Part shown: positions 1-51,736 of the stretch, piece after piece | How positions within the stretch are numbered: the stretch's first letter is position 1 | How the letters are laid out: every line of letters begins with the position of its first letter | Source: a virus | Taxonomy: Duplodnaviria > Heunggongvirae > Uroviricota > Caudoviricetes | IMG/VR virus record: IMGVR_UViG_2737471852_000002 | Location: 1 to 51,736 of that record | Strand: one strand, 5' to 3' | Length of the DNA stretch: 51,736 nucleotides | The notes under the pieces: model-generated | Database searches by the model: none | What the model saw: only the letters and a program-made list of their open reading frames with translations | What the model was told of the DNA's origin: nothing | Position numbers and translations under genes: made by a program

Positions 1-789
1 TCAATATCTCTTATTAGGGTTTATTGAGTACTTTTTAAGCTTTGAAGCTACCCGACCAGCGTTACTGTTAGCATTGGTGACGTTGGTTTTTTCAGCTTCT
101 GTTAAGTCTGAATAATCCAGCTTCCAAGCCTTATTACATTTAATCTGAGCATCGAGAATATCATTTCTGATAGCTGGAGCGTAACCGGATACATCGCTAA
201 TATTCATTAATTCTTTGCACGATAGCATAGGCGCGTTATTGCGTTCAGTGGTCACGTTACCTGCATTCTTCTTACTGGTCACACCACCATCATTTGTGGT
301 AGCCGTTTTGCCAGTGGCTGCTGAAATATCAGTTTGCCCTACAATAACCTTAAAGTTGATTTCCTGAAAAGTTAGCTGGATTCTTAAGCCGTTTGAAATA
401 CCAACATCTTTAGAGGCTTTAAAACTAGTAATAATGGAATCGTCAATCTTAATCCCGTCTTTACAAATTACCGAAATAATCTGCTTCTGGTCACGCCAGT
501 TTTCAAGGGTGTCGATGAAGTTTTCTACTAATTGACCCTGACGAGTTAGTAATAAACTTCCTTCATAACCAACTACAACGACACCACTAATAGTGATTGT
601 TCTGGGTGCTCTTTGAACATTATCTGTGACGGTTTGCCCTGATTGCATGTTCTGTGTAGTTACCTGCATAGGACTATCAAATTCCATGTTTTCAGTTGCT
701 GATAAGGTTAAGAAGGCATCTACATTATCTCTTAAGTGGAAATAGATGCCATCTTTGCCACTGTAACGAATCTGATTAGAGTAAATCAT
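1..789 (-). CDS. phage tail-associated protein (possible distal tail protein) of the AT-rich module
   Basis: 262-aa ORF immediately downstream of the tape-measure-like gene on the same strand; AAGGAG 6 nt upstream of ATG at 789; no catalytic motif recognised. Confidence 0.4.
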
Positions 790-864
790 TAAATTCTCCT
801 TTGATTTCAAAGGCTTAGTGTATTTTAATCATTTTTAACCAAGCCTTTGATATATAAGTATTTT

Positions 865-904
865 CTCTGTTAAGCGTGAGCTACGTAAAAAATAATTTTT
901 GGTG
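865..904. repeat. 40-bp perfect direct repeat, copy 1 (second copy at 3138-3177)
   Basis: ctctgttaagcgtgagctacgtaaaaaataatttttggtg is identical at both positions; both copies are followed by ttcacgtag about 20 bp later. Confidence 0.85.
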
Positions 905-945
905 TGGGTATTAACTTTGCTTTATTCACGTAGAACACCGTTAAA

Positions 946-3123
946 TCAATCATCTTCTGGGAATGATGAACTTAATAGCGTAGCTTCTGCATATTGGTCG
1001 TAGATATTACTGCTAAAGGTCATAAAGCTGGTTTCATCTGGTTTAATGGCAACTTCACCACCAAGTGAAACTTTCACAGGCTCCTGAATACGTTTGCTCA
1101 AAGCACTAATTTCATCTCTCAGACTCTGAATATCTGCGCTGGTTAATGCTGAATCTTGCTTAATGTTGTTTAACTCTGGATGATTGAATCTTGCAATATT
1201 CATTGTGGCATTGTTAAACAATTCACCCATTGAACTAAAAATTTTATTCCATCCTTCGTTAATCATATTCGGTTTATTAGGGTCACCAGAATACACAGGA
1301 TTAAAGTCACTACCCACACCTACCCCAGATGGATGCATATTAGCGTTTTTGACTACTTCCTGATTCATAAAATCCAGTGCTTTCTTCAATGCATATAAAC
1401 CAAGAGTGACGCCTCTGATTTGTGGAATCATTGAAGCTAATGCTAACGCTGTTTCATAACCGTCATCAGCATAACCGATTGCAAGAGCACTACCTACACC
1501 ACCAGCTACACCTTTCAGTTTTCCACCACCTTTACCAGTAGCTACCTGACCAGCCACCTGATTAGCTCTTGTACCTAACGTTGTGATTGCTCTTGTCAGG
1601 TTCATAACCCCTGTAGTAGCACTGAATAGTGTCTTTGCAGATAACGCTATAGCAAGACCTTTGACAAAATTGATAAAACCATCACCGACTTCATCAAGTA
1701 GTTTTCGTTTAGTGTCATCAAGGCTGTAATAGAGCTGCTTAACCTGTAAAATCCAGCCTTCAATGTGATTGTTAAAGATACGGATGTCATCTACACCAGC
1801 TTTAAGCATGTCGATAAGTCCACCGATAGCATCACCAGCGATAGAAGAACTCATCCCCATTTCACTAAGCAGGTTACTCAGGCTGGATAAGAAGCCGTTT
1901 AGCTCATCCTGTGAACCTGAGAAGATTTTCACCATCGTGTCATCCCAGTTGTTTGCTAACTTACCTAAAGCTGTCTGGGTGCTCTTAGCGACTTCAGCCC
2001 AGCCACCCGCTTTATCAATCATCAAGCCCATCTGTTTAGCGACTTTAGGAAGAGTATCAGCGGAAAGAATCTTCCCGTCTTTCATCGCTTTATCAAGCTC
2101 TGTAGCAGTCATACCCAATGCTTCAGCGAACAGCTTAAATGCACCAGCCATACGGTCACCTAGCTGACCACGTAATTCCTCAGCCTGAATCTTGCCCTTA
2201 GAAGCCATCTGCTCAAAAGCTTTCAAAATGCCGTTTAGCTCGTCGTTAGAAAGCCCCATTAAGCGACTCATAGCCGTTGCATTACCAAATAGCTCCTGTG
2301 TCTGTTCCTGTGACATAGAACCCTGAGCACCTGCTGCAAACTTAGCGTAGCTTGATAGTCCTTCAGAGATATTAAGACCTGTCTTGTCTGCTAGATTTCG
2401 AATAAATACCTCAGCCTCAGAGGCTTTATCACCAAGTACAAACTTAGCGGCTCTCTGTGCGGAATCTCGTTTAAGACCTGCATTCATAATGGCCTTGTAA
2501 GCGTTAAGAGCACCCATCACAGAGTAAAATGCACCAGATAACTTAATTGCATTGCTTGCAAGATTATTAAATGCGTCGCTTGTATTACTAATGCTGGTGG
2601 ATGTATGACCTCTGGCTTTAGCAATTGCTTCTCGGACTGAAGAATTTAACTGAGCCAACTTCTCATTGAATTTTGAATTATCCATCTGACCAGCTTTAGC
2701 AGATAGCCCGTAAAACTGAGATTTGATGTATTTCTGCAAAATAGGGTCAAAGCCTTTTAGCTTGCTCATATTCGCTGAGTAAGCTGCTGTGATTGCTCTG
2801 TTTCCGCTAATTCGTGGCTGTCTTGGTTGTTTTGGAGGATTAACAGTGTCATTAAATCTGGTGGCAAACTGAAATGCTCTTGTGTTTCTTGCTCTCTGTT
2901 CAATCTTGTCAAAGGTCTTATTAAACTTCCTTTCAAGTTGCCCTAAAGAACTTGTCAGATTACTGTCAAGTTGCTTGGTATCGACCTTAAACGCTCTATT
3001 CAAATTACGTTCAATTCTTTGTGCTGACTGCAAAGCTGCCTTTTCAACTCTTTGCAAGCCCTTAATAACGCTCTCGCTGAAGCCTAGCTCAACGATAAAA
3101 CTATCAACTTTAAATTGTGCCAT
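946..3123 (-). CDS. tail tape measure-like protein (AT-rich module)
   Basis: 725-aa ORF, long helical and coiled-coil-like N-terminal half, glycine-rich hydrophobic segments (GKGGGKLKGVAGGVGSALAIGY), followed by a tail-protein-like gene; GAGGTG RBS before ATG at 3123. Confidence 0.55.
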   Translation of the reverse strand: MAQFKVDSFIVELGFSESVIKGLQRVEKAALQSAQRIERNLNRAFKVDTKQLDSNLTSSLGQLERKFNKTFDKIEQRARNTRAFQFATRFNDTVNPPKQPRQPRISGNRAITAAYSANMSKLKGFDPILQKYIKSQFYGLSAKAGQMDNSKFNEKLAQLNSSVREAIAKARGHTSTSISNTSDAFNNLASNAIKLSGAFYSVMGALNAYKAIMNAGLKRDSAQRAAKFVLGDKASEAEVFIRNLADKTGLNISEGLSSYAKFAAGAQGSMSQEQTQELFGNATAMSRLMGLSNDELNGILKAFEQMASKGKIQAEELRGQLGDRMAGAFKLFAEALGMTATELDKAMKDGKILSADTLPKVAKQMGLMIDKAGGWAEVAKSTQTALGKLANNWDDTMVKIFSGSQDELNGFLSSLSNLLSEMGMSSSIAGDAIGGLIDMLKAGVDDIRIFNNHIEGWILQVKQLYYSLDDTKRKLLDEVGDGFINFVKGLAIALSAKTLFSATTGVMNLTRAITTLGTRANQVAGQVATGKGGGKLKGVAGGVGSALAIGYADDGYETALALASMIPQIRGVTLGLYALKKALDFMNQEVVKNANMHPSGVGVGSDFNPVYSGDPNKPNMINEGWNKIFSSMGELFNNATMNIARFNHPELNNIKQDSALTSADIQSLRDEISALSKRIQEPVKVSLGGEVAIKPDETSFMTFSSNIYDQYAEATLLSSSFPEDD

Positions 3124-3137
3124 TGTTCATATTTCAC

Positions 3138-3177
3138 CTCTGTTAAGCGTGAGCTACGTAAAAAATAATTTTTGGTG
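3138..3177. repeat. 40-bp perfect direct repeat, copy 2
   Basis: identical to 865-904; lies 15 bp upstream of the tape-measure-like gene start. Confidence 0.85.
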
Positions 3178-3330
3178 GGTATATCTGTTCAGAAGATTTC
3201 ACGTAGCACATAGGATTCGATAGAAGACTATCTCATATACAAAAAAGGGAGAAACTACCGAATAATATCGATAATCTCTCCCCGTGTTATAGATTCGATA
3301 GAACCTATCTCATACACCCAACCAATTCTT

Positions 3331-3546
3331 TTAATGCATGACAAGATAATGTAGTTCCGTTTCACCTATGATTTGAGCATCAGAAGGAATACGGTCGATA
3401 CACCATTTTGGAATCTTGCGTGTTTTTGGTTTGCGTGAGGTGATAATTTGATGTTTGGTTTTAATTCTTAAGGCTGGCTTAGTTTGTAACTTTAAGTTTT
3501 CACAAACAGACTTAATAGTTTCATAGCGTTCTGTTAAATCAATCAT
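3331..3546 (-). CDS. hypothetical basic small protein
   Basis: 71-aa ORF, lysine/arginine-rich; no family recognised. Confidence 0.25.
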   Translation of the reverse strand: MIDLTERYETIKSVCENLKLQTKPALRIKTKHQIITSRKPKTRKIPKWCIDRIPSDAQIIGETELHYLVMH

Positions 3547-3569
3547 TAATCACCTCACATATTGCATAA

Positions 3570-4274
3570 TCAAACAGCCTTGCTAAATTCTCGTGGAACA
3601 CTCAGAAAATCATTGAAGCTGATAATCTGTGCCAACTCTTGACGGTACTCCTTAGCCAGCGCTTGATGGTCACTAATCAGCTTAGCCAGTCTTGATTTCA
3701 GTAAATTAATCTCATTTTCTCTTGCTTTCATCAGTTTCTCTTTGGCAATTTCTTCAAGCTCAGCTTGTGATTTATCAGCAACAATTAGAGACAGTCGATG
3801 TGGCGCTCTAATGGCTCTTTCTGTACGAACAACTCTTTGACCTTCTGGTAAATCTGCAATCACTTTACCAATCTCTACAGGGTCATACCCCCAACCGTCA
3901 CGGTCTAGTCGAGAGAAATAAGCATAAGGATTGGTTTGAAGCTCCATCAAAATAGCCATTTCGTCAATTTCGTCTTCAAGCTTGGACTGAATTTTCTCGT
4001 AAACACTTCTCATTGCTTCTTGAGAGTCTTTAATAGCTTGGAAATATCGGCGTTGTAGCTTCAACTTCAAATCAAGTTCACACCGTTCGTTCATAGAAAA
4101 ATCAATTTCAACTCTTGGAATCTCGAGTGGTTCTGGTGGAATATATGGACCTTTATTTACTTCGTGTGATTCCCGCCAAGCTCTATCAAAAGATTCACGC
4201 AAACTTAATTCGTGAATATCAAGTGCACTTGGTCGGCTTTCAATAATCATTTCATTTTCATCACGGATAGCCAT
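3570..4274 (-). CDS. hypothetical protein
   Basis: 234-aa ORF in the AT-rich module; charged and helical; no family recognised. Confidence 0.35.
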   Translation of the reverse strand: MAIRDENEMIIESRPSALDIHELSLRESFDRAWRESHEVNKGPYIPPEPLEIPRVEIDFSMNERCELDLKLKLQRRYFQAIKDSQEAMRSVYEKIQSKLEDEIDEMAILMELQTNPYAYFSRLDRDGWGYDPVEIGKVIADLPEGQRVVRTERAIRAPHRLSLIVADKSQAELEEIAKEKLMKARENEINLLKSRLAKLISDHQALAKEYRQELAQIISFNDFLSVPREFSKAV

Positions 4275-4762
4275 TAATACCTTTCCTCTTCTAAGATAAT
4301 TTATGTTTCAGTTTTTAAAAAGCACACCTGACATCCTCGAACTTAGAAGAGGCTTAAAAGGCGTTTGCCAAGTATGCTTTTTAAAAACTGAATAGCCCTA
4401 GATAATTTCTTATAAAGGGCCATTCATAAGGTGAAGAAATTAAAACATCTAAAGGATTCAAACGAATGAACAAAGACTTTTCGAGATGACCTCTCAGGTT
4501 GTATAAGAGGCCATGTAGCGAAAAGCATTGCACCTTTCAGAATGTTCGGTATAGAACATACCTCACCAACTCAGAATATCCATCCATCGGATTATTGAAA
4601 GAAATAAGAGAGAAATTCTCTCTATAATTAAAATTATGTCATGCTTAAGGTTATTTGTCAACAGCTTTTTAACAGATTGGTAACATTAATTCTTATTTAC
4701 CGTATTACCTACCCAGCAACCAACAAATAGCCCTAGCAACGTCCAAGCAATTATTAAACCCA

Positions 4763-5086
4763 TTAGTGAATCCTCACAGAATCCGTCACCAGAATATTGT
4801 CAGCGTACAGGATTGTCACAGCACCTTTCAAAAATTGCTCTGGGGAAATACTGTATTTATTCGTTTGCTCGATAACCAATCTTTTCATGCTGCTGTCTGC
4901 AATTGGTAGCATCATTCGAGGCTCGTTAAACTCCACCGACTGAATAAAGTCAGAGATGTTTTCTGCATTATCGGCCATCAGCTTTAACAGCCTGTCAAAA
5001 TCAATTGTCACACCTGCATCAGTGAAGCTTTGCACCATCATAGCGGTGTCGCTATCAACGAAAATCTGTAGCGGGAAGTTGTTCAT
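4763..5086 (-). CDS. hypothetical protein
   Basis: 107-aa ORF; no family recognised. Confidence 0.35.
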   Translation of the reverse strand: MNNFPLQIFVDSDTAMMVQSFTDAGVTIDFDRLLKLMADNAENISDFIQSVEFNEPRMMLPIADSSMKRLVIEQTNKYSISPEQFLKGAVTILYADNILVTDSVRIH

Positions 5087-5108
5087 TTCTTAAAATCTCC
5101 TTTTTACC

Positions 5109-5240
5109 AGACCTCCTCAATCGCTCTGTAACGAGCTAAACAGTCTTTTTCAGGGGTAGCCTGTACAGTGGTATTACCCACCCTAAAATAAGATAGTTTT
5201 TTGCGTTAGAATGCGATTGAGAGCGTCTGAGAAGCTGTTT
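5109..5240 (+). repeat. about 120-nt repeated element, copy B1 (paralogue at 6796-6905)
   Basis: shared 5' block agacctcYtcaatcgctctgtaacgagYtaaa and 3' block ttgYgtYagaatgcgRttgagRgcgtct; ctcaatcgc / gcgattgag can pair as a long-range stem. Confidence 0.5.
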
Positions 5241-5242
5241 TT

Positions 5243-5530
5243 CTAATTTCTCTTAAAGTCTCGGACTTGCATAAGATTTTTTGGTCTGGTATCGGCTCTG
5301 TTACCATTTCGATGGATAATTTGCTTATTGGATTGATAGCCATGATAAAGGAACCAGACAACATATTTCACATAGAATGTGTATCGACCTATATTAAATG
5401 TTTTGTTGCCGTAGTCGTCGGTATTTATCGTGACTGACCCCCCATCAGACCAGCACAGGGAATCACTGGATTCATCATAGATAAGGTGTTCTGCAAAATA
5501 TCTTCTAACATCTTCATGCCAAGGTTTCAT
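5243..5530 (-). CDS. HNH endonuclease (small HNH_3-type)
   Basis: 95-aa ORF with GYxxN...IHRNGNRADTRPKNL resembling the H-N-G ... DNR ... NL core of phage HNH nucleases; last gene of a 4-gene overlapping operon. Confidence 0.5.
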   Translation of the reverse strand: MKPWHEDVRRYFAEHLIYDESSDSLCWSDGGSVTINTDDYGNKTFNIGRYTFYVKYVVWFLYHGYQSNKQIIHRNGNRADTRPKNLMQVRDFKRN

Positions 5531-5742
5531 AAAACCTCCTCACCCCAATAACCTAATTCAATCTTATGACGTTCAAACCATTCCGGTTTAACTGCTGTTT
5601 TCAGTGTTTCATTTGGGCCAATGGCTTTAATGAAAATATCTTTTGAGTTATGGATGTCACCGAATCCGTTTCCTTTAATCAGGAGGTCGGAGATGTAGCG
5701 AATCATTTTATCTGTGTGGTATTCAAAGGTAACGCATAGCAT
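5527..5742 (-). CDS. hypothetical protein, translationally coupled to the HNH gene
   Basis: 71-aa ORF; its stop overlaps the HNH start by 4 nt. Confidence 0.35.
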   Translation of the reverse strand: MLCVTFEYHTDKMIRYISDLLIKGNGFGDIHNSKDIFIKAIGPNETLKTAVKPEWFERHKIELGYWGEEVL

Positions 5743-6020
5743 CAGACCTCCAGAGACAGTTTGCGAATCTTGATGCTCAATAGACGGGCAATATCAATTT
5801 TAAAGCTGTTAAGTGCCTTCAAAGTATCTAAAGCGTCCGTAGTAATTCGGATGTGCTTACGACCTTTAGAGACTGGATATTTAAGTAAATCCGACTCAGT
5901 GACTTCTTTAGCGATTGCAAGTTGCATAACAGTTTGATGAGGCAAGTTAGTCGCTCGTTTAATTCTGGTAAGCTCGTTAAAAGCTTCCTCTGAAATACGG
6001 GTTAATGTGTGTTTATTCAT
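5742..6020 (-). CDS. hypothetical protein (possible small DNA-binding protein)
   Basis: 92-aa ORF abutting both neighbours; basic and helical. Confidence 0.35.
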   Translation of the reverse strand: MNKHTLTRISEEAFNELTRIKRATNLPHQTVMQLAIAKEVTESDLLKYPVSKGRKHIRITTDALDTLKALNSFKIDIARLLSIKIRKLSLEV

Positions 6021-6021
6021 T

Positions 6022-6579
6022 TTAAAATTCCTCTGTAACTAAATACGGGTCAAACTCGAAATCTGGTTGCTCGTTTTCCATTGGCTCAATATTCCCAACG
6101 GCAACATGATGTTCAACAATACCAATTAGCTTTGCACACATTACAGCAAGCAATGCACAATATTTATCGCTTGGTAATTCATAACTAAGTCTGGTTGCTT
6201 GTCGCTGAAGATAATTTGTCACGGTAGCTGAGTTAATTTCATCAAGATTCTTTAGAATATAAAATAGCTTTCTGTTGTATTTTGGGTGACCTTCGCTTCT
6301 GCAAAATCCGATAATTACATCTTCAAACTTGCGTGATAATTGCTCGTAAGAATCAACGTTAGCCAAATAATTTTTGATGCTGTTCTGGGTGCTCTTTCTG
6401 GTTGACATATAACGACTCCTCGGTGTAATTGCCCGAATTACTTCGTCAATGCCTTTGCGTTCTGCTCTGGTGAACTTGGGTACTTCGTGGCTGGTGGGGT
6501 TGTTTGTGTAAGCGTAGGAGTTGTGCTTGTTGCGTTCTCTCGATGCCTGAAGCATCGCTCTAAATTCTCTGTCGTTCAT
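6022..6579 (-). CDS. hypothetical protein, first gene of the 4-gene operon
   Basis: 185-aa ORF; the 6022/6020 junction and tight packing indicate co-transcription. Confidence 0.4.
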   Translation of the reverse strand: MNDREFRAMLQASRERNKHNSYAYTNNPTSHEVPKFTRAERKGIDEVIRAITPRSRYMSTRKSTQNSIKNYLANVDSYEQLSRKFEDVIIGFCRSEGHPKYNRKLFYILKNLDEINSATVTNYLQRQATRLSYELPSDKYCALLAVMCAKLIGIVEHHVAVGNIEPMENEQPDFEFDPYLVTEEF

Positions 6580-6663
6580 TCATAAGCTAGTCCTTATAAT
6601 TGTTAATTCTCTGTTAACTTATATAGACAATACTAGCATTTTCAAAGACTAATGTCAAGCATT

Positions 6664-6696
6664 TTTTAACATTTCATTAACATCTGTGGTATAATG
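6664..6696 (+). promoter_or_regulatory. predicted sigma70 promoter with extended -10
   Basis: TTAACA, 18-bp spacer ending in TG, then TATAAT (tgtggtataatggg). Confidence 0.4.
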
Positions 6697-6795
6697 GGTT
6701 TATGGGGAGAGTAAAATATGAGGCGTGGCTATGAGGTTTATTCGATAAACCGAATCAACTATGAGAGTGGTCACATGGTTATTGCATTGCACACA

Positions 6796-6905
6796 GACCT
6801 CTTCAATCGCTCTGTAACGAGTTAAATGGCCTCTTCAGGTCAACTCATAAGGTCAGGTACTTTTTTGTGTCAGAATGCGGTTGAGGGCGTCTCACAAGGA
6901 AATTT
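6796..6905 (+). repeat. about 120-nt repeated element, copy B2
   Basis: paralogue of 5109-5240; the two changes within the candidate stem (gcggttgag vs gcgattgag) convert A-U pairs to G-U wobble pairs when read on the + strand. Confidence 0.5.
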
Positions 6906-6906
6906 A

Positions 6907-7083
6907 ATGGTAAATCTCCCTCCTGAACTGGGGTCACCTGATGTATGGGCTGGTGGAGGTATTGGACTTATTGCAGGTCTGCTACTTCGTTACGTCCTTG
7001 TCAGAGTGCTTGTTGTCTTTAAACTGTTCGGTCGTACATGGACGCTTGACCTTAAGGATAACGACCATACAGAACCCCGCTAA
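6907..7083 (+). CDS. possible small membrane protein
   Basis: 58-aa ORF with AAGGA RBS and a hydrophobic core (GGGIGLIAGLLLRYVLVRVLVVF), downstream of the promoter at 6664-6696 and element B2. Confidence 0.25.
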   Translation: MVNLPPELGSPDVWAGGGIGLIAGLLLRYVLVRVLVVFKLFGRTWTLDLKDNDHTEPR

Positions 7084-7200
7084 ACTCCCTTCAAAACCCC
7101 CTGTACGTGATGGTATAGGGGTATCTTTAGCATTTTGTGCTATCTATTAAAAAATAGCTTGACAGAACAGGAAAGCTGTATCTATCAAGCATTCACCTCT

Positions 7201-7385
7201 CTGACAGTAATTTCTAAAAGTTCTTATTTTTCAATAAGTTGTAATTAGCCATATATAGAGAACTGACAAGTCTCTTCACAGTTAACTCTGTAACCTTAAC
7301 AGTAACTTCTAAAAATACTTATTTTTCAATGAGTTGTAATCACCCAATATATAAGACTGTCCAGTACCTTCACAGATAACTTCAA
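7201..7385. repeat. imperfect tandem duplication of about 90 bp
   Basis: acagtaaYttctaaaaRtNcttatttttcaatRagttgtaat ... cttcacag occurs twice head to tail. Confidence 0.6.
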
Positions 7386-8472
7386 GCCTTCTTAGCTATC
7401 CACTAAGCGGGAGAAGAGCGACACCCAAGAAAGGGAAGCTCCCTTCTTAACCGACCTTCTTAACCAGCCCTTTACGTTATTCGTTCACAGTGTTGATAAG
7501 TGGTTTTGCCCTCTGTTTCTGTTATCATCGGGCTTACCTTATCAGGGCTTTGAAATGTCCCTGTAACTTCCCTCTTAACGGGAGAGAAAGAACATAGTGA
7601 CCCCAAGCGAAGCGCCCCTCTAAAAGATTTTTTAGCTATTTTGTTTAAAAACATATCAAACGATACATTTTATTGATTTAGGTCAAAGACAAAAGCATTG
7701 ACAAAATGGTATGATTGTTCACATAGCCCTCTCTTAACAGACTTTTTAAGAGCTTTTGAGAAGTTTGTTAAACAGACACTCTTTCTGGAGTGTTGTCTTT
7801 TACTTAAGAGGCTTGTTTAGGTAACTCTCAAGACATTTCTTAAGACTTCACTGTTAAGATAGAACCTACCTTCGGTTTCATGGTTCTCTTCCTCCCGTTA
7901 AACAGTTCTTCCTAGCAACTTCATAGTTCTCTGTCAAGTATCTTTGAAGATTCTATCAAAACCCTCTAAATCTGACCTGATATAGATGCTGTGAAGGCAT
8001 GTTCTCTAGGTCTGTGTAGCTCACTAAGCGAGAGAGGGGATATGGTGACCATAGGGGAACCCCTCCTACTTAAAAGAACTATTTGATATTATTGTGATGG
8101 TTGTTTAAGATGCAACTGTGCAGACACCTTAACGGTTTCTCTACACCCCTTATAGTCTGGCGAGGTAGGGTACGGCTAGGTAGGGTGTGGTTGGGTCTGG
8201 TATGGGTGGATTGTCGTAGCCACGTTAAAAATCGACTTGTAAAGGGACTCTTTCGGGAGTCCTTTTTAGTTTGTATAAAATCTGTACAGTAACTTTTCAG
8301 ATTCTGAAAATTTTTATAAAAAATAATCAGGCCTCTTCTAAGTCTCTTCAACCAAATCTTTCAAAAATATCACAAGACTATGTATACCTGCTAAGTACCC
8401 GTCACTACGCCTAAGTGGTCCCCTTTGCAAAAAAGCCAAATATCAGTCACATCCATGTAACTATTCAGTAAC

Positions 8473-9021
8473 TTATTTAGCAAGTCTGTAATAAGTTGCT
8501 CTAGAGATTCCTAACTCTTCCTGAATCTGCAACCTCGTTTTACCTTGTGAAATAAGCATCTTTACAGTCTCTGAAGAAGCTTTTACGGGTCTCCCCATGT
8601 GAACCCCTTCAGCTTTAGCACGTTCAATACCAGCCTTTCTACGTTCACTGATAAGGTCTTTTTCAAGGTCAGCTAAACCAGCCATCATAGTAAGCATTGC
8701 TCTACCGATTGGTGTTAATAAGTCGAAACCTTCACGCAAAGAAACAACTCTCACACCTTTAGACTGTAGTGACTCCACGTTAGAGAGCACATCAACGGTA
8801 TTACGCCCTAAACGGTCAATAGCTACCACAACTAACGTATCGTCACACCTTACATAGTTCATCATGTCTCTAAAACCATCTCTGCTGGTGGCCTTTGTAG
8901 TTCCTGAGACAGCCTCATCAATAAACCATTTATCGACCTTGTGAACCTTCTCTATCTGTAGTTTCTGGTTGTCTACAGTCTGGTCTTGTGTTGATACCCT
9001 GCAATAACCAATCACCGCCAT
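8473..9021 (-). CDS. small serine recombinase (resolvase/invertase family)
   Basis: 182 aa; N-terminal VIGYCRVSTQDQ with catalytic Ser context, C-terminal HTH (RLQIQEELGISRATYYRLAK). Confidence 0.85.
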   Translation of the reverse strand: MAVIGYCRVSTQDQTVDNQKLQIEKVHKVDKWFIDEAVSGTTKATSRDGFRDMMNYVRCDDTLVVVAIDRLGRNTVDVLSNVESLQSKGVRVVSLREGFDLLTPIGRAMLTMMAGLADLEKDLISERRKAGIERAKAEGVHMGRPVKASSETVKMLISQGKTRLQIQEELGISRATYYRLAK

Positions 9022-9032
9022 ACATCCCCCTT

Positions 9033-9160
9033 AGAAGTCTCAAAAGTTAGTCTCATAAGTTTAGCTGTCTCATAATCCAAAAACAACCTTTTGAGACTAC
9101 TTGAGGGTGCATTCTACCGTTACGTTGAAAGTGTCTCAAAAGGAAGTCCTTTTAAGACTG
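9033..9160. promoter_or_regulatory. cluster of direct and inverted GTCTCA(A/T)AAG motifs; candidate res/crossover site
   Basis: motif at about 9037, 9051, 9068, 9131 and inverted at about 9088 and 9149; 9133-9158 forms a 26-bp palindrome gtctcaaaag-gaagtc-cttttaagac; directly upstream of the recombinase gene. Confidence 0.4.
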
Positions 9161-9802
9161 GTTATGAAGGAGCTATGAGGTTGATTCCTAGAACTAACCG
9201 AATCAACTATAACCATCACCTCCTAATATTCACGTAGGAAATCGTTAAGGGTTTTATAGTTACACCATGTGACCAACTGCATGAATAGCGTTATATACTC
9301 CTGTATATAGCACTTTTCTAGGAGTCGAGAGAGGAACGACTAACACGATACAGTTTACCCTGAAAAGAGACTTCACAGATTCTCTATATATTTCAATAAG
9401 TTATGCTAAAAAGAGACTATACCGATACTGTATAGAATCTGTGTAAAACTGCTTAGATACTTGGGAAAATGCCTTTAAATTGCATAATCATAGGGGTTGG
9501 AACAAGCCCAACTACACCTGATAAAGCCTGTTATTAACAGGTCTCTTAGAAAACCGAATAGACTTCATTCAAGGGTCATTGAAGTCATAATCATTTCAGT
9601 AGAAAAACCAGGTCTCGATTTTAAATGCAAATAGCAATCATATTCAATAAGGCAAGACGATCAGGATCAGTGAAAATGTCATTTTTGGCGTAATTACCCT
9701 TACTTTATGCATGGCCTCAACAAAGACATCATCTTTCCGTTGCAGATCTTCGCCCTTTCAAATAACGTACTTTACAACTTTCCCGAACAAGGAGTTGTGC
9801 CC

Positions 9803-10099
9803 GTGTTGTATGTTATTTACGCTCAAGACAAAGCTGATAGCCTCGAAAAACGCCTTTCCGTTCGTCCGGCACATTTAGCACGTTTACAGTTACTGCATGA
9901 TGAAGGTCGTTTGTTGACAGCTGGTCCAATGCCAGCGGTAGACAGTAACGATCCAGGGGCTGCGGGATTTACTGGCTCAACCGTTATTGCTGAATTTGAA
10001 TCGCTGGAAGCAGCTCAGGCCTGGGCCGATGCTGACCCGTACGTAGCGGCAGGAGTCTATGAACACGTTTCAGTGAAACCATTTAAGAAAGTGTTCTAA
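9803..10099 (+). CDS. YciI-like (Dabb-fold) small protein
   Basis: about 99 aa from a GTG 8 nt after AAGGAG; [21 protein letters not shown] and C-terminal [17 protein letters not shown] resemble the YciI family; GC content host-like. Confidence 0.5.
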
Positions 10100-10217
10100 T
10101 TTATTAGAAATTTGCACTTAAATCAAAAAGTTACGGACAATTCAACCACCAATCAATAAATTAAAGGGCACATTAAAGTACACAATATTTGTGCCCTTCT
10201 CTGTTTCTTTCCCGTTA

Positions 10218-10766
10218 TCAGCTAGCTGGAAACTTTTTATACAGAGTTGAGAGCCCTACTCCATACGTTTTTGATACGCTTTGTCGTGATTCACCGGTTG
10301 CCATCCGCTCCCCCATTTCCCGCCATTGCTCATCCGTGAACTTAGGCCTGCGACCACCAACTCGCCCTTTTGCCCTGGCTACGGCCAGCCCTGCTAAGGT
10401 ACGTTCGCTATTAAGATCAGATTCATATTGTGCTGCGGAAAGGATGTTACGAAAGTTATAGCGGCCGCTGGCTGTTTTGAGATCCACGCCATCGGTAATA
10501 CTGCGGAAGTTGATACCCTTTTCCTGTAACTGCTGGAACATCAACAGCGCATGCAGAACGTTGCGGCCTATCCTGTCCAGCTTCCAGACCACCAGTTCAT
10601 CCCCCGGCTGCATAGTGGCGATCAGCCGTTTTAGAACCGGCCGATTCGATTTCCTCCCGCTGGCATGCTCTTCAAAAATTTTCTCACAACCCGCTGACTT
10701 GAGCGCCGTTAGTTGCAATTCAGTGTCCTGGTGGTTTGTTGATACTCGGGCATAACCGTAAATCAT
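10218..10766 (-). CDS. pin: Pin/Gin/Hin-family DNA invertase (serine recombinase)
   Basis: MIYGYARVSTNHQD N-terminus, resolvase catalytic domain and C-terminal HTH; AGGAGA RBS; immediately beside the invertible tail-fibre segment. Confidence 0.9.
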   Translation of the reverse strand: MIYGYARVSTNHQDTELQLTALKSAGCEKIFEEHASGRKSNRPVLKRLIATMQPGDELVVWKLDRIGRNVLHALLMFQQLQEKGINFRSITDGVDLKTASGRYNFRNILSAAQYESDLNSERTLAGLAVARAKGRVGGRRPKFTDEQWREMGERMATGESRQSVSKTYGVGLSTLYKKFPAS

Positions 10767-10825
10767 GGGATTTCTCCTGTTATGAAAACAGGAGAAACGG
10801 CGAAGCATCACCAGATTTTTGATGG

Positions 10826-10851
10826 TTATAAAAAAGGTTGGTTTGGGAGAA
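10826..10851. other. 26-bp invertase crossover site (hix/gix-like), left
   Basis: TTATAAAAAAGG-TT-GGTTTGGGAGAA; one half-site is the reverse complement of TTCTCCCAAACC, close to the gix/hix half-sites as I recall them. Confidence 0.7.
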
Positions 10852-11334
10852 GGTTCGGCATTACCCGTTGGCGTGCCTGTTCCGTGGCCTTCCGCCACTC
10901 CGCCAACAGGCTGGCTGAAATGCAACGGGGCGGCTTTTTCTGCTGAAGAATACCCGGAACTGGCAAAGGTTTACCCGACAAATAAATTGCCTGATTTACG
11001 CGGTGAGTTTATTCGTGGCTGGGATGATGGAAGAGGGATTGATACTAACCGTAGCTTGCTTTCGTCACAGGGAGATACCATTCGGAATATAACAGGCTTT
11101 ATAAATGAAGTTAAAGGCACCATTGATACAGCAACTTTCAGGTTACAGACTGGTACTGGTGCTTTTGCCTTAGCATCTCAAGCTACGCGAAATATCTATA
11201 ATAACCTAGGCACATATGAAACAAAAAATACCCCTTACACAGGATTCAGTTTTGATGCATCCAGGGTTGTACCAACAGCATCAGAGAATCGCCCTCGAAA
11301 CATTGCATTTAACTATATCGTGAGAGCAGCATAA
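10852..11334 (+). CDS. alternative tail-fibre C-terminal cassette, currently in the unexpressed orientation
   Basis: begins at the crossover with ...GLGEGSALPVGVPVPWP...GWLKCNGAAFS...YPELAKVYP...DLRGEFIRGWDDGRG, the classic variable C-terminal domain of Mu S / lambda Stf-type fibres; no start codon of its own. Confidence 0.7.
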   Translation, partial: GSALPVGVPVPWPSATPPTGWLKCNGAAFSAEEYPELAKVYPTNKLPDLRGEFIRGWDDGRGIDTNRSLLSSQGDTIRNITGFINEVKGTIDTATFRLQTGTGAFALASQATRNIYNNLGTYETKNTPYTGFSFDASRVVPTASENRPRNIAFNYIVRAA

Positions 11335-11939
11335 TGGATAAAGCAATATTAAATAGTGAGCTTATTGCTACAAAGTCGGGGGATATTACCGTTTATAACT
11401 ATGATAGTGAGACGCAGGAATATATTTCAGCTTCAACTGAATATCTTGCCATTGGTGTCGGTATTCCTGCATATTCCTGTTTAGATGCCCCTGGCACATA
11501 TAAGGTGGGTTATGCTATCTGTCGTTCTGCAAATTTTAACTCATGGGAATATGTGCCAGACCATCGCGGTGAAATCGTCTATAGCACCAAAACTGGAGAG
11601 TCAAAAGAAATCACAGCTCCGGGTGATTACCCTGAAAATACCACAACTATCGCCCCGTTAACACCATACGATAAATGGGATGGTGAGAAATGGGTGACCG
11701 ATACTGAGGCACAGCATAGCGCCGCAGTAGACACGGCAGAAGCACAGCGTCAGTCACTGATTGATGCTGCAATGGCTTCCATCAGTCTGATTCAGCTGAA
11801 ATTACAGGCCGGACGGAAGCTGATGCAGGCAGAAACAACCCGGCTTAACGCCGTGCTGGATTACATTGACGCGGTGACGGCAACAGATACCAGCACCGCG
11901 CCTGATATTATTTGGCCTGCTTTCCCTGAGACTGATTAA
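11334..11939 (+). CDS. tail fibre assembly protein (Tfa/U-type) paired with the alternative cassette
   Basis: 201 aa, ATG overlaps the cassette stop; C-terminal LQAGRKL ... LDYIDAV ... WPAFPE typical of Tfa proteins. Confidence 0.75.
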   Translation: MDKAILNSELIATKSGDITVYNYDSETQEYISASTEYLAIGVGIPAYSCLDAPGTYKVGYAICRSANFNSWEYVPDHRGEIVYSTKTGESKEITAPGDYPENTTTIAPLTPYDKWDGEKWVTDTEAQHSAAVDTAEAQRQSLIDAAMASISLIQLKLQAGRKLMQAETTRLNAVLDYIDAVTATDTSTAPDIIWPAFPETD

Positions 11940-12129
11940 CCTCAATCAATATTGGTTCCCCTTTCTCATTAATTGTTAGCTCCATGCCCTGAGGAATTTC
12001 TGTCATAGTAAAAAACCAGTTGTCCTCTGGTAATTCAATAGCCCCGGTCACATCATGAAGACCGGGGATTACTTCAGTCAAAGTAACTGGATTAAACAGG
12101 CGCACAATAAACCCTCCAGGAAAAAGCAT
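11908..12129 (-). CDS. possible small tail-fibre chaperone for the currently expressed fibre tip
   Basis: 73-86 aa ORF directly after the fibre stop inside the invertible segment; no family recognised. Confidence 0.3.
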   Translation of the reverse strand: MLFPGGFIVRLFNPVTLTEVIPGLHDVTGAIELPEDNWFFTMTEIPQGMELTINEKGEPILIEVNQSQGKQAK

Positions 12130-12883
12130 TTGATGATGGTCTGCCGTCGTACATCTGGCAGCGGGCATAAAAACCGGTATTTGTTACCTGATCATCCACG
12201 ATCATTGAAACGTGAACATTATTAGGTGTGCTCTCGTAATCTGTTCTTATTCTTTCCGCGATACTGATAAAACGTGAAAGTTTAGGCAGTGCAATTGGGT
12301 AAACGACTTTAGCCAGTCCATTATCATTAGACCCACCCGTTCCAAAGACTTCTATTGCACCATCTGACCAGCGAATCCATGCACCATTGGCATTAGCTCC
12401 TCGCTGAATGATATATCTGGCTTCTCCCAAACCAAGGTATGTGAGAATGTCAGCAATAGTATTTTTCCCAATAATGTCACGGCCAACAGAAGTTAAATCA
12501 GTCTGCGCTGCTGTATCATTTCCAGTGAAATATGGGAGTTTATTTGCACCTGTTGCGAGCCCAGCTAATGCCGACAGCGTGGCATCAAGCGCCTGGAAAT
12601 CTTTCCCGAAAGCGGTCCCCATTTTGGATATAAACCCGTTCAGGTCTCCATCATCAAGCACATCCAGCCCGCTTTTGTTGGCGGTGTACTGCGCCAACGC
12701 TGCCGCGATAAAGCTGGCTTGCCGAATAGCTTTGTTGACCTGTGCGCTGGATGCTTTACCTGCCGTAAACCCTGAAAGCAGAGCCGGAAGTGCTTCCCAG
12801 TCAGCTTGTGAGGTGACGTTAGCGTTCGGATCAAGCGCGAAAGGTTTAAAGTTGTTTATTGCCATTAGAGTATTGTCCCCCAT
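12092..12883 (-). CDS. tail fibre protein (constant N-terminal part fused to invertible C-terminal part)
   Basis: the reading frame crosses the right crossover site at ...TYLGLGE; Ala/Gly/Thr-rich fibre-like shaft; start codon uncertain (12883 or a downstream ATG). Confidence 0.7.
   Translation of the reverse strand: MGDNTLMAINNFKPFALDPNANVTSQADWEALPALLSGFTAGKASSAQVNKAIRQASFIAAALAQYTANKSGLDVLDDGDLNGFISKMGTAFGKDFQALDATLSALAGLATGANKLPYFTGNDTAAQTDLTSVGRDIIGKNTIADILTYLGLGEARYIIQRGANANGAWIRWSDGAIEVFGTGGSNDNGLAKVVYPIALPKLSRFISIAERIRTDYESTPNNVHVSMIVDDQVTNTGFYARCQMYDGRPSSNAFSWRVYCAPV
12422..12447. other. 26-bp invertase crossover site (hix/gix-like), right
   Basis: TTCTCCCAAACC-AA-GGTATGTGAGAA, inverted relative to 10826-10851 with complementary core dinucleotides (AA/TT). 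Confidence 0.7.
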
Positions 12884-13545
12884 GCTCCAACATCGAACCC
12901 GCCGATGTATTCGTTATCCATATCAAACCCAAAGAATTTAGAGCCTTCTGACGGTGTTTCTACCGAAGGCGTTTCAACATCACCGGCCCATACGCCAGCT
13001 GATTTAACGGTGAGATAGCCCTGTTTGATAGCGGCGATCAGTTCGAGAGACACATCAGAAATATCAGTTTCAGGGAAAACCCAGACCGAAATCGTCATGT
13101 CCTGGTTGTCGACGATCTGCATCCTCAGGCCTGAGCCTGCGGTAGCAGCGTCAAGGATGGGAGGCAGAGAGTCGTTCCGACCGTCCCAGTTGTTGATAGC
13201 GATTTTCGCTTTCAGAATGATGCGGTACGTCTCATCGCTTAGCGTCGTATAGCCAGAATCAGGATCATATGGCCCTTGCCAGATGCCCTGGTCATACCCA
13301 AGCCCGTCAGTGTCCCAGCTGAAATAAACTCCGCTAATTGGCTGGCTGACTATGCGACTGCGTCCGATCCACAGACCGAGGATGTCGAGCTGTACACCGA
13401 CAGCAGTATCGATATCGAAGGCTGTTATAAGCCCTGACATAGTGCTGGACACATCAATCAGCGGGCGGGTGCTCAGATCTATATGGTCAAAAAAGAGTGG
13501 CTTGGTAGCGTGGTAGTTAGTGATCAGTTCGGTGTATTTGCTCAT
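12865..13545 (-). CDS. baseplate/tail protein (Mu gp48-like position)
   Basis: 226-aa ORF between the baseplate J-like gene and the tail fibre gene. Confidence 0.55.
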   Translation of the reverse strand: MSKYTELITNYHATKPLFFDHIDLSTRPLIDVSSTMSGLITAFDIDTAVGVQLDILGLWIGRSRIVSQPISGVYFSWDTDGLGYDQGIWQGPYDPDSGYTTLSDETYRIILKAKIAINNWDGRNDSLPPILDAATAGSGLRMQIVDNQDMTISVWVFPETDISDVSLELIAAIKQGYLTVKSAGVWAGDVETPSVETPSEGSKFFGFDMDNEYIGGFDVGAWGTIL

Positions 13546-14741
13546 GAGGTCACCGTGATACTGATATTCGCGGTGCTACAGGACGCTGAAGCATCATAGG
13601 CAATATCAATGTTTGATGCCGATACGCTGCCAGACGACTTACCGATCAGCAGGTCGGTAATATCGTAATAGCGGGCATTCCCGCCGCTCACAACGCCGAG
13701 GTTTGCCGGGGAATAAATACGGCTCAGCAGAACGTCGTCGCCAATTGTTAGGCCATTTATATAATCGGCAACAGCCTGTTTAATCTGCTCGCCGATTTGA
13801 GAGGTATAGCCGGTAAAAACTTTCAGGGTAATGGCTACGAAAATTGGCACATCGGTAGAGCGCGAAAAACTGATGACGTGAGGATTACCATAAGTATCCG
13901 GCACTGTGACAGAAGTTTTACCGTAAGTTGCGGTTCCCTGCCCTTTATTCCCCCTGATGGTCTGGGCTATCTCGGTAACATCCCCTCCATCGACGATGGC
14001 GGAAATAGAGTGTGGCGGCAGCCCGTTGCTGTCGGTTGCCCCAGTGTCGTTCTCATATAGTTTGTGACGTGTCACGCCAGCAACATTAGCGATAGCACCG
14101 TCGACACCTTCAAACGGTGTGATCGATGGTAGCGCGACGCTTTGCCCCTGCCGAATGCGCAGCTCTGCGTCGGTTTCGGCTGGTGAACCGACAGTAGCCG
14201 CAACTGGATTGGTTACCGACACCCAACCTCGGGTCGGGGTGTTGATAGTGGTAATAGTCCCGGCCAGCGCCGCAACCGAACCGCTATTCGCACATGTGGC
14301 CGTCACCAGCACAGTACCATCAACGCCGATCGCCACACTCGCTGGAAAATTCCAGATAATGCCGTTTTTATCCCGTGCGGAGCCATTCGTGATAGTCGTG
14401 CCTGCCGTACCGGTTAACAGAAGGTCAGCAGTAGAGTTTGTCGCTACTTTTCGCGTGATCCCGTTAATTTTCACATTGTTGCTAAGCGCTGCGGCCTGCG
14501 CTGTCGTCGGTGAAAAAGAGTTGTAGATCTCGATAGCGGTATTGTTAGCGTCATGCACCGCAAGAGCCACCAGCGCGACCATTTGCCCATCTTTGCTGTC
14601 TGGTTCGAGGTAGGCATCACTACCGTAAATCTGCCTGAAATAGCTGGTCAGTGTATCAAGGATTGTCTGGTAATCAGGCGCACTAATCCCCTGGGCGGTT
14701 ACCGTTGCCGATAGCCCCAGCGTGTCGAGGTTCAAAGCCAT
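13542..14741 (-). CDS. baseplate J-like protein (Mu gp47-like)
   Basis: 399 aa, position and size in a Mu-type baseplate cluster; 4-nt start/stop overlaps with neighbours. Confidence 0.65.
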   Translation of the reverse strand: MALNLDTLGLSATVTAQGISAPDYQTILDTLTSYFRQIYGSDAYLEPDSKDGQMVALVALAVHDANNTAIEIYNSFSPTTAQAAALSNNVKINGITRKVATNSTADLLLTGTAGTTITNGSARDKNGIIWNFPASVAIGVDGTVLVTATCANSGSVAALAGTITTINTPTRGWVSVTNPVAATVGSPAETDAELRIRQGQSVALPSITPFEGVDGAIANVAGVTRHKLYENDTGATDSNGLPPHSISAIVDGGDVTEIAQTIRGNKGQGTATYGKTSVTVPDTYGNPHVISFSRSTDVPIFVAITLKVFTGYTSQIGEQIKQAVADYINGLTIGDDVLLSRIYSPANLGVVSGGNARYYDITDLLIGKSSGSVSASNIDIAYDASASCSTANISITVTS

Positions 14742-15095
14742 TTATGCCTCGCTTGTTACAGTCGTCTGGCCGTAGATTGTGTCAATGGAGGAAGTGAAGG
14801 TGACGCGACGGCTGGTGCCGTCATAATTGGTATCGAAGGAAAGAATCGACAGAACGCCCGGTGTATCCTGTATGCGTTCGCGTATAGCCAGGATGTAGAC
14901 ATCTGATCGCTGCTTCCCAAGCACTGACTGAACATACGGCGTGCCTTCCGTCAGATCGAGAAACCACTGACCGCGCCACAGCTCGAAACGGGTTTTTACG
15001 GCCTGGGCGACACATTCCGGACTGTCGATAAGGAAAGTATCGTCACCCTGGCCGAAAGTGTAATCGCCTTCAGTATCTTCGCGACGGTATCGCAT
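14742..15095 (-). CDS. baseplate protein (gpW / Mu gp46-like)
   Basis: 117-aa ORF immediately upstream of the J-like gene. Confidence 0.55.
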   Translation of the reverse strand: MRYRREDTEGDYTFGQGDDTFLIDSPECVAQAVKTRFELWRGQWFLDLTEGTPYVQSVLGKQRSDVYILAIRERIQDTPGVLSILSFDTNYDGTSRRVTFTSSIDTIYGQTTVTSEA

Positions 15096-15835
15096 TATTG
15101 CGGCCCTCCGGTAGTTCCCCCGCCAGTCTGTACTCCGCCATGTTTATGCGTGGCGACACTGATACCAGAAGCTGTTACGTCATTCGTTACCGTCACCGGC
15201 CCAAGCATCGTCGCAGTACCGCCGCTTTCTCCCATTCCCTGAGACAGGTTACCGTTAATCGTTACGTTGCCGTTCAGCGTGATAGTCGGGGATGTGATTG
15301 TCGTTCCACCCTCAGCCGTAGCCGTAAGCTTGCCCGGCGTTTTAACGGTGATGTTATGCCCTGCTGCGACCTCTACGAACGCCGAGCCATCATCGGTTCG
15401 CAGCTGCGCGGCGCTGGTACTGATACCGCTGATTTTCTGCGCTTGCGACTGCGGGCCAACGATGGCGAACGCATCAGATAAGTCATGCTGGCGCGGGTCG
15501 ACGGTCTCCTGAACGCCGCCGCTCTGCCACCAGAAATCGATGCAACGGTCGGCAAAGATCAGCAGGCACTCGTCGCCTTCTTTTACCGGAAAGGTCAGCG
15601 TGCAACCGCCGCCGCGCGGGAAGATAACCGGCACATCCACCAGCGGTTTTAATTCGGTGGAGCCATCGCCAACAATACCGCGAAGCGCTACCTCTACTGT
15701 GCAGGTAACAGTGTCAGGATCGAACGACTGAATGATGCCGGGCATCGCTACGCGCATCTGGGTAGACACCGAATCGACAATGGCCTGCGCGGTCTGCTGC
15801 TCACCGCCGATCTGTGATTGAGTTGGAATTGGCAT
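15095..15835 (-). CDS. baseplate spike/assembly protein (gpV / Mu gp45-like)
   Basis: 246 aa with Gly/Thr-rich C-terminal repeats (GGTTITSPTITLNGNVTINGN). Confidence 0.55.
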   Translation of the reverse strand: MPIPTQSQIGGEQQTAQAIVDSVSTQMRVAMPGIIQSFDPDTVTCTVEVALRGIVGDGSTELKPLVDVPVIFPRGGGCTLTFPVKEGDECLLIFADRCIDFWWQSGGVQETVDPRQHDLSDAFAIVGPQSQAQKISGISTSAAQLRTDDGSAFVEVAAGHNITVKTPGKLTATAEGGTTITSPTITLNGNVTINGNLSQGMGESGGTATMLGPVTVTNDVTASGISVATHKHGGVQTGGGTTGGPQ

Positions 15836-15845
15836 AAAACCCCCA

Positions 15846-15870
15846 TAAAAAAACCAGCCGAAGCTGGTTT
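15846..15870 (-). terminator. intrinsic terminator (stem ccagc/gctgg with flanking A and T runs)
   Basis: aaaaaaaccagccgaagctggttt; the U-run is strongest on the minus strand. Confidence 0.5.
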
Positions 15871-16057
15871 GGTATCAATTATCTCTTAGTAACTAAGCCA
15901 CATCAGTGTGAAGTAAGGCTTTTCCGCTGCAATGGCACACATTCACAAGGTGTATTAGGATATGTTTGCAACAAGTAAGCATTGAAAATCAATTTCAGCC
16001 ATGAAGCCGCCATAGAGTGGACCTGCACCATCGCATTATTGACTACAGGAGTAACAA

Positions 16058-16348
16058 ATGGGATTTAGATTTCGTAAAAGAATCCGGATTGCGCCCGGAC
16101 TCGCGATCAACATTAGTAAAAGCGGAGTAAGCACTTCAATTGGTGGTAAAGGTTCCACCATTAACATCGGAAAAAAAGGCGTAAAGATGACAAATGGCCT
16201 TCCCGGCACGGGGCTGTCGCATACCACTAACCTTTACTCTCCCGGGAAATCGACAGAAAAAAAACAACTTACTCATAAGCAAAAAATAATTAGAAACATC
16301 CTGTTCGTAATTATTGTGTTTATTATAATTAAAGCTCAATATTTTTGA
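16058..16348 (+). CDS. small membrane-anchored protein (moron), N-terminal domain resembling the family I recall as DUF4236
   Basis: 96 aa; MGFRFRKRIRIAPGLAINISKSGVSTSIGGKGSTINIGKKG then a C-terminal hydrophobic helix; AGGAG RBS; opposite strand to the tail genes. Confidence 0.45.
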   Translation: MGFRFRKRIRIAPGLAINISKSGVSTSIGGKGSTINIGKKGVKMTNGLPGTGLSHTTNLYSPGKSTEKKQLTHKQKIIRNILFVIIVFIIIKAQYF

Positions 16349-16354
16349 CGCATG

Positions 16355-16385
16355 CCCGCCTATCTGGCGGGCTATTTTACTTTTC
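16355..16385 (+). terminator. intrinsic terminator
   Basis: gcccgcc-tatct-ggcgggc followed by tattttacttttc. Confidence 0.6.
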
Positions 16386-16707
16386 GGCAGTCGTATGTTG
16401 CATACTGACGCGGCGAATCCATGCTGGCTTGCAGCCACTGAGCATTCAGGATTGCTTTACCATTACGGCCAATAAACTCCATTCCTACCCATCGCCCTGG
16501 TTGATTGGTCGCTAAGCGCCATTCAATTTTGACGTTGTTATAATCACCGTCATTTTTAAGAAATGTCACTTTTTGCGATTCAGGTTTAGCTCCGTTTACG
16601 CGAGCGAAACCATCATCAGCCCAATGGATTTTGAAATCACCACACTGAGAATCAGCAATAGCTTGGAAAGAAAATAATGCTGCAATGATAAAAATTACGA
16701 GTTTCAC
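16372..16707 (-). CDS. small secreted protein (moron) with signal peptide
   Basis: 111 aa from GTG at 16707 (GAGG RBS); KLVIFIIAALFSFQAIA then DSQCGDF...; inserted between baseplate hub and spike genes. Confidence 0.45.
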   Translation of the reverse strand: MKLVIFIIAALFSFQAIADSQCGDFKIHWADDGFARVNGAKPESQKVTFLKNDGDYNNVKIEWRLATNQPGRWVGMEFIGRNGKAILNAQWLQASMDSPRQYATYDCRKVK

Positions 16708-16717
16708 GTCCCGTACC

Positions 16718-17782
16718 TCAGTAGTTTGTTTTTTGCATAGCACCAGCATTAACTAAATCACGACTGCCACGCGCAAAACACATCAAATCCATGTACCACG
16801 CCTGACCTCTGGTGTCGCCAGTATAGTCGATAGCTTTGACGATATAAACGCCATCTGTCGCAATGCTGGCAGCCTGTGACGTTGTGCCGGTCAGTGCGCG
16901 GTTGCCGTTCTCTTCCGTTTCAGTGATACGACCGGGCGACTGTGCGATTTCGCTATTGCCGAGCGCGGCGCGGTACACCGAAGCCTGATCGAGCTGGATA
17001 AGACCATTAATGCGGATGTTTGGGTTTATCAGGCACCGCACGTTTACGCCGCCGCCCATTGTCTGTTGCGGCATACCGATCAGGCCAGTATTGGCATTCA
17101 ACACAATGGCTTCGTGAATATATTTATCCTCCGGCACCATCTGGACCTGACCATCCACCAGTTGCCATGTCGCTTTGCACTGCGCAGCAATATTATCCAT
17201 CACGTTGCGGCTGGATGAGTAAATCGCGCGGCCACGAGGAAACACGGTATCAGGAAAATCGCCGGTAATGCCCTGTGTCACGCCGAACGCGTTGAAATCC
17301 TGCATCGTCGCCCGGTGCAGATCCGCAACGGTATAGCCAGCGGCAAGCGTGGTGATGGTGGTCGCATAGAGGAACGCTTCGTGATCACCAATGGCCTGAA
17401 TCAACACCCAGGAATCCGTAATGTTGTCCTTCCCGGTGACGGTGAAGCGAATATCACCGTCAAAAATCAGGCCGTAGTTCTGACCGTTCACCTGCCCTAT
17501 CTGGTCTGGTGAAATCTCCCGGGACACACCAACCTGGCTCGCATCAACATCCGGCACTATACCGTCATACCCGGCAATGATGCGAATTTTGGCAAACTCC
17601 TGCCCAAGTATCTTGTTCGTGGTATCGGTCGAAAGGTTGTAAATTTTCACGTTCGCCACGCGTGGCCAGCGTGTGTCTGCCCACTCGATCTGGAACGTGA
17701 CCTTAAAGTCAGACAGGGAAACGCCCTGCCCGTTCTGGTCCAACAGTTGCAGCTCAAAATGGCGCATCCAGTTAAGAGACAT
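16718..17782 (-). CDS. baseplate hub protein (Mu gp44 / gpP-like)
   Basis: 354 aa at the hub position of the Mu-type tail cluster. Confidence 0.55.
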   Translation of the reverse strand: MSLNWMRHFELQLLDQNGQGVSLSDFKVTFQIEWADTRWPRVANVKIYNLSTDTTNKILGQEFAKIRIIAGYDGIVPDVDASQVGVSREISPDQIGQVNGQNYGLIFDGDIRFTVTGKDNITDSWVLIQAIGDHEAFLYATTITTLAAGYTVADLHRATMQDFNAFGVTQGITGDFPDTVFPRGRAIYSSSRNVMDNIAAQCKATWQLVDGQVQMVPEDKYIHEAIVLNANTGLIGMPQQTMGGGVNVRCLINPNIRINGLIQLDQASVYRAALGNSEIAQSPGRITETEENGNRALTGTTSQAASIATDGVYIVKAIDYTGDTRGQAWYMDLMCFARGSRDLVNAGAMQKTNY

Positions 17783-17784
17783 TT

Positions 17785-18090
17785 CTACTCCTGTACGAAA
17801 ATGAGGTGGCTGTATGTGCCGAGGTTGGTTTTGGTGGGCTCGTCTGGTGCGCCCTTATCGGTCGCCACCACCAGCGCGCCATCAATGCCAAGCTGTGGAT
17901 ATTGTCGTAATAGGTTCACGCCGGTCAGGAGAGGTACGCCAGAAAGAAGCGCAGCACCGCCGCTATCCATCACGTCCATAATCCAGCCAGCCGCATCACG
18001 CCAGATGATCCTGAGTGTATACGTGGTATTGCCCAGCAAAACGCGGAACTGCTGATTGTCAGGAGAAAGCGGTATTTCGTTAAACTGCAT
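17785..18090 (-). CDS. tail protein
   Basis: 101-aa ORF abutting neighbours in the tail cluster. Confidence 0.45.
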   Translation of the reverse strand: MQFNEIPLSPDNQQFRVLLGNTTYTLRIIWRDAAGWIMDVMDSGGAALLSGVPLLTGVNLLRQYPQLGIDGALVVATDKGAPDEPTKTNLGTYSHLIFVQE

Positions 18091-18091
18091 A

Positions 18092-18694
18092 TCATCCCCC
18101 GAATGCTGATGTAACGCTTCCGCCCAGCTGGCTCAGCAAGGATTCGTTTGGCGGTGTAGTGGATTTCATCCCGGAATTCTGCACCGCCGATGTGCTGACG
18201 CCATCCTGCATATCTGATTTATCTGCAACGCTAACGCTCTGCGTCTGCGACATGATCACTTCACGCAGGGTAAGCGTGCAGTTCAGCACGTTCTCGCTGG
18301 TTTTATCCGTTGTCACCTCGATGGCTCGCACCAGCATATTGCTGTAAACCCGCTTTCCGGTCACTACATCGAACGGCACCCGAGAGGACTGGAGATCCAG
18401 TAGTTGCTGATAGGTCTCTTTCGGGCTAAGTCCGGCGCTGAGGCCGATTGAAGATGTATCAATGAAGTCCAGCAACGAACCGCCACCAGCGAAGCCGCAT
18501 TCCATTGTGACTTCGCTGGGGCGCTTATACGCATGATCGGCGATGAAGCCCGAAGCGCTATTCGTTGTTGGCTTCTCCACCGGGTGCTCAGTAATTTCGA
18601 GCGCATCAGAATGCTTTTCGGAGACGACCACGCTGGGGATCAGCAGGCCAATTCGCCGGGATTGCTGGCGAAAAATCGCTGATAAAATATCCAT
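18092..18694 (-). CDS. tail protein (Mu gp43 / DNA-circulation-like position)
   Basis: 200-aa ORF directly downstream of the tape measure gene. Confidence 0.45.
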   Translation of the reverse strand: MDILSAIFRQQSRRIGLLIPSVVVSEKHSDALEITEHPVEKPTTNSASGFIADHAYKRPSEVTMECGFAGGGSLLDFIDTSSIGLSAGLSPKETYQQLLDLQSSRVPFDVVTGKRVYSNMLVRAIEVTTDKTSENVLNCTLTLREVIMSQTQSVSVADKSDMQDGVSTSAVQNSGMKSTTPPNESLLSQLGGSVTSAFGG

Positions 18695-20961
18695 TATCTC
18701 GGTCCTGCGGGGAGTTGCTGGGTTAACTGTGAATTCACGCCCTTTTGACGATCAACAGTCAAACGGGCAGCCTCGCGCGGATCGGAAACGCCGTGGATGT
18801 TAATATTCGTTTCCTGCTGAATCACCGGGGCGCTGGTGGGCATGTTGCTCATTACTTTCGGAATGTAGTTACGCGTTTCCTGCGGCATTAACCCCATGCC
18901 ATAGCGCTTAACATTCCCGATCCCCCAGTTATATGATGCCAGTGCTTTGCTAAGGTCTCCGCCGTTCTGCCGCAACAGCTGGCTGAGGTACTTAGCTGCG
19001 GCCTGAGCTGACTTTTGCGGGTCGAATACATCGTTTCCGCGAAGGCCCATGTCGCGCGCCGTACCATCCATAAACTGAAACAGACCTTTCGCGCCTGCGC
19101 CGGACATGGCGAACTGGTTACCACCTGACTCGGTTATCGCCACACTTTTCAATAGACCAGCTGGAAGTTGATAAAGCGACTCAAGTTTATTGAACATTGG
19201 CCCCATCCAGTCGAGCAATACTTTGCCCTGGGCTGTGGCCTGTGGACGTTTGACTGATTGCGCAAACTGGGAGGGGTCACCCGATATATTTGGAGAGATT
19301 TCAGCAGCTCCAACCGGGGAGAAAAATAAATTACCGATTTTGGCAATCCCGTCTGAGATTTTTTCAAGATAACCATTAGCAGCCTGCTGACGGTTTTTTA
19401 TTTCATCTCTTTCATGCGGGGCAATTTCATTACTACGAACATGCTGTTCCGCCCCGGGAATGTCAGGCTGAACATTATCGCCATAAACGACGCCATTGCT
19501 TTGCGCCTGACGAATAATCTTACCTGGGCCACCATGCAGCCAATCCATCCATGCGGGCCATTCTCTTACCTCGCTAACATCTTTTCGCCCAAGGTCGGTT
19601 TTGATGCCAACCGTAGCAAGAGCATCACCAATGTTCCTTTTGGTATAGTCCAAAGATGATTTAGCACTGGCTTTTATGTTTTCACGATCTGAAACCAGGT
19701 AACCAGCATACGCTCCCCATAATTTAAGCCATGGAGGTATCGGAAGACCGGATATTTTTGCGAATGCTCCCAATACTTTTGTTACCCATACCCCAGCGAT
19801 GAAAGTAGCCAAAATTTCCAGCGAGTTCTGCCATCCACCAACAGAATCTTTCAGCCCCAGAAGCTTATCGCGCAGCCAGAGAATTGCCTTTTTCGCCTTT
19901 TCTATTGCAGGCTCCCACTTGGACCAGTCAATCAGGCTTTTACCGCCTTCTTTCCACGTCTGATAATCGTCATAGAGTAATCCGATCGCCAGAATCAGCG
20001 TGGTGATAATTCCAATCGGGGATTTCAGGAACGCAGAATTAAGCAGACGCCATGCGACAAGTAGAGCACCGAATATTTTCAGCAGATTTTTACTGCCATC
20101 GTCAAGACGCTTCCACCAGTCGATGACAGAGCCAGCGCCCTGTATCAGCCGCCACGCCATTCTCGTGAATGCGTTCGCAAGCCAGATCACGCCTTTAATA
20201 ACTCTGGTCAGCGTCTCTTCAATCTTCGGGAAATTGTCGAGGATGCGCCGCCGCAGGCTGTCCAGCGAACCAGCCAGGCCACCAGCGAGGTTTGAGCCGA
20301 TCTTGTCCCGCATGATGCCGAACAGCGACGTAAGCCCGCGCATGGACGTCATGAATTTGTTGGACTGAACAGCCGCTTTATCAGCGTTGAACCCTGTCTT
20401 TTGCAGCATCGACTGGTAATCGGCGGTAAAGCCATTCATGCCGCGCCGCATCGCCATCAGCGTGTTTTCATCGATGCCAAGCATCTGCGCGTATTGTTTC
20501 GCGCGGTAATACGGCATGTTGTTGAGCTTTTGCCCAACGCCAGTAAAGATGGCCGCAGTATCACGCATCTTTCCGCTGGCATCGCGAGTCTGGACGCCCA
20601 GGCGGTTCAGGAAGCCTTCCGCGCCCGGATTGCTACGCATGAAACCGGCCAGCCCTTCGAGGGAGGACATAGCCGACTCGGCGCTGGCACCGGTTTGCGA
20701 TGCGGCGTATCCCAGCGCTTTGATGCCCTGGACACTGGCCCCCGTCCGCTGGGATGCCCAGTAAATTTTATCCAGACCGTTCGCGATCTGAGTGGTAAAT
20801 CCGACAATGCTCAGCGCTGCGCCTTCCACCACCGCGCCGACCTTCAGAACGTTAGCTGTAACGCCTTTCAGCACGGCTTCAAACTTATTAGCGCCAGCCT
20901 GATCGATATCGAATCCCAGCGAAACAAGGAAATCTTTAATCGTATCTGCGTTACCGCTCAT
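18694..20961 (-). CDS. tail tape measure protein with lytic transglycosylase (SLT) motif
   Basis: 755 aa; ...VAITESGGNQFAMSGAGAKGLFQFMDGTARDMGL... soluble lytic transglycosylase signature; hydrophobic segments; downstream of the chaperone/frameshift site. Confidence 0.85.
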   Translation of the reverse strand: MSGNADTIKDFLVSLGFDIDQAGANKFEAVLKGVTANVLKVGAVVEGAALSIVGFTTQIANGLDKIYWASQRTGASVQGIKALGYAASQTGASAESAMSSLEGLAGFMRSNPGAEGFLNRLGVQTRDASGKMRDTAAIFTGVGQKLNNMPYYRAKQYAQMLGIDENTLMAMRRGMNGFTADYQSMLQKTGFNADKAAVQSNKFMTSMRGLTSLFGIMRDKIGSNLAGGLAGSLDSLRRRILDNFPKIEETLTRVIKGVIWLANAFTRMAWRLIQGAGSVIDWWKRLDDGSKNLLKIFGALLVAWRLLNSAFLKSPIGIITTLILAIGLLYDDYQTWKEGGKSLIDWSKWEPAIEKAKKAILWLRDKLLGLKDSVGGWQNSLEILATFIAGVWVTKVLGAFAKISGLPIPPWLKLWGAYAGYLVSDRENIKASAKSSLDYTKRNIGDALATVGIKTDLGRKDVSEVREWPAWMDWLHGGPGKIIRQAQSNGVVYGDNVQPDIPGAEQHVRSNEIAPHERDEIKNRQQAANGYLEKISDGIAKIGNLFFSPVGAAEISPNISGDPSQFAQSVKRPQATAQGKVLLDWMGPMFNKLESLYQLPAGLLKSVAITESGGNQFAMSGAGAKGLFQFMDGTARDMGLRGNDVFDPQKSAQAAAKYLSQLLRQNGGDLSKALASYNWGIGNVKRYGMGLMPQETRNYIPKVMSNMPTSAPVIQQETNINIHGVSDPREAARLTVDRQKGVNSQLTQQLPAGPR

Positions 20962-21193
20962 TGGCCGCTCTCCATTTATCTACCCGGGCGTCGTTATCCT
21001 CGCGCATGTCGAGGTAGTCATTGAGAAGCGCGATGCGGCAAAGGTCTACCGCACCGCTGTTAAGGTCTTTCTGGTCAATATGGAAGGCAAGCGCCGGGCG
21101 AAGAATAAAATCTTCACCGCCCGGCAGGCTGTTGAAGGTTATTCCGCTAGCGGGGTGGGCGTCTCGCTGGTAGGGAGTCCTTGCAAAAAATTT
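20951..21193 (-). other. -1 programmed frameshift extension of the tail assembly chaperone (G/GT-type)
   Basis: slippery heptamer A_AAT_TTT at 21187-21193 in the correct zero frame; the -1 frame is then open for 77 codons and stops overlapping the tape measure ATG. Confidence 0.6.
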
Positions 21194-21564
21194 CCCAGAG
21201 AGTCGGCGACCACCCGCGCCACCAGTTGCAGCATGGTAAGCAGGTCGATATCGTCAAACGCCATTTCGCCATGCTGGCAGACCGGCACCCAGTCTTTCAT
21301 GTGCTCGCGTGAAACAACGGAAAGACAGGGGAACAGGATAGCGTCCACGTCGCCATCACTCAGATCGGACACAGCATTGGCAATCTTTGGCAGGATGGTA
21401 GCCATCGCGCCTTCGGTGTCTTTGCTGCTGATCTTCTCCTGAACGCTCCGGAAGTCCGAAACCATCCCGGCCAGAACCGGCAACAGCTTGCGGGACACCT
21501 TCAGCTGTTCGAAAACGCTGAGCTTTGCGGTGCGATATTTCACGCCTTTAATTTCGAATTCCAT
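21139..21564 (-). CDS. tail assembly chaperone
   Basis: 141 aa between tube and tape measure genes, carries the slippery site near its 3' end. Confidence 0.6.
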   Translation of the reverse strand: MEFEIKGVKYRTAKLSVFEQLKVSRKLLPVLAGMVSDFRSVQEKISSKDTEGAMATILPKIANAVSDLSDGDVDAILFPCLSVVSREHMKDWVPVCQHGEMAFDDIDLLTMLQLVARVVADSLGNFLQGLPTSETPTPLAE

Positions 21565-21567
21565 GCG

Positions 21568-22008
21568 TTAAAACTCCCCGAGAAGCTGGTCAATCTTGCC
21601 GCAGTCGAATACCCAGGCGACGGTTCCGCCCTCTTTAGCGTTATTGAAATCAGGCTGTTTCTGGAATGCACACGAACGCGCAGTAGAAATATCACCCGAT
21701 GCCGTGTTGCGAATGACGATCACGTTATTGCCCCAGGTGGCAGAGGACTGGCTTTGCGCGTTATACGCCAGAGACAGCTTTTTATTCACCGGGGAGGTTT
21801 TGAGTAGCGTCACCGTAATGGTGCCTGACTTATCGGCGTGCAGGCTGTGCATCACCTCGCCATCGGCACCGATGGTCATGGTGTTTTTGTTGCCGCCCAT
21901 GGTCTGGGTGATACCTTCCTCAGAGTTCGCAGAACCCTGACCAAGATCGATAACGCCGGTCGGCCCGGTGAGCGACGCGGTTACATCGAGAAAAGAATAA
22001 GTTGCCAT
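21568..22008 (-). CDS. tail tube protein
   Basis: 146 aa directly downstream of the sheath gene. Confidence 0.65.
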   Translation of the reverse strand: MATYSFLDVTASLTGPTGVIDLGQGSANSEEGITQTMGGNKNTMTIGADGEVMHSLHADKSGTITVTLLKTSPVNKKLSLAYNAQSQSSATWGNNVIVIRNTASGDISTARSCAFQKQPDFNNAKEGGTVAWVFDCGKIDQLLGEF

Positions 22009-22018
22009 TTATCGCTCC

Positions 22019-23179
22019 TTAGCGAACCACGTTGATCTGCACATCGGCATAATGAACTGCGCCAGCCAGCTTACAGGCCACCTGGATTAACGGTGCTTTG
22101 CGCGCTTCGCGGTCGGCCTGCGCCTGTTCGGACAGCGGTTGCGCATACACGTAATAGCCTTTGGTCAGCGTATCGCCGGAATTCAGCTGTCCGATAGGGC
22201 CACCATTCCACACGCCAGCAGCTACCAGACCGTTCGTGACGGACTGATCCATGGACTGTTCAACGTTGGAAAGCAGACGGGTCACACCGGCATCAGTCTG
22301 CGGAATTTTGGTGGTGCTGGTGTAAAGCAGGTTATAGAGGTTGGTCTGAACGTAGTTCTGCAACCAGTCGAGCCCGTGGCGCTCGTCGAAGAAGTCACCG
22401 TTCGCCATGACACCCTGTTGCAGGATCGCCGTGTCGTTGGCGTAGTACACGAACACGTTCGCATTCTTCGTATCCACCGCAGCCGCCTGGCCTACCGTCA
22501 ACGTTTCGTAGGTTACGCTTGGTTCCTGTTTGAACTTCAGGGTAATGGTGGTATTGCTGCCGTTGAAATTGACAGTAAACGCACGACCGAAAGCAGAAAC
22601 CGCTGCGTAAGGGCTGCTGGTGGAATACTGAATAAAGGTACGGGCATACTTGCCAGCCTTTAATTTCGACGCAACATCGGTCGTCGAAGTCGTGCTGATA
22701 ATCTCGGCGTCGGCAGAGGTCACACCAAAGATACGGCTAAGGCTGGACGCTTCAATAAGTTTGGCGACCTCAATCACGTCATCAACATCAAGCACATCGC
22801 CACCAGCGACAACATCATCAGCGACAACCAGCCCATACCAGTTGGTATATTGCAGGCAGGCATTAACGGCTTGCACGATAGTTTCAGTATCTCCACTCTC
22901 GGAAGAACTCAGCGTCTTCGCCCAGCGACCAACATAAACCTGTGTCGGCTTCGGTGACTGGCTGAAGAAAACCTGCGCTGCTTTATATTCCGGGCTGTCG
23001 ACACCGAAGTCTTCGCCAATGTCCTCAACGGACGCATAAAGGCGAACGCGCTCCTGCACCGGAATGACAGTGGAAGAACCGAGGATCAGCAGCGCGCCGA
23101 AGTTACGACCAGTAGCCGCTTTCGGCGAGATGATCACATCAACGTTTACAACGTTGGATACAGGTAAACCCTGCGTCAT
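22019..23179 (-). CDS. tail sheath protein
   Basis: 386 aa, myovirus gene order sheath-tube-chaperone-tape measure. Confidence 0.7.
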
Positions 23180-23182
23180 AGT

Positions 23183-23788
23183 TTATTCTCCAAAAAAGGT
23201 GACTGGCGCTTCCACCAGCGATTTGATGCCGTACTCGCGCACAACCTTCCGGCGCAGGCGCACCGTCATGTCGTAGCGGCGAACCCATTGCTGGTTGATA
23301 AGTTCGGGGAAAGGGGTCAGACCGGTATAGTCGCCAAGAGACAGCCCAAGCGCGTTCAGCTCAGCATTGTTTTGCGGGACAGATATGCCATCGCGAAAAC
23401 GGGACGCATAAGACATACCAGCCGGGCCATAGAACGACGCCATGCACTCGAACGTTTCATGTCGCCAGAGCTCAGCGCCCTCGTCGGTCTGATTGGTGAA
23501 TGCAGGACTGTTATCAATGGGCCATCCGGTAACGCCGAACGCGCACCAGTTCGTTTCAATGGGCAGCAGTGGCGGCTGATCTTTCTGCCAGCGCGGGCGA
23601 ACCATCCCAGCTGGCAAGCCGGAAACGTTGCGCATCCACTGGCTTAACAGCCTGTCTAGCGCTTCGTCATAATCCGGATCGCCGCTGGTGGGTGTCAGCC
23701 AGCCGCGCTCTGTGCTGGTGTTATTGCTCAACGGGAGTTCCCCCATCAAACGGCAACAGTTCGCAATGTGCCTGGACAAAGCCAGCAC
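23183..23788 (-). CDS. structural protein (tail completion / neck?)
   Basis: 201-aa ORF between head and sheath genes. Confidence 0.35.
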   Translation of the reverse strand: MLALSRHIANCCRLMGELPLSNNTSTERGWLTPTSGDPDYDEALDRLLSQWMRNVSGLPAGMVRPRWQKDQPPLLPIETNWCAFGVTGWPIDNSPAFTNQTDEGAELWRHETFECMASFYGPAGMSYASRFRDGISVPQNNAELNALGLSLGDYTGLTPFPELINQQWVRRYDMTVRLRRKVVREYGIKSLVEAPVTFFGE

Positions 23789-24110
23789 CGTAAGCTATAT
23801 ACGGGTCGACGAATGTCACGCGGTAATCACGGTTCTGATACGTCACGATATCGGCATCACGGCCAGTCTGCCCCTGCGTCAGCCGCTCAGTTGTCACAAT
23901 GAGAATCGCGCCACTGATAACCTGCCCGGACTGCATACGTCGGTTTTCGAGAGAGCGGTCAACGGTAACAACTCCGGCAAACTGCGTTTTAACTTCACTG
24001 TCGCTGCCGATCCCGTCATCGTCCACCGTTTGCACGCGACGCGTTACCCACAGGTTGAAGTCGCAAAAATCGGGGTCAAAAAGTACGTCCGTCACATCAA
24101 GATTCGGCAT
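23721..24110 (-). CDS. structural protein (head-tail joining?)
   Basis: 129-aa ORF, overlapping neighbours. Confidence 0.35.
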   Translation of the reverse strand: MPNLDVTDVLFDPDFCDFNLWVTRRVQTVDDDGIGSDSEVKTQFAGVVTVDRSLENRRMQSGQVISGAILIVTTERLTQGQTGRDADIVTYQNRDYRVTFVDPYIAYGAGFVQAHCELLPFDGGTPVEQ

Positions 24111-24651
24111 CTTTATCCCTCACAACGTGGGTAATGGCTCTGCGATATTGCCCGGTGTCAATTAATGGTTTCACCAGATCGGTTCCGGGGAGCTCGCCAG
24201 CAACACGCCGGGCAAGTTCCAGTGTTGCCCCCTTGCGCCCCCGACGAGCCCGGGCTTCAACAGTGCTGTCAGCAAGCGGCGTAAAGCCGGTAATAGTCAT
24301 GTAACGCCTGACGCCATTAGCGGCCAGCGTTCCGGCGCGGTTGAGCGATCTTTCCGCACCCGCCGCATTACCATCAAGCGCAGCCTGCGCCGCTGCTTTA
24401 AGCTGCGGCACTGTCTGTTCCTCTACCGATTTAACGCCGGGGATCAGGTGCGGGCGTGGGGGGATGTTTTGCGCTGGTGAGCCGTATTCGTTGACGTAAC
24501 CGATCCCGGCATTACCAAACGGAACATCCTCACGCTCGCTGTCTTCTTCCGGGATGCCCACCAGCACTTCTTTTTTACCGATGGATTTGAGCGCATCCAG
24601 AATGGCCTGAGCGTTATCCACCCTCGTTGTCACACCGCTTTTGAAACTCAT
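24097..24651 (-). CDS. structural protein (head-tail joining?)
   Basis: 184-aa ORF. Confidence 0.35.
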
Positions 24652-25091
24652 AGCTGGCGACCGCCCGCACCAAACATCGTGATCAGCTGATAAAATTCAG
24701 CGCCATATCGGGTGTTATTCCAGAAGCCTGCGTCAGGGTTTAGCGTCGCGCTGGTGTCATAGCTGACGCTTACCTTGTCAACGGACTTAGAGGACTGAAC
24801 ACCATTGGTTGAACCGCCCGGGCCGCCAACCAGCATCGCCCGGCTATCTGCCGCCCAAAGCGTCATGTAGTGCGCAACGAACAACTCGGCAAAATACGGA
24901 AACAACTTTTTGCCGGTGACCTTTTCGCTTAGCAGCACATCGGCCAGATTCAGACGAAACTCGATTTGCGCTTCGGGATATTTGGCAGGGTCAGCAAACT
25001 GCGGGAAGTCGCGGCGAAAATCACTTACTGTTGGCAGGCTTTGATTCTTTGGCATCTTTCGCCCCATTACCGCCAGTCTGGGCGGCAGCAA
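24648..25091 (-). CDS. structural protein
   Basis: 147-aa ORF; start uncertain. Confidence 0.35.
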
Positions 25092-25410
25092 TCTGCGCTT
25101 GCAGGCTGTCGTTCTGCTCTTGCAGCTTGAGCAGCGCTTCTTTCAGATCGGCAATCAGCTGATCTTTATCGACAATCTGCTTATCTTTGTCGGCAATCTG
25201 CGCTTGCAGGCTGTCGATAATGGGTTGCAGATCATCGGTGTCGCTAATCACGCTTTCGGAAAGCTCAGAGTGCGCCTGGGTGAACCAGTGAGACGCGACC
25301 TCTTCCGGTACGTTATGCCGCCCCCGGCCAAACTCCTGTTTTGACTGATCGCCGAGCGTCAGCGTAAACGGAGTGTGAACATGGATGGTAACCAGCTTTT
25401 CTTTCGCCAT
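25021..25410 (-). CDS. coiled-coil head-associated protein
   Basis: 129 aa with heptad-like repeats ([30 protein letters not shown]) mirrored by DNA repeats. Confidence 0.35.
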
Positions 25411-25451
25411 TTTCAGTTTCCTTCTGGCCCCTTTCGGGGCCGTTCTGGTTA

Positions 25452-26393
25452 TCAGATACCGTCCACGTAGGACAGGGTTTCTTTGTACACTGGCTCAACC
25501 GCACCGAGCTTGCCGTAGTAGGTCGCAATCTGGTACAGACCGCGATACTGGATAGGAACGCTCTGCAACGGCACCAGCGGATAGCGCACATATTTCTTGT
25601 CGTTGGTGTAGGCGACCATACGGTCTTTACCGCCAACCCCGCGCCCTTTCAGCCATTTAACCGCTTTGATTTCCAGCGGAACGCCGTTCTGGTGGAAAGC
25701 GATAGTGTTCACGGCCAGATAGGTCAGCAGTGACTGGTTACCCGCTTCGGAAACCTTACGGCTCGCCAGCAGTGAATACTGCTCTGGCGGAATGCGCAGA
25801 TCAGAAGGCACGACGGAATAACCGGATGCTGCCCAGGCATTCGACAGAATGCTGTTCACGCTATCGAGAATCTCGTCGTTGGTGGAGTTCGCCCAGGTCT
25901 TCGGCGCATTGTTCAGCGTCACACCGACAAGGTTTGCCAGCCCTTTCAGGCCGAGCGCATCATCGCCAATGTAAACCTGCTCGTCGTTGTCCATCTGCCA
26001 TTTGAGCTGCATCCCGTCGTACTTCTGGGTATCAATCGGGCGACCTACCTGCTGAGCTGCTGCCAGCTCTACAACGGTCCAGCCCAGTTCCATGCCCCAG
26101 AGGTTCAGCGGATTGCCGTCTTTGCCGATATCAACATTCACGCCAGCAATAGCAGTGGAGTCTTTGCCTACCCAGTTTTTACCGTTCGGATTTGCGCCAG
26201 TACCAGCAGCGCCAAAACTGGTGTTAGTCCAGCTGGAAATGTCATCTGCGATAGAAACGTCTTCACGCAGCTGAATATCGCGGGTCCAGGTGTAACCCAC
26301 CAGCGGCAGGTTCAGCGTCTGGTCGAGTCGCTCCAGCTCCCCGATGAGAAAGGCACCAGAGCTATCAACGGTTGCCTGATCAAAAGTAATCAT
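25452..26393 (-). CDS. major capsid protein (Mu gpT-like position)
   Basis: 313 aa, largest head ORF downstream of protease/scaffold genes. Confidence 0.6.
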   Translation of the reverse strand: MITFDQATVDSSGAFLIGELERLDQTLNLPLVGYTWTRDIQLREDVSIADDISSWTNTSFGAAGTGANPNGKNWVGKDSTAIAGVNVDIGKDGNPLNLWGMELGWTVVELAAAQQVGRPIDTQKYDGMQLKWQMDNDEQVYIGDDALGLKGLANLVGVTLNNAPKTWANSTNDEILDSVNSILSNAWAASGYSVVPSDLRIPPEQYSLLASRKVSEAGNQSLLTYLAVNTIAFHQNGVPLEIKAVKWLKGRGVGGKDRMVAYTNDKKYVRYPLVPLQSVPIQYRGLYQIATYYGKLGAVEPVYKETLSYVDGI

Positions 26394-26404
26394 TCGTCTG
26401 TTCC

Positions 26405-26908
26405 TTAAATCTTCCAGGAGATTTCTGCATTGCCGTTAGCGTCACCGGCCCCTGTGAATTCGGCGTTGGTCAGCGCCACGTTTTTGCCACTGACGGACGT
26501 GGACATGAAGCCGCCCAGCGGCACTTTGATGGATTCATCAGTGGAGACGACAACGTATACCGGGTCGCCTTTTTTGATGGTGCTGGCATCAAAATCAGAG
26601 CCGAGATTAACGGTCATGTAGCCACGCTTCATGGCGTCACCCGGGAAGTTCTTATCCGTCCCCACCTGGCGAACCATGTCTGGCTGCGATGTGGTCGGAT
26701 ACGGACGAACGTAGATCCCCTTCACCTTGTCGGCGGTGTCACCGTCCGCCAGCGGCACGAAAAAGCCGTCAGCGTCATATTTGCCAGCCAGACCATAGGC
26801 AGCGAAGGCGTTAGCGGATTTAAGGATCACCGGTTCGACGGTTAAGTCCTGCGGGCGAGAGATAGCCCCGGCAATGCCAACAGGCATCCGGTACAAATAT
26901 GCAGTCAT
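26405..26908 (-). CDS. head protein (scaffold/decoration?)
   Basis: 167-aa ORF immediately upstream of the capsid gene. Confidence 0.4.
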   Translation of the reverse strand: MTAYLYRMPVGIAGAISRPQDLTVEPVILKSANAFAAYGLAGKYDADGFFVPLADGDTADKVKGIYVRPYPTTSQPDMVRQVGTDKNFPGDAMKRGYMTVNLGSDFDASTIKKGDPVYVVVSTDESIKVPLGGFMSTSVSGKNVALTNAEFTGAGDANGNAEISWKI

Positions 26909-26912
26909 TGGA

Positions 26913-28145
26913 TTATCCTTTGCGGTTAGACCAGAAGTCGGCGTTTTGTTTGTTCAGGGAAGCGATGCTGGTCATGCCCATATTTGGACGTTGTGCATCG
27001 CCCGTGGTGCTGCGGGTGTTTCGCCCTTTGGCAATCTCAGACACGGCGTTAAACGCCATATCGACCGATTGCTTGGGCAATTTGCGGATATCTGCATCAC
27101 CGACAACCTGGCGAACCAGTGTTTTGTCAGCGGCGGACAGCACATCACGTTTGAACGCGGTCGGTTTCACCTTACGGCTCAGATCGATACCCGGAACGAT
27201 AACTTCGGCACGATAAGCAGCGTCACCGGTAATCGTGGTTTCCTCTTCGTCGTCCTCACCGTCGCCGGTAGGGTCTTTGTTATCTTTGCCGTCAGGCTTA
27301 TCGTCGTTATCGCCCGTTGCAGTACCTTCCAGCTTAGCCAGCAGGGCTTTGAGCAAGGTTTTGATATCGTCCTCGCCGTCGCCGGTTGGCTCTCCGCCCA
27401 TTTCCGGCTTTTTGTCCGGAAATGGTTGTTGCGGTGAAAGATTAATGTTGAGGTTAACGCCGCTCGGCAGATCCCCTTCATCGCCCGTTACCGCCGCTGG
27501 CGCAGAGTCCAGCAGTTCGTTCATGGTGTCAGCATCACCCGTTTTGATGGCCGTGCGCATGCGGGTCCACCAGCTTTTCTTTTGATTTGCCATTGTGTCT
27601 CTGTCTCCAATTGCACAACGATTTCCGGCTCTGCCTTTAGGGACAAGAGCCACATGGTTTCCGGTAATATCGACCTGCTCGGCTTTTCCGGGTTCGGTCT
27701 GCTCGTACTCAGCGTCATAGCCGCACGACACTTCGCGCAGACCATCTTCGATCAGCTGAATGGCGCTTTCGTCTTTGACGATAAGGTCAGCCAGCATCAA
27801 ATCAGACTGATCACCAGTCCCGCGCCGAACGTTCTGAAGATGCCCGACCGCAAGCTCTTTCCAGTTCTCGGGGTTGACCAGCCGCACATTCCCGTTTTCA
27901 TCTTCAGGATGCAGGATCGTGATGCTCATCCCTTCGAATGAGGCGAGCGTGGCCGGATGGAATACCTGATCAGGAGAGCGCGTTACGACTATCTCGCCGA
28001 GCTTGTCGGGTTTGAGGTTTGGCAGATCGGCAGCGCCGTAAAGCTGCTTACCCGTTCGACCTATCGGCACGTCTTTGCACAGTAGCGAGCCGTCAGCCAG
28101 CTGATAACGGGTTTCCCCCAGCCGGGTATTGAAAAAATATTTCAT
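26913..28145 (-). CDS. prohead protease/scaffold-like protein
   Basis: 410 aa with acidic Gly/Asp/Glu-rich low-complexity middle (GDGEDDEEETTITGD). Confidence 0.5.
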   Translation of the reverse strand: MKYFFNTRLGETRYQLADGSLLCKDVPIGRTGKQLYGAADLPNLKPDKLGEIVVTRSPDQVFHPATLASFEGMSITILHPEDENGNVRLVNPENWKELAVGHLQNVRRGTGDQSDLMLADLIVKDESAIQLIEDGLREVSCGYDAEYEQTEPGKAEQVDITGNHVALVPKGRAGNRCAIGDRDTMANQKKSWWTRMRTAIKTGDADTMNELLDSAPAAVTGDEGDLPSGVNLNINLSPQQPFPDKKPEMGGEPTGDGEDDIKTLLKALLAKLEGTATGDNDDKPDGKDNKDPTGDGEDDEEETTITGDAAYRAEVIVPGIDLSRKVKPTAFKRDVLSAADKTLVRQVVGDADIRKLPKQSVDMAFNAVSEIAKGRNTRSTTGDAQRPNMGMTSIASLNKQNADFWSNRKG

Positions 28146-28159
28146 GGTTTACCTGCGAT

Positions 28160-28933
28160 TCAGGCGAGATAAGAATGAGGGTTGGGGAAGACGATTTCTT
28201 TGTAACAGCGGCAGTTCGGGAGCTCGCCAGCGTGACCGGTCATGCCGTCAAGCGTTGGAGGTCGGCCCCATTCGACAAACTTCCCTTCCATCTCTCGATG
28301 AGAATGCCGGACGTCGCCATCTTCGGCTGTACGCCAGATATAACCATTCGAGCCGATTGACAGCGCACGCGCCTGATCCAGTGCACCGGTTGCGCGCCCA
28401 AGCTCAGTCCGGGCGATAAGGTTCGCTCGTGAGCGTGACACGTCACCGGAAGCAGCTATCTCTTTCGCGAATGGCTCAGCGCGGCCACCAGTTACTACAG
28501 CCTCGATGGCCTTGTTCTGAATGTCATACACCCGATCGGCGGCCTCAAGAGGCAGAGATTTGATGTACTTAATTTGCTCGGCGACGATGGATTTCATCAC
28601 CTGGCCTACCGGGGCGCGGTCGACCATGTTGCGTAGTTCTGCGCTGATGTTCCGACTGTGCTGACGCCACTGCTTTTCATTCTGGCGCGCAATGTCGGCG
28701 GTGAAGCTCTCAGCAACCTTAGTCGCCCAGGGGGTGATGATTTCGCTGTAGCGCTCCAGCGCATCCATTATTTCGGTGACGCTATCGTTTGAACCATCGT
28801 AGCGACCATTTACGATATCCCCGACCGCCCGCGCTATCTGCCGTAGGCTCGTTCGATATCGGATCTCCGCCTGGCGGCTCTGGCGGTTTGTCGCCAAGTT
28901 CGCCGATGCCTGGCGGCGCTTCGTCTTCGGCAT
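28160..28933 (-). CDS. head morphogenesis protein (Mu F-like)
   Basis: 257 aa downstream of portal; ORF overlaps the portal 3' end in another frame, so its start is uncertain. Confidence 0.55.
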   Translation of the reverse strand: MPKTKRRQASANLATNRQSRQAEIRYRTSLRQIARAVGDIVNGRYDGSNDSVTEIMDALERYSEIITPWATKVAESFTADIARQNEKQWRQHSRNISAELRNMVDRAPVGQVMKSIVAEQIKYIKSLPLEAADRVYDIQNKAIEAVVTGGRAEPFAKEIAASGDVSRSRANLIARTELGRATGALDQARALSIGSNGYIWRTAEDGDVRHSHREMEGKFVEWGRPPTLDGMTGHAGELPNCRCYKEIVFPNPHSYLA

Positions 28934-30251
28934 TCTCGATATCCTCGTCGGTAATGGATGCCCCGATGCCGGTGACGTCAGAGTTTTCGCGCAGGTCGGT
29001 CATCGCCGCCTTACGCGTCATCAATCCGTCGCCCAGCGCGGTACTGATCGCGTTGGTGGTGTTTACGGCCACCGTTGATCGGTCAACGTCTGACATTTGC
29101 CATAGCGGGTTAAACTCAAACGTGAAATCGTCCGGCAGCGGCTTTCCGAGTTCCGAGCGGTGCATAATGTCCAGTATCCGGCGCATCGGCAGCCGTAAGC
29201 GGCGCTCCTGCAATGAGCTCACCCGGTCGTAATAGTTGGCGAGGTCTGCATCACCAGTAGAGAAGCCTTTCGGGGATTGACCGAACAGGCGTACCAGCGG
29301 GATACCAACGGCACCGCTGATCTGCTCAGCAAACTGCGAAAGAATGTCATCCAGACCACTAAAGCTGTACTGGTGGGTTTCGAACTTATCCCGCGAGTCC
29401 ATGAGCGTCATACCTTCATTGCTCTGGAACTGGCGGATCAGGTCGATGTTCTTCAGCAACGCTTCGAACGCCGGGCCTCCAAGCGCGATAAGCTCGCGCA
29501 ACTTCTCCACGCTATAGGTACGCAGATGCGCTTTATAGACCAGCTGCGCCGCGCCGACAGTAGCGCTATCGAACGCAGTAAGCCGATCCCAGATACGCTC
29601 TACAACCGACATTCCCCATTCGTTTTCGGTCATCTTCTGCTGGAATGGCAGCGTGACGCCATCAAAGCGGATCAGGCGGCTGTGATGGATGCGCCAGGCC
29701 GGAATGCCCGTTGCGGTGGTCACCACGTCGTAAAACTCAGGCTTGCCGAGGTCCGGCCCCATCTCTTTAATGCGGCGTGTCAGCACCGGGTTAATCATCC
29801 AGCGGTCGAGCGGGAGAATGCCCTTAAACTTGCCCTCGCCAATGGTTTCGAGTCGCAGCGGGGTCATTGGTGCTTGCCCCTCGATCATGATGAAGCCGAC
29901 CGCGCCGCCGTAGAGGCGCGACCATTTCAGCACGTCGTTCAGCGCATCCCAGATCTGCAACTCATCCAGTTGCGCTTCGAGGGTGCCACGGTCTTTGGCG
30001 TCAATCTCCGAAGTGATGCGAATGCCCTTTCGGGTCATATCGTCCGGGATAGCGTCGACCGCTTCACCGATAACCCACGAACCGCGATATGACCATTCCA
30101 CCAGCATGCGGTTGCGGCTGGTGAAGTTCGCCCGGTAGGTCGATGCTGAATGCTGGTTAGGCGTCTGCATCCCAACGCGGGCGACGAAGTTCTCGTAGCC
30201 GTCAGCGGTGGCCTGTGCCGTTCGCTGAGAGGATTGCTTGTTTCGTGCCAT
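28782..30251 (-). CDS. portal protein
   Basis: 489 aa, immediately downstream of terminase large subunit (4-nt overlap). Confidence 0.7.
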   Translation of the reverse strand: MARNKQSSQRTAQATADGYENFVARVGMQTPNQHSASTYRANFTSRNRMLVEWSYRGSWVIGEAVDAIPDDMTRKGIRITSEIDAKDRGTLEAQLDELQIWDALNDVLKWSRLYGGAVGFIMIEGQAPMTPLRLETIGEGKFKGILPLDRWMINPVLTRRIKEMGPDLGKPEFYDVVTTATGIPAWRIHHSRLIRFDGVTLPFQQKMTENEWGMSVVERIWDRLTAFDSATVGAAQLVYKAHLRTYSVEKLRELIALGGPAFEALLKNIDLIRQFQSNEGMTLMDSRDKFETHQYSFSGLDDILSQFAEQISGAVGIPLVRLFGQSPKGFSTGDADLANYYDRVSSLQERRLRLPMRRILDIMHRSELGKPLPDDFTFEFNPLWQMSDVDRSTVAVNTTNAISTALGDGLMTRKAAMTDLRENSDVTGIGASITDEDIENAEDEAPPGIGELGDKPPEPPGGDPISNEPTADSAGGRGYRKWSLRWFKR

Positions 30252-31873
30252 CAGGCCTGTCTCCCTAGCAGCTCCCAGATGTTCAGGGCTGAATTCATTG
30301 GCGCGTAGCTGATCATCACCGAGTCGGCGAGGTTCGGCGACTTGGTGCCATCAGGCTGTTTATCAACAACGATTTTCCCCACGCCATTAATGGAGTAGGT
30401 CGGCTGCGACAGCTCAATGATGAGTTTGTCTTTGCTCGCCATGGCGCTGCTGATTGAGATGATTTCGTCCGGGTTGTAGGCCATGCCCTCAACCACGGCG
30501 CGATAGGTGTTCTGGAAAAGCTTGCGTAGCCACCACCAGCTCTGGGCCTTGGCGTTGGCGAAGAAGTCCTTGTTCAGGCGTGCGGCCTGTCCGTTGTCCC
30601 CGCGCACCGCTTCATCGTCCGGATCAAATACCGCGCCGCTACCACGAAACGGTGTGGCGAGTATTGACGGTCGGCGCGCTGCGTAACGCAGTTCGTTGAT
30701 GGCGCGCGCATCGCCGCGAACGCCAGCACCCAGGCCGTCCTCGTCGAAGCGAAACTCTTCGAGGTTGTCCTGTTCGCAAAAGCCGAAGACCTTCTCAACA
30801 GACTGGTAAATGTCGCTGCCAACGCCGGACCATTCACGCACGTTCTCCAGAAGGAAGCCGTGACGGGTCGAAAAGGCATTTTTGTCCCGGCCTTCGTCGG
30901 CGACGTCCATCGCGCCCAGTCGCTTGCCCGTTGGCTGAATACCAAGTTTGATATGCGCGTCGACGGCAGCCTGTACCCAGTCGGACGGGATCAGGACGCC
31001 TTCCGCAGATGCGCTGTAGTTCAGGTCAAGTTCCTGCGCCACCACCACCGGATTGTCGATTTTCTCGCACTCCCTGCGATACCACTCTTCATCCTTGCGC
31101 GGGTCATCTCGCCAGTGGAACGTGAATACTGGTATCTTTCCGCCGTGGCGCTTCTGCGCGAACGGGTTCGCCATGCCATTAACCGAGCTCAGGTCAATAC
31201 GGCAACGGGTGGTTTGCGACAGCGCCGCATCAATCAACAGAGGACGCTGGAGGAATGCAGCTTCATCCACCAGGTAGAGCGTGGTACGGTCACCACGTCC
31301 GATATTGTCGCCAGCCTCGCCTTTGATAACCGCGCCAGTATCTGGAAACTCAACGCGCATATACGGCGCATGCTTCTTCTCGTCCCACGAACCACGAAAC
31401 TCGATGGGCAGTGTTTCCACGAACTTTCGCGCCTTCCAGAACAGCGCCTTCGGGTCACCGGTGCTGTCGACGTATTCCTCTTTACGGGAGCCGAAACCGA
31501 TAACCATTTCTTTGTTGAAGAGACAAAGCGAGCAGGCCAGCCCGATCGCGGTCCAACTGAGCCCCATTTCGCGGCTCTTTTCGGTGATGCCGTTCTCCAG
31601 TCGTTCGCGCCGCTCCATGATCCAGTGAATCCACTCTTCCTGTTTCGGGAACAGCAGAAAAGGGATGGTGACCGGCAGGCCATAATCGATGTTACGCGGG
31701 TCAGTAGTCATACCCCAGTCGATGATGAACTGTGCCGGGTTGGTGCGATAAAACTGCTTTAGCGCTGGTAGCATTTCAGGGTTCTGGCGAATGCGCTGTA
31801 AGCGCTCCATCCGCCATTCAAAAACCATCTGGTAATCAGGGTTTCTGAAATCGAATTCAAACGGAAGAGGCAT
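30251..31873 (-). CDS. terminase large subunit
   Basis: about 540 aa from ATG at 31873; ATPase plus nuclease architecture; followed by portal. Confidence 0.8.
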
Positions 31874-31945
31874 AAACAATTCCAGGCATTGAGTTTTTGC
31901 GTAACAAAGTTGATATTGTTTATGTACCAATTACAGGAGGTTTTA

Positions 31946-32157
31946 TGACACCAGCAGTTAGCGCTAAGTTGTTGGAATTAACCAACGACCTTAACAACGA
32001 AGTAAAATTGTCTGCAATTTATGCTCTCGGCGAGAGTGCTTCAGCAACGCCAGCTCATGTAAATCGCTTACTTGATTTATCTTCGGATCTAAATCACAAC
32101 GTCAAAGTCGCTGCAATTAAAGCTCTTGGCCGTATTACTCGACCAAAACAAGCCTAG
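31946..32157 (+). CDS. 70-aa protein made of two HEAT/PBS-lyase-like repeats (moron)
   Basis: CAGGAGG RBS 5 nt before ATG; LLELTNDLNNEVKLSAIYALGE and LLDLSSDLNHNVKVAAIKALGR repeats; AT-rich, opposite strand between the terminase genes. Confidence 0.5.
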
Positions 32158-32182
32158 AATCCATAGCCGCAACATGCGGCTA

Positions 32183-32656
32183 TCACCCCATCATCTTGCG
32201 GTAAATCTCTGCGGCCTGATCTGCGGTGAGGTTGGTCGTCTCGGTCTTGATCGGGCCGCCATCCTTGCCAGTGCTTTCAACCTTCAGCTTATTGGTGTAA
32301 GCGTCGCCAACCTCTTTCGCGGCCTGTTCAATCAGCTGCGCCGTCAGGGAGAAGTTTTTCATCCCCTCGGTTTTGGTTGCCATGCGGTCAAGCACGCGGA
32401 GGCGATAGGATTTGTTCGCGATCGGAATGTCGCTGGTTTCGGTCAGGAACCGTTCGCGCGTAGCGTGGAACATCTCGATCCACTTTTTGGCGAGCGTCTT
32501 ACCGCTGGCCTTCGTGGGGTCGTGAGATTCAGCCTGCTGGCGGGTGATCTTGATCCCGAATTCTTTTTGGACAGCCTCAACCACCTGCGTCGGCGTGTCA
32601 TAGCACGCAAGCGACTGAATGATGAAGGCTTTCACATCAGGTTTTAATGCAGCCAT
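32183..32656 (-). CDS. putative terminase small subunit
   Basis: 157 aa upstream of the terminase large subunit with an N-terminal HTH-like segment. Confidence 0.4.
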   Translation of the reverse strand: MAALKPDVKAFIIQSLACYDTPTQVVEAVQKEFGIKITRQQAESHDPTKASGKTLAKKWIEMFHATRERFLTETSDIPIANKSYRLRVLDRMATKTEGMKNFSLTAQLIEQAAKEVGDAYTNKLKVESTGKDGGPIKTETTNLTADQAAEIYRKMMG

Positions 32657-32686
32657 AAATCACCATTCGTCTTATTCAGTCCAGTT

Positions 32687-33307
32687 TTAAGCCAGTCGCA
32701 GCATGCACGTCCCGCAAGCTCTGGCAATATCGAGATGAGCAACCTCCGCTGGCTGATTCGCCGCATCAATCATTTCCTGCACATCACGGCTCGCACCGTA
32801 ACGGCGAACCACGCCCACAAACTCTTCCACGTCATGGCCGCGCAGCTTCAGCTTTGGCTGCCCTTCCTGCGTGAACTTCGGCGCGCCAAATTCATCTGTC
32901 GCCTGGCAGATGTGATAAAGCTCGTGCTCTATCAGCGCGCAGAACTCCAGATCGGAACATTGCGAACAGTAATCGGCGGCCAGCGTGATGATGAACTGCG
33001 GCACCCTGCCGAACCATTCATACATCTGTTGCTCCATCCGCGCTTTCTGCCAGCCTCCAGCCCGCATTGCCACTTCTTCCGCCTGTCCCAGCACGGAACG
33101 CCCTTTTTTCTCGAAAGCGTTCGACGCCCAGAGAAAGCACAGATCCGCTTCAAGCAAATGCTGGTGGTCAGGGTTGTAGAGGTCACCCTCATCACTCAGG
33201 ATGTGCTGATTCAGCCACTGGCCAACGTCACTGGCGGGCATTATGCTGATGTAAGGCTTCGGGTCAGATGGCATCGTAAAATGCGCTGGTGGGTGTGGTC
33301 TGTTCAT
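32687..33307 (-). CDS. HExxH zinc-metallopeptidase-like protein (SprT/Wss1-like?)
   Basis: 206 aa; IEHELYHI motif plus cysteine clusters (CSQCSDLEFC, ACGTCM). Confidence 0.45.
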   Translation of the reverse strand: MNRPHPPAHFTMPSDPKPYISIMPASDVGQWLNQHILSDEGDLYNPDHQHLLEADLCFLWASNAFEKKGRSVLGQAEEVAMRAGGWQKARMEQQMYEWFGRVPQFIITLAADYCSQCSDLEFCALIEHELYHICQATDEFGAPKFTQEGQPKLKLRGHDVEEFVGVVRRYGASRDVQEMIDAANQPAEVAHLDIARACGTCMLRLA

Positions 33308-33361
33308 GAATAATTCCAGTGCTCCATTATCGAAGCCCCTCAGTGAAGGGCTTCTGTAATG

Positions 33362-33547
33362 TCAGTCCCGGACGAACGTAACCTTTGTGGTTATCATTCG
33401 CCGCACAAGGCGCGTCGCTTCGCGTTGCATTTCATCAATTACTTTTGGTGTCAGCGGCTGACGCGCATATTTGCGCTCAATCTCTGCAAAAATCCCGTTC
33501 AGCGCCTCGCTGTCTGGTGGGATAACTTCAACGTTTAATCGTGCCAT
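33362..33547 (-). CDS. hypothetical small protein
   Basis: 61 aa from ATG at 33547 with AGGA RBS. Confidence 0.35.
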   Translation of the reverse strand: MARLNVEVIPPDSEALNGIFAEIERKYARQPLTPKVIDEMQREATRLVRRMITTKVTFVRD

Positions 33548-33806
33548 CGGTTTGTCCTGCCCTGTTGTTCTCGAAAGTCCTGATATCAGCCTTATCCCTG
33601 TTGCACTGCGCCAGCGCTGACAGCAACGTGACATTCAGGTTAAGACTTGCTCCCCACGTAAACGGGTCGGGTAAATCTGGCTGGGGTGTTTCAGCCGTCA
33701 GGCTGGCTGGTAACGGAACTACCGGAACCGGCACGAAGACCGTTCGCGTATTCGTGCAGCCGCTTAACTGCGCCAGCAGGCACAACACGAACAGCACAAT
33801 CATCAT
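33528..33806 (-). CDS. Rz1: o-spanin (Rz1-like lipoprotein), overlapping Rz in another frame
   Basis: signal peptide MMIVLFVLCLLAQLSGC with lipobox, then proline-rich VPVPVVPLP...PQPDLPDP; starts inside Rz and extends beyond it. Confidence 0.5.
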   Translation of the reverse strand: MMIVLFVLCLLAQLSGCTNTRTVFVPVPVVPLPASLTAETPQPDLPDPFTWGASLNLNVTLLSALAQCNRDKADIRTFENNRAGQTDGTIKR

Positions 33807-34083
33807 CCGCAACAGCAGCCTTGATATCGTTCTCGGTTCTCTGTGACTCCAGTGCGATCTGCTGCCTGGCATATTGATTTGTCTCCAGAATGATGTTCGT
33901 TATTGCTACGGTGCGCAGGACATTCGCGGTGATGGTCTCAAAGGAATCAGCGCGCTGTTCTGCATCGTCAGCGCGCCGCTGTTCCTCCAGAAACTTTCCA
34001 TGGTAATGATTCGCTGACCAGACAAGACCACCAGCAATACAAGCAATAAACGTTAAAATGAGCGCCCAATAACTCATCTTCAT
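33691..34083 (-). CDS. Rz: i-spanin (Rz-like)
   Basis: 130 aa, N-terminal TM helix then charged coiled coil; ATGA overlap with endolysin stop. Confidence 0.65.
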   Translation of the reverse strand: MKMSYWALILTFIACIAGGLVWSANHYHGKFLEEQRRADDAEQRADSFETITANVLRTVAITNIILETNQYARQQIALESQRTENDIKAAVADDDCAVRVVPAGAVKRLHEYANGLRAGSGSSVTSQPDG

Positions 34084-34694
34084 ACCAGCAGCGCCGCCCG
34101 CGCCTTGTTGTATCGGACCTTACGATCCTCAATACCGTTCAGACCGCCGTTAATGATGCGAGTAACACGATTAATATCGGCACCGTAGATCATGCAGCCT
34201 TTAGAGGTGTAGAACCATGCAGCTGAGCGCGCAGCCTGTAGTTCCTGTTCCAGTTGTTCAGGTGAAGTCACCAAATCTAACTTCAGAGCAGCCCCGCAGG
34301 TGCGATAATTGTCGAGGCCAGTGATTTGAATTAACCCTCTGCCGCGATATTTCCAGCCGTCGCCGGGCGCTTTGTTACCCAGGCGGTTGCTATACACCAG
34401 ATTGGCGATAGCATCCTGGCGGGCTGCGTGTTCGGTTGTTCTGCCAAGCGCATCAGCCTGCTGCTGTGTGATCCTCTTTCCGAAGGTCGCCACCAGCGCA
34501 GATGGTGTGTAGTTCAAATTTTCAACTACAGCGCTAAAGCCGCCTGACTCATGACCTACCTGAGCGATGAACATGGCCTGATCCGCGGGTGCTGTAATGC
34601 CGAATTCTTTCATCGCTGCATCTACTGGTTGAAACCAGCGCACAGCCAGTCCGGCGCTGATACCAGCCGCCTTTTGAAATAATTGTTGGTTCAT
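34080..34694 (-). CDS. endolysin, glycoside hydrolase family 19-like (chitinase-type lysozyme)
   Basis: 204 aa; FIAQVGHESGGF ... KYRGRGLIQITG motifs. Confidence 0.8.
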   Translation of the reverse strand: MNQQLFQKAAGISAGLAVRWFQPVDAAMKEFGITAPADQAMFIAQVGHESGGFSAVVENLNYTPSALVATFGKRITQQQADALGRTTEHAARQDAIANLVYSNRLGNKAPGDGWKYRGRGLIQITGLDNYRTCGAALKLDLVTSPEQLEQELQAARSAAWFYTSKGCMIYGADINRVTRIINGGLNGIEDRKVRYNKARAALLV

Positions 34695-34975
34695 TAGTGC
34701 CTCAGATGATCAACCAGGCGTGCAACGTTGCCTCTGACGGCCACCAGCACGGAAAGAAAAATAGTATTCGCCACGATAATGGGCCATGAGGAATGGGGAT
34801 AAATCCCACAGAGATAGGCCAACGGAACAGCACTGTATGTAACAGTAATCAGCCAGGCTAAACGTGAAACCCAAGGACGATGCCGCGAATCACCACGACG
34901 ATAAAACATCAGAGTAATAACAACACAAGCACATAACAGCGCGTTTATAGTTGCTGTCGGGTCATTTAGCTCCAC
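34694..34975 (-). CDS. membrane protein of the lysis cassette (antiholin or second holin)
   Basis: 93 aa with about 3 hydrophobic helices between holin and endolysin. Confidence 0.45.
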   Translation of the reverse strand: MELNDPTATINALLCACVVITLMFYRRGDSRHRPWVSRLAWLITVTYSAVPLAYLCGIYPHSSWPIIVANTIFLSVLVAVRGNVARLVDHLRH

Positions 34976-35348
34976 CTGAACCTCCCCGGCGCGTTATGAG
35001 CGCCACCAGCGACCCGATATCCTGATTATTCAGGAACGTCAGGATCTTAACGGCTAAAGCAGATACGATTACGGCACCAATGGCATCCAGAGGTTTATCA
35101 CTGTATCCGGTCAAGCTTGCCAGCTTGGAGCCAACCAACCCAGAGCAAAGGATCCCGGCAATATACGACACGATAAAATATGCCAGTCGGCGCGATGCGC
35201 TCAGATCCGCTGCTGTTGCTATGTAGAATACAGCCCCTGCAAATGCGCCAAATACAACGCCGTAATCAGTTCCGGTCAGCAGTCCATAAACACTGGCACC
35301 CGTCAGGGCACCACCAGCCAGCCCAGTACCGGAAATTGGATCGGACAT
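34962..35348 (-). CDS. holin
   Basis: 128 aa with Gly/Ala-rich TM helices and charged C-terminus; first gene of the lysis cassette. Confidence 0.6.
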   Translation of the reverse strand: MSDPISGTGLAGGALTGASVYGLLTGTDYGVVFGAFAGAVFYIATAADLSASRRLAYFIVSYIAGILCSGLVGSKLASLTGYSDKPLDAIGAVIVSALAVKILTFLNNQDIGSLVALITRRGGSGGAK

Positions 35349-35460
35349 TTAGCCCCCTCTTAATTGCTGTGAGTCCTCTCAGGTATGAGGGGAAATAGGC
35401 TCAGGCTTCACGGGTTGGATTTATCAACAAAGCACGTAGCGGATGATTACCGTGAGCCGG

Positions 35461-35490
35461 AAATAAAAAAGCCCCAGCGGGTGCCGGGGC
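35461..35490 (-). terminator. intrinsic terminator (minus strand) between the late-region moron and the holin
   Basis: gccccagcgggtgccggggc hairpin with an adjacent A-run on + (U-run on the minus-strand RNA). Confidence 0.5.
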
Positions 35491-35582
35491 GAGTTATAGA
35501 TAAGTGCATGCTCTAGCAGCAAATCACTGTATTTGATATCGTTAAATCGCCAAAAATAACCCTATCAAACATGGAGAATTAT

Positions 35583-35735
35583 ATGAGTGAATCAAACAAA
35601 CCATCTGGAGAAAATAAGCCTCAACCCGCACCACAGCCTAAACCGGCTCCACAGCCAGCCGAAAGAAATCTGAGGACAGGTTATACCTTTGTTGCCGATT
35701 CTGCTGAAAACATCAGAAAAAAAGGTAAGTAAGTA
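35583..35735 (+). CDS. possible 49-aa proline-rich small protein
   Basis: GGAG RBS; MSESNKPSGENKPQPAPQPKPAPQPAERNL...; its 3' end converges on the 35713-36282 gene; may be spurious. Confidence 0.2.
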
Positions 35736-36282
35736 CTGAGATTACAAGTGCACAAACAGGGGTGAGGATTGTAGCGATCCTTACCCTTTCTAGTTCTCGG
35801 CCTATTCTGGCATTCTCTTTTTTACTCATTTCAGCCATTCTGGTTAAATCCGCAAGCCGGTAGCGCCGCAAGACGTTCAATGTTGAACGCTTTCCTGAAA
35901 ATCCTTTCGACTCAAAACCAGTGTAATCATCTTCAGTAAACCCTTTATAGCCATCATGGTAAAGCGCATAGGGTGTCGATGACACGAGAGCTCGTGACCT
36001 TACAACGAGGACGCAGCGAACAAGATAAGCCGCACACATTGCCCAGTAGACTAAAAAAACAGACATTCCAGCGGTGAGGTAATCAAAACCTGTACGTTGC
36101 GTTAATAACAAAAATGACGAGCCCACGCCAGCAATGAGTATACTCAATAACTTCTGGCCATTTTCTTTGTTTAGTGCGTTGGACTGGTGAATTTCGCGTA
36201 TACAATCCTCGCCCTGCTTCTCCAGAAAAGCAACGAGTTCGTCGTCCGCATCCAAAAAGTAATCATCGGGTAGATTATTCAT
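35713..36282 (-). CDS. membrane protein of unknown function at the Q-to-lysis moron position
   Basis: 189 aa, two central hydrophobic helices plus a C-terminal TM (ILTPVCALVISVLTYLFF); lies between the tR'-like terminator and the holin. Confidence 0.5.
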   Translation of the reverse strand: MNNLPDDYFLDADDELVAFLEKQGEDCIREIHQSNALNKENGQKLLSILIAGVGSSFLLLTQRTGFDYLTAGMSVFLVYWAMCAAYLVRCVLVVRSRALVSSTPYALYHDGYKGFTEDDYTGFESKGFSGKRSTLNVLRRYRLADLTRMAEMSKKENARIGRELERVRIATILTPVCALVISVLTYLFF

Positions 36283-36370
36283 TCCCCAACCTCACATCCT
36301 GTAATGCATCAATTTTACCTGAATGTCTCGAACCTTGGTATTGCTGTCTCCAGAAACGCAAAAAACCCCA

Positions 36371-36398
36371 CGGTGTTATCCGCAGGGCTTGAAACGAA
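36371..36398 (-). terminator. tR'-like intrinsic terminator about 50 nt downstream of the predicted late promoter
   Basis: on the minus strand ccctgcgg-ataaca-ccgtgggg followed by UUUUUU. Confidence 0.55.
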
Positions 36399-36431
36399 GG
36401 CATTAACCCATCGTTGGGACAAAATTAACAC

Positions 36432-36459
36432 AGATTCGGGAAAAGTAAATAGCCCAAGA
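36432..36459 (-). promoter_or_regulatory. pR'-like late promoter (Q-modified transcription start region)
   Basis: minus-strand TTTACT, 16-bp spacer, TAATTT, immediately downstream of the Q gene and upstream of the tR'-like terminator. Confidence 0.4.
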
Positions 36460-36486
36460 CAAAATCATAGGCTATCGCTATAGGCG

Positions 36487-37269
36487 TTACCGCGTTATCT
36501 GCTTAAGCTGTTTTTCGGCCCAGGACTCTTCGATATCAAATTTCGTGATCAGCAGGTCGTAGAATGGCTTAACAGACTTTTTCCAGGTGTCCAGGCTAAT
36601 GGCGTCAGTAATCTGGCATACAGCAGCATAGGCTTCAGTCGACGGAAGTCGTTCATACCCACGCCCTCCGCAGCGCTTACAGTCAGCCAGAACAGGAACG
36701 CCCTGTTTCTCAGTAAGAGCCTGGTTCACTGCCTTGCCGCGCCCATGGCAATCACTGCAAGAAGCACTAACCACACCAGAGCCATTACACTTTTTGCATA
36801 GCACTTTGATGGATTCTTTGACCTTCACCATCCCGGACACGGTCATTTTCCCTTCTGGCTTACGGAATTTATTGGTAAACACGTCAGCCTCAATGAAGCC
36901 CTGACCGTCACAACAATCGCACTGCTTCACGCTGGCAGCGCTGCGGGAATAGTCCTCAAAAGCGAAGGTGGCCAACTGGTGCATCACCTGAGGTTTAACC
37001 GCGGCACCGAGCTTACGCAGTGCGGCAACCTTGTCGCATTTTGTCATCGCGTACTCAGCCAGCAGACCGATCGCCCGATCCCGGTCGTTATTGCTTATGC
37101 CCATCTTGCCGAGGAAGGCGCTGTAACCCATTGCGGCGCGTTCCTGCGTCATGCCCATGGCAGCCATTATGTCGGTACCGGTCAGTGAATCGGAGGCGGT
37201 AGCGCGCGGAGAATCGCTAATCAGTGTGGATTTAGCGAAGTGGTATTTCACTGTGTTTTCAAGGTTCAT
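36487..37269 (-). CDS. late-gene antiterminator Q-like protein
   Basis: 260 aa with Cys-rich zinc-binding region (CDCCDGQGF...CKKCNGSG...CSDCHGRG...CKRCGGRG); position between nin/rusA region and lysis genes. Confidence 0.75.
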   Translation of the reverse strand: MNLENTVKYHFAKSTLISDSPRATASDSLTGTDIMAAMGMTQERAAMGYSAFLGKMGISNNDRDRAIGLLAEYAMTKCDKVAALRKLGAAVKPQVMHQLATFAFEDYSRSAASVKQCDCCDGQGFIEADVFTNKFRKPEGKMTVSGMVKVKESIKVLCKKCNGSGVVSASCSDCHGRGKAVNQALTEKQGVPVLADCKRCGGRGYERLPSTEAYAAVCQITDAISLDTWKKSVKPFYDLLITKFDIEESWAEKQLKQITR

Positions 37270-37402
37270 AGCGCTTCTCCAGCATAAGTTTTCACGTAAT
37301 TCTTCAGTATCCGGTAGTCCGTTAGCACAGAGCCGGGAAAGTGGTATAAGCGAAGCCGCTGCCAGCGAACGCGGAGGTGATCGGAAAAACAGGATTCAAA
37401 TG

Positions 37403-37765
37403 TCATACGGCCTCCAGCCCGGTGATTGTCAGTTCCAGCTTTCCACCTTTGGTAACGGGCATCTTCACAACGCGATAATCAACGACCTGAGCATCGTCCA
37501 GCCAGAAACCTGCTTTGGTGAGTGCGTCAAAAGCGGCCTTTTGCAGATTATCCAGGTCACGGCGACGGCGATCCGGCATGTGGCACTCAATGCGGATTTT
37601 CACAGGCATAGCCAGACCGATATCCAGCATTGCGTTTTTAATGATTCGGGCGACGTTATCGCGGTATGCCTGCCCTTCTGCGCTGATGTGCGTGCGCCCG
37701 CGATTATGGCGGTAGTAGCGGTTATTGCTCGGCGGACAGGGCAATGTGATGTTGTAAGTATTCAC
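37403..37765 (-). CDS. rusA: RusA-type Holliday junction resolvase
   Basis: [37 protein letters not shown]...[22 protein letters not shown] closely resembles E. coli RusA as I recall it; GTG start in GTGA overlap with the upstream gene. Confidence 0.85.
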
Positions 37766-38052
37766 GCCTTGATTACCCCCTCTTTCAGCCAGATAACCTG
37801 CGTTCTCGCCATACCTTCCAGCGCGCATTCTTTAGCATACTCAGCATCGACAAAATGTGTACGGCGGTCGATCTCGTCGTGACAGGCAGAGCATGCAATG
37901 GTGGCAATCAGATCAGGCGGTTTGATTCCGGTGCCACATAACCCGGCCAGGCGAATGTGCGCCAGTACAGACGTTTCCGGGTTACCGTTGCAGACGCCGG
38001 GAATTCGAACCTGACAATCACGACCACGAGCCTCTTTGCGTAAATTTGCCAT
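37762..38052 (-). CDS. nin-region Cys-rich protein (YbcO / DUF1364-like)
   Basis: [34 protein letters not shown]...[11 protein letters not shown]; conserved neighbour of rusA in lambdoid prophages. Confidence 0.65.
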
Positions 38053-38054
38053 GC

Positions 38055-38264
38055 TCACCCCCACGCCTTGCTTTGCCATACCCGGCTCGGGCGAGGCGCG
38101 TTGTCGCCTTCCGGCAATTGCGCGCTGACGGTCCAGGTGATGTTGTCGCGATTCAGGCTGCGCTCTGTCTTTACACCGCGCGCCCGGTATTTCTCCACCA
38201 GCTCGTCGGCCTGTTCGGTGGTGCATTCGTGATGGTGGAACCAGGAAAATTTCATCGCCATCAC
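38055..38264 (-). CDS. hypothetical nin-region protein
   Basis: 69-aa ORF filling the gap between neighbouring genes. Confidence 0.35.
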   Translation of the reverse strand: MMAMKFSWFHHHECTTEQADELVEKYRARGVKTERSLNRDNITWTVSAQLPEGDNAPRPSRVWQSKAWG

Positions 38265-38857
38265 CCCGCAAAGCTCATCAGCTGGGCGGCGGCGTTTTCT
38301 GCCTCTTCACAACTGCGAAATGATCGGGAGAGTATCCATCGCCACAGAACATCGAGCGCGGCTTTGTACAGCTGCTGGAACTCAGTTTCATCCATATTTG
38401 CGAATGAGATACTGCGGGGATGTTTGCGGAGGGTGCCGTCAGGCAGCTGAATGGCGTCGTAATGGCCGGACTCAATAGTGACCCATGCACGATATGCATC
38501 GAATGACTTACAGGCGCAGATGCTACCAGTACGCTTATCGGCAATGCGGTCAAGGTATTGCTCAGCCGCATCCAGCAGTGCGCCTTCGTTACCACCATAG
38601 GAAGCCAGGAATTTAGCATAGCCGGTAACCAGCTTGCGTTCATTGGAGGAGATAGCGCCGCCAGTTGGTTCCCAGTATTCAAAACCAAGATTCAGCAGAG
38701 CGAAAAAGCGGCGGTGAAACGCAGGATTGCGTACCTGTTTAAAGTCGGCCTCCAGCACGGCACCGAGCTTAATTTTTGATTGCAGTAATTCGCTGGTCTC
38801 CGGCGTGGCCGGGATCAGAATTCCTGAAGATTGCTTTATTAGTTGTAAGTGCGCCAT
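38261..38857 (-). CDS. nin-region protein (YbcN / DUF1367-like)
   Basis: 198 aa; family resemblance from memory only. Confidence 0.5.
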   Translation of the reverse strand: MAHLQLIKQSSGILIPATPETSELLQSKIKLGAVLEADFKQVRNPAFHRRFFALLNLGFEYWEPTGGAISSNERKLVTGYAKFLASYGGNEGALLDAAEQYLDRIADKRTGSICACKSFDAYRAWVTIESGHYDAIQLPDGTLRKHPRSISFANMDETEFQQLYKAALDVLWRWILSRSFRSCEEAENAAAQLMSFAG

Positions 38858-38998
38858 GATGTTCTTCTTGGCGCAGATGGTCGTCAGTTTCTCAGGCTGA
38901 CAGGGATATTATGGCTTGGCATACAGGCAAAAGCAATTTAACGCCGACAAAAAAAGCCTCCGAAGAGGCTTGTATGTTATTGATTATATTGTGACATG

Positions 38999-39337
38999 TC
39001 ACACGACTAACTTCACATCATGCCAGCCACGCGTAACCCAGCATTGCGAATCACCGGCGCATGGACACGACTTAACTGGCGGCACATCACCGCATTTACC
39101 GCAGCGGTTCGCACTGATTGACTTAATGCGACCACGAACTCGGGCATCATCCTGACGGATCAGTAACGCGATGTACTCGCTCATTTCATACGGCGCTCGC
39201 CCCGGACGGCGTGATGCACAATTGCGCTCCAGCATATCCATTTCCTGCGTATCAAGTATGAGCTCAAATTTACGCCCACCAGCAGCGGCTTGCCGGGCGC
39301 GCTGGGCAGCTTTGCGTTCTGCTGCGGTCTTAGCCAT
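38999..39337 (-). CDS. hypothetical protein with C-terminal Cys cluster
   Basis: 112 aa; CGKCGDVPPVKSCPCAGDSQCW zinc-ribbon-like. Confidence 0.35.
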   Translation of the reverse strand: MAKTAAERKAAQRARQAAAGGRKFELILDTQEMDMLERNCASRRPGRAPYEMSEYIALLIRQDDARVRGRIKSISANRCGKCGDVPPVKSCPCAGDSQCWVTRGWHDVKLVV

Positions 39338-39614
39338 TATCCGCCCCTTTTGGCTTGTGGATTCGAATAGTCATACCGCTTTCAGTGGTGATCACAATAG
39401 CTTCCCCTGGCTGGATATCCCCAAGGCGAAACGCATCGTAAAAGGAATCCAAAGCCAGCGACTTCTCATCCTTACGATTCAACCACCGCCAGCCTTTGCG
39501 AAGTGCTATGCCGAAAATCCATTGCCCTGCCTTGTAAGCCATAAAAAACCAGATGAGCACCACCTGAAAGAAGACAATCCAGTCAATAATCGTATATTTC
39601 GCGAAAGCGCCCAT
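39330..39614 (-). CDS. small membrane protein
   Basis: about 95 aa from ATG at 39614 (ATGA overlap with upstream stop); N-terminal TM (IIDWIVFFQVVLIWFFMAY). Confidence 0.4.
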   Translation of the reverse strand: MGAFAKYTIIDWIVFFQVVLIWFFMAYKAGQWIFGIALRKGWRWLNRKDEKSLALDSFYDAFRLGDIQPGEAIVITTESGMTIRIHKPKGADNG

Positions 39615-40375
39615 CACTTCACCTCCTGCGGCAGTTCTCCGGTGGCAGTAATCTGCATGACAATATCCCGGTGTTTGTTCAGCTCCCGCAGCGCGGCGCA
39701 GACACGCTCCCACTTCTGAACATGACTTTTCGCCCGACGCAGTTCACGGTTTGCCATATGCAGCGAAGGCAAAATGAGGTCATTCGCTTGCTTTTCGGTA
39801 AACGATGGCAACGACTGCACAATGTCCGCCACAGTTTCTGTTTTAATTTCTTCCTGTATTGTCGCTTCCTGTACTGGTAACGCAACACATGCTGGCTGAG
39901 GAAAGGCTTTACCATCATTTTCCGTTACCAAGGCAGCTTTCGGCTCTGCTGGTAAATTATCTCCCGGAATGCAGTAACGAAATTTACCGTTCTGATTAAC
40001 GCGAATCAGACGACCTTTGCTGATTGCCATTGCCAGCGTTGAAGCCACTTTTCGGGATGTTGTACCAGACAACGTAGCCAGTTCTTCCGCCGTTTGTGGT
40101 CCGCGCTGTTCAATCGTCGCGGTTAAATCGCACTCCGAAATTTTCGCGACTGTTGACGTGGTGGTCTCTTCCGGCAGTTCTTCCTGCGCTGGCTGTTCCT
40201 GCTGAACGTTGTTATCAGCCACACGCCAGGTGTACGCGCTTTTATCAACGAAACCAGCCTTTTTCAGTTCCCATAGTTCGTTCAGCACTTCTTCACGACT
40301 GATATCAAGTCGCGCAGCAAGTTCTATGGATGTGGCTTTTCCCATTGCTTTCAGTGCGTCAAAAACAGTCTCCAT
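39614..40375 (-). CDS. winged-helix DNA-binding protein (DUF1627-like)
   Basis: about 254 aa from ATG at 40375 (GGGAGA RBS); N-terminal HTH-like region then Glu/Gln-rich linker. Confidence 0.45.
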
Positions 40376-40397
40376 TAAATTTTTCTCCCGGTAAAAA

Positions 40398-40625
40398 TTA
40401 CTTCGCAATTCCTGGCTGGACGACATTCGGACGCCAGCTCTCCCAGTTAAAATTCACCCAGCGGCCACCGTTCATGGTCATGCGTTCCAACACCCGCTTG
40501 CCTAAAAGAGTGCTCATCGCTGCGAGATGATTTTCCCCAGTACTGCAGCGGATATCCTGAAATTTGCAGCCAGAATGCTGGCCGATGAAGCTAATAACGG
40601 CTTGTTTGCCATAGTTCTTTTTCAT
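40398..40625 (-). CDS. hypothetical small protein
   Basis: 75-aa ORF overlapping the helicase-loader stop. Confidence 0.35.
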
Positions 40626-41473
40626 GACCTGTTCTCCCGATAGCTATCCCAGGTAAACGAAATCGTGCAGCCGCCACCGTCGTTCATGCGGTCGATGACG
40701 CGCTCGCCGATAAACTGCGTCAACTCATTCTTTGGCAGGTTGCTGATCAGGATCGTCGGCTTAAGCTTTTCGTAACGGGTGTTGATGATTTCGAACATAA
40801 TCAGTTTTTCGGCATCGCTGCCGAACTGAACGCCAACCTCATCAACTATCAGCAGGTCTGGCCTGGTGAATTGGCGTATCACATCATCCTCGGTGCGCGT
40901 TGCTGTTTTTGACCAGGTCGATTTAAACTCCCGGGCAATTTTCAGTGCCGTCGTGAAAATGACTGAGCTTTGGTGCTGCTCAATCACATGACGGGCAATT
41001 GCCAGCGCAAGGTGGTTTTTACCAGTACCAGGCTTGCCGCACATAACCAACCCACCTCCCTGCTGAAGGCGATCCGTCCATTTCGAGGCGTATGCCTGGC
41101 AGACTCGCAATGCGCGCTCAGAATCCTTCCCAACCGGCTTGTAGCTGTCCAGAGTACATGTGGAAAAGCGCTCTGGTATTTCCAACTGGCAAAGCAGCCT
41201 TTCGACAGTTTGCTGGCGAACTCGCTTATCCCAGCGAGCCTTCTCATCCTTCAGAAATTTCAGTTCGTCTTCCAGACAGCCTGGGCAGCGTGTCGGCGGT
41301 GATGGCAGATTTATGATGCTGTTAGTCAGGATCCGCTTGCGCTGTTCATACTCGCCATGCTTTTCGCAACAGACACGCTCGATAACCAGTTCGCAATTCG
41401 GGATGTCTTCCGGTGGCTTGCTCAGTTGGTCAAGTATCCGCTCAATGGCAGTTATTTTTTCTTCCAGATCCAT
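40622..41473 (-). CDS. DnaC-like helicase loader (replication protein, functional analogue of lambda P)
   Basis: Walker A GKPGTGKNHLALAIA, Walker B LLIVDEVG; N-terminal Cys pairs; immediately downstream of the O-like gene. Confidence 0.8.
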   Translation of the reverse strand: MDLEEKITAIERILDQLSKPPEDIPNCELVIERVCCEKHGEYEQRKRILTNSIINLPSPPTRCPGCLEDELKFLKDEKARWDKRVRQQTVERLLCQLEIPERFSTCTLDSYKPVGKDSERALRVCQAYASKWTDRLQQGGGLVMCGKPGTGKNHLALAIARHVIEQHQSSVIFTTALKIAREFKSTWSKTATRTEDDVIRQFTRPDLLIVDEVGVQFGSDAEKLIMFEIINTRYEKLKPTILISNLPKNELTQFIGERVIDRMNDGGGCTISFTWDSYRENRS

Positions 41474-41475
41474 GC

Positions 41476-42330
41476 TCAGTCCCTCGCCCATGATGGGATT
41501 TCAGTCTGCCCGTAGTCCTTCCCTGCGAAATTTTCGGCAACTCGCGTCTGTTGGCGTGGTTGAGGCTTGGAACCCTTTGGCTCAAACAAGCCTTGCCAGC
41601 CATTGGCGATGCTCTGATTAATAATTTCGTCAGGGGTGTAGCCGTTCAGCCTGCAGCGGTCGAGCAACTTGATAGCTTGCGTCACGGTCTGCTGAGACTT
41701 GATCGGCTTTTTCAGGTCACGACGGTATGCCACCCATGACGACCAGATTTCTGCAGAAAGCCAGTCAGGCAACTTAACAGCTGACGCATCGAACGAAACC
41801 GCCCGGGGGGATTTAGGGGGGTTATTAATATTGTCTTTATTGTCTTTTGTATGTTTGTCTTTTGTGTTTACCTGATTCGGGTAATAGGCGTTACCTGATT
41901 CGGGTAAACTTTTCTTACCTGATTCGGGTAAATTTACCTCTTTCGGGTAAACATTATTTTTCTTACCTGATTCGGGTAATGTTTCCCATTCGCTGACCAC
42001 ATTATTAATACCGATATTCCGCCCGCTCTGAATAAAAATCCCACGCTTTACCAGAACACTTTTTGCAGCTGAGCACTTATGCGGGAGAATGCCGGTCAGC
42101 TCCGAGATCTGCTCGTTACTGACCCAGTCAGATTTCTTATTGAAGCCGTATGTTTTGCGCATGACGGCCATGAACACCAAAAGCTGATGCTGCGACAAAC
42201 CTGCATGCATGACAGCCTCAAGGAGCTCATTGGCGATACGCGTATAACCATCGTCGAGATCTGCCACGCGCAGCTCCTGTAGTGCCACGACAGGCACAGG
42301 GAAATTGATTACTTCGGCAGTATTTGCCAT
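41476..42330 (-). CDS. O: replication initiator O-like protein
   Basis: N-terminus ...VADLDDGYTRIANELLEA...RKTYGFNK... resembles lambda O; iterons embedded in the gene. Confidence 0.8.
   Translation of the reverse strand: MANTAEVINFPVPVVALQELRVADLDDGYTRIANELLEAVMHAGLSQHQLLVFMAVMRKTYGFNKKSDWVSNEQISELTGILPHKCSAAKSVLVKRGIFIQSGRNIGINNVVSEWETLPESGKKNNVYPKEVNLPESGKKSLPESGNAYYPNQVNTKDKHTKDNKDNINNPPKSPRAVSFDASAVKLPDWLSAEIWSSWVAYRRDLKKPIKSQQTVTQAIKLLDRCRLNGYTPDEIINQSIANGWQGLFEPKGSKPQPRQQTRVAENFAGKDYGQTEIPSWARD
41868..41979. repeat. replication origin iterons (5 copies of a 17-bp repeat) inside the O-like gene
   Basis: four exact copies of TTACCTGATTCGGGTAA plus one degenerate copy, flanked at 41821-41867 by an AT-rich tract, as in ori-lambda. 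Confidence 0.8.
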
Positions 42331-42415
42331 AATTACTCCTGTGAATTTGTTCAGTTAATTCGCGTAGAAAGCCGTTAGTGTTCCCGCACTGCGGCTTTCG
42401 CCCTTCTGTTTCCAC

Positions 42416-42637
42416 TCATGCTTCAAAATCACCTTTCTCTCCCGGCCTGTTAGAAATCAGGATGGCCAGCAGTAGCGACATGTTCGGCAGCAGACTTTCC
42501 CGCCAGCGACTCACCGTCGACTTATTCACTCCGGCCACTTTGGCGATATTCGTGGTTCCCAGTTCAGCTATCTGGCTGTGTAACCAGCTTTCTATCCTGC
42601 GAGCCTCCACTTTGTTGCGTGTCGTTGAACTCTCCAT
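42416..42637 (-). CDS. cII: CII-like transcriptional activator
   Basis: 73 aa; ...ARRIESWLHSQIAELGTTNIAKVAGVNKSTVSRWRESLLPNMSLLLAIL... parallels lambda CII. Confidence 0.65.
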   Translation of the reverse strand: MESSTTRNKVEARRIESWLHSQIAELGTTNIAKVAGVNKSTVSRWRESLLPNMSLLLAILISNRPGEKGDFEA

Positions 42638-42716
42638 TTGTGATACTTCCTCTGGTGGTGTTTGGAATGGCTGAATTACTCAGTCAGAACCCGCTGACTG
42701 CTCAATTCAGCTTTGT

Positions 42717-42908
42717 TTAATCAGGATTTCTGTTATGTGGGAAAGGCTTGATCTCCTCAGCCTTAATTTTTCCATCAGGCAGGGTGTTAACGAAAATCTT
42801 CCGCCCTACCCGGATAGCTTTACTAATTGCGGTCTGGTGAACGCCGATGGCATCAGCAGCTCTTGCCTGTCCAACTTCGTCAACGTATTCAGCTAAAGAA
42901 ATTTTCAT
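42717..42908 (-). CDS. cro: Cro repressor (lambda-Cro-like)
   Basis: 63 aa from ATG at 42908 (AGGAG RBS); GVHQTAISKAIRVGRKIFVNTLPDGKIKAEEIKPFPHN closely parallels lambda Cro. Confidence 0.8.
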   Translation of the reverse strand: MKISLAEYVDEVGQARAADAIGVHQTAISKAIRVGRKIFVNTLPDGKIKAEEIKPFPHNRNPD

Positions 42909-42939
42909 GTGGTTAGCTCCTATCAACTCACGAGTAAAC

Positions 42940-42979
42940 AATACCACAAGTATTAAACATTGCAATACCGCTAGTATTT
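42940..42979. promoter_or_regulatory. OR-like operators between cro and cI
   Basis: 15-bp palindromes AATACcacaaGTATT and AATACcgctaGTATT about 24 bp apart in the cro-cI intergenic region. Confidence 0.55.
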
Positions 42980-43012
42980 TTAAAATAAGAACATTGGTAT
43001 TACTATTTGAAA

Positions 43013-43723
43013 ATGGAAAAGAAAAAGACACTGACATCGGCTCAGATCGCTGACGCAGAAAGGCTGAAAGCCCTCTATGAAGCCAAGAAAAAAGAGCTTG
43101 GGATAACACAGCAATCAATAGCTGACATGCTAGACATATCTCAGGGGGGCGTTGGGCATTACTTGAATGGCAGGAATGCCCTTAATGCTGCCGTGGCTGC
43201 TGTTTTTGCCAGAGCCCTCCAGGTGGATGTCTCTGATTTTAGCCCCAGCCTTGCGAAAGAAATATCTGCAATGAGTGCTTCCGCTACATCGAATGCCAAG
43301 TATGCAGGCCAGTACACCCCAGGCATTAAATACCCTGTATTAAGCAAGATTCAGGCTGGGCATTGGTCGGAAGCGTGCGAGCCGTATGCACTTAAAGATA
43401 TCGATCTATGGCTAGAATCAGACGCTCACATCCAGGGGGATGCGTTCTGGTTGTTGGTCGAGGGGGAATCCATGACTGCCCCGGTCGGGCTCAGCATACC
43501 AGAGGGTACCTACGTTTTGTTTGATACCGGCCGAGAGCCAGTAAATGGCAGCCTTGTGATCGCAAAGCTATCCGAATCAAACGAAGCGACATTCAAAAAG
43601 CTGATTATTGATGGGGGCCAGAAGTACCTGAAGGGCTTAAACCCTCAATGGCCATTGGTTCCCATCAACGGAAACTGTCGAATCATTGGTGTGGCAGTAG
43701 AAACTAAGTTAAGGCTTGTGTGA
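43013..43723 (+). CDS. cI: CI-type repressor with S24 (LexA-like) autocleavage domain
   Basis: N-terminal HTH (QQSIADMLDISQGGVGHYLNG), C-terminal ...LVEGESMTAP...GSLVIAKL...ATFKKL...; divergent from cro. Confidence 0.85.
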   Translation: MEKKKTLTSAQIADAERLKALYEAKKKELGITQQSIADMLDISQGGVGHYLNGRNALNAAVAAVFARALQVDVSDFSPSLAKEISAMSASATSNAKYAGQYTPGIKYPVLSKIQAGHWSEACEPYALKDIDLWLESDAHIQGDAFWLLVEGESMTAPVGLSIPEGTYVLFDTGREPVNGSLVIAKLSESNEATFKKLIIDGGQKYLKGLNPQWPLVPINGNCRIIGVAVETKLRLV

Positions 43724-43836
43724 TCGGCAGCATGCCGCAGACGTACAGGAAGCATGGGTAGCCACTTACGTTCGTTTTATCCTTGATAAAATGAATTACA
43801 ACGTATTAAAAAATATTGAATTTTGGAGATAAACAA

Positions 43837-44103
43837 TTGACTGAACGAAACCCGTCACTTACCCCTCAGCACATGACTGCGACCTCAACCATTTTGACTC
43901 CTGGAAAGGATGAGGTTGTAATTACGTTTTACTCTCATGAATTTACTTATCTTTTACCAGAAAACGTTCAACCGCAAACTGGCATTCAGGTTAAAGTAGA
44001 TCTGAGGCCTGAGATTGGTATTTCACTTACAACAGACCAAGCAATTGCGCTTACGAAGGCTCTTAAAACCAATTTGGAAGCGAATGGACTTTGGAAACAG
44101 TAA
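43837..44103 (+). CDS. hypothetical protein, first gene of the cassette downstream of cI (rexA/rexB position)
   Basis: about 88 aa; start ambiguous (TTG at 43816 or 43837, GGAG RBS); no family recognised. Confidence 0.35.
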   Translation: MTERNPSLTPQHMTATSTILTPGKDEVVITFYSHEFTYLLPENVQPQTGIQVKVDLRPEIGISLTTDQAIALTKALKTNLEANGLWKQ

Positions 44104-44159
44104 ATCCTGGTTCGGATAATACAACTGTTACGCCTTCAAGTGGTAAGGCGGGATTTGTT

Positions 44160-44639
44160 ATGCCGGGAATTATGGTTAGCGCAGCATTAGCCGCGTCGAT
44201 GGCGCCTTCCTATGGAAGCGTACCTCAGTACCAAATTGCTTTTGAAGATGCTAGTCTTACCAGTAGACCATATGACAAATTTACCAGTCTGCCGCTGGAT
44301 AAAGAGACCGAATCACATGGAAGCAGTGTAAACTTGGAGGCCGATGTGAGCTCAGCAAGCAGAGAGGAGATCGACGCAAAACTGGCCTTGACAAAGGCTG
44401 AGATTGAACTATCTCAGGCTCATAACTTTTCGTCAATTGAAAAGCTATTGATTGAAGTTAAAGGAGAAATAGCGTCTTTACGGGGAGAGCTGTCTGGTAA
44501 TAAAGATGCTGTCTCTGGGCAAATAGACGGGCTAAAAACATCTATTTCAACGATGCAATGGATGGTGGGGACTGTTCTTGCCATGATGGGTATTGCTGTC
44601 GCTATTTTAGCCATTCCCGGAATCAATAAACTCCTGTGA
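44160..44639 (+). CDS. bitopic membrane protein with central coiled coil, second gene of the cassette downstream of cI
   Basis: about 159 aa from ATG at 44160 (ORF opens at 44091); N-terminal hydrophobic segment, coiled coil, C-terminal TM (MQWMVGTVLAMMGIAVAILAIPGI); overlaps the upstream gene. Confidence 0.4.
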   Translation: MPGIMVSAALAASMAPSYGSVPQYQIAFEDASLTSRPYDKFTSLPLDKETESHGSSVNLEADVSSASREEIDAKLALTKAEIELSQAHNFSSIEKLLIEVKGEIASLRGELSGNKDAVSGQIDGLKTSISTMQWMVGTVLAMMGIAVAILAIPGINKLL

Positions 44640-44647
44640 TCACCCAA

Positions 44648-44670
44648 CCCGGCCACCGCGCCGGGTTTTT
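44648..44670 (+). terminator. intrinsic terminator ending the cI / downstream-cassette transcription unit
   Basis: cccggc-caccgc-gccggg followed by TTTTT. Confidence 0.7.
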
Positions 44671-44742
44671 ACTGCCCTACTCTTCCCGCAACATCAGCAC
44701 ATCCAGTGCCAGCTCCACAGCCAGATCGACCTGGTCTTCCTG

Positions 44743-44880
44743 TCACAACACCTGAATCATCTCTATCAGCGCCTCTCTTGAGGGCTCGTGCTTCTCAACC
44801 AGCAGCTGCATAACCGCTATCCCGATAACCTGCGCTATCTGCGGGTGCATTTCTGCGAAAAACTCATCCTCATTTGACAT
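44743..44880 (-). CDS. possible 45-aa small protein between the terminator and OL
   Basis: AAAGGGG RBS 8 nt before ATG at 44880; MSNEDEFFAEMHPQIAQVIGIAVMQLLVEKHEPSREALIEMIQVL; below the ORF-track cutoff. Confidence 0.3.
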   Translation of the reverse strand: MSNEDEFFAEMHPQIAQVIGIAVMQLLVEKHEPSREALIEMIQVL

Positions 44881-44951
44881 GCCAACACCCCTTTATGATG
44901 TTTTTTTGAGCATAACAGCACTTTTTACAAAAATAAATTAACTTTAAAATC

Positions 44952-45020
44952 ATACCTTTAGTATTTTTATTAAATATCATAATACTGGCGGTATTGATAT
45001 AAAATAATACCCGGAGTATT
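44952..45020. promoter_or_regulatory. OL-like operators / pL region
   Basis: AATACtggcgGTATT, AATACccggaGTATT and ATACctttaGTAT share the AATAC-N5-GTATT design of the sites between cro and cI. Confidence 0.55.
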
Positions 45021-45132
45021 ATCACCTCATCCAAACAACGCACACAAATGCGCAGATGGCCCAAAACTCCGCTGGCCGGCGATAAGGCGATAAGGGTGAA
45101 ACGTCCTCAGGATGTAAAGGATGGATTGATTT

Positions 45133-45252
45133 ATGGCAGACAACTACTCGTTAGCGACTTTGGTTTCTACAGCAGCTATAGCGGTTGCAATAACCAATCT
45201 GGTATGGACTGTGATGATGCAGATCACCATCCACAAACTCAAAGACAGATAA
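45133..45252 (+). CDS. possible 39-aa hydrophobic peptide, first ORF of the early-left operon
   Basis: AAGGATGG RBS; MADNYSLATLVSTAAIAVAITNLVWTVMMQITIHKLKDR has a single TM helix; the alternative overlapping 70-aa ORF 45048-45260 lacks an RBS. Confidence 0.3.
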   Translation: MADNYSLATLVSTAAIAVAITNLVWTVMMQITIHKLKDR

Positions 45253-45474
45253 CCACTTGAGAGTGGCAATACTAAAGCTGATTTGACTCGGTTTTGGTAT
45301 TCAAAACAATACTTAAACGCGCAGTAGGTTTGAAACGTTCCGCCAGCTTGGCGACAAGGGCAAAGCACAGAAGTGAGCTTCGCGGTGGTGAATTGCAGAG
45401 TTAAAGCGCTCAACCGTGAAGATCAGCGCCGCAGCAACACCAGCGAAGTTCACTCAGAAAAACTGGAGTACATC

Positions 45475-45681
45475 ATGGTTCATCAGCACTACGGTACACA
45501 GACAGTAAACCGCGGCGCAGTTCAGCCGGGGATGCTTGTAAAACACAAAGACTCAACCTGGACCGCATCTGCTAACGCACGCGGTCGCCTGTATCTTCAC
45601 CGTGGCATCGAACGTACCTACACCAAAGATTTGCTGGTTGAGGTTTATCTAAACGGTTTAGGACATGGCCTTAGCCATTAA
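45475..45681 (+). CDS. hypothetical early protein (Kil-like position)
   Basis: 68 aa from ATG at 45475 with GGAG RBS; upstream of recE. Confidence 0.4.
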   Translation: MVHQHYGTQTVNRGAVQPGMLVKHKDSTWTASANARGRLYLHRGIERTYTKDLLVEVYLNGLGHGLSH

Positions 45682-45691
45682 CGGAGTGAGT

Positions 45692-45853
45692 TATGCAGGA
45701 GAAAAAATGCGCGTACTGCCGCAAGCCGATCAAGCAAGGGAAGGAAGTTAAAAACGAACTGCTCTTTATCCACGGCACGCAGTTGAAACGCGAGCAACGT
45801 GATTACTGTTCAGTACGTTGCGCTTCGTTCGACCAGATGGCCCACGAAGCATA
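45692..45853 (+). CDS. small zinc-ribbon protein (YdaE-like position)
   Basis: 53 aa, GGAG RBS; CAYC...CSVRC cysteine pairs. Confidence 0.45.
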
Positions 45854-45992
45854 ACGAAAACCCCGCGCAAGGCGGGATTCACGTCCGGTGCCACCGACCA
45901 AAGTTACACCGGAATTTATACCAAACCAAAAAACATCCAATGGGCGCTATCTCTGGCACGGGGATTCTAACACTCAAAAAAGAGGATCTCAC

Positions 45993-48902
45993 ATGGAATT
46001 TTTCCATCTGATAAAAGCCAGTCAGAAGTCTGGCAAGAAAGATGCAGTGATTTGGTTCACTGCGAAAAGTGTAGCGCGCGCCAATCTCCAACTCGATGTG
46101 GCACTGGAAGAAGCCGGAATTGAAGAAACTGGCCGCGGTAAAGATTATGCCAAACCAATCCGCACCGATTTCCCGGTATATGACGACCTGCCGGAAGAAG
46201 GCGCAGTGGATTACACCTGGTGCGAACGCTACGAACTGCAGAACGATGACCGCACCTGGCTGCCAAAAGTCACAGCTGAAAACTCTGACGAGAAAACGGC
46301 TCAGACCGTTGATAGTCACATAACTACTGAGTCAACGCTGCCAGAAACCGCTGGCATCACGCTGGACGAACACGACGACGACTCAACCCTCTACCCGGTA
46401 GTGCAGATGCCGTTTCGTAAGCAACTGCTTTCCCAGTTCACCGCCGACGAACTGCGCCACCACGTAACCCGCGAAGAGTACGAAGCTATCGGCGCGCTGG
46501 AGATGGACACTGATAACAGTTACGTCCAGAACTTGCTGTTAGCTGCTGAGAACTGCCCGGAAGTGAAGGGTTACGACACCAAAGACCTGTGGCGCTACAC
46601 CGATGCCATTCGCAAAGTGTTCAGCCAGGACAAGCGTCACGAACTCGCGCTGGTACTCCGTTTCACCAGAATGTGGGCGGCGACTGATTACATTGACCGT
46701 GGCATCCTGGCGCGTGAATGGGCTGCCGGTAATCACATCAGTAGTGTTCAGCGTACTGATTCCGGAACCAATGCCAACGGCGGTTACGTCACTGACCGTG
46801 GACCTGATACATACCATACCCTTGACACTCTCGATTTAGAGATTGCATGTGCCCTTCTGCCTATGGACTTCAACCACTTCGAGATCCCGGGCAGCATTCT
46901 TCGTCGCGCTAAAGAAATCGTGACCAAAAAAGAAGAACCGTGGAAATCATGGAGCAGCATTCTGCGCAATCAACCCGGCGTTCTTGGCGTTAACCGCACA
47001 GCTATTTTTAACCTGATACGTATCGCGCCGGAAAATATTCATCTAACTCCTGTCGCTCACCTGGAGTTTGTTAACCGGACCATGACTGCTGCGTTTAATG
47101 CTGCTGTTGAGTTATTGCCATTGCATGAAGCTGAGCCCGCAACACAGGAAATTCCCCAACCTGAAAGTAAGGAGTCTCCACGCAAACCCTTCTGCACTCA
47201 CGAAGAGAACCTGCAACGCGTACGTGAAGAAGAAGCACGCCGCCGCGCAGAGGAAGCGACAGCACAACCACATAAAGCCGAACAAGAACTGGTTAAAAAT
47301 GTCGGCAACGGAATATTCGATGTTACGGCTTTACTGCAGAACTCAGCAACTCATGGCACGAAACAGGCTACGGAAACCACCAGCAATGTGCAGGTTCAAG
47401 AAACTGTCAGTGATGAAAAAAATGTTGGTAATGAAATGCAGTCAGGCGAAAGCAGTCTGGAAACTGGTGAAGAGTCACATCCCGGCCAGCAGGCCGATGT
47501 AAACCAAAATACGGAATCTGTCGCTCAAAATAGCGATTCTGTAAACCAGACTGAACCAGTTTTGGCACACGTCGAGCCAGAGGCGCAATCTGACGAACAA
47601 GCTGTTTTTTACCCCGATTACTTCGAGCCTGGGCGCTATGAAGGTCTGCCGAACGAGGTTTACCACGCTGCCAACGGAATCAGTTCCACCCAGGTAAAAG
47701 ATGCGCGCGTTTCGCTGATGTACTTCAATGCGCGCCACGTTGAGAAAACCATCGTCAAAGAGCGCTCCTCAGTGCTGGACATGGGAAACCTGGTACATGC
47801 GCTGGCGTTGCAGCCAGAACAGCTCGATGAAGAATTTAGCGTTGAACCCGTAATTCCGGAAGGTGCATTTACCACCACGGCAACGATCCGCGCGTTTATT
47901 GATGAGTACAACGCCAGCCTGCCAGCGCAACTGAGCGCAGACGATATCAAAGCTTTGCTGGATGAATACAACGCCACCCTGCCAGCGCTGGTGCCGCTGG
48001 GCGCTAGCCTGGATGAAACGGCGCAGAACTATATGGCGCTGCCAGCTGAATTCCAACGTATCGATGCAGATCAGAAGAAGACAGCAACAGCAATGAAGGC
48101 GTGCATCAAAGAGTACAACGCCACCCTGCCAGCGCAGATTAAAACCAGCGGCAGCCGCGACGCACTACTCGAACAACTTGCGATTATCAATCCTGACCTG
48201 GTCGCGCAGGAAGCTCAGAAGCTGCAACCGCTGAAAGTCTCTGGCACGAAGGCCGATCTGATTCAGGCCGTGAAGGCAGTCAAACCAGATGCAGTGTTCG
48301 CCGACGAGCTGCTCGATGCTTGGCGCAACAACCCGGAAGGGAAAGTGCTGGTTACCCACCAGCAACTTGCCACCGCGCAGGCAATTCAGTCAGCACTGCT
48401 CTCGCACCCGACCGCAGGCATGCTGCTAACCCACCCGAGCCGCGCCGTTGAGGTGAGCTACTTTGGCTTTGACGAGGAGACGGGACTGGAAGTTCGTGTG
48501 CGCCCTGACCTTGAGATCGACCTAGACGGCGTGCGTATCGGTGCTGACCTGAAAACCATCAGCATGTGGAATGTTAAGCAGGAAAGCCTGCGCGCCAGGC
48601 TACACCGGGAAATTATTGAACGTGATTATCACCTGAGCGCGGCTATGTACTGCGAAACCGCAGCGCTGGATCAGTTCTTCTGGATTTTCGTCAACAAAGA
48701 CGAGAACTACCACTGGATCGCCATCATCGAGGCATCCGCTGAACTACTGGAGCTGGGTATGCTCGAGTACCGCAAAGCGATGCGCAATATCGCAACCGGA
48801 TTCGACACAGGTGAATGGCCAGCGCCAATCACTGCTGACTACACCGACGAACTGAACGACTTCGACCTGCGCCGCCTTGAAGCGCTGCGTACTCAGGCAT
48901 AA
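45993..48902 (+). CDS. recE: RecE-like exonuclease VIII
   Basis: N-terminal and central regions parallel Rac RecE as I recall it (VIWFTAKSV..., FTRMWAATDYIDRGILAREWAAGNHISSVQRTDSGTNANGG); C-terminal nuclease domain; AAGAGGA RBS before ATG at 45993. Confidence 0.8.
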   Translation: MEFFHLIKASQKSGKKDAVIWFTAKSVARANLQLDVALEEAGIEETGRGKDYAKPIRTDFPVYDDLPEEGAVDYTWCERYELQNDDRTWLPKVTAENSDEKTAQTVDSHITTESTLPETAGITLDEHDDDSTLYPVVQMPFRKQLLSQFTADELRHHVTREEYEAIGALEMDTDNSYVQNLLLAAENCPEVKGYDTKDLWRYTDAIRKVFSQDKRHELALVLRFTRMWAATDYIDRGILAREWAAGNHISSVQRTDSGTNANGGYVTDRGPDTYHTLDTLDLEIACALLPMDFNHFEIPGSILRRAKEIVTKKEEPWKSWSSILRNQPGVLGVNRTAIFNLIRIAPENIHLTPVAHLEFVNRTMTAAFNAAVELLPLHEAEPATQEIPQPESKESPRKPFCTHEENLQRVREEEARRRAEEATAQPHKAEQELVKNVGNGIFDVTALLQNSATHGTKQATETTSNVQVQETVSDEKNVGNEMQSGESSLETGEESHPGQQADVNQNTESVAQNSDSVNQTEPVLAHVEPEAQSDEQAVFYPDYFEPGRYEGLPNEVYHAANGISSTQVKDARVSLMYFNARHVEKTIVKERSSVLDMGNLVHALALQPEQLDEEFSVEPVIPEGAFTTTATIRAFIDEYNASLPAQLSADDIKALLDEYNATLPALVPLGASLDETAQNYMALPAEFQRIDADQKKTATAMKACIKEYNATLPAQIKTSGSRDALLEQLAIINPDLVAQEAQKLQPLKVSGTKADLIQAVKAVKPDAVFADELLDAWRNNPEGKVLVTHQQLATAQAIQSALLSHPTAGMLLTHPSRAVEVSYFGFDEETGLEVRVRPDLEIDLDGVRIGADLKTISMWNVKQESLRARLHREIIERDYHLSAAMYCETAALDQFFWIFVNKDENYHWIAIIEASAELLELGMLEYRKAMRNIATGFDTGEWPAPITADYTDELNDFDLRRLEALRTQA
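47904..48135 (+). repeat. three near-identical 25-bp intragenic repeats in recE
   Basis: gaNtacaacgccaNcctgccagcgc at about 47904, 47964 and 48111, each encoding EYNA(S/T)LPA. Confidence 0.7.
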
Positions 48903-48907
48903 GGGGA

Positions 48908-50026
48908 ATGATGATGGAAAACACGAATATCGTAACCGCTGAACAGCAGACTCCAAACACGATCTCAGCCAGCAATGCCATTTTCAACGTGCAGGCTTTA
49001 ACCCAGCTTCAGTCTGTCGCCGGGTTGATGGCACAGGCAGCCGTAACGGTGCCTGAGCACCTCCGCGGCAATCCGGCAGACTGCATGGCCATCATCATGC
49101 AGGCGATGCAGTGGGGTATGAACCCTTACGCCGTGGCGCAAAAGACGCACCTGGTTAACGGTGTCCTGGGATACGAAGCGCAACTGGTTAATGCGGTGAT
49201 CTCCAGCTCAAACGCCATCGTTGGCCGCTTTCACTATGAGTACGAGGGCGACTGGTCGAAATGTGCCAGCAGCCGCGAGATAACCGTTAAAAAGCCTGCG
49301 AAAGGTGGCGGGACGTACGACAAGAAAGAAATGGTACGCGGTTGGGAAAGTGCTGATGAACAAGGACTGTCGGTACGGGTAGGTGCCGTTATTCGCGGTG
49401 AAAGTGATATCACCTGGGGAGAGCCTGTTTTCCTCTCCAGCGTAATCACACGTAATTCTCCACTTTGGGTATCAAACCCGAAACAGCAGATCGCTTATCT
49501 GGCACTCAAATACTGGGCGCGCCTGTATTGCCCTGCAGTTGTTCTTGGTGTGTACACCCCTGATGAGATTGAACAGCGCACAGAAAAAGAGATCAACCCA
49601 ACGCCGCAACGCGTTAGCCTGGCTGATATCTCAGGTGACACCGTCACAACCACGCAAAGCGCACAGGAATCGTCGGTAAATGTCGACTCTCTTGCCGATG
49701 ATTTCCGCGAACGCATCGAATCTGCTCAGGACGTGGATAGCGCCAAATCGCTGCGTGCCGACATTGAAACGGCGAAAGCTACGCTGGGATCCGCACTATT
49801 CACCGAGCTGAAAAACAAAGCCGTAAAGCGTTATTACCTAGTGGATGCACGCAACAAGGTTGAGGAGGCTATTAAATCCCTGCCCCAGCCCGACGAGCCG
49901 CATGCAGCCGAACGGTTCGCTGAAGCCGAGCGCATGCTTGCATCTTCAAAGCGTCACTTAGGCGATGAACTGCACGATCAATTCAGCATCACCCTGGCGG
50001 ATATGAAACCGGAATACGTGGCCTGA
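48908..50026 (+). CDS. single-strand annealing protein of the RecT/Red-beta superfamily
   Basis: 372 aa immediately downstream of recE; ...NPADCMAIIMQAMQWGMNPYAVAQKTHLVNGVLGYEAQL... parallels the Red-beta/RecT core. Confidence 0.65.
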   Translation: MMMENTNIVTAEQQTPNTISASNAIFNVQALTQLQSVAGLMAQAAVTVPEHLRGNPADCMAIIMQAMQWGMNPYAVAQKTHLVNGVLGYEAQLVNAVISSSNAIVGRFHYEYEGDWSKCASSREITVKKPAKGGGTYDKKEMVRGWESADEQGLSVRVGAVIRGESDITWGEPVFLSSVITRNSPLWVSNPKQQIAYLALKYWARLYCPAVVLGVYTPDEIEQRTEKEINPTPQRVSLADISGDTVTTTQSAQESSVNVDSLADDFRERIESAQDVDSAKSLRADIETAKATLGSALFTELKNKAVKRYYLVDARNKVEEAIKSLPQPDEPHAAERFAEAERMLASSKRHLGDELHDQFSITLADMKPEYVA

Positions 50027-50064
50027 CGAGACCGGGAGGGGTAACCCTCCCTCAAGGAGATTAT

Positions 50065-50307
50065 ATGCGACTGATCAATCGAGGAAGTAAGCAATCACCT
50101 TTAGCTCGCCAAGCATGCGACATCGCGCTGGCAGCTCACTTGCAAACATATGGCGACTATGGGCGAAGCAAGATGAAAGAGACTTATACGGTGAAGGTTG
50201 AAGGCGTGAAAGTCTGGGTGGAGGTGGTGAACCGAAAGGCGAGCTACGTGGCCACAGCGATGACCGGCATGCGCCGTCTCCGCTCCCTGCCCGGGCAGGT
50301 TGGTTGA
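50065..50307 (+). CDS. hypothetical protein
   Basis: 80 aa with strong AAGGAG RBS; between the annealing-protein gene and the excisionase-like gene. Confidence 0.45.
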   Translation: MRLINRGSKQSPLARQACDIALAAHLQTYGDYGRSKMKETYTVKVEGVKVWVEVVNRKASYVATAMTGMRRLRSLPGQVG

Positions 50308-50348
50308 TAAAGATTTTGAATGGCCCGAACGGGCAACTGGAGAGAGCT

Positions 50349-50546
50349 ATGGATGATATTTTGGTAACGTCAGACCTGACCAGTCGCTACAAAATTTCAC
50401 GCAAAACCCTTTGGTCATGGCAAAGTGCAGACACAATGCCTCGGGGCTTCGTATGCCCGTTCCCACCCCCTGACTGGCCCGGCAACCCTAACCGCTGGCG
50501 CTCTGAGTCAATCAAAGAGTGGGAGGATAAAAAGAAGATAAATTAA
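50349..50546 (+). CDS. xis: excisionase / AlpA-like small DNA-binding protein
   Basis: about 65 aa from ATG at 50349 (GGAGAG RBS); [15 protein letters not shown]...PRGF; adjacent and convergent to the integrase. Confidence 0.55.
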
Positions 50547-51736
50547 CTGAAGGGCTCTCCGATGATCTCTTCAAGATGGCTCTGCCAAACGCGGAGCCAG
50601 TGTTTCTGATCATCGATATAGTCATGAAGGTTGTAATGCGCCATAACCCCCACCATCTGATGCCCGAGCAGCTTTTCAATTACGTGCGGCGGGCAACCTA
50701 ACTCAGAGAGATTTGTGGCTATCGTCCGCCTCATATCATGAAGCGACCACTCTGCCATACCTGTTCCATTCCAAATAGAACGGGCGTAATTGGATGCCAC
50801 AGGTGAATGAACGGGCGAATCTTTGATCCCGCCATCAATTTTACGTTGTGAAGTCACCAGGTGATTGGTGTTTATTTTCTTGAGGTGATTTCTGACCAGG
50901 TTAACGGCGGCGTCTGAGAGTCCCCTTCTAATATGTACCCGAGTTTTATAACTGCCCGCAGGCACGACCCACTCATTATCATCCAATCGAAACCATGATC
51001 TCTCACTAAGTCGAATCTCAGCCGTACGGCATCCGGTAAGCATAATAAATTTCACCAGGAAAACGGACTCTATCGACATATGGCTTTTCAACCACTGATA
51101 GATTTTGCGCAGATCGTCATCGTCCATCCTGCGAGTTCTCTTTTTAGGCTTTTGCCCGACATCAGATGGCAGTAATCCCTCGAGTGGGTTTGAGGCGATC
51201 ACACTTCTGTTAACGCAGAACCTAAACGCCCGTTTGCACAGCGAAAGCATGTAATGAGCCATCACCCTGCTTTCTATAGAATCGAAGACGTTGATCCAGT
51301 GCATTTTCGCTGTGTTATCGACTTTGACATTCTTCATCGGTTCGGCGATATGTTTCTCAAACACCTGGCGATAGTAATCGACTTTAACTAGCCCGTTAGC
51401 GATACAGTGCCTTTCAATCCAGTAATTGAACGCTTCGGCAACGGACATCGCTTCCTGTCGGGTCTGCTTATCCAGCTTCACCTGCTCTCGCGGATCCAGT
51501 CCCTCAGTTAACCAGTTTCTGAATTGTTGGCGACGCTCTCTTGCCTGGGTGATACTCATTGCAGGATAATCACCAACATTGAGTTTTACCGCTTTACCGG
51601 CCCAGCGATACCGATAGAAAAATGATATTTTTCCGGCCTGGCTGATTCTGGCGTTGAGCCCGTGCGAATCAGAAATAATCTCGATATCATCTCTTTTCTT
51701 GCCGAGCGCCTTCCTGAGCTTTGTGTCGGTGATCAT
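50543..51736 (-). CDS. int: tyrosine integrase (P4-type, with N-terminal arm-binding domain)
   Basis: 397 aa; N-terminal [10 protein letters not shown]...[10 protein letters not shown]; C-terminal catalytic region with HDMRRT and [18 protein letters not shown]; ATG is at the window edge. Confidence 0.9.

Follow-up and report, generated by a model that had tools for sequence, protein, structure and literature searches.

A PF18894 putative metallopeptidase encoded directly upstream of a DUF2280-type small terminase gene in a myovirus-type prophage

Results

Position of the gene in the late operon

The window analysed here, by which we mean the whole stretch of 51,736 nucleotides of the IMG/VR virus record IMGVR_UViG_2737471852_000002 (Caudoviricetes), carries on its minus strand a gene for a putative metallopeptidase, hereafter MP, in an element that is a myovirus-type prophage (Table 1). 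The open reading frame starts with an ATG, and we take this first ATG to be the true start because the residues just behind it (R3, P4, P6 and P7) are kept in 87-91% of relatives. Residues 126-133 of the protein read IEHELYHI, which contains an HExxH motif, and the seven cysteines include two CxxC pairs, C114-S-Q-C117 and C198-G-T-C201. An overlapping ORF of 192 aa on the plus strand (32735..33313) was considered and rejected as a shadow ORF.

An earlier note on this DNA, made from the letters alone, had reported a 206-aa ORF with IEHELYHI between a lysis cassette and the terminase genes, in a slot that fits no standard lysis or structural function. We find the ORF and the motif exactly there, and the neighbours, Rz/Rz1 on one side and DUF2280/TerL on the other, agree with that description, as does the position of MP with regard to the lysis and structural genes. 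The DUF2280 protein, presumed to be the small terminase (TerS, gene terS), matches PF10045 at E = 9e-50. The large terminase (TerL) of the window probably starts at an ATG near 31873, and it is 99% identical to the TerL that stands behind DUF2280 in loci L004-L009 of our collection. The Q antiterminator gene lies at 36487-37269, with strong terminators behind it at 36390-36363 and 35490-35471; in the stretch that runs from the lysis genes through MP to terS neither a terminator nor a promoter was found. MP is transcribed from a late, Q-antiterminated operon.

Table 1. Features of the MP locus, with positions in the window
Feature	Positions	Strand	Basis or remark
Two holins	34694-35348	minus	upstream of MP
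GH19-type endolysin	34080-34694	minus	upstream of MP
Rz	33691-34083	minus	upstream of MP
Rz1/LysC	33528-33872	minus	upstream of MP
Small phrog_12811 ORF	33362-33634	minus	upstream of MP
MP gene (206-aa PF18894 "putative phage metallopeptidase")	32687..33307	minus	ORF, Pfam, homologues, AlphaFold model
H48-x-H50 (NPDHxHL), candidate second-metal ligands	33158..33166	minus	conservation; putative role
HExxH motif, H128-E129-L-Y-H132	32912..32926	minus	near-invariant in 130 representatives
H158-D159-V-E161 in GHDVEEF, candidate third zinc ligand and active-site residues	32825..32836	minus	conservation; putative ligand role
C198-G-T-C201, sole family-wide Cys cluster	32705..32716	minus	conservation
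MP-terS spacer (30 nt) and first ~90 nt of terS, conserved mRNA structure	32567..32686	minus	fold and covariation
DUF2280 protein, presumed small terminase (terS)	32183-32656	minus	downstream of MP
Large terminase TerL	30251-31930	minus	ORF; Phage_portal_3 portal next
Phage_portal_3 portal	28782-30251	minus	downstream of TerL
DUF2213 protein	26913-28145	minus	head module, after portal and Mu-F-like genes
Mu-F-like protein, cement protein, PF09950 major capsid protein, DUF3383 sheath protein		minus	downstream of MP

Family membership, distribution and the transposase label

The only significant domain that the Pfam scan detected in MP is PF18894 (PhageMetallopep), at E = 2.6e-43 and 147.7 bits against a gathering cutoff of 23.7, and the match spans residues 30-184, which correspond to profile positions 2-134 of 134. 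Judged by its sequence, MP is a full-length member of this family, and the family identity was already known. NCBIfam gave no match to MP, and PADLOC only a meaningless one. Homologues fall into 3501 clusters at 90% identity in a large protein collection, where the named ones are called "putative metallopeptidase", and a profile search over 50% representatives retrieved 1300 sequences at E<=0.001, 225 of them below 1e-30. MP is present in 144 phage records, including phages of Acinetobacter, Pseudomonas (JBD44 and phiPSA1), Klebsiella, Vibrio and Burkholderia as well as Pectobacterium phage ZF40 and Cronobacter phage ENT47670. Near-identical annotated copies occur in prophages of E. coli, Enterobacter and Citrobacter, and the MP of Citrobacter phage Omnitron is 98% identical to that of the window. 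Of 5426 complete E. coli genomes, 58 (about 1%) have the MP-DUF2280 pair (best DNA match 98.8%), and PGAP names the two products there "putative metallopeptidase" and "DUF2280 domain-containing protein". MP itself is therefore already catalogued and, as an annotation, the finding is ordinary. Our literature search found no experimental or functional study of the PF18894 family, which one paper mentions as an annotation and nothing more, and no description of its terminase linkage, of the RNA element reported below or of variants fused to a helix-turn-helix (HTH).

About a fifth of the family (32 of 150 MP representatives, ~21%) carries an N-terminal extension of 50-110 aa. Most of these extensions are HTH-like and follow two different sequence patterns, and three of the ten long variants scanned gave weak Pfam HTH matches (HTH_Tnp_1, HTH_28, MerR). 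In a profile-profile comparison, the HTH extension of the long variants showed no relationship to DUF2280. The presence of HTH-like extensions suggests that the enzyme acts on or near DNA. The MP of the window is acidic (pI 5.2, net charge about -11; family median pI 5.5) and is encoded next to a basic DUF2280 protein (157 aa, pI 9.1).

The extensions also bear on the proposal that MP is a transposase, which has entered both PHROG, where phrog_513 "transposase" matches MP at E = 2.7e-97, and several GenBank records, where the homologues of ZF40, ENT47670 and phiPSA1 are listed as putative transposases. We consider that this assignment can hardly be right. Pfam scans detected no transposase catalytic domain of the DDE, HUH, serine or tyrosine type in any member checked, and the predicted fold described below is that of a zincin. 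The sole transposase-related signal is the weak HTH_Tnp_1-like one in the extension of long variants, a part that the MP of the window does not have. The HTH-like extension probably explains the label, which is widespread but wrong and should not be propagated.

Conserved residues and putative metal sites

Conservation was assessed over the MP of the window and 129 representatives (n = 130; median identity to the window MP 40%). H128 and E129 are present in 130 of 130 sequences and H132 in 129 (99%). Some 26-29 residues past the HExxH lie H158, D159 and E161, conserved in 98%, 92% and 95%, respectively, and the N-terminal half contributes H48 (98%) and H50 (95%). G171 is found in 100% of the sequences, and W31, W60 and W86 in 91-95%. 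We estimate from amino-acid frequencies that a bare HExxH occurs by chance in ~0.5% of proteins of this size, so that the motif alone is weak evidence. However, the PF18894 score, the conservation of the motif and the zincin-fold model together indicate that the HExxH of MP is real, and its invariance speaks against the case that the earlier note had named as fatal to its proposal, that of an incidental HExxH not conserved in a non-protease family. The catalytic zinc may be bound by H128 and H132 together with one of H158, D159 and E161, whereas H48, H50, C198 and C201 may make up a second, structural zinc site or, alternatively, a tail that acts as a cysteine switch.

The cysteines of MP need a more cautious reading. 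The earlier note had pointed to CxxC-type clusters; both are present in the MP of the window, but as a feature of the family only the C-terminal CGxC stands, with C198 conserved in 97% and C201 in 88% of the 130 sequences. In the model this cluster falls in the C-terminal tail, where confidence is lower (pLDDT 83 and 57 by block). In contrast, C114 and C117 are cysteines in only ~20% of representatives and otherwise A, V, L, M or W, so that the two positions resemble buried hydrophobic ones and not metal ligands. C123 is a cysteine in 79% of relatives, and position 133 in 70%, the window MP having I133 followed by C134. A four-cysteine site made of C114, C117, C123 and C134, with C198/C201, was considered as a family trait and rejected, since these positions are mostly hydrophobic in relatives and the enrichment of their co-occurrence was only mild.

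Predicted fold and relation to known proteases

The earlier note had proposed structure prediction as a check, and AlphaFold, given 83 diverse sequences, returned a zincin fold for MP with pLDDT 93.8 and pTM 0.86 (pLDDT 37 on the single sequence). The model contains the mixed beta-sheet and the active-site helix bearing the HExxH that define zincins. In a fold comparison, in which ~91 of the 206 residues align, the model scored 7.8 with projannalysin, 7.0 with selecase, 6.8 with the SprT domain of Spartan, 6.4 with proabylysin, 6.2 with BepA, 5.8 with YbeY, 5.3 with Wss1 and 4.7 with HtpX; the best structural matches are proteases. Foldseek of the model against the PDB gave nothing significant, and among the viral structures of the BFVD library the only matches were further PF18894 proteins and noise. 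The predicted zincin core is nearest to the group of minigluzincins, SprT/Spartan and Wss1, and is extended by family-specific N- and C-terminal additions.

It has been described that Wss1 and Spartan are most similar to minigluzincins, and that Wss1 is latent until DNA binding relieves its cysteine switch (PMC4559962). The minigluzincins projannalysin (4jix), proabylysin (4jiu) and selecase (4qhf) share 12-15% identity with MP over ~90 residues, and their PDB entries were not matched by MP in sequence or profile searches. They differ from MP in being archaeal proteins without phage or terminase context and in size, for MP is about twice as large as these proteins of ~100 aa, with ~55 extra residues at the N-terminus and ~45 at the C-terminus, which bear the HxH and the CGxC. 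The protease core of the model is structurally similar to that of SprT/Spartan and Wss1. However, the third ligand of SprT/Wss1 follows close behind the HExxH, unlike the candidate of MP ~26-29 residues on, and in contrast to these DNA-dependent proteases the short form of MP is an acidic protein on which no DNA-binding surface is evident. No SprT-like (PF10263) or WLM match was found for the MP of the window in Pfam even at E<=1, while sub-threshold SprT-like matches were seen in 5 of 83 relatives (best E = 0.012). The SprT-like phage genes described in the literature that we searched (Adephagia, Loki) belong to early regions or replication regions and have no relation to the slot of MP.

The earlier note had likened MP to proteases of the SprT/Wss1 or ImmA type, and of this likeness the zincin fold and the SprT/Wss1 neighbourhood, with the five sub-threshold SprT-like matches, hold, but the ImmA part does not: Peptidase_M78 was not matched at E<=1 by any of the 83 members. 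An anti-repressor protease of the ImmA/IrrE type (COG2856) that controls prophage induction would also have an HExxH, and its gene would be paired with that of a DNA-binding protein, as ImmA is with ImmR. Nevertheless, more than 3 kb separate Q from the MP gene that follows it in the late operon, another part of the window holds the immunity region, and the neighbour of MP is a terminase subunit and not a repressor, so that we regard such a function as highly improbable. The resemblance to ImmA/IrrE and its HTH repressor (ImmR/DdrO) is one of gene-pair logic only, that of a co-expressed zincin and a cleavable HTH partner; there is no detectable homology to MP, and the partner of MP is a subunit of the terminase from the late operon instead of an immunity repressor.

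Linkage to the small terminase gene

Loci were drawn from IMG/VR, GenBank phages and metagenome contigs. MP lies directly upstream of a small-terminase gene in ~167 of 171 informative loci, and in 163 of them this gene is of the DUF2280 type. In the first sample, of 92 loci, DUF2280 was the next gene after MP in 86, and 75 of these had a gap of 30-32 nt. In the second, more diverse sample DUF2280 came directly next in 71 of 81 loci (gap of 29-33 nt in 66), and six further loci had a small gene inserted between MP and DUF2280. Three loci (L089, L142 and L145) have MP, then a different small-terminase-like protein and then TerL. Other contexts occurred only in distant members: L086/L087, next to DUF5131, and L091/L092, where MP adjoins an HNH homing endonuclease and nucleotide-metabolism genes. 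Two distant single-query locus searches returned 0 and 1 loci. The count of phage records agrees with this linkage, with 144 for MP versus 147 for DUF2280 when Salinibacter is excluded, and the MP/DUF2280 counts per genus, again without Salinibacter, are 62/62, 44/44, 8/9, 8/8 and 7/7. Salinibacter phages account for 181 records of DUF2280 without MP, and in those with DUF2280 and TerL no MP was found within 4 kb.

In 84 of 86 loci DUF2280 stands immediately before the large terminase gene, and the annotation of its homologue in phage Magia reads terminase small subunit. The C-terminal portion of DUF2280 varies with the TerL family (76% vs 47% identity, r = 0.72), whereas MP (82% vs 75%) and the N-domain of DUF2280 (77% vs 67%) do not, and the MP-DUF2280 cassette is joined to at least eight mutually unrelated TerL families. 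These comparisons support the view that DUF2280 proteins are small terminases whose C-terminal part would bind TerL. The mosaic joint lies inside terS, and the conserved unit is therefore MP together with the DNA-recognition domain of TerS; MP is tied more tightly to this half of TerS than TerS is to its own TerL. The near-constant place of MP directly before the small terminase gene suggests that it takes part in DNA packaging. A cis-acting pac site inside or next to the MP gene, bound to travel with the DNA-binding domain of TerS, could be an alternative source of the tight linkage.

The gene upstream of MP varies: it belongs to the lysis genes in the window, is of the NinG/RusA type in JBD44 and Burkholderia phages, and encodes an HNH protein in Acinetobacter phages. 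Another reading is that MP is a hydrolase of zincin fold that does not act on peptide bonds (a nuclease, say, or a hydrolase of nucleotides), or else a zinc protein with no catalytic function, and that it aids the terminase in recognising or cutting DNA. In phages of Acinetobacter and Burkholderia the MP gene is directly adjoined by HNH endonuclease genes, cos terminases are assisted by HNH proteins, and in HK97-like phages the slot that MP holds is reportedly occupied by HNH accessory genes; HNH proteins of the HK97 gp74 type lie in an MP-like slot immediately upstream of the small terminase and are kept across many phages. We nevertheless think a non-peptidase function improbable. The gp74-type proteins differ from MP in fold and chemistry. 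HNH and MP co-occur in the Acinetobacter and Burkholderia phages rather than replace one another, so that MP is not a simple HNH replacement. The acidity of MP and the fact that the best structural matches of its model are proteases point the same way, and the Glu of the HExxH, the mark of peptidase-type catalysis, is invariant in MP, whereas YbeY has an HxxxHxxxxxH motif without a catalytic Glu.

A late-expressed putative protease beside the morphogenesis genes might also be expected to act in prohead maturation or another step of virion assembly. We consider this very improbable, as the DUF2213 protein already occupies the canonical slot for such an enzyme after the portal and Mu-F-like genes, its family being one that we take to act as protease/scaffold. 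Moreover, MP is encoded upstream of terS, has no Pfam match to S49/ClpP, HK97 (S78) or U9/U35, and travels with TerS across TerL families and portals, which would be unexpected for a protease matched to a capsid. We know of no prohead protease that is a zincin of the MP type.

A conserved mRNA structure at the start of terS

The spacer between MP and terS and the first ~90 nt of terS contain a conserved mRNA structure of two helices. The outer helix pairs 32684-32679, just past the MP stop, with 32572-32567 (terS codons ~28-30), and the inner helix pairs 32668-32660, which contains the GGTGA Shine-Dalgarno (SD) sequence, with 32625-32617 (terS codons 11-13). In the window the fold has an MFE of -38.6 kcal/mol with a modest z-score (z = -1.97), and the outer helix has only 5 bp. 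On one clade, of 15 relatives, RNAalifold recovered both helices and 6 of the 23 pairs were compensatory, but it gave no consensus over a mixed alignment of all spacer types, because the clades differ in pairing register.

In 28 loci, the pairing of the outer helix amounts to 86% when it is formed with the first copy of a direct repeat (10-nt period) and to 79% with the second, and that of the SD helix to 85%, with compensatory changes. The covariation score was reached by 0 of 500 shuffles, and slid controls were at most 51% paired. The repeat unit of the spacer differs by locus (TTGGAC, CAGGAC, TATGAC, TTATAC or CTTTAAC, and CCTTGACG in Acinetobacter), and the repeat copies and their downstream complement change together between loci. 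The G-U pairs argue for a constraint at the RNA level on the sense strand. Most loci keep the spacer at 29-33 nt, and we infer that a structure hiding the terS ribosome-binding site would couple translation of terS to that of MP. A DNA-level role of the spacer repeats, as TerS binding sites or pac, is also possible. A single hairpin does not account for the presence of the 5' strand in two copies. This covarying structure over the terS ribosome-binding site is a candidate regulatory element, of which we found no description in the literature.

Discussion

We tentatively propose, with a confidence that stops somewhat short of even, that MP is a late-expressed zincin protease that is accessory to the initiation of packaging and has as its substrate TerS or DNA-bound proteins. 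MP would be a cytoplasmic zinc metallopeptidase with an active site formed by H128, E129 and H132 and a ligand from H158-D159-x-E161, and its gene would form a cassette of two with that of the DUF2280-type small terminase, which lies downstream. The ribosome-binding site of terS would be buried in a structure closed by the sequence 3' of the MP stop, and ribosomes finishing MP would open this structure, so that the synthesis of TerS would be tied to that of MP. At the initiation of packaging MP would then cleave a DNA-bound protein, the likeliest being TerS itself, by a logic like that of ImmA, or the proteins on the DNA to be packaged, by the logic of SprT/Wss1.

It is possible, although on the unlikely side, that the target of the protease lies outside packaging, such as a host defence, stress or nucleoid protein, and that MP merely holds the first slot of a late/packaging operon, its linkage to terS being due to shared transcription, the RNA element or pac. 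Accessory genes are known to settle between the lysis genes and those of the terminase, and morons can insert between MP and terS. The distant members in L086/L087 and L091/L092 stand outside any packaging context, which counts against a packaging role in general, and Salinibacter phages have DUF2280 and TerL without MP. However, accessory genes are normally patchy, whereas MP keeps its place upstream of the small terminase in nearly all informative loci across enterobacterial, Pseudomonas, Acinetobacter, Vibrio and Burkholderia phages, and it stays with the N-domain of TerS while the TerL families swap. Furthermore, MP has no meaningful PADLOC match and no promoter or terminator of its own.

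The stronger form of our proposal is that MP is a dedicated proteolytic component of packaging, coupled to TerS through the mRNA, which cleaves TerS or strips proteins from the concatemer; this we hold to be unlikely. Because DUF2280 is present without MP in the Salinibacter records and six loci have small inserted genes that part MP from terS, DUF2280 terminases can do without MP and without the coupling, and both observations speak against an indispensable role in packaging.

If this stronger form were true, cleavage of TerS by MP would free the terminase from pac and so permit translocation to begin. Alternatively, an MP of the SprT/Wss1 kind, recruited by the terminase, would strip covalently or tightly bound proteins from the DNA, which would be most useful for prophages induced by the SOS response. 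To our knowledge, there is no protease in the accepted terminase mechanism, and with either role the textbook mechanism would gain a proteolytic step in a large group of temperate phages of Proteobacteria. The scale of the PF18894 family is considerable, with at least 3500 clusters, a presence in ~1% of complete E. coli genomes and in many temperate phages of Pseudomonas, Acinetobacter, Klebsiella, Vibrio and Burkholderia. If the linkage of MP to the small terminase is functional, MP would mark an unrecognised step in the initiation of packaging in these phages.

Mosaic structure of the metallopeptidase and terminase genes

Sequence comparison of terS, the presumed small terminase gene of the window, and the DUF2280 genes of loci L001-L092 places a mosaic recombination joint within the gene. 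The C-terminal third of the DUF2280 protein co-varies with the family of the large terminase TerL (76% vs 47% identity; L001-L092), whereas across the same loci the N-terminal DUF2280 domain keeps company with the PF18894 putative phage metallopeptidase (MP). At least eight unrelated TerL families are joined to one MP-DUF2280 cassette.

In the window, an insertion separates the terS stop codon from the start of terL; the nearest relatives (L006 and L009) lack it, and there terL directly follows terS. The insertion contains an ORF on the opposite strand, whose product is probably 70 aa long if counted from an internal ATG preceded by AGGAGG as ribosome-binding site. A hairpin follows this ORF. 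The insertion looks like a moron placed mid-way in the terminase operon.

Direct repeats in the MP-terS spacer

The spacer between the MP stop codon and terS holds a direct repeat immediately before the ribosome-binding site of terS, and equivalent repeats are found in L002, L019, L020, L023, L029, L041, L059, L080, and L090. The repeat unit varies from locus to locus, while the two copies within one spacer remain similar, and an inverted copy of the unit lies inside terS, about 116 nt past the MP stop codon. The window has a degenerate version of the repeat (CTGGAC / TAAGAC), and the complement, GTCCAA, is found at 32572-32567. A single hairpin requires just one 5' strand and so does not account for the duplication; possible explanations are a switch between alternative pairings and a set of TerS/pac binding sites. 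In L088, the spacer is 118 nt long and has a direct repeat of 12 nt arranged in tandem (CCGGCGCTTAGA x2).

Features around MP and terS in the window
Feature	Position	Strand	Remarks
Q antiterminator	36487-37269	minus	PF03589
189-aa ORF	35713-36282	minus	between Q and the holin genes
Small ORF	33362-33634	minus	overlaps the end of Rz1
GC-rich hairpin	33332-33354	minus	GAAGCCC...GGGCTTC
MP-terS spacer	32657-32686	minus	contains the direct repeat; unit 5-8 nt across loci, period exactly 10 nt
terS	32183-32656	minus	DUF2280
terS-terL insertion	~31879-32181		~303 nt
ORF in insertion	31897-32157	plus	HEAT_2 repeats match, E=1.7e-8

Genes and structures neighboring MP

Upstream of MP, the stretch that separates the MP ribosome-binding site from the stop codon of the small ORF contains the GC-rich hairpin, which has no U-tract and is not counted as a terminator by terminator scoring. 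The small ORF occurs only in some close relatives (L005 and L007-L009), and its true start is probably an internal ATG, since the match to phrog_12811 is confined to its C-terminal 61 residues. No Pfam family matches the 189-aa ORF further upstream, which has one of the two strong late-operon terminators on either side and may be a moron. The DnaJ-type CxxCxGxG zinc-finger region also matches the Q antiterminator, below threshold, and this match overlaps the beginning of the Antiterm match (residues 158-205).

HNH endonuclease genes abut or overlap MP in three loci. In a derivative of Acinetobacter phage Ab105-2phi (L002) the order is HNH, MP, DUF2280; in Burkholderia phage vB_PL1 (L003) MP precedes HNH at the end of the genome; and in a metagenomic contig (L091) the gene after MP encodes a homing endonuclease of the HNH_3/NUMOD4 type. 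Among the PF18894 family representatives, 32 of 150 (P0249, P0253, P0257, P0281, P0297, and P0357 among them) have an N-terminal extension. Most extensions are HTH-like, with two distinct sequence patterns, and weak HTH_Tnp_1 matches within them are probably the origin of the 'transposase' label of PHROG 513.

The DUF2280 gene is also found apart from MP. Salinibacter ruber phages, comprising L093 (Salinibacter phage 2_3, OR896246.1) and 180 records like it, encode a DUF2280 protein of 33% identity. The next gene downstream is a large ORF that occupies the TerL position, and no PF18894 gene occurs within 4 kb. Therefore, the DUF2280 type of terminase can do without MP.

Follow-up and report, generated by a model that had tools for sequence, protein, structure and literature searches.

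A convergent two-gene accessory cassette between a lambda-like late leader and the lysis genes of a phage

Several described phage systems are close counterparts of parts of the locus analysed here. In lambda, the leader RNA terminated at tR' is the 6S RNA, and the 15-mer at the start of the transcript contains AACGAT, a sigma-70-dependent pause element. In Shiga toxin (Stx) phages, a Q/pR'/tR' unit precedes stx and the short transcript is the small RNA StxS. The slot just after pR'-tR' carries and expresses the Shiga toxin genes, and conserved cargo in that position should therefore be transcribed at a very high level upon induction. Extra genes lying between conserved neighbors and equipped with their own promoter and terminator are known as morons, following the definition of Hendrix and Juhala. 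In the Tai/Ati system of phage phi80, the expression of a constitutively made defense protein falls when Q is overexpressed (PMC11364771).

The window analyzed here, a 51,736-nucleotide stretch of DNA from an E. coli prophage, contains in its late region a leader of the lambda type followed by two convergent genes (Table 1). The minus-strand gene upstream of the leader, which an earlier note on this DNA had read as Q-like, matches PF03589, and its product aligns over its full length with lambda Q at 37% identity, with a 53-aa Cys-rich insertion relative to the lambda protein; judged by this alignment, it is a true homologue of lambda Q. The pR'-like promoter consists of a -35 element TTTACT (36449-36444), a 16-nt spacer and a -10 element TAATTT (36427-36422), can be aligned column by column with its lambda counterpart (TTGACT-17-TAAATT), and is identical in phages HK225 and mEp237. 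Its consensus score is weak, at about 7/12 positions in a manual count, and it is absent from the list returned by a generic promoter scan. Consensus alone being weak, the promoter was taken as real because of its alignment with lambda pR'. The initial transcribed region, CAACGATGGGTTAAT, is the same in lambda and occurs once in the window, where chance would give 0.01 matches. The inferred +1 position is A36415, which places the -10-like AACGAT at +1 to +6 of the leader, where pausing is predicted from sequence only. Termination at the tR'-like hairpin would yield a leader RNA of about 59 nt, with a predicted folding energy of -23.9 kcal/mol (z = -3.5), and the homologous hairpin in phage HK225 carries the annotation 'rho-independent terminator'. 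Both the TTTACT-16-TAATTT promoter and the strong terminator behind it had been recognized in the earlier note, but at positions (36432-36459 and 36371-36398) that are about 8-10 nt off. The reading of the two as a lambda-like pR'-tR' unit is borne out, since Q homology and the promoter alignment, including the identical 15-mer, show at the level of sequence that the leader is homologous to the Q-pR'-tR' unit of lambda. We infer that Q would direct read-through across the cassette downstream.

Table 1. Coordinates of the late leader, the cargo and its flanks in the window.
Feature	Coordinates	Strand	Evidence
Q antiterminator gene, 260 aa	36487..37269	minus	PF03589 E = 2e-45; phrog_127
pR'-like late promoter	36422..36449	minus	Column-by-column alignment with lambda pR'
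Initial transcribed region CAACGATGGGTTAAT	36402..36416	minus	15/15 identity to lambda pR'
tR'-like intrinsic terminator	36357..36390	minus	11-bp stem 36390-36363 and T run
Swapped-in cargo, about 875 bp	35471..36345	minus	HK225, mEp237 and E. coli H6 homology ends there
-10-like TAAAAT, candidate cassette promoter	36312..36317	minus	35 nt before the start codon of the 189-aa gene
189-aa inner-membrane protein gene	35713..36282	minus	ORF; phrog_11870, unknown function, E = 6e-84
49-aa basic, proline-rich, hydrophilic protein gene	35583..35732	plus	phrog_14506 E = 5e-26
Extended -10-like TGATATCGT, candidate promoter	35534..35542	plus	49 nt before the ATG of the small gene
Cassette terminator	35461..35490	minus	8-bp stem, 7 GC pairs, T run, -17.5 kcal/mol
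Non-coding linker, ~80 nt	35392..35470	minus	91-94% identity to HK225, mEp237, Louie, Chris1
First holin gene (Phage_holin_8), lysis cassette start	34962..35348	minus	PF16931 E = 1e-34; phrog_198

The cargo is delimited on its left by a junction immediately after GCGTTTCTGGAG, and at its other end by the cassette's own terminator hairpin. In the same slot, HK225, mEp237 and E. coli H6 have different cargo or a stretch of about 260 nt in which no gene is annotated. The linker that separates the cargo from the first holin gene, also found in E. coli H6, is common to phages whose cargo and holins differ from those seen here. Relatives enclose different cargo between this leader and linker, and the locus is therefore a cargo-swap site. 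This slot downstream of pR'-tR' is the position of stx in Stx phages; the comparison with a cargo slot between tR' and holin, already drawn in the earlier note, is upheld by the other cargo of matching phages. Across lambdoid loci, the cassette sits just downstream of four Q families (the lambda type, the 180-aa Q annotated in phage 673R7, the phage 82 type and the ST64B type), and several holin families follow it. An Rfam scan of positions 35200-36600 yielded one sub-threshold chance match only.

The larger gene of the cassette encodes a 189-aa protein, the topology of which was assessed by hydropathy and with an AlphaFold model (pLDDT 80.6). Both agree on three transmembrane helices (TM1 about 45-62, TM2 about 68-94, TM3 about 166-189), corresponding to the two central and one C-terminal helix previously read from the sequence. 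The predicted layout comprises an acidic N-terminal helix (net charge -8 from segment charges), TM1 and TM2, a basic cytoplasmic helical region and the C-terminal TM3. The protein has no match in Pfam, NCBIfam or PADLOC, even at E = 1; searching PDB sequences gave only noise, for a single-sequence and a profile query alike (E 0.03 or worse), structure searches retrieved only generic long-helix bundles such as BAR domains, and a profile search with the diverse family alignment found nothing beyond the family. Holin families are matched neither by the protein nor by 78 relatives and, with distant relatives lying far from lysis genes as well, it is not a recognizable lysis component. The statement that the protein could not be placed holds for direct family matches, but its relatives situate it loosely near the PycTM/2TM effectors.

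This placement depends on individual family members. P0146 is linked to the window protein at E = 6e-12 (phmmer), and an alignment of the P0146 subfamily matches that of the window family with 100% probability (E = 4e-50). P0146 in turn matches the PADLOC PycTM profile over its full length (E = 1.5e-8) and a CBASS 2TM effector profile (4e-5), with a precomputed PF18967 match also, so that the link to PycTM is transitive and involves profiles of hydrophobic proteins, for which composition can inflate scores. A second PycTM profile is matched at 4.8e-4 by P0097, which is 51% identical to the window protein. Weaker matches to PycTM, 2TM and CARF_TM profiles were obtained for three other members, P0134 reaches the PycTM profile at 7e-3 and P0128 the 2TM effector profile at 4e-3, only P0146 and P0128 touching 2TM effector profiles; in the family scan, the Pfam PycTM match has only E = 0.016. 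Neither a PycC cyclase nor a CD-NTase was found beside any member in the contexts examined, which include the E. coli AR_0119 prophage that matches the window and the loci of the distant homologues. Taken as a whole, these matches suggest a distant kinship between the membrane protein family and the PycTM/2TM effectors known from Pycsar and CBASS.

On the opposite strand, a 49-aa ORF converges on the large gene and overlaps it by 20 nt, with GGAG 8 nt 5' of its ATG. The ORF, its ribosome binding site and the overlap with the 3' end of the large gene had all been seen before, but as an overlap and not as what the comparative data indicate, a conserved partner gene. The predicted protein has a net charge of +4 and a pI of 9.9, and NCBI's PGAP annotates the ORF in E. 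coli AR_0119. Of 93 related loci, 85 yielded a small convergent ORF. The ORF is open in all 51 distinct sequences, with stops in 42-51 of the 51 when alternative frames are read; substitutions per codon position amount to 0.43, 0.34 and 0.59, and the median dN/dS outside the overlap is 0.32. Conservation extends to the Shine-Dalgarno sequence and to the peptide motif RxxVGDSA..RKK at the C-terminus. A tblastn search of phages with the 49-aa protein gave no match, probably because the low-complexity filter masks the protein. On this comparative evidence, the cargo comprises two genes, the ORF being a conserved partner of the large one. In two loci (L015 and L074) a mobile-element ORF (transposase/integrase-like) occupies the place of the small gene while the large gene appears intact, which argues against an obligatory antitoxin.

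Each gene of the cassette is preceded, at a fixed distance, by a promoter-like element. For the large gene, 45 of the 64 non-redundant related loci compared have TA[AG][AG]AT at -34 to -40, and a -10-like TAAAAT also precedes the 31%-identical homologue in locus L096. For the small gene, TGnTAYnnT is present at -46 to -57 in 53 of the 64, and the 18-mer around this extended -10-like element is conserved above the level of coding sequence. Both elements are predictions with poor -35 elements, and the generic promoter scan found neither. A sigma-E or sigma-54 reading of the motif upstream of the small gene was discarded on spacing and consensus, and so was a minus-strand promoter within the same motif, whose -10 is not conserved. 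The cassette terminator, for which the earlier coordinates (35461-35490) were exactly right, lies beyond the small gene and its promoter-like element. A terminator upstream of the cassette is present in 57/64 non-redundant loci and a late-strand terminator downstream in 50/64, in about 33 just past the small gene. Q need not be the only determinant of cassette expression, since the cassette has promoter-like elements of its own. The terminator search returned none on the plus strand within the 189-aa gene, and the transcript of the small gene could thus run antisense through it.

The pair persists in homologues with 23-36% protein identity, the small ORF still accompanying the large gene at 23-26%, and spans temperate phages of Enterobacterales and Pasteurellaceae at varied genome positions: near cI (L096), in a replication region (L099), after RusA (L101), within a structural module (L100) and in a prophage of Avibacterium (L104). 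The contexts examined are all phage sequence, with no plasmids or chromosomal islands among them. Both genes are only 'hypothetical' in databases, and literature searches on the pair, on PF18967/DUF5706 and on defense genes of the Q-holin slot yielded no description. The region appears to be a self-contained two-gene accessory cassette, or moron, in a variable slot between leader and lysis genes. Compact at about 875 bp and directly clonable, it recurs in many enteric and Pasteurellaceae temperate phages, and even if it proved to have no phenotype it would still represent a well-delimited cargo swapping at a defined junction.

As to function, the explanation that we favor, tentatively and at somewhat under even confidence, is that the phage carries a membrane effector and a small regulator that serve in phage exclusion or abortive infection. 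The 189-aa protein would be a membrane-perturbing effector and the 49-aa protein its cognate regulator or neutralizer, which may bind the effector at its cytoplasmic, strongly acidic N-terminus, the two having complementary charges (-8 versus +4). Convergent transcription of the small gene would also enter the effector gene in antisense. During lysogeny, the effector would be held in check by the two weak promoters, and the pair would protect its host by excluding or aborting infection by other phages. Upon induction, RNA polymerase modified by Q would pass both tR' and the cassette terminator, and this read-through would raise effector mRNA and suppress the convergent small gene. If the 189-aa protein is toxic, its Q-driven expression with the partner silenced might cause premature lysis, which counts against this explanation. 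That the pair represents an undescribed, phage-restricted two-component class, in which a cyclase-less PycTM-like effector is governed by a convergent proline-rich mini-protein and the lambdoid lysis switch flips their ratio through the Q-dependent late transcript, is possible but doubtful. Should the effector and Q-switch reading hold, it would amount to a new logic of prophage defense or self-immunity.

Unlikely, in our estimate, is non-lethal superinfection exclusion or lysogenic conversion, in which the 189-aa protein would block DNA entry or alter the envelope, the small gene tuning its level; P22 SieA and HK97 gp15 are the models for such exclusion at the inner membrane. In favor of this scheme are the small size and inner-membrane location of the protein, its encoding in a prophage moron that brings along a terminator and a promoter-like element, the one distant relative with its pair downstream of cI, a typical place for exclusion genes, and the tolerance of the large gene without the small one in L015 and L074. 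However, no similarity to known exclusion proteins emerged in PHROGs or PADLOC, the sole family-level similarities are to pore-forming or membrane-disrupting effectors, and purifying selection on a strictly conserved small partner would be left unexplained. A lysis role is unlikely, and we consider it distinctly so that the 189-aa protein is a holin- or antiholin-like regulator of lysis timing, under Q control together with the holins. The 189-aa product is a membrane protein, and in lambdoid loci its gene follows pR'-tR' and directly precedes the holin. Yet it accompanies several unrelated holin families and different endolysins, is missing from phages with the same leader and linker, lies between terminators with its own promoter-like element, and has homologues that retain the small partner and lie far from lysis genes; the lack of any holin family match among the 189-aa protein and 78 relatives points the same way.

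A selfish toxin-antitoxin or addiction module with no defense role, its membrane toxin and small antitoxin stabilizing the prophage or simply hitch-hiking, appears improbable: with its convergent candidate promoters, the pair shifts as an autonomous unit among phage genome positions, and the 189-aa protein resembles membrane effectors, but the contexts examined are exclusively phage, not plasmids or chromosomal islands, the large gene exists intact without the small one, and most prophage toxin-antitoxin modules have turned out to act in phage defense. Finally, that the small ORF is non-functional as a protein and that an antisense RNA regulates the 189-aa gene in type I-like fashion is very improbable, for although the transcripts converge and overlap at their 3' ends, conservation is very high in the 5' leader of the small gene and the antisense transcript could run through the large gene in the absence of a plus-strand terminator, the ORF is open in 51/51 sequences with the other frames mostly closed, variation is in excess at third positions with a dN/dS of 0.32 outside the overlap, Shine-Dalgarno and RxxVGDSA..RKK are conserved, and a hydrophobic partner of 189 aa is unlike type I toxins.

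Set against the known systems, the leader shares with that of lambda a homologous Q, an aligned pR', an identical AACGAT-containing 15-nt start and an intrinsic terminator that follows. It differs from it in the Cys-rich insertion of 53 aa in Q, in the sequence of the spacer between -35 and -10, where the Q-binding element of lambda lies, and in the predicted length of the terminated leader (about 59 nt versus 194 nt in lambda). With the Stx phages it has in common the placement of cargo between the leader terminator and the holin. As with morons in general, phages with identical flanks may carry this cargo, lack it or have another in its place, and the cassette brings promoter-like elements and a terminator of its own; it departs from the moron pattern in being a convergent two-gene unit instead of a single gene and in occupying several other phage genome positions.

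The family resembles PycTM (PF18967) and the CBASS 2TM effectors in size (about 160-190 aa) and in that some members match their profiles over nearly the full length, whereas the window protein itself reaches no threshold. In contrast to Pycsar and CBASS, no PycC or CD-NTase adjoins any member in the contexts examined, all of them phage-borne, and a conserved small partner stands in the place of the signal enzyme. If the relationship is genuine, phages would carry signal-independent membrane effectors in which a mini-protein replaces the nucleotide cyclase. The type I toxin-antitoxin systems txpA/ratA and par of pAD1 present the same convergent transcription, 3' overlap and single membrane partner, but the membrane protein of the window has 189 aa and is not a peptide under 60 aa, and the gene opposite it is protein-coding, conserved and under purifying selection.

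The cassette also resembles, in gene arrangement only, the 'noncontiguous operon' of phi80 TaiEcA/AtiEcA, an opposite-strand pair inside a Q-dependent late unit (PMC11364771), an arrangement through which Q-driven transcription can change the ratio of the pair. The gene for Tai precedes the packaging genes and its product acts on tail assembly, whereas the late-strand gene of the window encodes a membrane protein. If the proposed switch is real, this locus would provide the second case, after phi80 Tai/Ati, of an opposite-strand pair balanced by late-operon transcription.

On the minus strand, the locus runs from RusA, YlcG and Q through a non-coding leader to the 189-aa ORF, the opposite 49-aa ORF, a terminator and the lysis genes. 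Every feature described in an earlier note on this DNA was found in the sequence; the second terminator coincides exactly in its coordinates, while the promoter and the first terminator exist but had been placed about 8-10 nt away. Prophages in six complete E. coli genomes share 99.7-99.9% identity with the stretch, both ORFs being labelled 'hypothetical protein' there by PGAP. We hold this structural description of the locus with high confidence.

Features of the Q-holin region in the window, ordered along the minus strand
Feature	Position	Strand	Remarks
Q gene, 260 aa	37269-36487	minus	PF03589 match
pR'-like promoter hexamers	36449-36444 and 36427-36422	minus
Predicted leader RNA	36357-36415	minus	~59 nt, two hairpins
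First terminator stem	36390-36363	minus
TAAAAT, predicted -10	36317-36312	minus
189-aa ORF (large gene)	36282-35713	minus
49-aa ORF (small gene)	35583-35732	plus	20-nt overlap with 189-aa ORF
TGATATCGT, predicted extended -10	35534-35542	plus
Second hairpin terminator	35490-35461	minus
Linker	35392-35470	minus	non-coding
Tandem holin-family genes	34694-35348	minus	Phage_holin_8 (128 aa), then Phage_holin_3_7 (93 aa); 14-nt overlap; GH19-type endolysin next
Lysis block past second terminator		minus	the two holin genes of the row above, GH19 endolysin, spanins

The window Q is 37% identical to lambda Q in a full-length alignment, with a 53-aa Cys-rich insertion (residues about 114-166) that is rich in CxxC pairs, has a DnaJ_CXXCXGXG-like match (E = 3e-7) and looks like an extra zinc-ribbon module. 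The promoter behind Q is weak relative to consensus (about 7 of 12 positions by our own count) and was not reported by a generic promoter scan. Position by position, lambda TTGACT-17-TAAATT aligns with TTTACT-16-TAATTT in the window, and the next 15 nt, CAACGATGGGTTAAT, are identical among lambda, HK225, mEp237 and the window, where this 15-mer occurs once against 0.01 expected by chance. In lambda, the stretch includes AACGAT, which resembles a -10 element and halts sigma-70 RNA polymerase near the promoter, in the pause at which Q loads. By homology, transcription would start at A36415. Downstream lie an 11-bp hairpin and a T run, and the same hairpin is annotated as a rho-independent terminator in the HK225 record. 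To judge from the lambda alignment, the identical 15-mer and the HK225 annotation, the leader is of the lambda late type, which bears out the lambda-like pR'-tR' unit proposed previously. Without Q, this unit is predicted to release the short leader RNA (predicted fold -23.9 kcal/mol, z = -3.5; no Rfam match), which would correspond to 6S RNA in lambda and to the sRNA StxS in Stx phages.

Compared with HK225, mEp237 and E. coli H6-type prophages, the window is homologous across the leader as far as GCGTTTCTGGAG (about 36346) and again from the second terminator's T run onward, over about 80 nt toward the holin. What lies between these flanks varies: in HK225 it is a gene for 136 aa in reverse orientation, in mEp237 one for 213 aa, in E. 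coli H6 some 260 nt lacking any annotated gene, and in the window 875 bp with two genes; each cargo supplies its own hairpin stem ahead of the common T run. By this comparison the Q-holin slot is a cargo-swap site, at the position that stx occupies in Stx phages, and the matching flanks around different cargo uphold the equivalence drawn in the earlier note. The linker is 91-94% identical in HK225, mEp237, Louie, Chris1 and E. coli H6, which differ in cargo and in several cases also in holin; it has no significant fold (z = -0.8) and could serve as a recombination joint or as a regulatory element not yet recognised. Some phages carry tRNA genes together with the cassette in this slot (related loci L045, L046 and L071, 3827-3912; L075 and L083, 4814-5127), with tRNA-Ser upstream of the cassette and groups of two to four tRNAs on its downstream side, an arrangement like that of the tRNA genes preceding stx in Stx phages.

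The 189-aa protein is a full-length match to phrog_11870, and the small ORF matches phrog_14506, both of unknown function. The large-protein family is small (clustering gives about 115 groups at 90% identity and, among 1.8 billion proteins, 66 representatives at 50%), its named members being almost all from Enterobacterales, with further ones from Pasteurellaceae. A convergent ORF overlapping the 3' end of the large gene is present in 85 of 93 related loci. The convergent Pro-rich ORF noted earlier and its overlap stand, but the cargo is a conserved two-gene unit rather than a single gene. In L012-L014 the large gene is truncated and no convergent ORF was seen. In L015 and L074 (about 4570-4950) a transposase/integrase-like mobile-element ORF occupies the small gene's place downstream of an apparently intact large gene (residues 1-187), so the large gene may be tolerated without its partner. 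The small ORFs span 47-64 aa and are rich in Pro and Gln over the N-terminal half, with [FL]xxxRxxVGDSA as a C-terminal motif and with a basic tail; the small protein is hydrophilic (net charge +4, pI 9.9, 8 prolines). With the overlap excluded, the first, second and third codon positions carry 0.43, 0.34 and 0.59 substitutions and the median dN/dS is 0.32; the frame is open in 51 of 51 distinct nucleotide sequences, with stops in 42-51 of them in the other five frames. These codon-level patterns mark the small ORF as a protein-coding gene.

The pair is retained in homologues of just 23-36% identity at very different genome positions: downstream of cI and a Bro-N gene (L096), in a replication region (L099), after RusA (L101), after a Mu-F head gene (L100) and in an Avibacterium prophage (L104). 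In lambdoid loci, four different Q families lie directly upstream of the cassette (lambda type, a 180-aa Q annotated in phage 673R7, phage 82 type and ST64B type) and several unrelated holin families downstream. Predicted regulatory elements, counted over 64 non-redundant loci, comprise a TAAAAT-like -10 that precedes the ATG of the large gene by 34-40 nt (45 loci), an extended -10 type TGnTAYnnT that precedes that of the small gene by 46-57 nt (53), an intrinsic terminator upstream of the cassette (57) and a late-strand terminator downstream of the large gene (50), which in about two-thirds of the loci bearing it, and likewise in the window, lies just past the small gene and its promoter. The predicted promoters have poor -35 regions, and the 18-mer TGATATCGTTAAATCGCC around the extended -10 is more strongly conserved than the coding sequence. 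A scan detected no terminator on the plus strand within the large gene; transcription from the small gene may thus continue antisense into it. One subgroup of viral contigs (L053-L062) has another conserved leader in place of TGATATCGTTAAATCGCC ahead of the small gene, and the ORF next to it on the upstream side, of 104-187 aa, is unassigned and is not a recognised Q gene.

Hydropathy and charge predict for the 189-aa protein a cytoplasmic N-terminus that is acidic (net -8), followed by TM1 and TM2, then a cytoplasmic stretch of basic charge (net +5) and finally TM3 at the C-terminus, in agreement with the two central helices and one C-terminal helix first noticed. The AlphaFold model (pLDDT 80.6) has three long helices (residues 14-62, 68-92 and 134-188), structure searches returned only generic helical bundles, and W80, G52 and P104 are invariant or nearly so among 47 diverse family members. 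The earlier note could not place this protein, and indeed it has no match in PADLOC, Pfam or NCBIfam; a distant resemblance to PycTM and 2TM effectors does emerge through homologues. P0146, a homologue that likewise has a convergent small partner, is securely linked to the window protein by sequence comparison (phmmer E = 6e-12 in a 1.8-billion-protein library; subfamily against window family alignment, 100% probability, E = 4e-50). It matches the PADLOC PycTM profile (E = 1.5e-8, positions 7-152 of 160) and a CBASS '2TM effector' profile (E = 4e-5), and has a precomputed PF18967 match. P0097, 51% identical to the window protein, matches a second PycTM profile (E = 4.8e-4), and P0134, P0128 and P0124 have weaker matches to PycTM, 2TM effector and CARF_TM profiles. 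These matches converge on one class, the membrane effectors activated in abortive-infection systems (PMC11224242), but they are transitive and between hydrophobic proteins, and our own Pfam scan gave no better than E = 0.016 for PycTM. The 189-aa family is probably related to PycTM/2TM effectors. No cyclase or CD-NTase lies near any family member in the contexts examined; the cassette is neither a Pycsar nor a CBASS system.

The reading with the best support is an autonomous pair of effector and regulator in temperate phages, most likely excluding or aborting infection by competing phages, although a defence or exclusion function as such is proposed only tentatively. Its weak points are the intact large gene without the small one in one lineage and the question of what a possible membrane toxin would do if released so soon after late expression begins. 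An accessory role in lysis, which the location beside the holin might suggest, fits poorly, as close relatives dispense with the cassette, which occurs beside unrelated holins, is bracketed by terminators and has distant copies far from lysis genes. That the small gene acts solely as antisense RNA is contradicted by the codon-level evidence. The leader and the moron concept are textbook; a literature search found no paper describing the gene pair, and both the two-gene convergent unit and a putative PycTM-like protein that lacks a cyclase and has a mini-protein as partner seem not to have been described so far. For the effector/regulator pair, the position behind pR'-tR' would add Q-driven late transcription, which would tip expression toward the large gene at the expense of its convergent partner. 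In phi80, constitutively made TaiEcA drops in expression under Q overexpression, and a counter-defence gene is expressed together with the late operon (PMC11364771); the Tai/Ati pair offers a precedent for opposite-strand wiring within a late operon.

What the first reader, a model, noticed from the sequence alone, without database searches (positions are those of the whole stretch)
43816..44670. Two-gene cassette of unknown function at the rexA/rexB position, directly downstream of cI and ended by its own terminator
In lambda-like phages the slot immediately downstream of cI on the repressor transcript is expressed in the lysogen and typically carries exclusion or abortive-infection cargo. 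Here it holds two overlapping ORFs I cannot place in any family: an ~88-aa soluble protein and an ~159-aa protein with an N-terminal hydrophobic segment, a central coiled coil and a C-terminal transmembrane helix. They bear no resemblance to RexA/RexB or SieB as I remember them. A clean intrinsic terminator at 44648-44670 closes the unit. The membrane-anchored coiled-coil architecture fits a membrane-acting effector paired with a sensor or partner protein.
Basis: partly seen in the sequence, partly recalled or inferred. Interest (0 to 1): 0.65.

Follow-up and report, generated by a model that had tools for sequence, protein, structure and literature searches.

The report
Uncharacterised two-gene cargo beside phage repressor
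Two real, overlapping genes sit right after the repressor gene of a Klebsiella prophage, where phage lambda keeps its rexA/rexB exclusion genes; they match genes 49 and 48 of the model phage HK97, whose function nobody has reported, and they most likely protect the lysogen against other phages by acting at the cell membrane.

Summary
Two translationally coupled genes follow cI (43007-43723): ORF1 (43837-44103, 88 aa) and ORF2 (44091-44639, 182 aa). A hairpin plus T-run (44646-44670) closes the unit.

Both genes are under purifying selection and lie between the operator clusters oR and oL. They are not family-less. They are orthologues of coliphage HK97 gp49 and gp48 (PHROG 26809 and 5820), both of unknown function.

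In sister Klebsiella phages with the same flanks, the slot holds RexA/RexB or a ParA-like ATPase. The terminator belongs to that shared backbone, not to the cassette.

Across 99 fetched loci, the coiled-coil, C-terminally anchored membrane protein has a small upstream partner gene in 98. In about 90% of cases a repressor gene comes next upstream.

The partner and the N-terminal region of the membrane protein are exchanged together. The coiled-coil/TM part recombines independently of them.

No Pfam, NCBIfam, PADLOC, PDB or fold match assigns a function, and I found no paper that does.

Best reading, inferred and not shown: a lysogen-expressed, Rex-like sensor plus membrane-effector exclusion module. 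This can be tested directly in HK97.

The parts
43007..43723 (+). cI-type repressor gene (context; presumed to share the pRM transcript with the cassette)
   Evidence: HTH_3 E = 1.2e-8 and Peptidase_S24 E = 2.7e-22. phrog_4 transcriptional repressor, E = 7e-49.
43761..44645 (+). Exchangeable cargo segment; both edges are recombination junctions with the conserved backbone
   Evidence: Megablast against phages: only 43720-43760 and 44645-44700 are shared with other Klebsiella phages. The alignment shows homology resuming exactly at the hairpin. GC is 39-48% here, against 52% in cI and 54% just downstream.
43825..43829 (+). Shine-Dalgarno GGAGA for ORF1
   Evidence: Read from the sequence. It lies 7 nt before TTG 43837 and is conserved in L013 and L015.
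43837..44103 (+). ORF1: 88-aa cytoplasmic partner protein, orthologue of HK97 gp49
   Evidence: phrog_26809 E = 1.2e-24. 45% identical to HK97 gp49 over 88 aa. dN/dS 0.16. The AlphaFold2 model is beta-beta-beta-alpha with mean pLDDT 65.6. The sequence has no signal peptide or TM segment.
44091..44639 (+). ORF2: 182-aa tail-anchored coiled-coil membrane protein, orthologue of HK97 gp48
   Evidence: phrog_5820 E = 2.4e-25. The 13-nt overlap with ORF1 is conserved. dN/dS 0.08.
44091..44357 (+). ORF2 aa 1-89: variable, predicted-disordered N-terminal region that co-varies with the partner type. It includes the marginal hydrophobic motif PGIMVSAALAASMAPSYG (aa 25-42; the highest-scoring Kyte-Doolittle window spans aa 20-38).
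   Evidence: pLDDT below 50 for aa 1-83. Alignable only among proteins paired with gp49-like partners. Kyte-Doolittle mean at most 1.68.
44358..44558 (+). ORF2 aa 90-156: conserved helical coiled-coil region, running from the SREEIDAKL motif to GQIDGLK..STMQ
   Evidence: A single helix at aa 91-174 in the AlphaFold2 model. E93, A96, L98, G147 and Q156 are at least 90% conserved in 87 family representatives.
44559..44624 (+). ORF2 aa 157-178: C-terminal transmembrane helix WMVGTVLAMMGIAVAILAIPGI, followed by a 4-aa tail (NKLL, aa 179-182)
   Evidence: Kyte-Doolittle mean 2.33. 83 of 87 family representatives have exactly one such segment, at about 75% of their length.
44646..44670 (+). Intrinsic terminator (tIMM-like) that closes the cI-ORF1-ORF2 unit; part of the conserved backbone
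   Evidence: Delta-G -14.6 kcal/mol, z = -2.5. Identical in phages carrying RexAB or a ParA-like gene, apart from one loop base in one of them.
42940..42978 (.). oR operators, 2 x AATAC-N5-GTATT (context)
   Evidence: Pattern search: 5 of the 6 window matches fall in two clusters, with 1.0 match expected by chance.
44951..45020 (.). oL operators, 3 x AATAC-N5-GTATT, with a pL-like promoter at 44994-45022 (context; marks the far edge of the immunity region)
   Evidence: TTGATA-17-TATTAT, 10 of 12 matches.

Best explanation
The cassette is the Klebsiella version of the HK97 gene 49 / gene 48 module. This is a conserved, repressor-linked two-gene cargo in the rexA/rexB slot of lambdoid phages.

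ORF1 is a small cytoplasmic protein. ORF2 is an inner-membrane protein anchored by a single C-terminal helix. Its long coiled-coil stalk and disordered N-terminal region face the cytoplasm.

The two genes are translationally coupled and most likely read from the repressor transcript in the lysogen.

Proposed mechanism: the partner docks on the N-terminal region of the membrane protein and holds or controls it. A cue from an infecting phage changes this complex. The conserved coiled-coil/TM part then oligomerises and disturbs the membrane, or a membrane-bound step of infection, so that the superinfecting phage is excluded. This would be a Rex-like sensor plus membrane effector built from unrelated proteins.

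Shown here: the genes are real, the synteny, allelism with RexAB, the modular co-variation, and the one-TM tail-anchor pattern.

Inferred only: expression from pRM, partner-to-N-terminus binding, the defence role, and membrane permeabilisation.
For: - Orthology to HK97 gp49/gp48, with the same 13-nt overlap and the same position between cI and N.
- The slot is bracketed by oR and oL. No terminator-like or promoter-like site was flagged between cI and ORF1.
- With the same flanks, sister Klebsiella phages carry RexA/RexB or a ParA-like ATPase.
- In 99 fetched loci the membrane gene has an upstream partner in 98. Of 57 distinct next-upstream proteins, 48 have HTH_3, 42 have Peptidase_S24 and 1 is Arc/Mnt-like.
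- At least three unrelated partner classes occur: gp49-like, phrog_5881-like, and a zinc-ribbon class with 2 x CxxC.
- The partner and the N-terminal region travel together, while the coiled-coil/TM part recombines separately. L005 has a C-terminal part 77% identical to the window but an unrelated partner and N-terminus. KY271400 has a homologous partner and N-terminus but only 27% identity in the C-terminal part.
- 83 of 87 family representatives have one TM segment near the C-terminus, followed by a Pro/Gln-rich tail.
- Strong purifying selection on both genes.
- Literature: the cI-N interval is a mosaic hotspot that holds RexAB and BstA (PMC8585504), Stk in 933W and Hex in 434 (PMC3564112).
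Against: - No homology to any protein of known or candidate defence systems in PADLOC 2.0.
- No Pfam or NCBIfam family beyond generic coiled-coil hits below cut-off.
- No PDB sequence match and no fold match.
- The AlphaFold2 models are weak: pTM 0.18 for ORF2 and 0.40 for ORF1.
- The TM helix has few polar residues, so nothing in it speaks for a pore.
- Transcription in the lysogen was not measured.
- No experiment on HK97 gp48/gp49 was found.
- Position alone does not prove defence. Both RexA and 434 Hex also act on the lysis-lysogeny switch.
Confidence: 0.4

Rival explanations
1. Superinfection exclusion at the entry step. The tail-anchored protein sits in the inner membrane and blocks DNA injection by incoming siphophages, as HK97 gp15 or P22 SieA do. 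The partner serves as an assembly or stability factor rather than a sensor.
For: Membrane location is predicted. Many family members carry a 17-59 aa Pro/Gln/Ala-rich tail after the TM that could reach into the periplasm. In L024, L026 and L027 the pair sits at the end of the tail-gene region next to Arc/Mnt-like genes. From my own knowledge, that is where P22 keeps sieA.
Against: The window protein has only 4 residues after the TM helix (7 after the 19-residue scoring window), so almost nothing is exposed outside the cytoplasm. The diversification lies in the cytoplasmic partner and the N-terminus, not in the outside-facing tail. HK97 already has gp15 for this job (PMC3594210).
Confidence: 0.17
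2. A lysogeny-switch or induction modulator rather than a defence. The pair would tune repressor cleavage or the lysis-lysogeny decision, for example by tethering a factor to the membrane. The comparison is to 434 Hex and to the RexB-independent role of RexA.
For: Tight linkage to repressors of several unrelated types (S24-type cI, a short 130-aa HTH repressor, Arc/Mnt-like). Precedents from the same slot: PMC3564112 (434 Hex) and bioRxiv 10.1101/2021.04.19.439022 (RexA).
Against: The same membrane module is combined with many different repressors and immunity types, which speaks against a repressor-specific interaction. Neither protein has a recognisable DNA-binding or RecA-related domain.
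Confidence: 0.12
3. A toxin-antitoxin-like addiction module, or a lysogenic-conversion factor that changes host membrane physiology, with no role against phages.
For: A small upstream gene overlapping a downstream membrane protein resembles the antitoxin-toxin gene order. The window-type and HK97-type clusters are common in Enterobacteriaceae genomes.
Against: No similarity to known toxin-antitoxin families. The partner has no DNA-binding domain for autoregulation. The module has no recognisable promoter of its own and relies on the repressor operon.
Confidence: 0.1
4. The ORFs are non-functional remnants or annotation artefacts.
For: They are annotated only as hypothetical proteins. The start codons are TTG.
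Against: dN/dS is 0.08-0.16. The gene pair is conserved, with a conserved overlap, down to 45% identity. About 260 family representatives exist in 1.84 billion proteins.
Confidence: 0.01

Closest known systems
Coliphage HK97 genes 49 and 48 (NP_037734, NP_037733; PHROG 26809 and 5820)
   Same: ORF1 is 45% identical to gp49 over its full length. ORF2 shares with gp48 the N-terminal motif, the coiled coil and the C-terminal TM. The 13-nt gene overlap is the same, and so is the position between cI and the pL/N region.
   Different: The C-terminal part is only about 47% identical over 64 aa. The window protein lacks the roughly 50-aa Pro/Gln/Ser-rich tail after the TM in gp48. The spacer after cI is 113 nt here against about 425 nt in HK97. 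Neither pair has a reported function.
Lambda RexA/RexB abortive-infection system
   Same: Same slot downstream of cI, ahead of a terminator and oL. Same gene order, with the soluble protein first and the membrane protein second. Literally allelic in sister Klebsiella phages.
   Different: No sequence similarity. RexA is 279 aa and RexB is a 4-TM protein. Here the soluble protein is an 88-aa beta/alpha protein and the membrane protein is a single-pass, tail-anchored coiled coil. Function here is untested.
HK542 / HK244 immunity-region pair (YP_007151771 and YP_007151770; Degnan et al. 2007 sequences)
   Same: The membrane protein belongs to the same family (phrog_5820). It occupies the same slot after a lambda-type cI and has an overlapping upstream partner.
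   Different: The partner is an unrelated 144-aa protein (phrog_5881). The N-terminal region of the membrane protein is unrelated too.
CCDC90-like / DUF1640 (PF07798; the MCUR1 family)
   Same: Same overall architecture of a coiled coil followed by one C-terminal TM helix. Weak profile hits in 30 of 87 family representatives.
   Different: The window protein scores 11.6 bits against a 33.5-bit cut-off. The other representatives I looked at individually are also below cut-off. The hits sit alongside other generic coiled-coil families, so homology is not established. MCUR1 is a mitochondrial scaffold (PMC7519068).
Other repressor-adjacent prophage defences: BstA (BTP1), Stk (933W), Hex (434)
   Same: Encoded directly downstream of the prophage repressor and expressed in the lysogen (PMC8585504, PMC3564112).
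   Different: These are single proteins with unrelated domains. There is no sequence relationship.

Membership tests
HK97 gp49/gp48-type module (PHROG 26809 + PHROG 5820) | Small partner homologous to gp49 | tested here: met
   phrog_26809 E = 1.2e-24. 45% identity to HK97 gp49 over 88 aa, with 36 invariant columns in a 5-sequence alignment.
HK97 gp49/gp48-type module (PHROG 26809 + PHROG 5820) | Membrane protein with the conserved SREE..DAKL coiled coil and a QW-led C-terminal TM | tested here: met
   phrog_5820 E = 2.4e-25. Invariant S90, R91, E93, L98, G147, Q156 and W157. One TM at aa 157-178.
HK97 gp49/gp48-type module (PHROG 26809 + PHROG 5820) | Overlapping gene pair directly downstream of the prophage repressor | tested here: met
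   The 13-nt overlap is identical in layout to HK97. cI lies immediately upstream. The same arrangement is seen for 48-52 of 57 distinct upstream proteins.
Lambda RexAB | RexA homologue | tested here: not met
   No PADLOC RexA hit for ORF1 or ORF2. The same model scores E = 1.7e-109 on the sister phage's RexA.
Lambda RexAB | RexB homologue (4-TM protein) | tested here: not met
   No PADLOC RexB hit. ORF2 has one strong TM segment, not four.
Lambda RexAB | Located between cI and the tIMM terminator / oL | tested here: met
Lambda RexAB | Excludes T4 rII and other phages by membrane depolarisation | not testable with these tools
   Needs plating and membrane-potential assays.
SieB / other Pfam- or PADLOC-listed exclusion proteins | Profile match to a known exclusion or defence family | tested here: not met
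   No hit at E <= 1 in Pfam, PADLOC or NCBIfam for either protein, apart from sub-threshold chance-level hits: coiled-coil families for ORF2, PriA_3primeBD and FAM186A_PQQAQ for ORF1.
CCDC90-like / DUF1640 (PF07798) | Score at or above Pfam gathering cut-off (33.5 bits) | tested here: not met
   11.6 bits, E = 0.25.
Intrinsic (Rho-independent) terminator | GC-rich hairpin directly followed by a T-run | tested here: met
   8-bp stem (6 G-C pairs), 6-nt loop, T5. Delta-G -14.6 kcal/mol, z = -2.5.
Type II toxin-antitoxin | Antitoxin with a DNA-binding domain and a toxin from a known family | tested here: not met
   Neither protein matches an HTH, RHH, AbrB or toxin family.

The most novel reading that the evidence does not exclude
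The phrog_5820 proteins and their swappable partners form a previously unrecognised, widespread class of repressor-linked prophage immunity systems. A conserved, tail-anchored coiled-coil membrane effector would be coupled, through a variable N-terminal docking region, to interchangeable cytoplasmic sensor proteins of at least three unrelated folds. Each sensor would tune the lysogen against a different set of phages. HK97 gp49/gp48 would be the model example.
Probability: 0.35. Interest if true: 0.75.

Novelty: new variant of a known kind. Interest (0 to 1): 0.55.

Why it matters
If the module excludes phages, it adds a compact (about 0.8 kb) membrane-acting defence family. That family is common in Klebsiella, E. 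coli, Salmonella and Citrobacter prophages and is invisible to current defence finders, which matters for phage therapy against Klebsiella.

Its modular build, with one conserved effector and several unrelated partners, would give a natural system for asking how sensors are swapped onto an effector.

The orthologous pair sits in HK97, a phage with full genetics. That makes a question open since the HK97 genome was published in 2000, namely what genes 48 and 49 do, directly testable.

If the module is not a defence, it still marks a conserved repressor-linked function of lambdoid lysogens that nobody has explained.

Tried and rejected
- Pfam, NCBIfam and PADLOC scans of both proteins, of HK97 and HK542 counterparts, and of all partner classes gave no informative family.
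- A Pfam scan of 87 family representatives and of the 10 longest relatives, looking for domain fusions, gave only generic coiled-coil families.
- PDB sequence search: the best hit is 8qox_B ("Conserved membrane protein"), E = 0.011 with heavy compositional bias. I rejected it as coiled-coil/TM bias. Nothing was found for ORF1.
- AlphaFold2 gave ORF2 pTM 0.18 (one helix plus disorder) and ORF1 pTM 0.40.
- Foldseek of the ORF1 model against BFVD and PDB gave no match at E <= 0.001.
- I tested whether the roughly 100-aa partners of the L016, L009 and L021 type are distant gp49 homologues. hhalign probability is 5%, so this is not supported.
- A scan of species-representative genomes found one relative only, in Sodalis.
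- Rfam found nothing in the whole window.
- Eight literature searches found no function for HK97 gp48/gp49. Juhala 2000, Degnan 2007, Cumby 2012 and Brenes & Laub 2025 are not held.
- The internal promoter-like site at 44091-44120 and the terminator-like site at 44131-44150 are at chance level, so I did not count them as features.
- I considered a signal-peptide reading of ORF2 aa 20-38 and dropped it. The stretch is only marginally hydrophobic, follows an 18-19 residue N-terminal region, has no conserved AXA cleavage site in homologues, and is absent from most of the family.

Full report
**What is in the sequence.**
The window is a complete lambdoid prophage. Its best DNA match is Klebsiella phage ST15-VIM1phi2.1, 99.3% identical across the cassette.

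Around the finding the layout is as follows:
- DnaC-like gene, 40622-41491 (-)
- O, 41476-42330 (-)
- cII, 42416-42637 (-)
- cro, about 42717-42919 (-)
- cI, 43007-43723 (+)
- the two ORFs
- a hairpin terminator
- a small minus-strand gene
- a pL-like promoter
- RecE-like and RecT genes, then the integrase

The operator motif AATAC-N5-GTATT occurs twice between cro and cI (42940-42978) and three times at 44951-45020. That is 5 of the 6 matches in the window, against 1.0 expected by chance. The cassette therefore lies inside the immunity region between oR and oL, exactly where lambda has rexA and rexB.

**The two genes.**
ORF1 is open from 43816. Homologues begin at the in-frame TTG at 43837, which is preceded by GGAGA, giving 88 aa.

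ORF2 begins at TTG 44091 and overlaps the end of ORF1 by 13 nt. The same xTG-GAA-A overlap is found in every gp49-type pair examined, with ATG in HK97 and GTG in L004. The protein is therefore 182 aa rather than about 159 aa.

Against a homologue 83-89% identical in protein, dN/dS is 0.16 for ORF1 and 0.08 for ORF2. Both are genes under constraint.

The hairpin at 44646-67 plus T5 folds at -14.6 kcal/mol (z = -2.5). The consensus scan flagged no terminator-like or promoter-like site between cI and ORF1. Co-transcription with cI is therefore plausible, but it was not measured.

**Identity.**
Neither protein matches Pfam, NCBIfam or PADLOC. Both match PHROG families of unknown function: phrog_26809 and phrog_5820.

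A tblastn search of phage genomes led to coliphage HK97. Its gp49 (88 aa) is 45% identical to ORF1. Its gp48 (216 aa) shares with ORF2 the N-terminal motif (IIVSATLAA..SPYG..QYQ), the coiled coil and the C-terminal TM helix. The two HK97 genes overlap by the same 13 nt and lie between cI (gp50) and N (gp47).

All database members of the clusters I looked up (window type, HK97 type, HK542 type) are named "hypothetical protein". The HK97 type occurs on at least 1000 contigs of E. coli, Salmonella and Citrobacter. The window type occurs on hundreds of Klebsiella and E. coli contigs.

Eight full-text searches and several targeted reads found no functional statement about these genes. The key older papers are not in the library.

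**The slot is a cargo hotspot.**
Only the last 40 nt around the cI stop codon (43720-43760) and the sequence from the hairpin onward (44645 and beyond) are shared with other Klebsiella phages. Between the same flanks:
- ST101-KPC2phi6.1 carries RexA and RexB, confirmed by PADLOC at E = 1.7e-109 and 1.3e-60.
- ST11-VIM1phi8.2 carries a ParA-like ATPase.
- Phage 6 LV-2017 carries an unannotated, divergent gp49/gp48-like pair.

Homology between these phages resumes exactly at the hairpin. The terminator is therefore the backbone's tIMM equivalent, not the cassette's own.

Published work describes this cI-N interval as a mosaic hotspot that holds RexAB and BstA (PMC8585504). It also holds Stk in 933W and Hex in 434 (PMC3564112).

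**The family and its anatomy.**
A profile search of 1.84 billion representative proteins found 262 relatives of ORF2 at E <= 1e-3, and 87 at E <= 1e-10. Nearly all are 130-270 aa. Their only Pfam hits are generic coiled-coil families, namely Baculo_PEP_C, CCDC90-like, NPV_P10 and DUF1664. The ones I inspected individually are below cut-off.

Eighty-three of 87 have exactly one strong hydrophobic segment, at about 75% of their length. It is followed by a tail of 1-59 aa rich in Pro, Gln, Ala and Ser.

AlphaFold2 gives a disordered N-terminal 83 residues and one continuous helix at aa 91-174 (pLDDT 55-78, pTM 0.18). The conserved positions are the SREE(I/L)DAKL start of the helix, G147 and the QW that leads into the TM.

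ORF1 is predicted as three beta-strands plus a C-terminal helix (pLDDT 65.6, pTM 0.40). It has no fold match in BFVD or PDB.

**Context census.**
I examined 99 fetched loci, a few of which are contigs fetched twice. The membrane gene is preceded by a partner ORF in 98 of them. Of the 57 distinct proteins encoded next upstream, 48 carry HTH_3, 42 carry Peptidase_S24, 16 carry Phage_CI_repr and one is Arc/Mnt-like.

The few exceptions are L024, L026, L027 and L105. In L024, L026 and L027 the pair lies at the end of the tail-gene region beside Arc/Mnt-like genes.

**Modularity.**
The partners fall into at least three unrelated classes:
- gp49-like, 87-101 aa
- phrog_5881-like, about 144 aa
- a zinc-ribbon class of 100-131 aa with two CxxC pairs

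A proposed link between gp49-like partners and the roughly 100-aa L016-like partners was not supported (hhalign probability 5%).

The N-terminal region of the membrane protein is alignable only among proteins that share a partner class. The C-terminal coiled-coil/TM part follows a different history:
- L005 has a C-terminal part 77% identical to the window's, but an unrelated partner and N-terminus.
- HK97 and phage 6 LV-2017 have homologous partners (41-46% identity) and homologous N-termini, but C-terminal parts only 47% and 27% identical.

The simplest reading is that the partner and the N-terminal region form one interacting unit that is exchanged as a block onto a conserved effector.

**Interpretation.**
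Position, allelism with RexAB, tight repressor linkage, a cytoplasmic variable part and a conserved membrane part together favour a lysogen-expressed exclusion module of the sensor plus membrane-effector type.

None of that is direct evidence. No experiment exists, and the structure models are weak. The TM helix carries no obvious pore-lining residues.

Alternatives remain open: an entry block, a modulator of the lysogenic switch, or a toxin-antitoxin-like or conversion function. I put about 0.55-0.6 on some anti-phage role and 0.4 on the specific Rex-like mechanism.

**Verdict.**

The cassette is a new member of the HK97 gp49/gp48 family, which is known as ORFs but uncharacterised. As a system it would be a new variant of the known kind "repressor-linked prophage exclusion cargo". 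It deserves an experiment, and HK97 offers the easiest route.

Noticed in passing
window 44677-44880 (-): A small conserved gene (phrog_3946) lies between the terminator and oL on the opposite strand. The window copy has an in-frame TGA (44743-44745) where homologues in sister phages have Trp. It therefore encodes 45 aa instead of 67, with the rest of the frame still intact up to a stop beside the hairpin. A promoter-like site on the minus strand (45003-44976) overlaps an oL operator. The gene is kept in the RexAB-, ParA-like- and LV-2017-carrying phages, though not in the closest relative ST15-VIM1phi2.1, whose sequence diverges downstream of about 44730. Function unknown.
   Followed up: partly
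window 42940-42978 and 44951-45020: Candidate repressor operators AATAC-N5-GTATT: two copies at oR and three at oL. They account for 5 of the 6 matches in the window, with 1.0 expected by chance.
   Followed up: yes
window 45888-50026 (+): The pL operon carries a 1004-aa RecE-like protein (Exonuc_VIII N-terminal domain plus a C-terminal PDDEXK DUF3799 domain) followed by RecT. Sister Klebsiella phages have Gam/Bet/Exo at this place. No N-peptide-type antiterminator was recognised among the two ORFs tested after pL.
   Followed up: partly
L031 2052-2917 (KY271400.1, about 11235-12100): Klebsiella phage 6 LV-2017 has an unannotated gp49/gp48-like pair (92 aa + 199 aa) directly after its C2 repressor gene, within the same flanks as the window.
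   Followed up: yes
window 44091-44120 (+): A promoter-like site, TTGGAA-18-GATAAT (9 of 12 matches), lies at the ORF1/ORF2 junction. It would give a transcript encoding only the 159-aa form that starts at ATG 44160, which recalls lambda pLIT inside rexA. The match is at chance level (7 sites found against 4.5 expected), so it stays a lead only.
   Followed up: no
L002 2875-3951 (MK448234.1): The ParA-like AAA_31 ATPase (358 aa) that fills the same slot in phage ST11-VIM1phi8.2 has no PADLOC match. It is another uncharacterised candidate cargo of this hotspot.
   Followed up: partly
L024, L026, L027 (IMG/VR contigs), about 2400-3450: In some non-enterobacterial-looking prophages, the same membrane-protein family with zinc-ribbon or beta-rich partners lies after tail-region genes, next to Arc/Mnt-like repressor genes, rather than after a cI gene.
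   Followed up: partly

Follow-up and report, generated by a model that had tools for sequence, protein, structure and literature searches.

Small genes on either side of the OL/PL region of a lambdoid prophage: a probable truncated YmgB/AriR-fold moron and a probable early membrane-protein gene

Introduction

What kinds of genes, if any, are the short open reading frames (ORFs) that flank the operators of a prophage? The question is raised by the stretch of DNA analyzed here (the window; 51,736 nucleotides, IMG/VR record IMGVR_UViG_2737471852_000002), in which a cluster of operator-like palindromes has a small ORF on each side. An initial annotation made from the sequence alone read the cluster as the OL operators of the early-left promoter PL. 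It described the flanking ORFs as a 45-amino-acid (aa) acidic protein on the minus strand, facing cI, and a 39-aa hydrophobic peptide on the plus strand, heading the early-left operon. Taken as a whole, the locus is best explained as an OL/PL region with a truncated moron of putative YmgB/AriR fold on its left and a genuine 39-aa early membrane-protein gene on its right, an explanation that we consider likely, if short of certain.

Genetic setting of the locus

The window is a lambdoid prophage with the integrase gene at its end, and its immunity region is the mirror image of that of lambda (Table 1). The gene that the initial annotation had mapped as cro is instead cII, as judged by its Phage_CII match. 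To the right of the operators, kilR is the next cistron after the 39-aa ORF, and the gene order beyond recT is a DUF4060 protein, an excisionase-like ORF, and the integrase. Because the downstream genes encode KilR, YdaE, RecE, RecT, and so on, the early-left operon is of the Rac/mEp237 type (kilR-ydaE-recE-recT-...-int) and not of the lambda N type. An N antiterminator gene is absent directly after PL, where the genes are the 39-aa ORF, kilR, and ydaE. Rfam gave no match, and no boxA was seen in 45023-45475.

Table 1. Features of the immunity region and early-left operon, in coordinates of the window
Feature	Position	Strand	Remarks
cII	42416-42637	-	Phage_CII match
cro	~42908 (start)		ORF starting MKISLAEY, just upstream of cII
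OR sites	42941, 42965		Between cro and cI; exact palindrome cores
cI, LexA-like	43007-43723	+	Peptidase_S24 and HTH
Two cargo ORFs	43816-44103 and 44091-44639		rexAB position
Terminator	44648-44670	+/-	Common to the cI operon (+) and the convergent small gene (-); GC-rich, 8-bp GC stem
Ancestral 67-codon frame	44677-44880	-	phrog_3946, small acidic protein of predicted YmgB/AriR fold; in-frame TGA at 44743-44745
45-aa ORF	44743-44880	-	Stop included; N-terminal remnant, helices 1-3 of the four-helix model
Promoter-like site, small-gene cassette	44909-44937	-	-35 TTTATT (44937-44932), 17-nt spacer, extended -10 TGtTATGCT (44917-44909)
OL, three cI operators	44951-45020		Exact cores at 44952, 44982, and 45007; exact cores elsewhere at OR only
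OL3	44951-44965		cATAC-N5-GTATT
OL2	44981-44995		AATAC-N5-GTATT
OL1	45006-45020
PL promoter	44994 (TTGATA) to 45022 (TATTAT)	+	TTGATA-17-TATTAT; 10/12, best sigma-70 match in the region
Leader element R, copy 1	45063-45087	+	AAAACTCCGCTGGCCGGCGATAAGG
Two-codon mini-ORF	45121-45129	+	ATG GAT TGA, in frame with the 39-aa ORF, closed after two codons
39-aa gene, single-pass membrane protein (predicted)	45133-45252	+	First PL cistron; MADNYSLATLVSTAAIAVAITNLVWTVMMQITIHKLKDR
Hairpin CCACU-UGAG-AGUGG	45253-45266	+	Abuts the stop of the 39-aa ORF; identical in locus L006; z -2.2
Leader element R, copy 2	45333-45359	+	AAACGTTCCGCCAGCTTGGCGACAAGG; common to mEp237 and locus L141
kilR-type cell-division inhibitor gene	45475-45681	+	68 aa; phrog_294, E 2.8e-35; PF27398 KilR; annotated Kil in mEp237
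ydaE-family gene, zinc-binding small protein	45693-45854	+
recE	45888-48902		After ydaE
recT	48908-50026		After ydaE

The palindromes themselves leave the operator assignment of the initial annotation standing, since they are of OR design and overlap a strong PL. The perfect form ATAC-N5-GTAT occurs five times in the 51.7 kb of the window, and all other matches need a mismatch. The -35 element of PL overlaps OL2, and its -10 element overlaps OL1, so that three operators of the OR consensus overlap an outward promoter in the manner of a lambda-type OL/PL. Transcription from PL probably starts near 45029. With PL repressed by cI, the 39-aa gene would be silent in the lysogen and would be made after loss of cI, together with KilR.

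The minus-strand ORF is a truncated allele

The 45-aa ORF exists as it was first described: the product is acidic (8 D/E versus 2 K/R; net charge, -6), and a good Shine-Dalgarno sequence, AAGGGG (44893-44888), lies 7 nt before its ATG. The ORF also points toward cI, as claimed, but two cargo genes and a terminator intervene. The proposed 45-aa acidic protein, however, appears in comparison with its relatives to be part of a longer gene. Past the TGA, the frame is open for 21 further codons, up to a TAG (44677-44679) beside the terminator. If Trp is put in for the TGA, the product matches the phrog_3946 profile from end to end (1-67/67; E 3.6e-39) and is 84 to 97% identical to hundreds of 67-aa proteins. 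Codon 46 is TGG in intact homologues, as in QBP28515.1 from Klebsiella phage ST11-VIM1phi8.2 and WP_208789921.1 from E. coli OW1E2, and Trp46 is invariant in a 28-sequence alignment of the 67-aa family. The same TGA occurs in an allele of E. coli SUISSEKPC3NDM5 that is 99% identical to the window and that RefSeq records as a pseudogene with an internal stop. On this comparative evidence, the 45-aa ORF is an allele of the 67-aa family cut short by a nonsense mutation (Trp46 TGG to TGA) and not a 45-aa protein in its own right. This family comprises 513 clusters at 90% identity, mainly of 67 aa and mostly from Klebsiella prophages, and all its members are annotated "hypothetical."

What might the truncated allele still do? 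Barring rare read-through, it would yield a 45-aa stump that lacks the last helix. The features that mark intact phrog_3946 members, namely, Trp46 and helix 4, are missing from the window's copy, and the stump is most likely inactive. The distribution of the stop allele sits slightly uneasily with a dead gene. The window's exact 45-aa product was found on 5 contigs, an R31 variant (P0125) on 357 contigs, and further variants carry the W46 stop as well (P0126, P0130, and P0137). The allele thus recurs on several backgrounds and in many assemblies, and it occupies two distinct mosaic contexts, that of the window and that of locus L005.

These observations give some room to the idea that the TGA allele is functional, either as a stable 45-aa variant or through a leaky stop that supplies low doses of full-length protein. 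In the leaky-stop version, near-cognate reading of UGA by tRNA-Trp would put back the ancestral Trp; Poole, Brown and Tate are said to have found in 1995 that UGA followed by C is the weakest stop context in E. coli. The open frame between the TGA and the ancestral stop would fit such read-through. Against a functional allele, other truncating alleles of the 67-aa gene (37, 31, and 46 aa) are likewise common, a pattern resembling ordinary decay, and the parts that the TGA allele loses are conserved ones; the TGA carriers resemble each other too closely to reveal selection past the stop. Moreover, in YmgB, whose fold the family probably shares (see below), the R74G change in the C-terminal part abolishes partner binding (PMC10704370). 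We therefore judge a working TGA allele to be improbable and retain the reading of a truncated, most likely inactive copy.

Predicted fold of the intact 67-aa family

A structural model predicted for the intact protein can be overlaid on YmgB/AriR (2OXL), a helical bundle, with 58 residues superposing at 1.8 A; no other structure matched the model strongly. Sequence searches of the family returned no match in Pfam (up to E 10), NCBIfam, PADLOC, or the PDB, and profile alignment with hhalign gave nonsignificant values for AriR (E 0.24) and YmgA (E 0.015). The link of the 67-aa family to YmgB is accordingly a structural one, made on a predicted model. Independent support comes from mEp237, in which an unannotated 83-aa ORF occupies the same position and orientation as the 67-aa gene (L002, 2073-2324). 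This ORF matches AriR by BLASTP (E 5e-5; 33% over 55 residues), and it aligns weakly with the 67-aa profile, over equivalent helices.

YmgB has been reported to activate the Rcs phosphorelay via RcsC (PMC11709261) and to bind SpoT, which raises ppGpp (PMC10704370). By analogy, the intact acidic four-helix protein probably binds and modulates a host signaling protein in the lysogen, with RcsC- or SpoT-type proteins as candidate targets. The intact phage protein would then be a lysogen-expressed modulator of host signaling.

The small gene as a probable moron cassette

The surroundings of the small gene suggest that it travels as a unit. On the plus strand, the terminator has its stem followed by TTTTT (-14.6 kcal/mol), while the tail on the minus strand is poorer (UUGGGUGA); the terminator is conserved together with the 67-aa gene. 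Upstream, the promoter-like -10 element is followed by CAAAAAAAC and then by the Shine-Dalgarno sequence. The segment that Klebsiella phages also have begins at the terminator, continues for about 66 nt beyond the ATG on its upstream side, and ends just before the operators. Within it, loci with three different operator sets all retain an upstream block (GTGCTGnTAnGCTCAAAAAAAC). The conservation of this block while the operators change argues that the gene appears to bring its own promoter, and 44909-44937 may be that promoter. We also considered a cI-controlled, PRM-like promoter (TTTATA-16-TATGAT; 45003-44976, minus strand), which is possible but, unlike 44909-44937, is not conserved with the small gene. 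Bringing its own promoter and sharing a terminator, the small gene appears to have the usual layout of an accessory-gene (moron) cassette, which would lie to the left of OL and be transcribed in the direction of the cI operon.

The 39-aa ORF is a candidate early membrane-protein gene

The plus-strand ORF with a single transmembrane helix was confirmed where the initial annotation had placed it; it begins 113 nt after the last operator. The highest Kyte-Doolittle 19-residue mean of its product is 1.85 (residues 10 to 28), giving one predicted transmembrane helix between an acidic N-terminus and a basic C-terminus (HKLKDR). Of the ribosome-binding site that had been noted, the presence held but the quality is only moderate, with suboptimal spacing (AAAGGA precedes the ATG by 11 to 12 nt and GGA by 7 nt). 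The better-placed ATG at 45121, which opens the two-codon mini-ORF, aligns with the well-placed start of a homologue in locus L006 (AAGGTG, then 5 nt).

Gene callers predict the identical 39-aa product on at least 24 contigs, in the same arrangement each time. The L006 homologue (P0002; 41 aa, 82% identity) is the one diverged relative and is found with a different repressor and operator set. The coding test rests on this single homologue, all other copies being at least 99% identical. Over 35 ungapped codons, the two sequences differ at 17 nucleotides, of which 12 are at third positions (binomial P 0.002); 12 codons have synonymous changes only, and 3 of the 35 are replaced, conservatively (T/A, V/I, and T/I). 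In the other five frames, nearly every changed codon alters the amino acid, and stops arise in two of these frames. In a Monte Carlo test with 100,000 random placements of the differences, replacements were never so few (P < 1e-5). The stop codon itself differs (TAA versus TAG), and its position is kept.

Since the differences pile up at third positions with few replacements, the codon pattern marks the 39-aa ORF as a genuine protein-coding gene under purifying selection, as would befit the short single-transmembrane peptide gene that the initial annotation had set at the head of the early-left operon. Frame disruption in relatives, named there as a sign of an RNA or regulatory function, was seen at none of the 18 loci with the leader, where the ORF is intact behind four operator sets and varies by one T33I and one synonymous change only; the diverged homologue is in frame too.

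Could the ORF nevertheless go untranslated and be conserved as an RNA or DNA part of the PL leader? RefSeq leaves it unannotated in both E. coli genomes that carry the leader, and the flanking noncoding blocks are better conserved than the ORF. The third-position bias, the small number of conservative replacements, and the kept position of a changed stop codon all speak against this idea, as does the folding of the whole leader, which is no better than that of shuffled sequences (z -1.3). We consider it very improbable.

Rarity of the 39-aa peptide

The peptide is rare. A profile search of 1.84 billion representative proteins retrieved only its own cluster and two repetitive giants, and no match was found in Pfam, NCBIfam, or PADLOC. 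A weak hit to phrog_32414 (E 0.014), the sole match in PHROGs, was treated as hydrophobic noise. Searches of phage records with tblastn gave no match, and the peptide was not found in GTDB representative genomes or JGI metagenome contigs; IMG/VR holds two near-identical copies. The leader DNA (45025-45330) occurs in 2 of 5,426 complete E. coli genomes and in no phage record. YdaG and YdaF of Rac were considered as homologues or analogues and rejected, neither being hydrophobic. Within the reach of these searches, the 39-aa peptide appears to be an orphan without detectable relatives.

Leader element R and the layout of the operon

The PL leader contains two copies of an element of about 26 nt, here called R (AACGTTCCGC-N5-6-GGCGAYAAGG), that occurs only twice in the window, where none would be expected. 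The two copies bracket the small ORF both in the window and in L006, whose 30-nt copies are 93% alike and lie 235 nt apart. By comparison with the leaders of mEp237, Rac, and L141, the hairpin next to the stop of the 39-aa ORF marks the start of the usual kil leader (AACCAC...). This hairpin was rejected as a terminator, having no U-tract, and no terminator was found between the 39-aa ORF and kil; a weak terminator-like site lies on the minus strand at 45267-45252. From 45316 on, the kil leader is about 94% identical to that of mEp237.

In mEp237 and in E. coli Res13-Sevr-PER07-33, a leader of about 240 nt, beginning AACCACC, comes directly after PL, with no ORF between. This leader has one R copy, about 140 nt before kil. 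The presence of one R and no ORF there, as opposed to two R copies bracketing an ORF here, indicates that the 39-aa gene is, by these alignments, an optional insertion, a module of about 230 nt that separates PL from the kil leader.

Could the ORF act instead as a regulatory leader peptide, with its translation mattering and ribosomes at its stop melting the hairpin and tuning kil? In favor of this idea, the ORF belongs to the 5' leader of the kil operon, is preceded by a two-codon mini-ORF, and ends right next to the hairpin, whose sequence is unchanged in L006. Because the amino acid sequence and not merely the frame is conserved, however, a pure leader-peptide role is unlikely: throughout the transmembrane segment the residues are maintained even as third positions change, which would be unexpected if only translation mattered. 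Furthermore, the kil start is 223 nt beyond the ORF, no terminator separates the two, and mEp237 and L141 have the kil leader without the ORF.

R itself follows many different immunity regions and was found in at least 119 IMG/VR contigs, usually 30 to 49 nt after a promoter-like -10 element and a few bases before the Shine-Dalgarno sequence of the first gene. Among the matches listed, which represent 113 non-redundant loci, the first cistron after R encodes a 36- to 42-aa "MIDFARKP" protein in 37, KilR in 7, and something else in 50, and 8 have no start within 60 nt. At a further 11 of the 113 listed loci, the first cistron is a small transmembrane peptide of one of two further unrelated families (MSKQGIR... 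and MIR[KE]EDKP...), which bears out the notion in the initial annotation that such peptides head other prophage early operons. Among the small membrane peptides that open PL operons, a 36-aa family is present on more than 1,000 contigs. Klebsiella phage ST11-VIM1phi8.2 has two transmembrane mini-ORFs in tandem with an ATGA overlap, the first of which is unannotated.

R may be a regulatory site, or it may be merely a conserved junction where modules recombine. A boxB-like hairpin or put-like RNA was considered and dropped, because R folds worse than shuffled sequences and has no convincing compensatory changes. A bolder proposal is that the small transmembrane peptides (at least three unrelated families as first cistron after R) form an unrecognized class of early effectors on the host membrane or divisome and that R, present in at least 119 viral contigs, is a new cis-acting signal that regulates whichever gene opens a PL operon; we regard this as a long shot that merits statement. 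An Rfam scan of 42300-46100 found no family above threshold. A subthreshold isrB-like match in the same scan lies outside the studied interval.

Possible roles of the 39-aa peptide

The 39-aa product would span the membrane once, with its short acidic N-terminus outside and its basic C-terminus inside. Its most likely role would be an early, nonessential function directed at the host membrane, such as arrest of growth or division or exclusion of further infection.

The suggestion in the initial annotation was a membrane-acting toxic or host-killing factor, which could take the form of a type I toxin or a holin-like killer that depolarizes the membrane. In size and design, the peptide resembles Ldr and TisB: its N-terminus is short and polar, its helix is rich in Ala, Ile, and Thr and contains Trp, and its tail is basic. 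It also appears to be cotranscribed with a known host-killing gene, kilR, and to be under tight cI repression in the lysogen. Compared with the type I toxin families (Hok, Ldr, TisB, Ibs, Sho, Zor, and DinQ), it has the character of a small hydrophobic membrane peptide but not the homology, for the exhaustive profile search linked it to no toxin family. Rfam revealed no antisense RNA, and the gene lies outside the lysis cassette. In addition, many small membrane proteins are regulators rather than toxins. A killing function is plausible, if less likely than not, and we prefer the broader reading of an early membrane-directed function.

Implications

For annotation, the 45-aa ORF should be entered as a truncated allele and not as a new small protein, while the 39-aa ORF, which RefSeq at present omits, merits a gene entry. 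The predicted YmgB/AriR fold provides a first structural handle on phrog_3946, a large "hypothetical" family common in Klebsiella prophages, and suggests that prophages carry mimics of host signaling connectors. Through such mimics, lysogens could be altered in their capsule, biofilm, and stringent-response states, a possibility that bears on persistence and on the receptors of Klebsiella phages. The 39-aa peptide and its positional analogues are candidate early host-takeover factors. Neither small gene overturns current understanding.

Comparison with known systems

The immunity region resembles that of lambda in having cI, cargo genes in the place of rexA-rexB, a terminator, and three operators overlapping PL; also as in lambda, PL has the same direction as cI, and OL and OR have a common operator design. 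Unlike lambda, the window has no N gene or recognizable nut site after PL. The small gene on the left resembles morons in its promoter-like site and terminator but is antiparallel to both flanking operons, a difference from lambda and morons alike.

E. coli YmgB/AriR (2OXL), a small "connector" protein encoded in the ycgZ-ymgA-ariR-ymgC operon, is the closest comparison for the intact 67-aa family. Both are small, helical, and cytoplasmic. The phage family differs in being phage-borne next to OL, shorter, and much more acidic (net charge, -12), and the copy in the window is truncated.

Type I toxins (Ldr, TisB, and Hok) and the Qin prophage product YdfD are short hydrophobic peptides able to damage the membrane, YdfD being a lysis protein encoded in a prophage early operon. 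The 39-aa peptide shows no homology to them, has no antisense RNA partner that we could detect, and would be repressed at the level of transcription, by cI.

The early-left operons of Rac and mEp237 have the same genes in the same order after PL but no ORF between PL and kil. The small proteins of Rac, YdaG and YdaF, are not membrane proteins, and the leader of Rac kilR carries the small RNA KilS (PMC8175672) in a segment that is absent from the window. Finally, the MSKQGIR... (32 to 47 aa) and MIR[KE]EDKP... (35 aa) peptides have no sequence similarity to the 39-aa peptide but share its place as first cistron just after R and its class of size and topology. Set against these systems, both small genes are ordinary kinds of phage accessory gene.

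Leader motif R and the genes that follow it

R, the conserved leader element downstream of PL, has the consensus AACGTTCCGC-N5-6-GGCGAYAAGG and is carried by at least 119 viral contigs, where it lies behind many different immunity regions. R is usually positioned 30 to 49 nt downstream of a promoter-like −10, and the first early-left gene usually has its RBS directly after it. R does not form a stable hairpin, and no Rfam family was matched by it.

Among the matches listed, the most frequent first gene after R encodes a protein of 36 to 42 aa, MIDFARKP(A/G)RQQAV...LCYLLAQKG, that is not hydrophobic. In Klebsiella phage ST11-VIM1phi8.2, PL is followed by two small single-transmembrane ORFs in tandem, joined by an ATGA overlap. 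The first is unannotated and encodes 35 aa (MIRKEDKPAWRNFWLKVVPFLVAVIAVSYPCWGGK), while the second is annotated and encodes 36 aa (MSKQGIRSLI...); its family is carried by more than 1,000 contigs.

Features of the window and of related loci
Feature	Locus	Position	Strand	Remark
cII	Window	42416-42637	−
cro	Window	about 42717-42908	−
Cargo genes 1 and 2	Window	43816-44103 and 44091-44639	+	Overlapping
R copies	Window	45063-45087 and 45333-45359
isrB-like candidate small RNA	Window	45856-45951	−
Extended −10 promoter-like site	Window	45992-45964	−	Precedes isrB-like match
R copies	L006 (carries the diverged homologue of the 39-aa ORF)	3853-3882 and 4088-4117
R motif	L021-L139 (IMG/VR)
MIDFARKP-type gene	L032, L045, plus roughly 35 further R-bearing loci	ATG about 40 nt past start of R
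Tandem single-transmembrane ORFs	L001 (ST11-VIM1phi8.2)	2968-3075 and 3062-3172
83-aa unannotated ORF	L002 (phage mEp237)	2073-2324	−
KilS (annotated sRNA)	L017 (E. coli K-12 Rac)	1906-2003

Genes flanking the operators

The ORF adjoining the replication genes is cII. Its identification as cro was rejected, cro being the 63-aa ORF that begins MKISLAEY, and a long hairpin, GCTGAATT...AATTCAGC, takes up the spacer between the two genes. The rexAB position, downstream of cI, is occupied by two overlapping cargo genes. Cargo gene 1 encodes 95 aa (phrog_26809), and cargo gene 2 encodes 182 aa (phrog_5820), a protein that combines a coiled coil with a transmembrane anchor at its C-terminus. Neither protein had a match in PADLOC or a significant one in Pfam. 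The cargo at this spot differs strongly in related prophages, which carry ParA-like, DUF3037, or DUF6932 proteins instead. In phage mEp237, an ORF between the cargo terminator and PL shares its place and orientation with the 67-aa gene, and its product matched E. coli AriR in BLASTP at E = 5e-5, with 33% of residues identical across 55 aa.

A candidate small RNA

In the ydaE-recE spacer, on the opposite strand, a segment resembles isrB, an Hfq-binding sRNA, in a sub-threshold Rfam match (30.4 bits at E = 0.009, below the gathering score of 35). The segment is closed by a GC hairpin and a U run, and it is a candidate small RNA within the PL operon. Rac has KilS in the 5′ leader of kilR with its own terminator, whereas the kil leader of the window lacks that segment.
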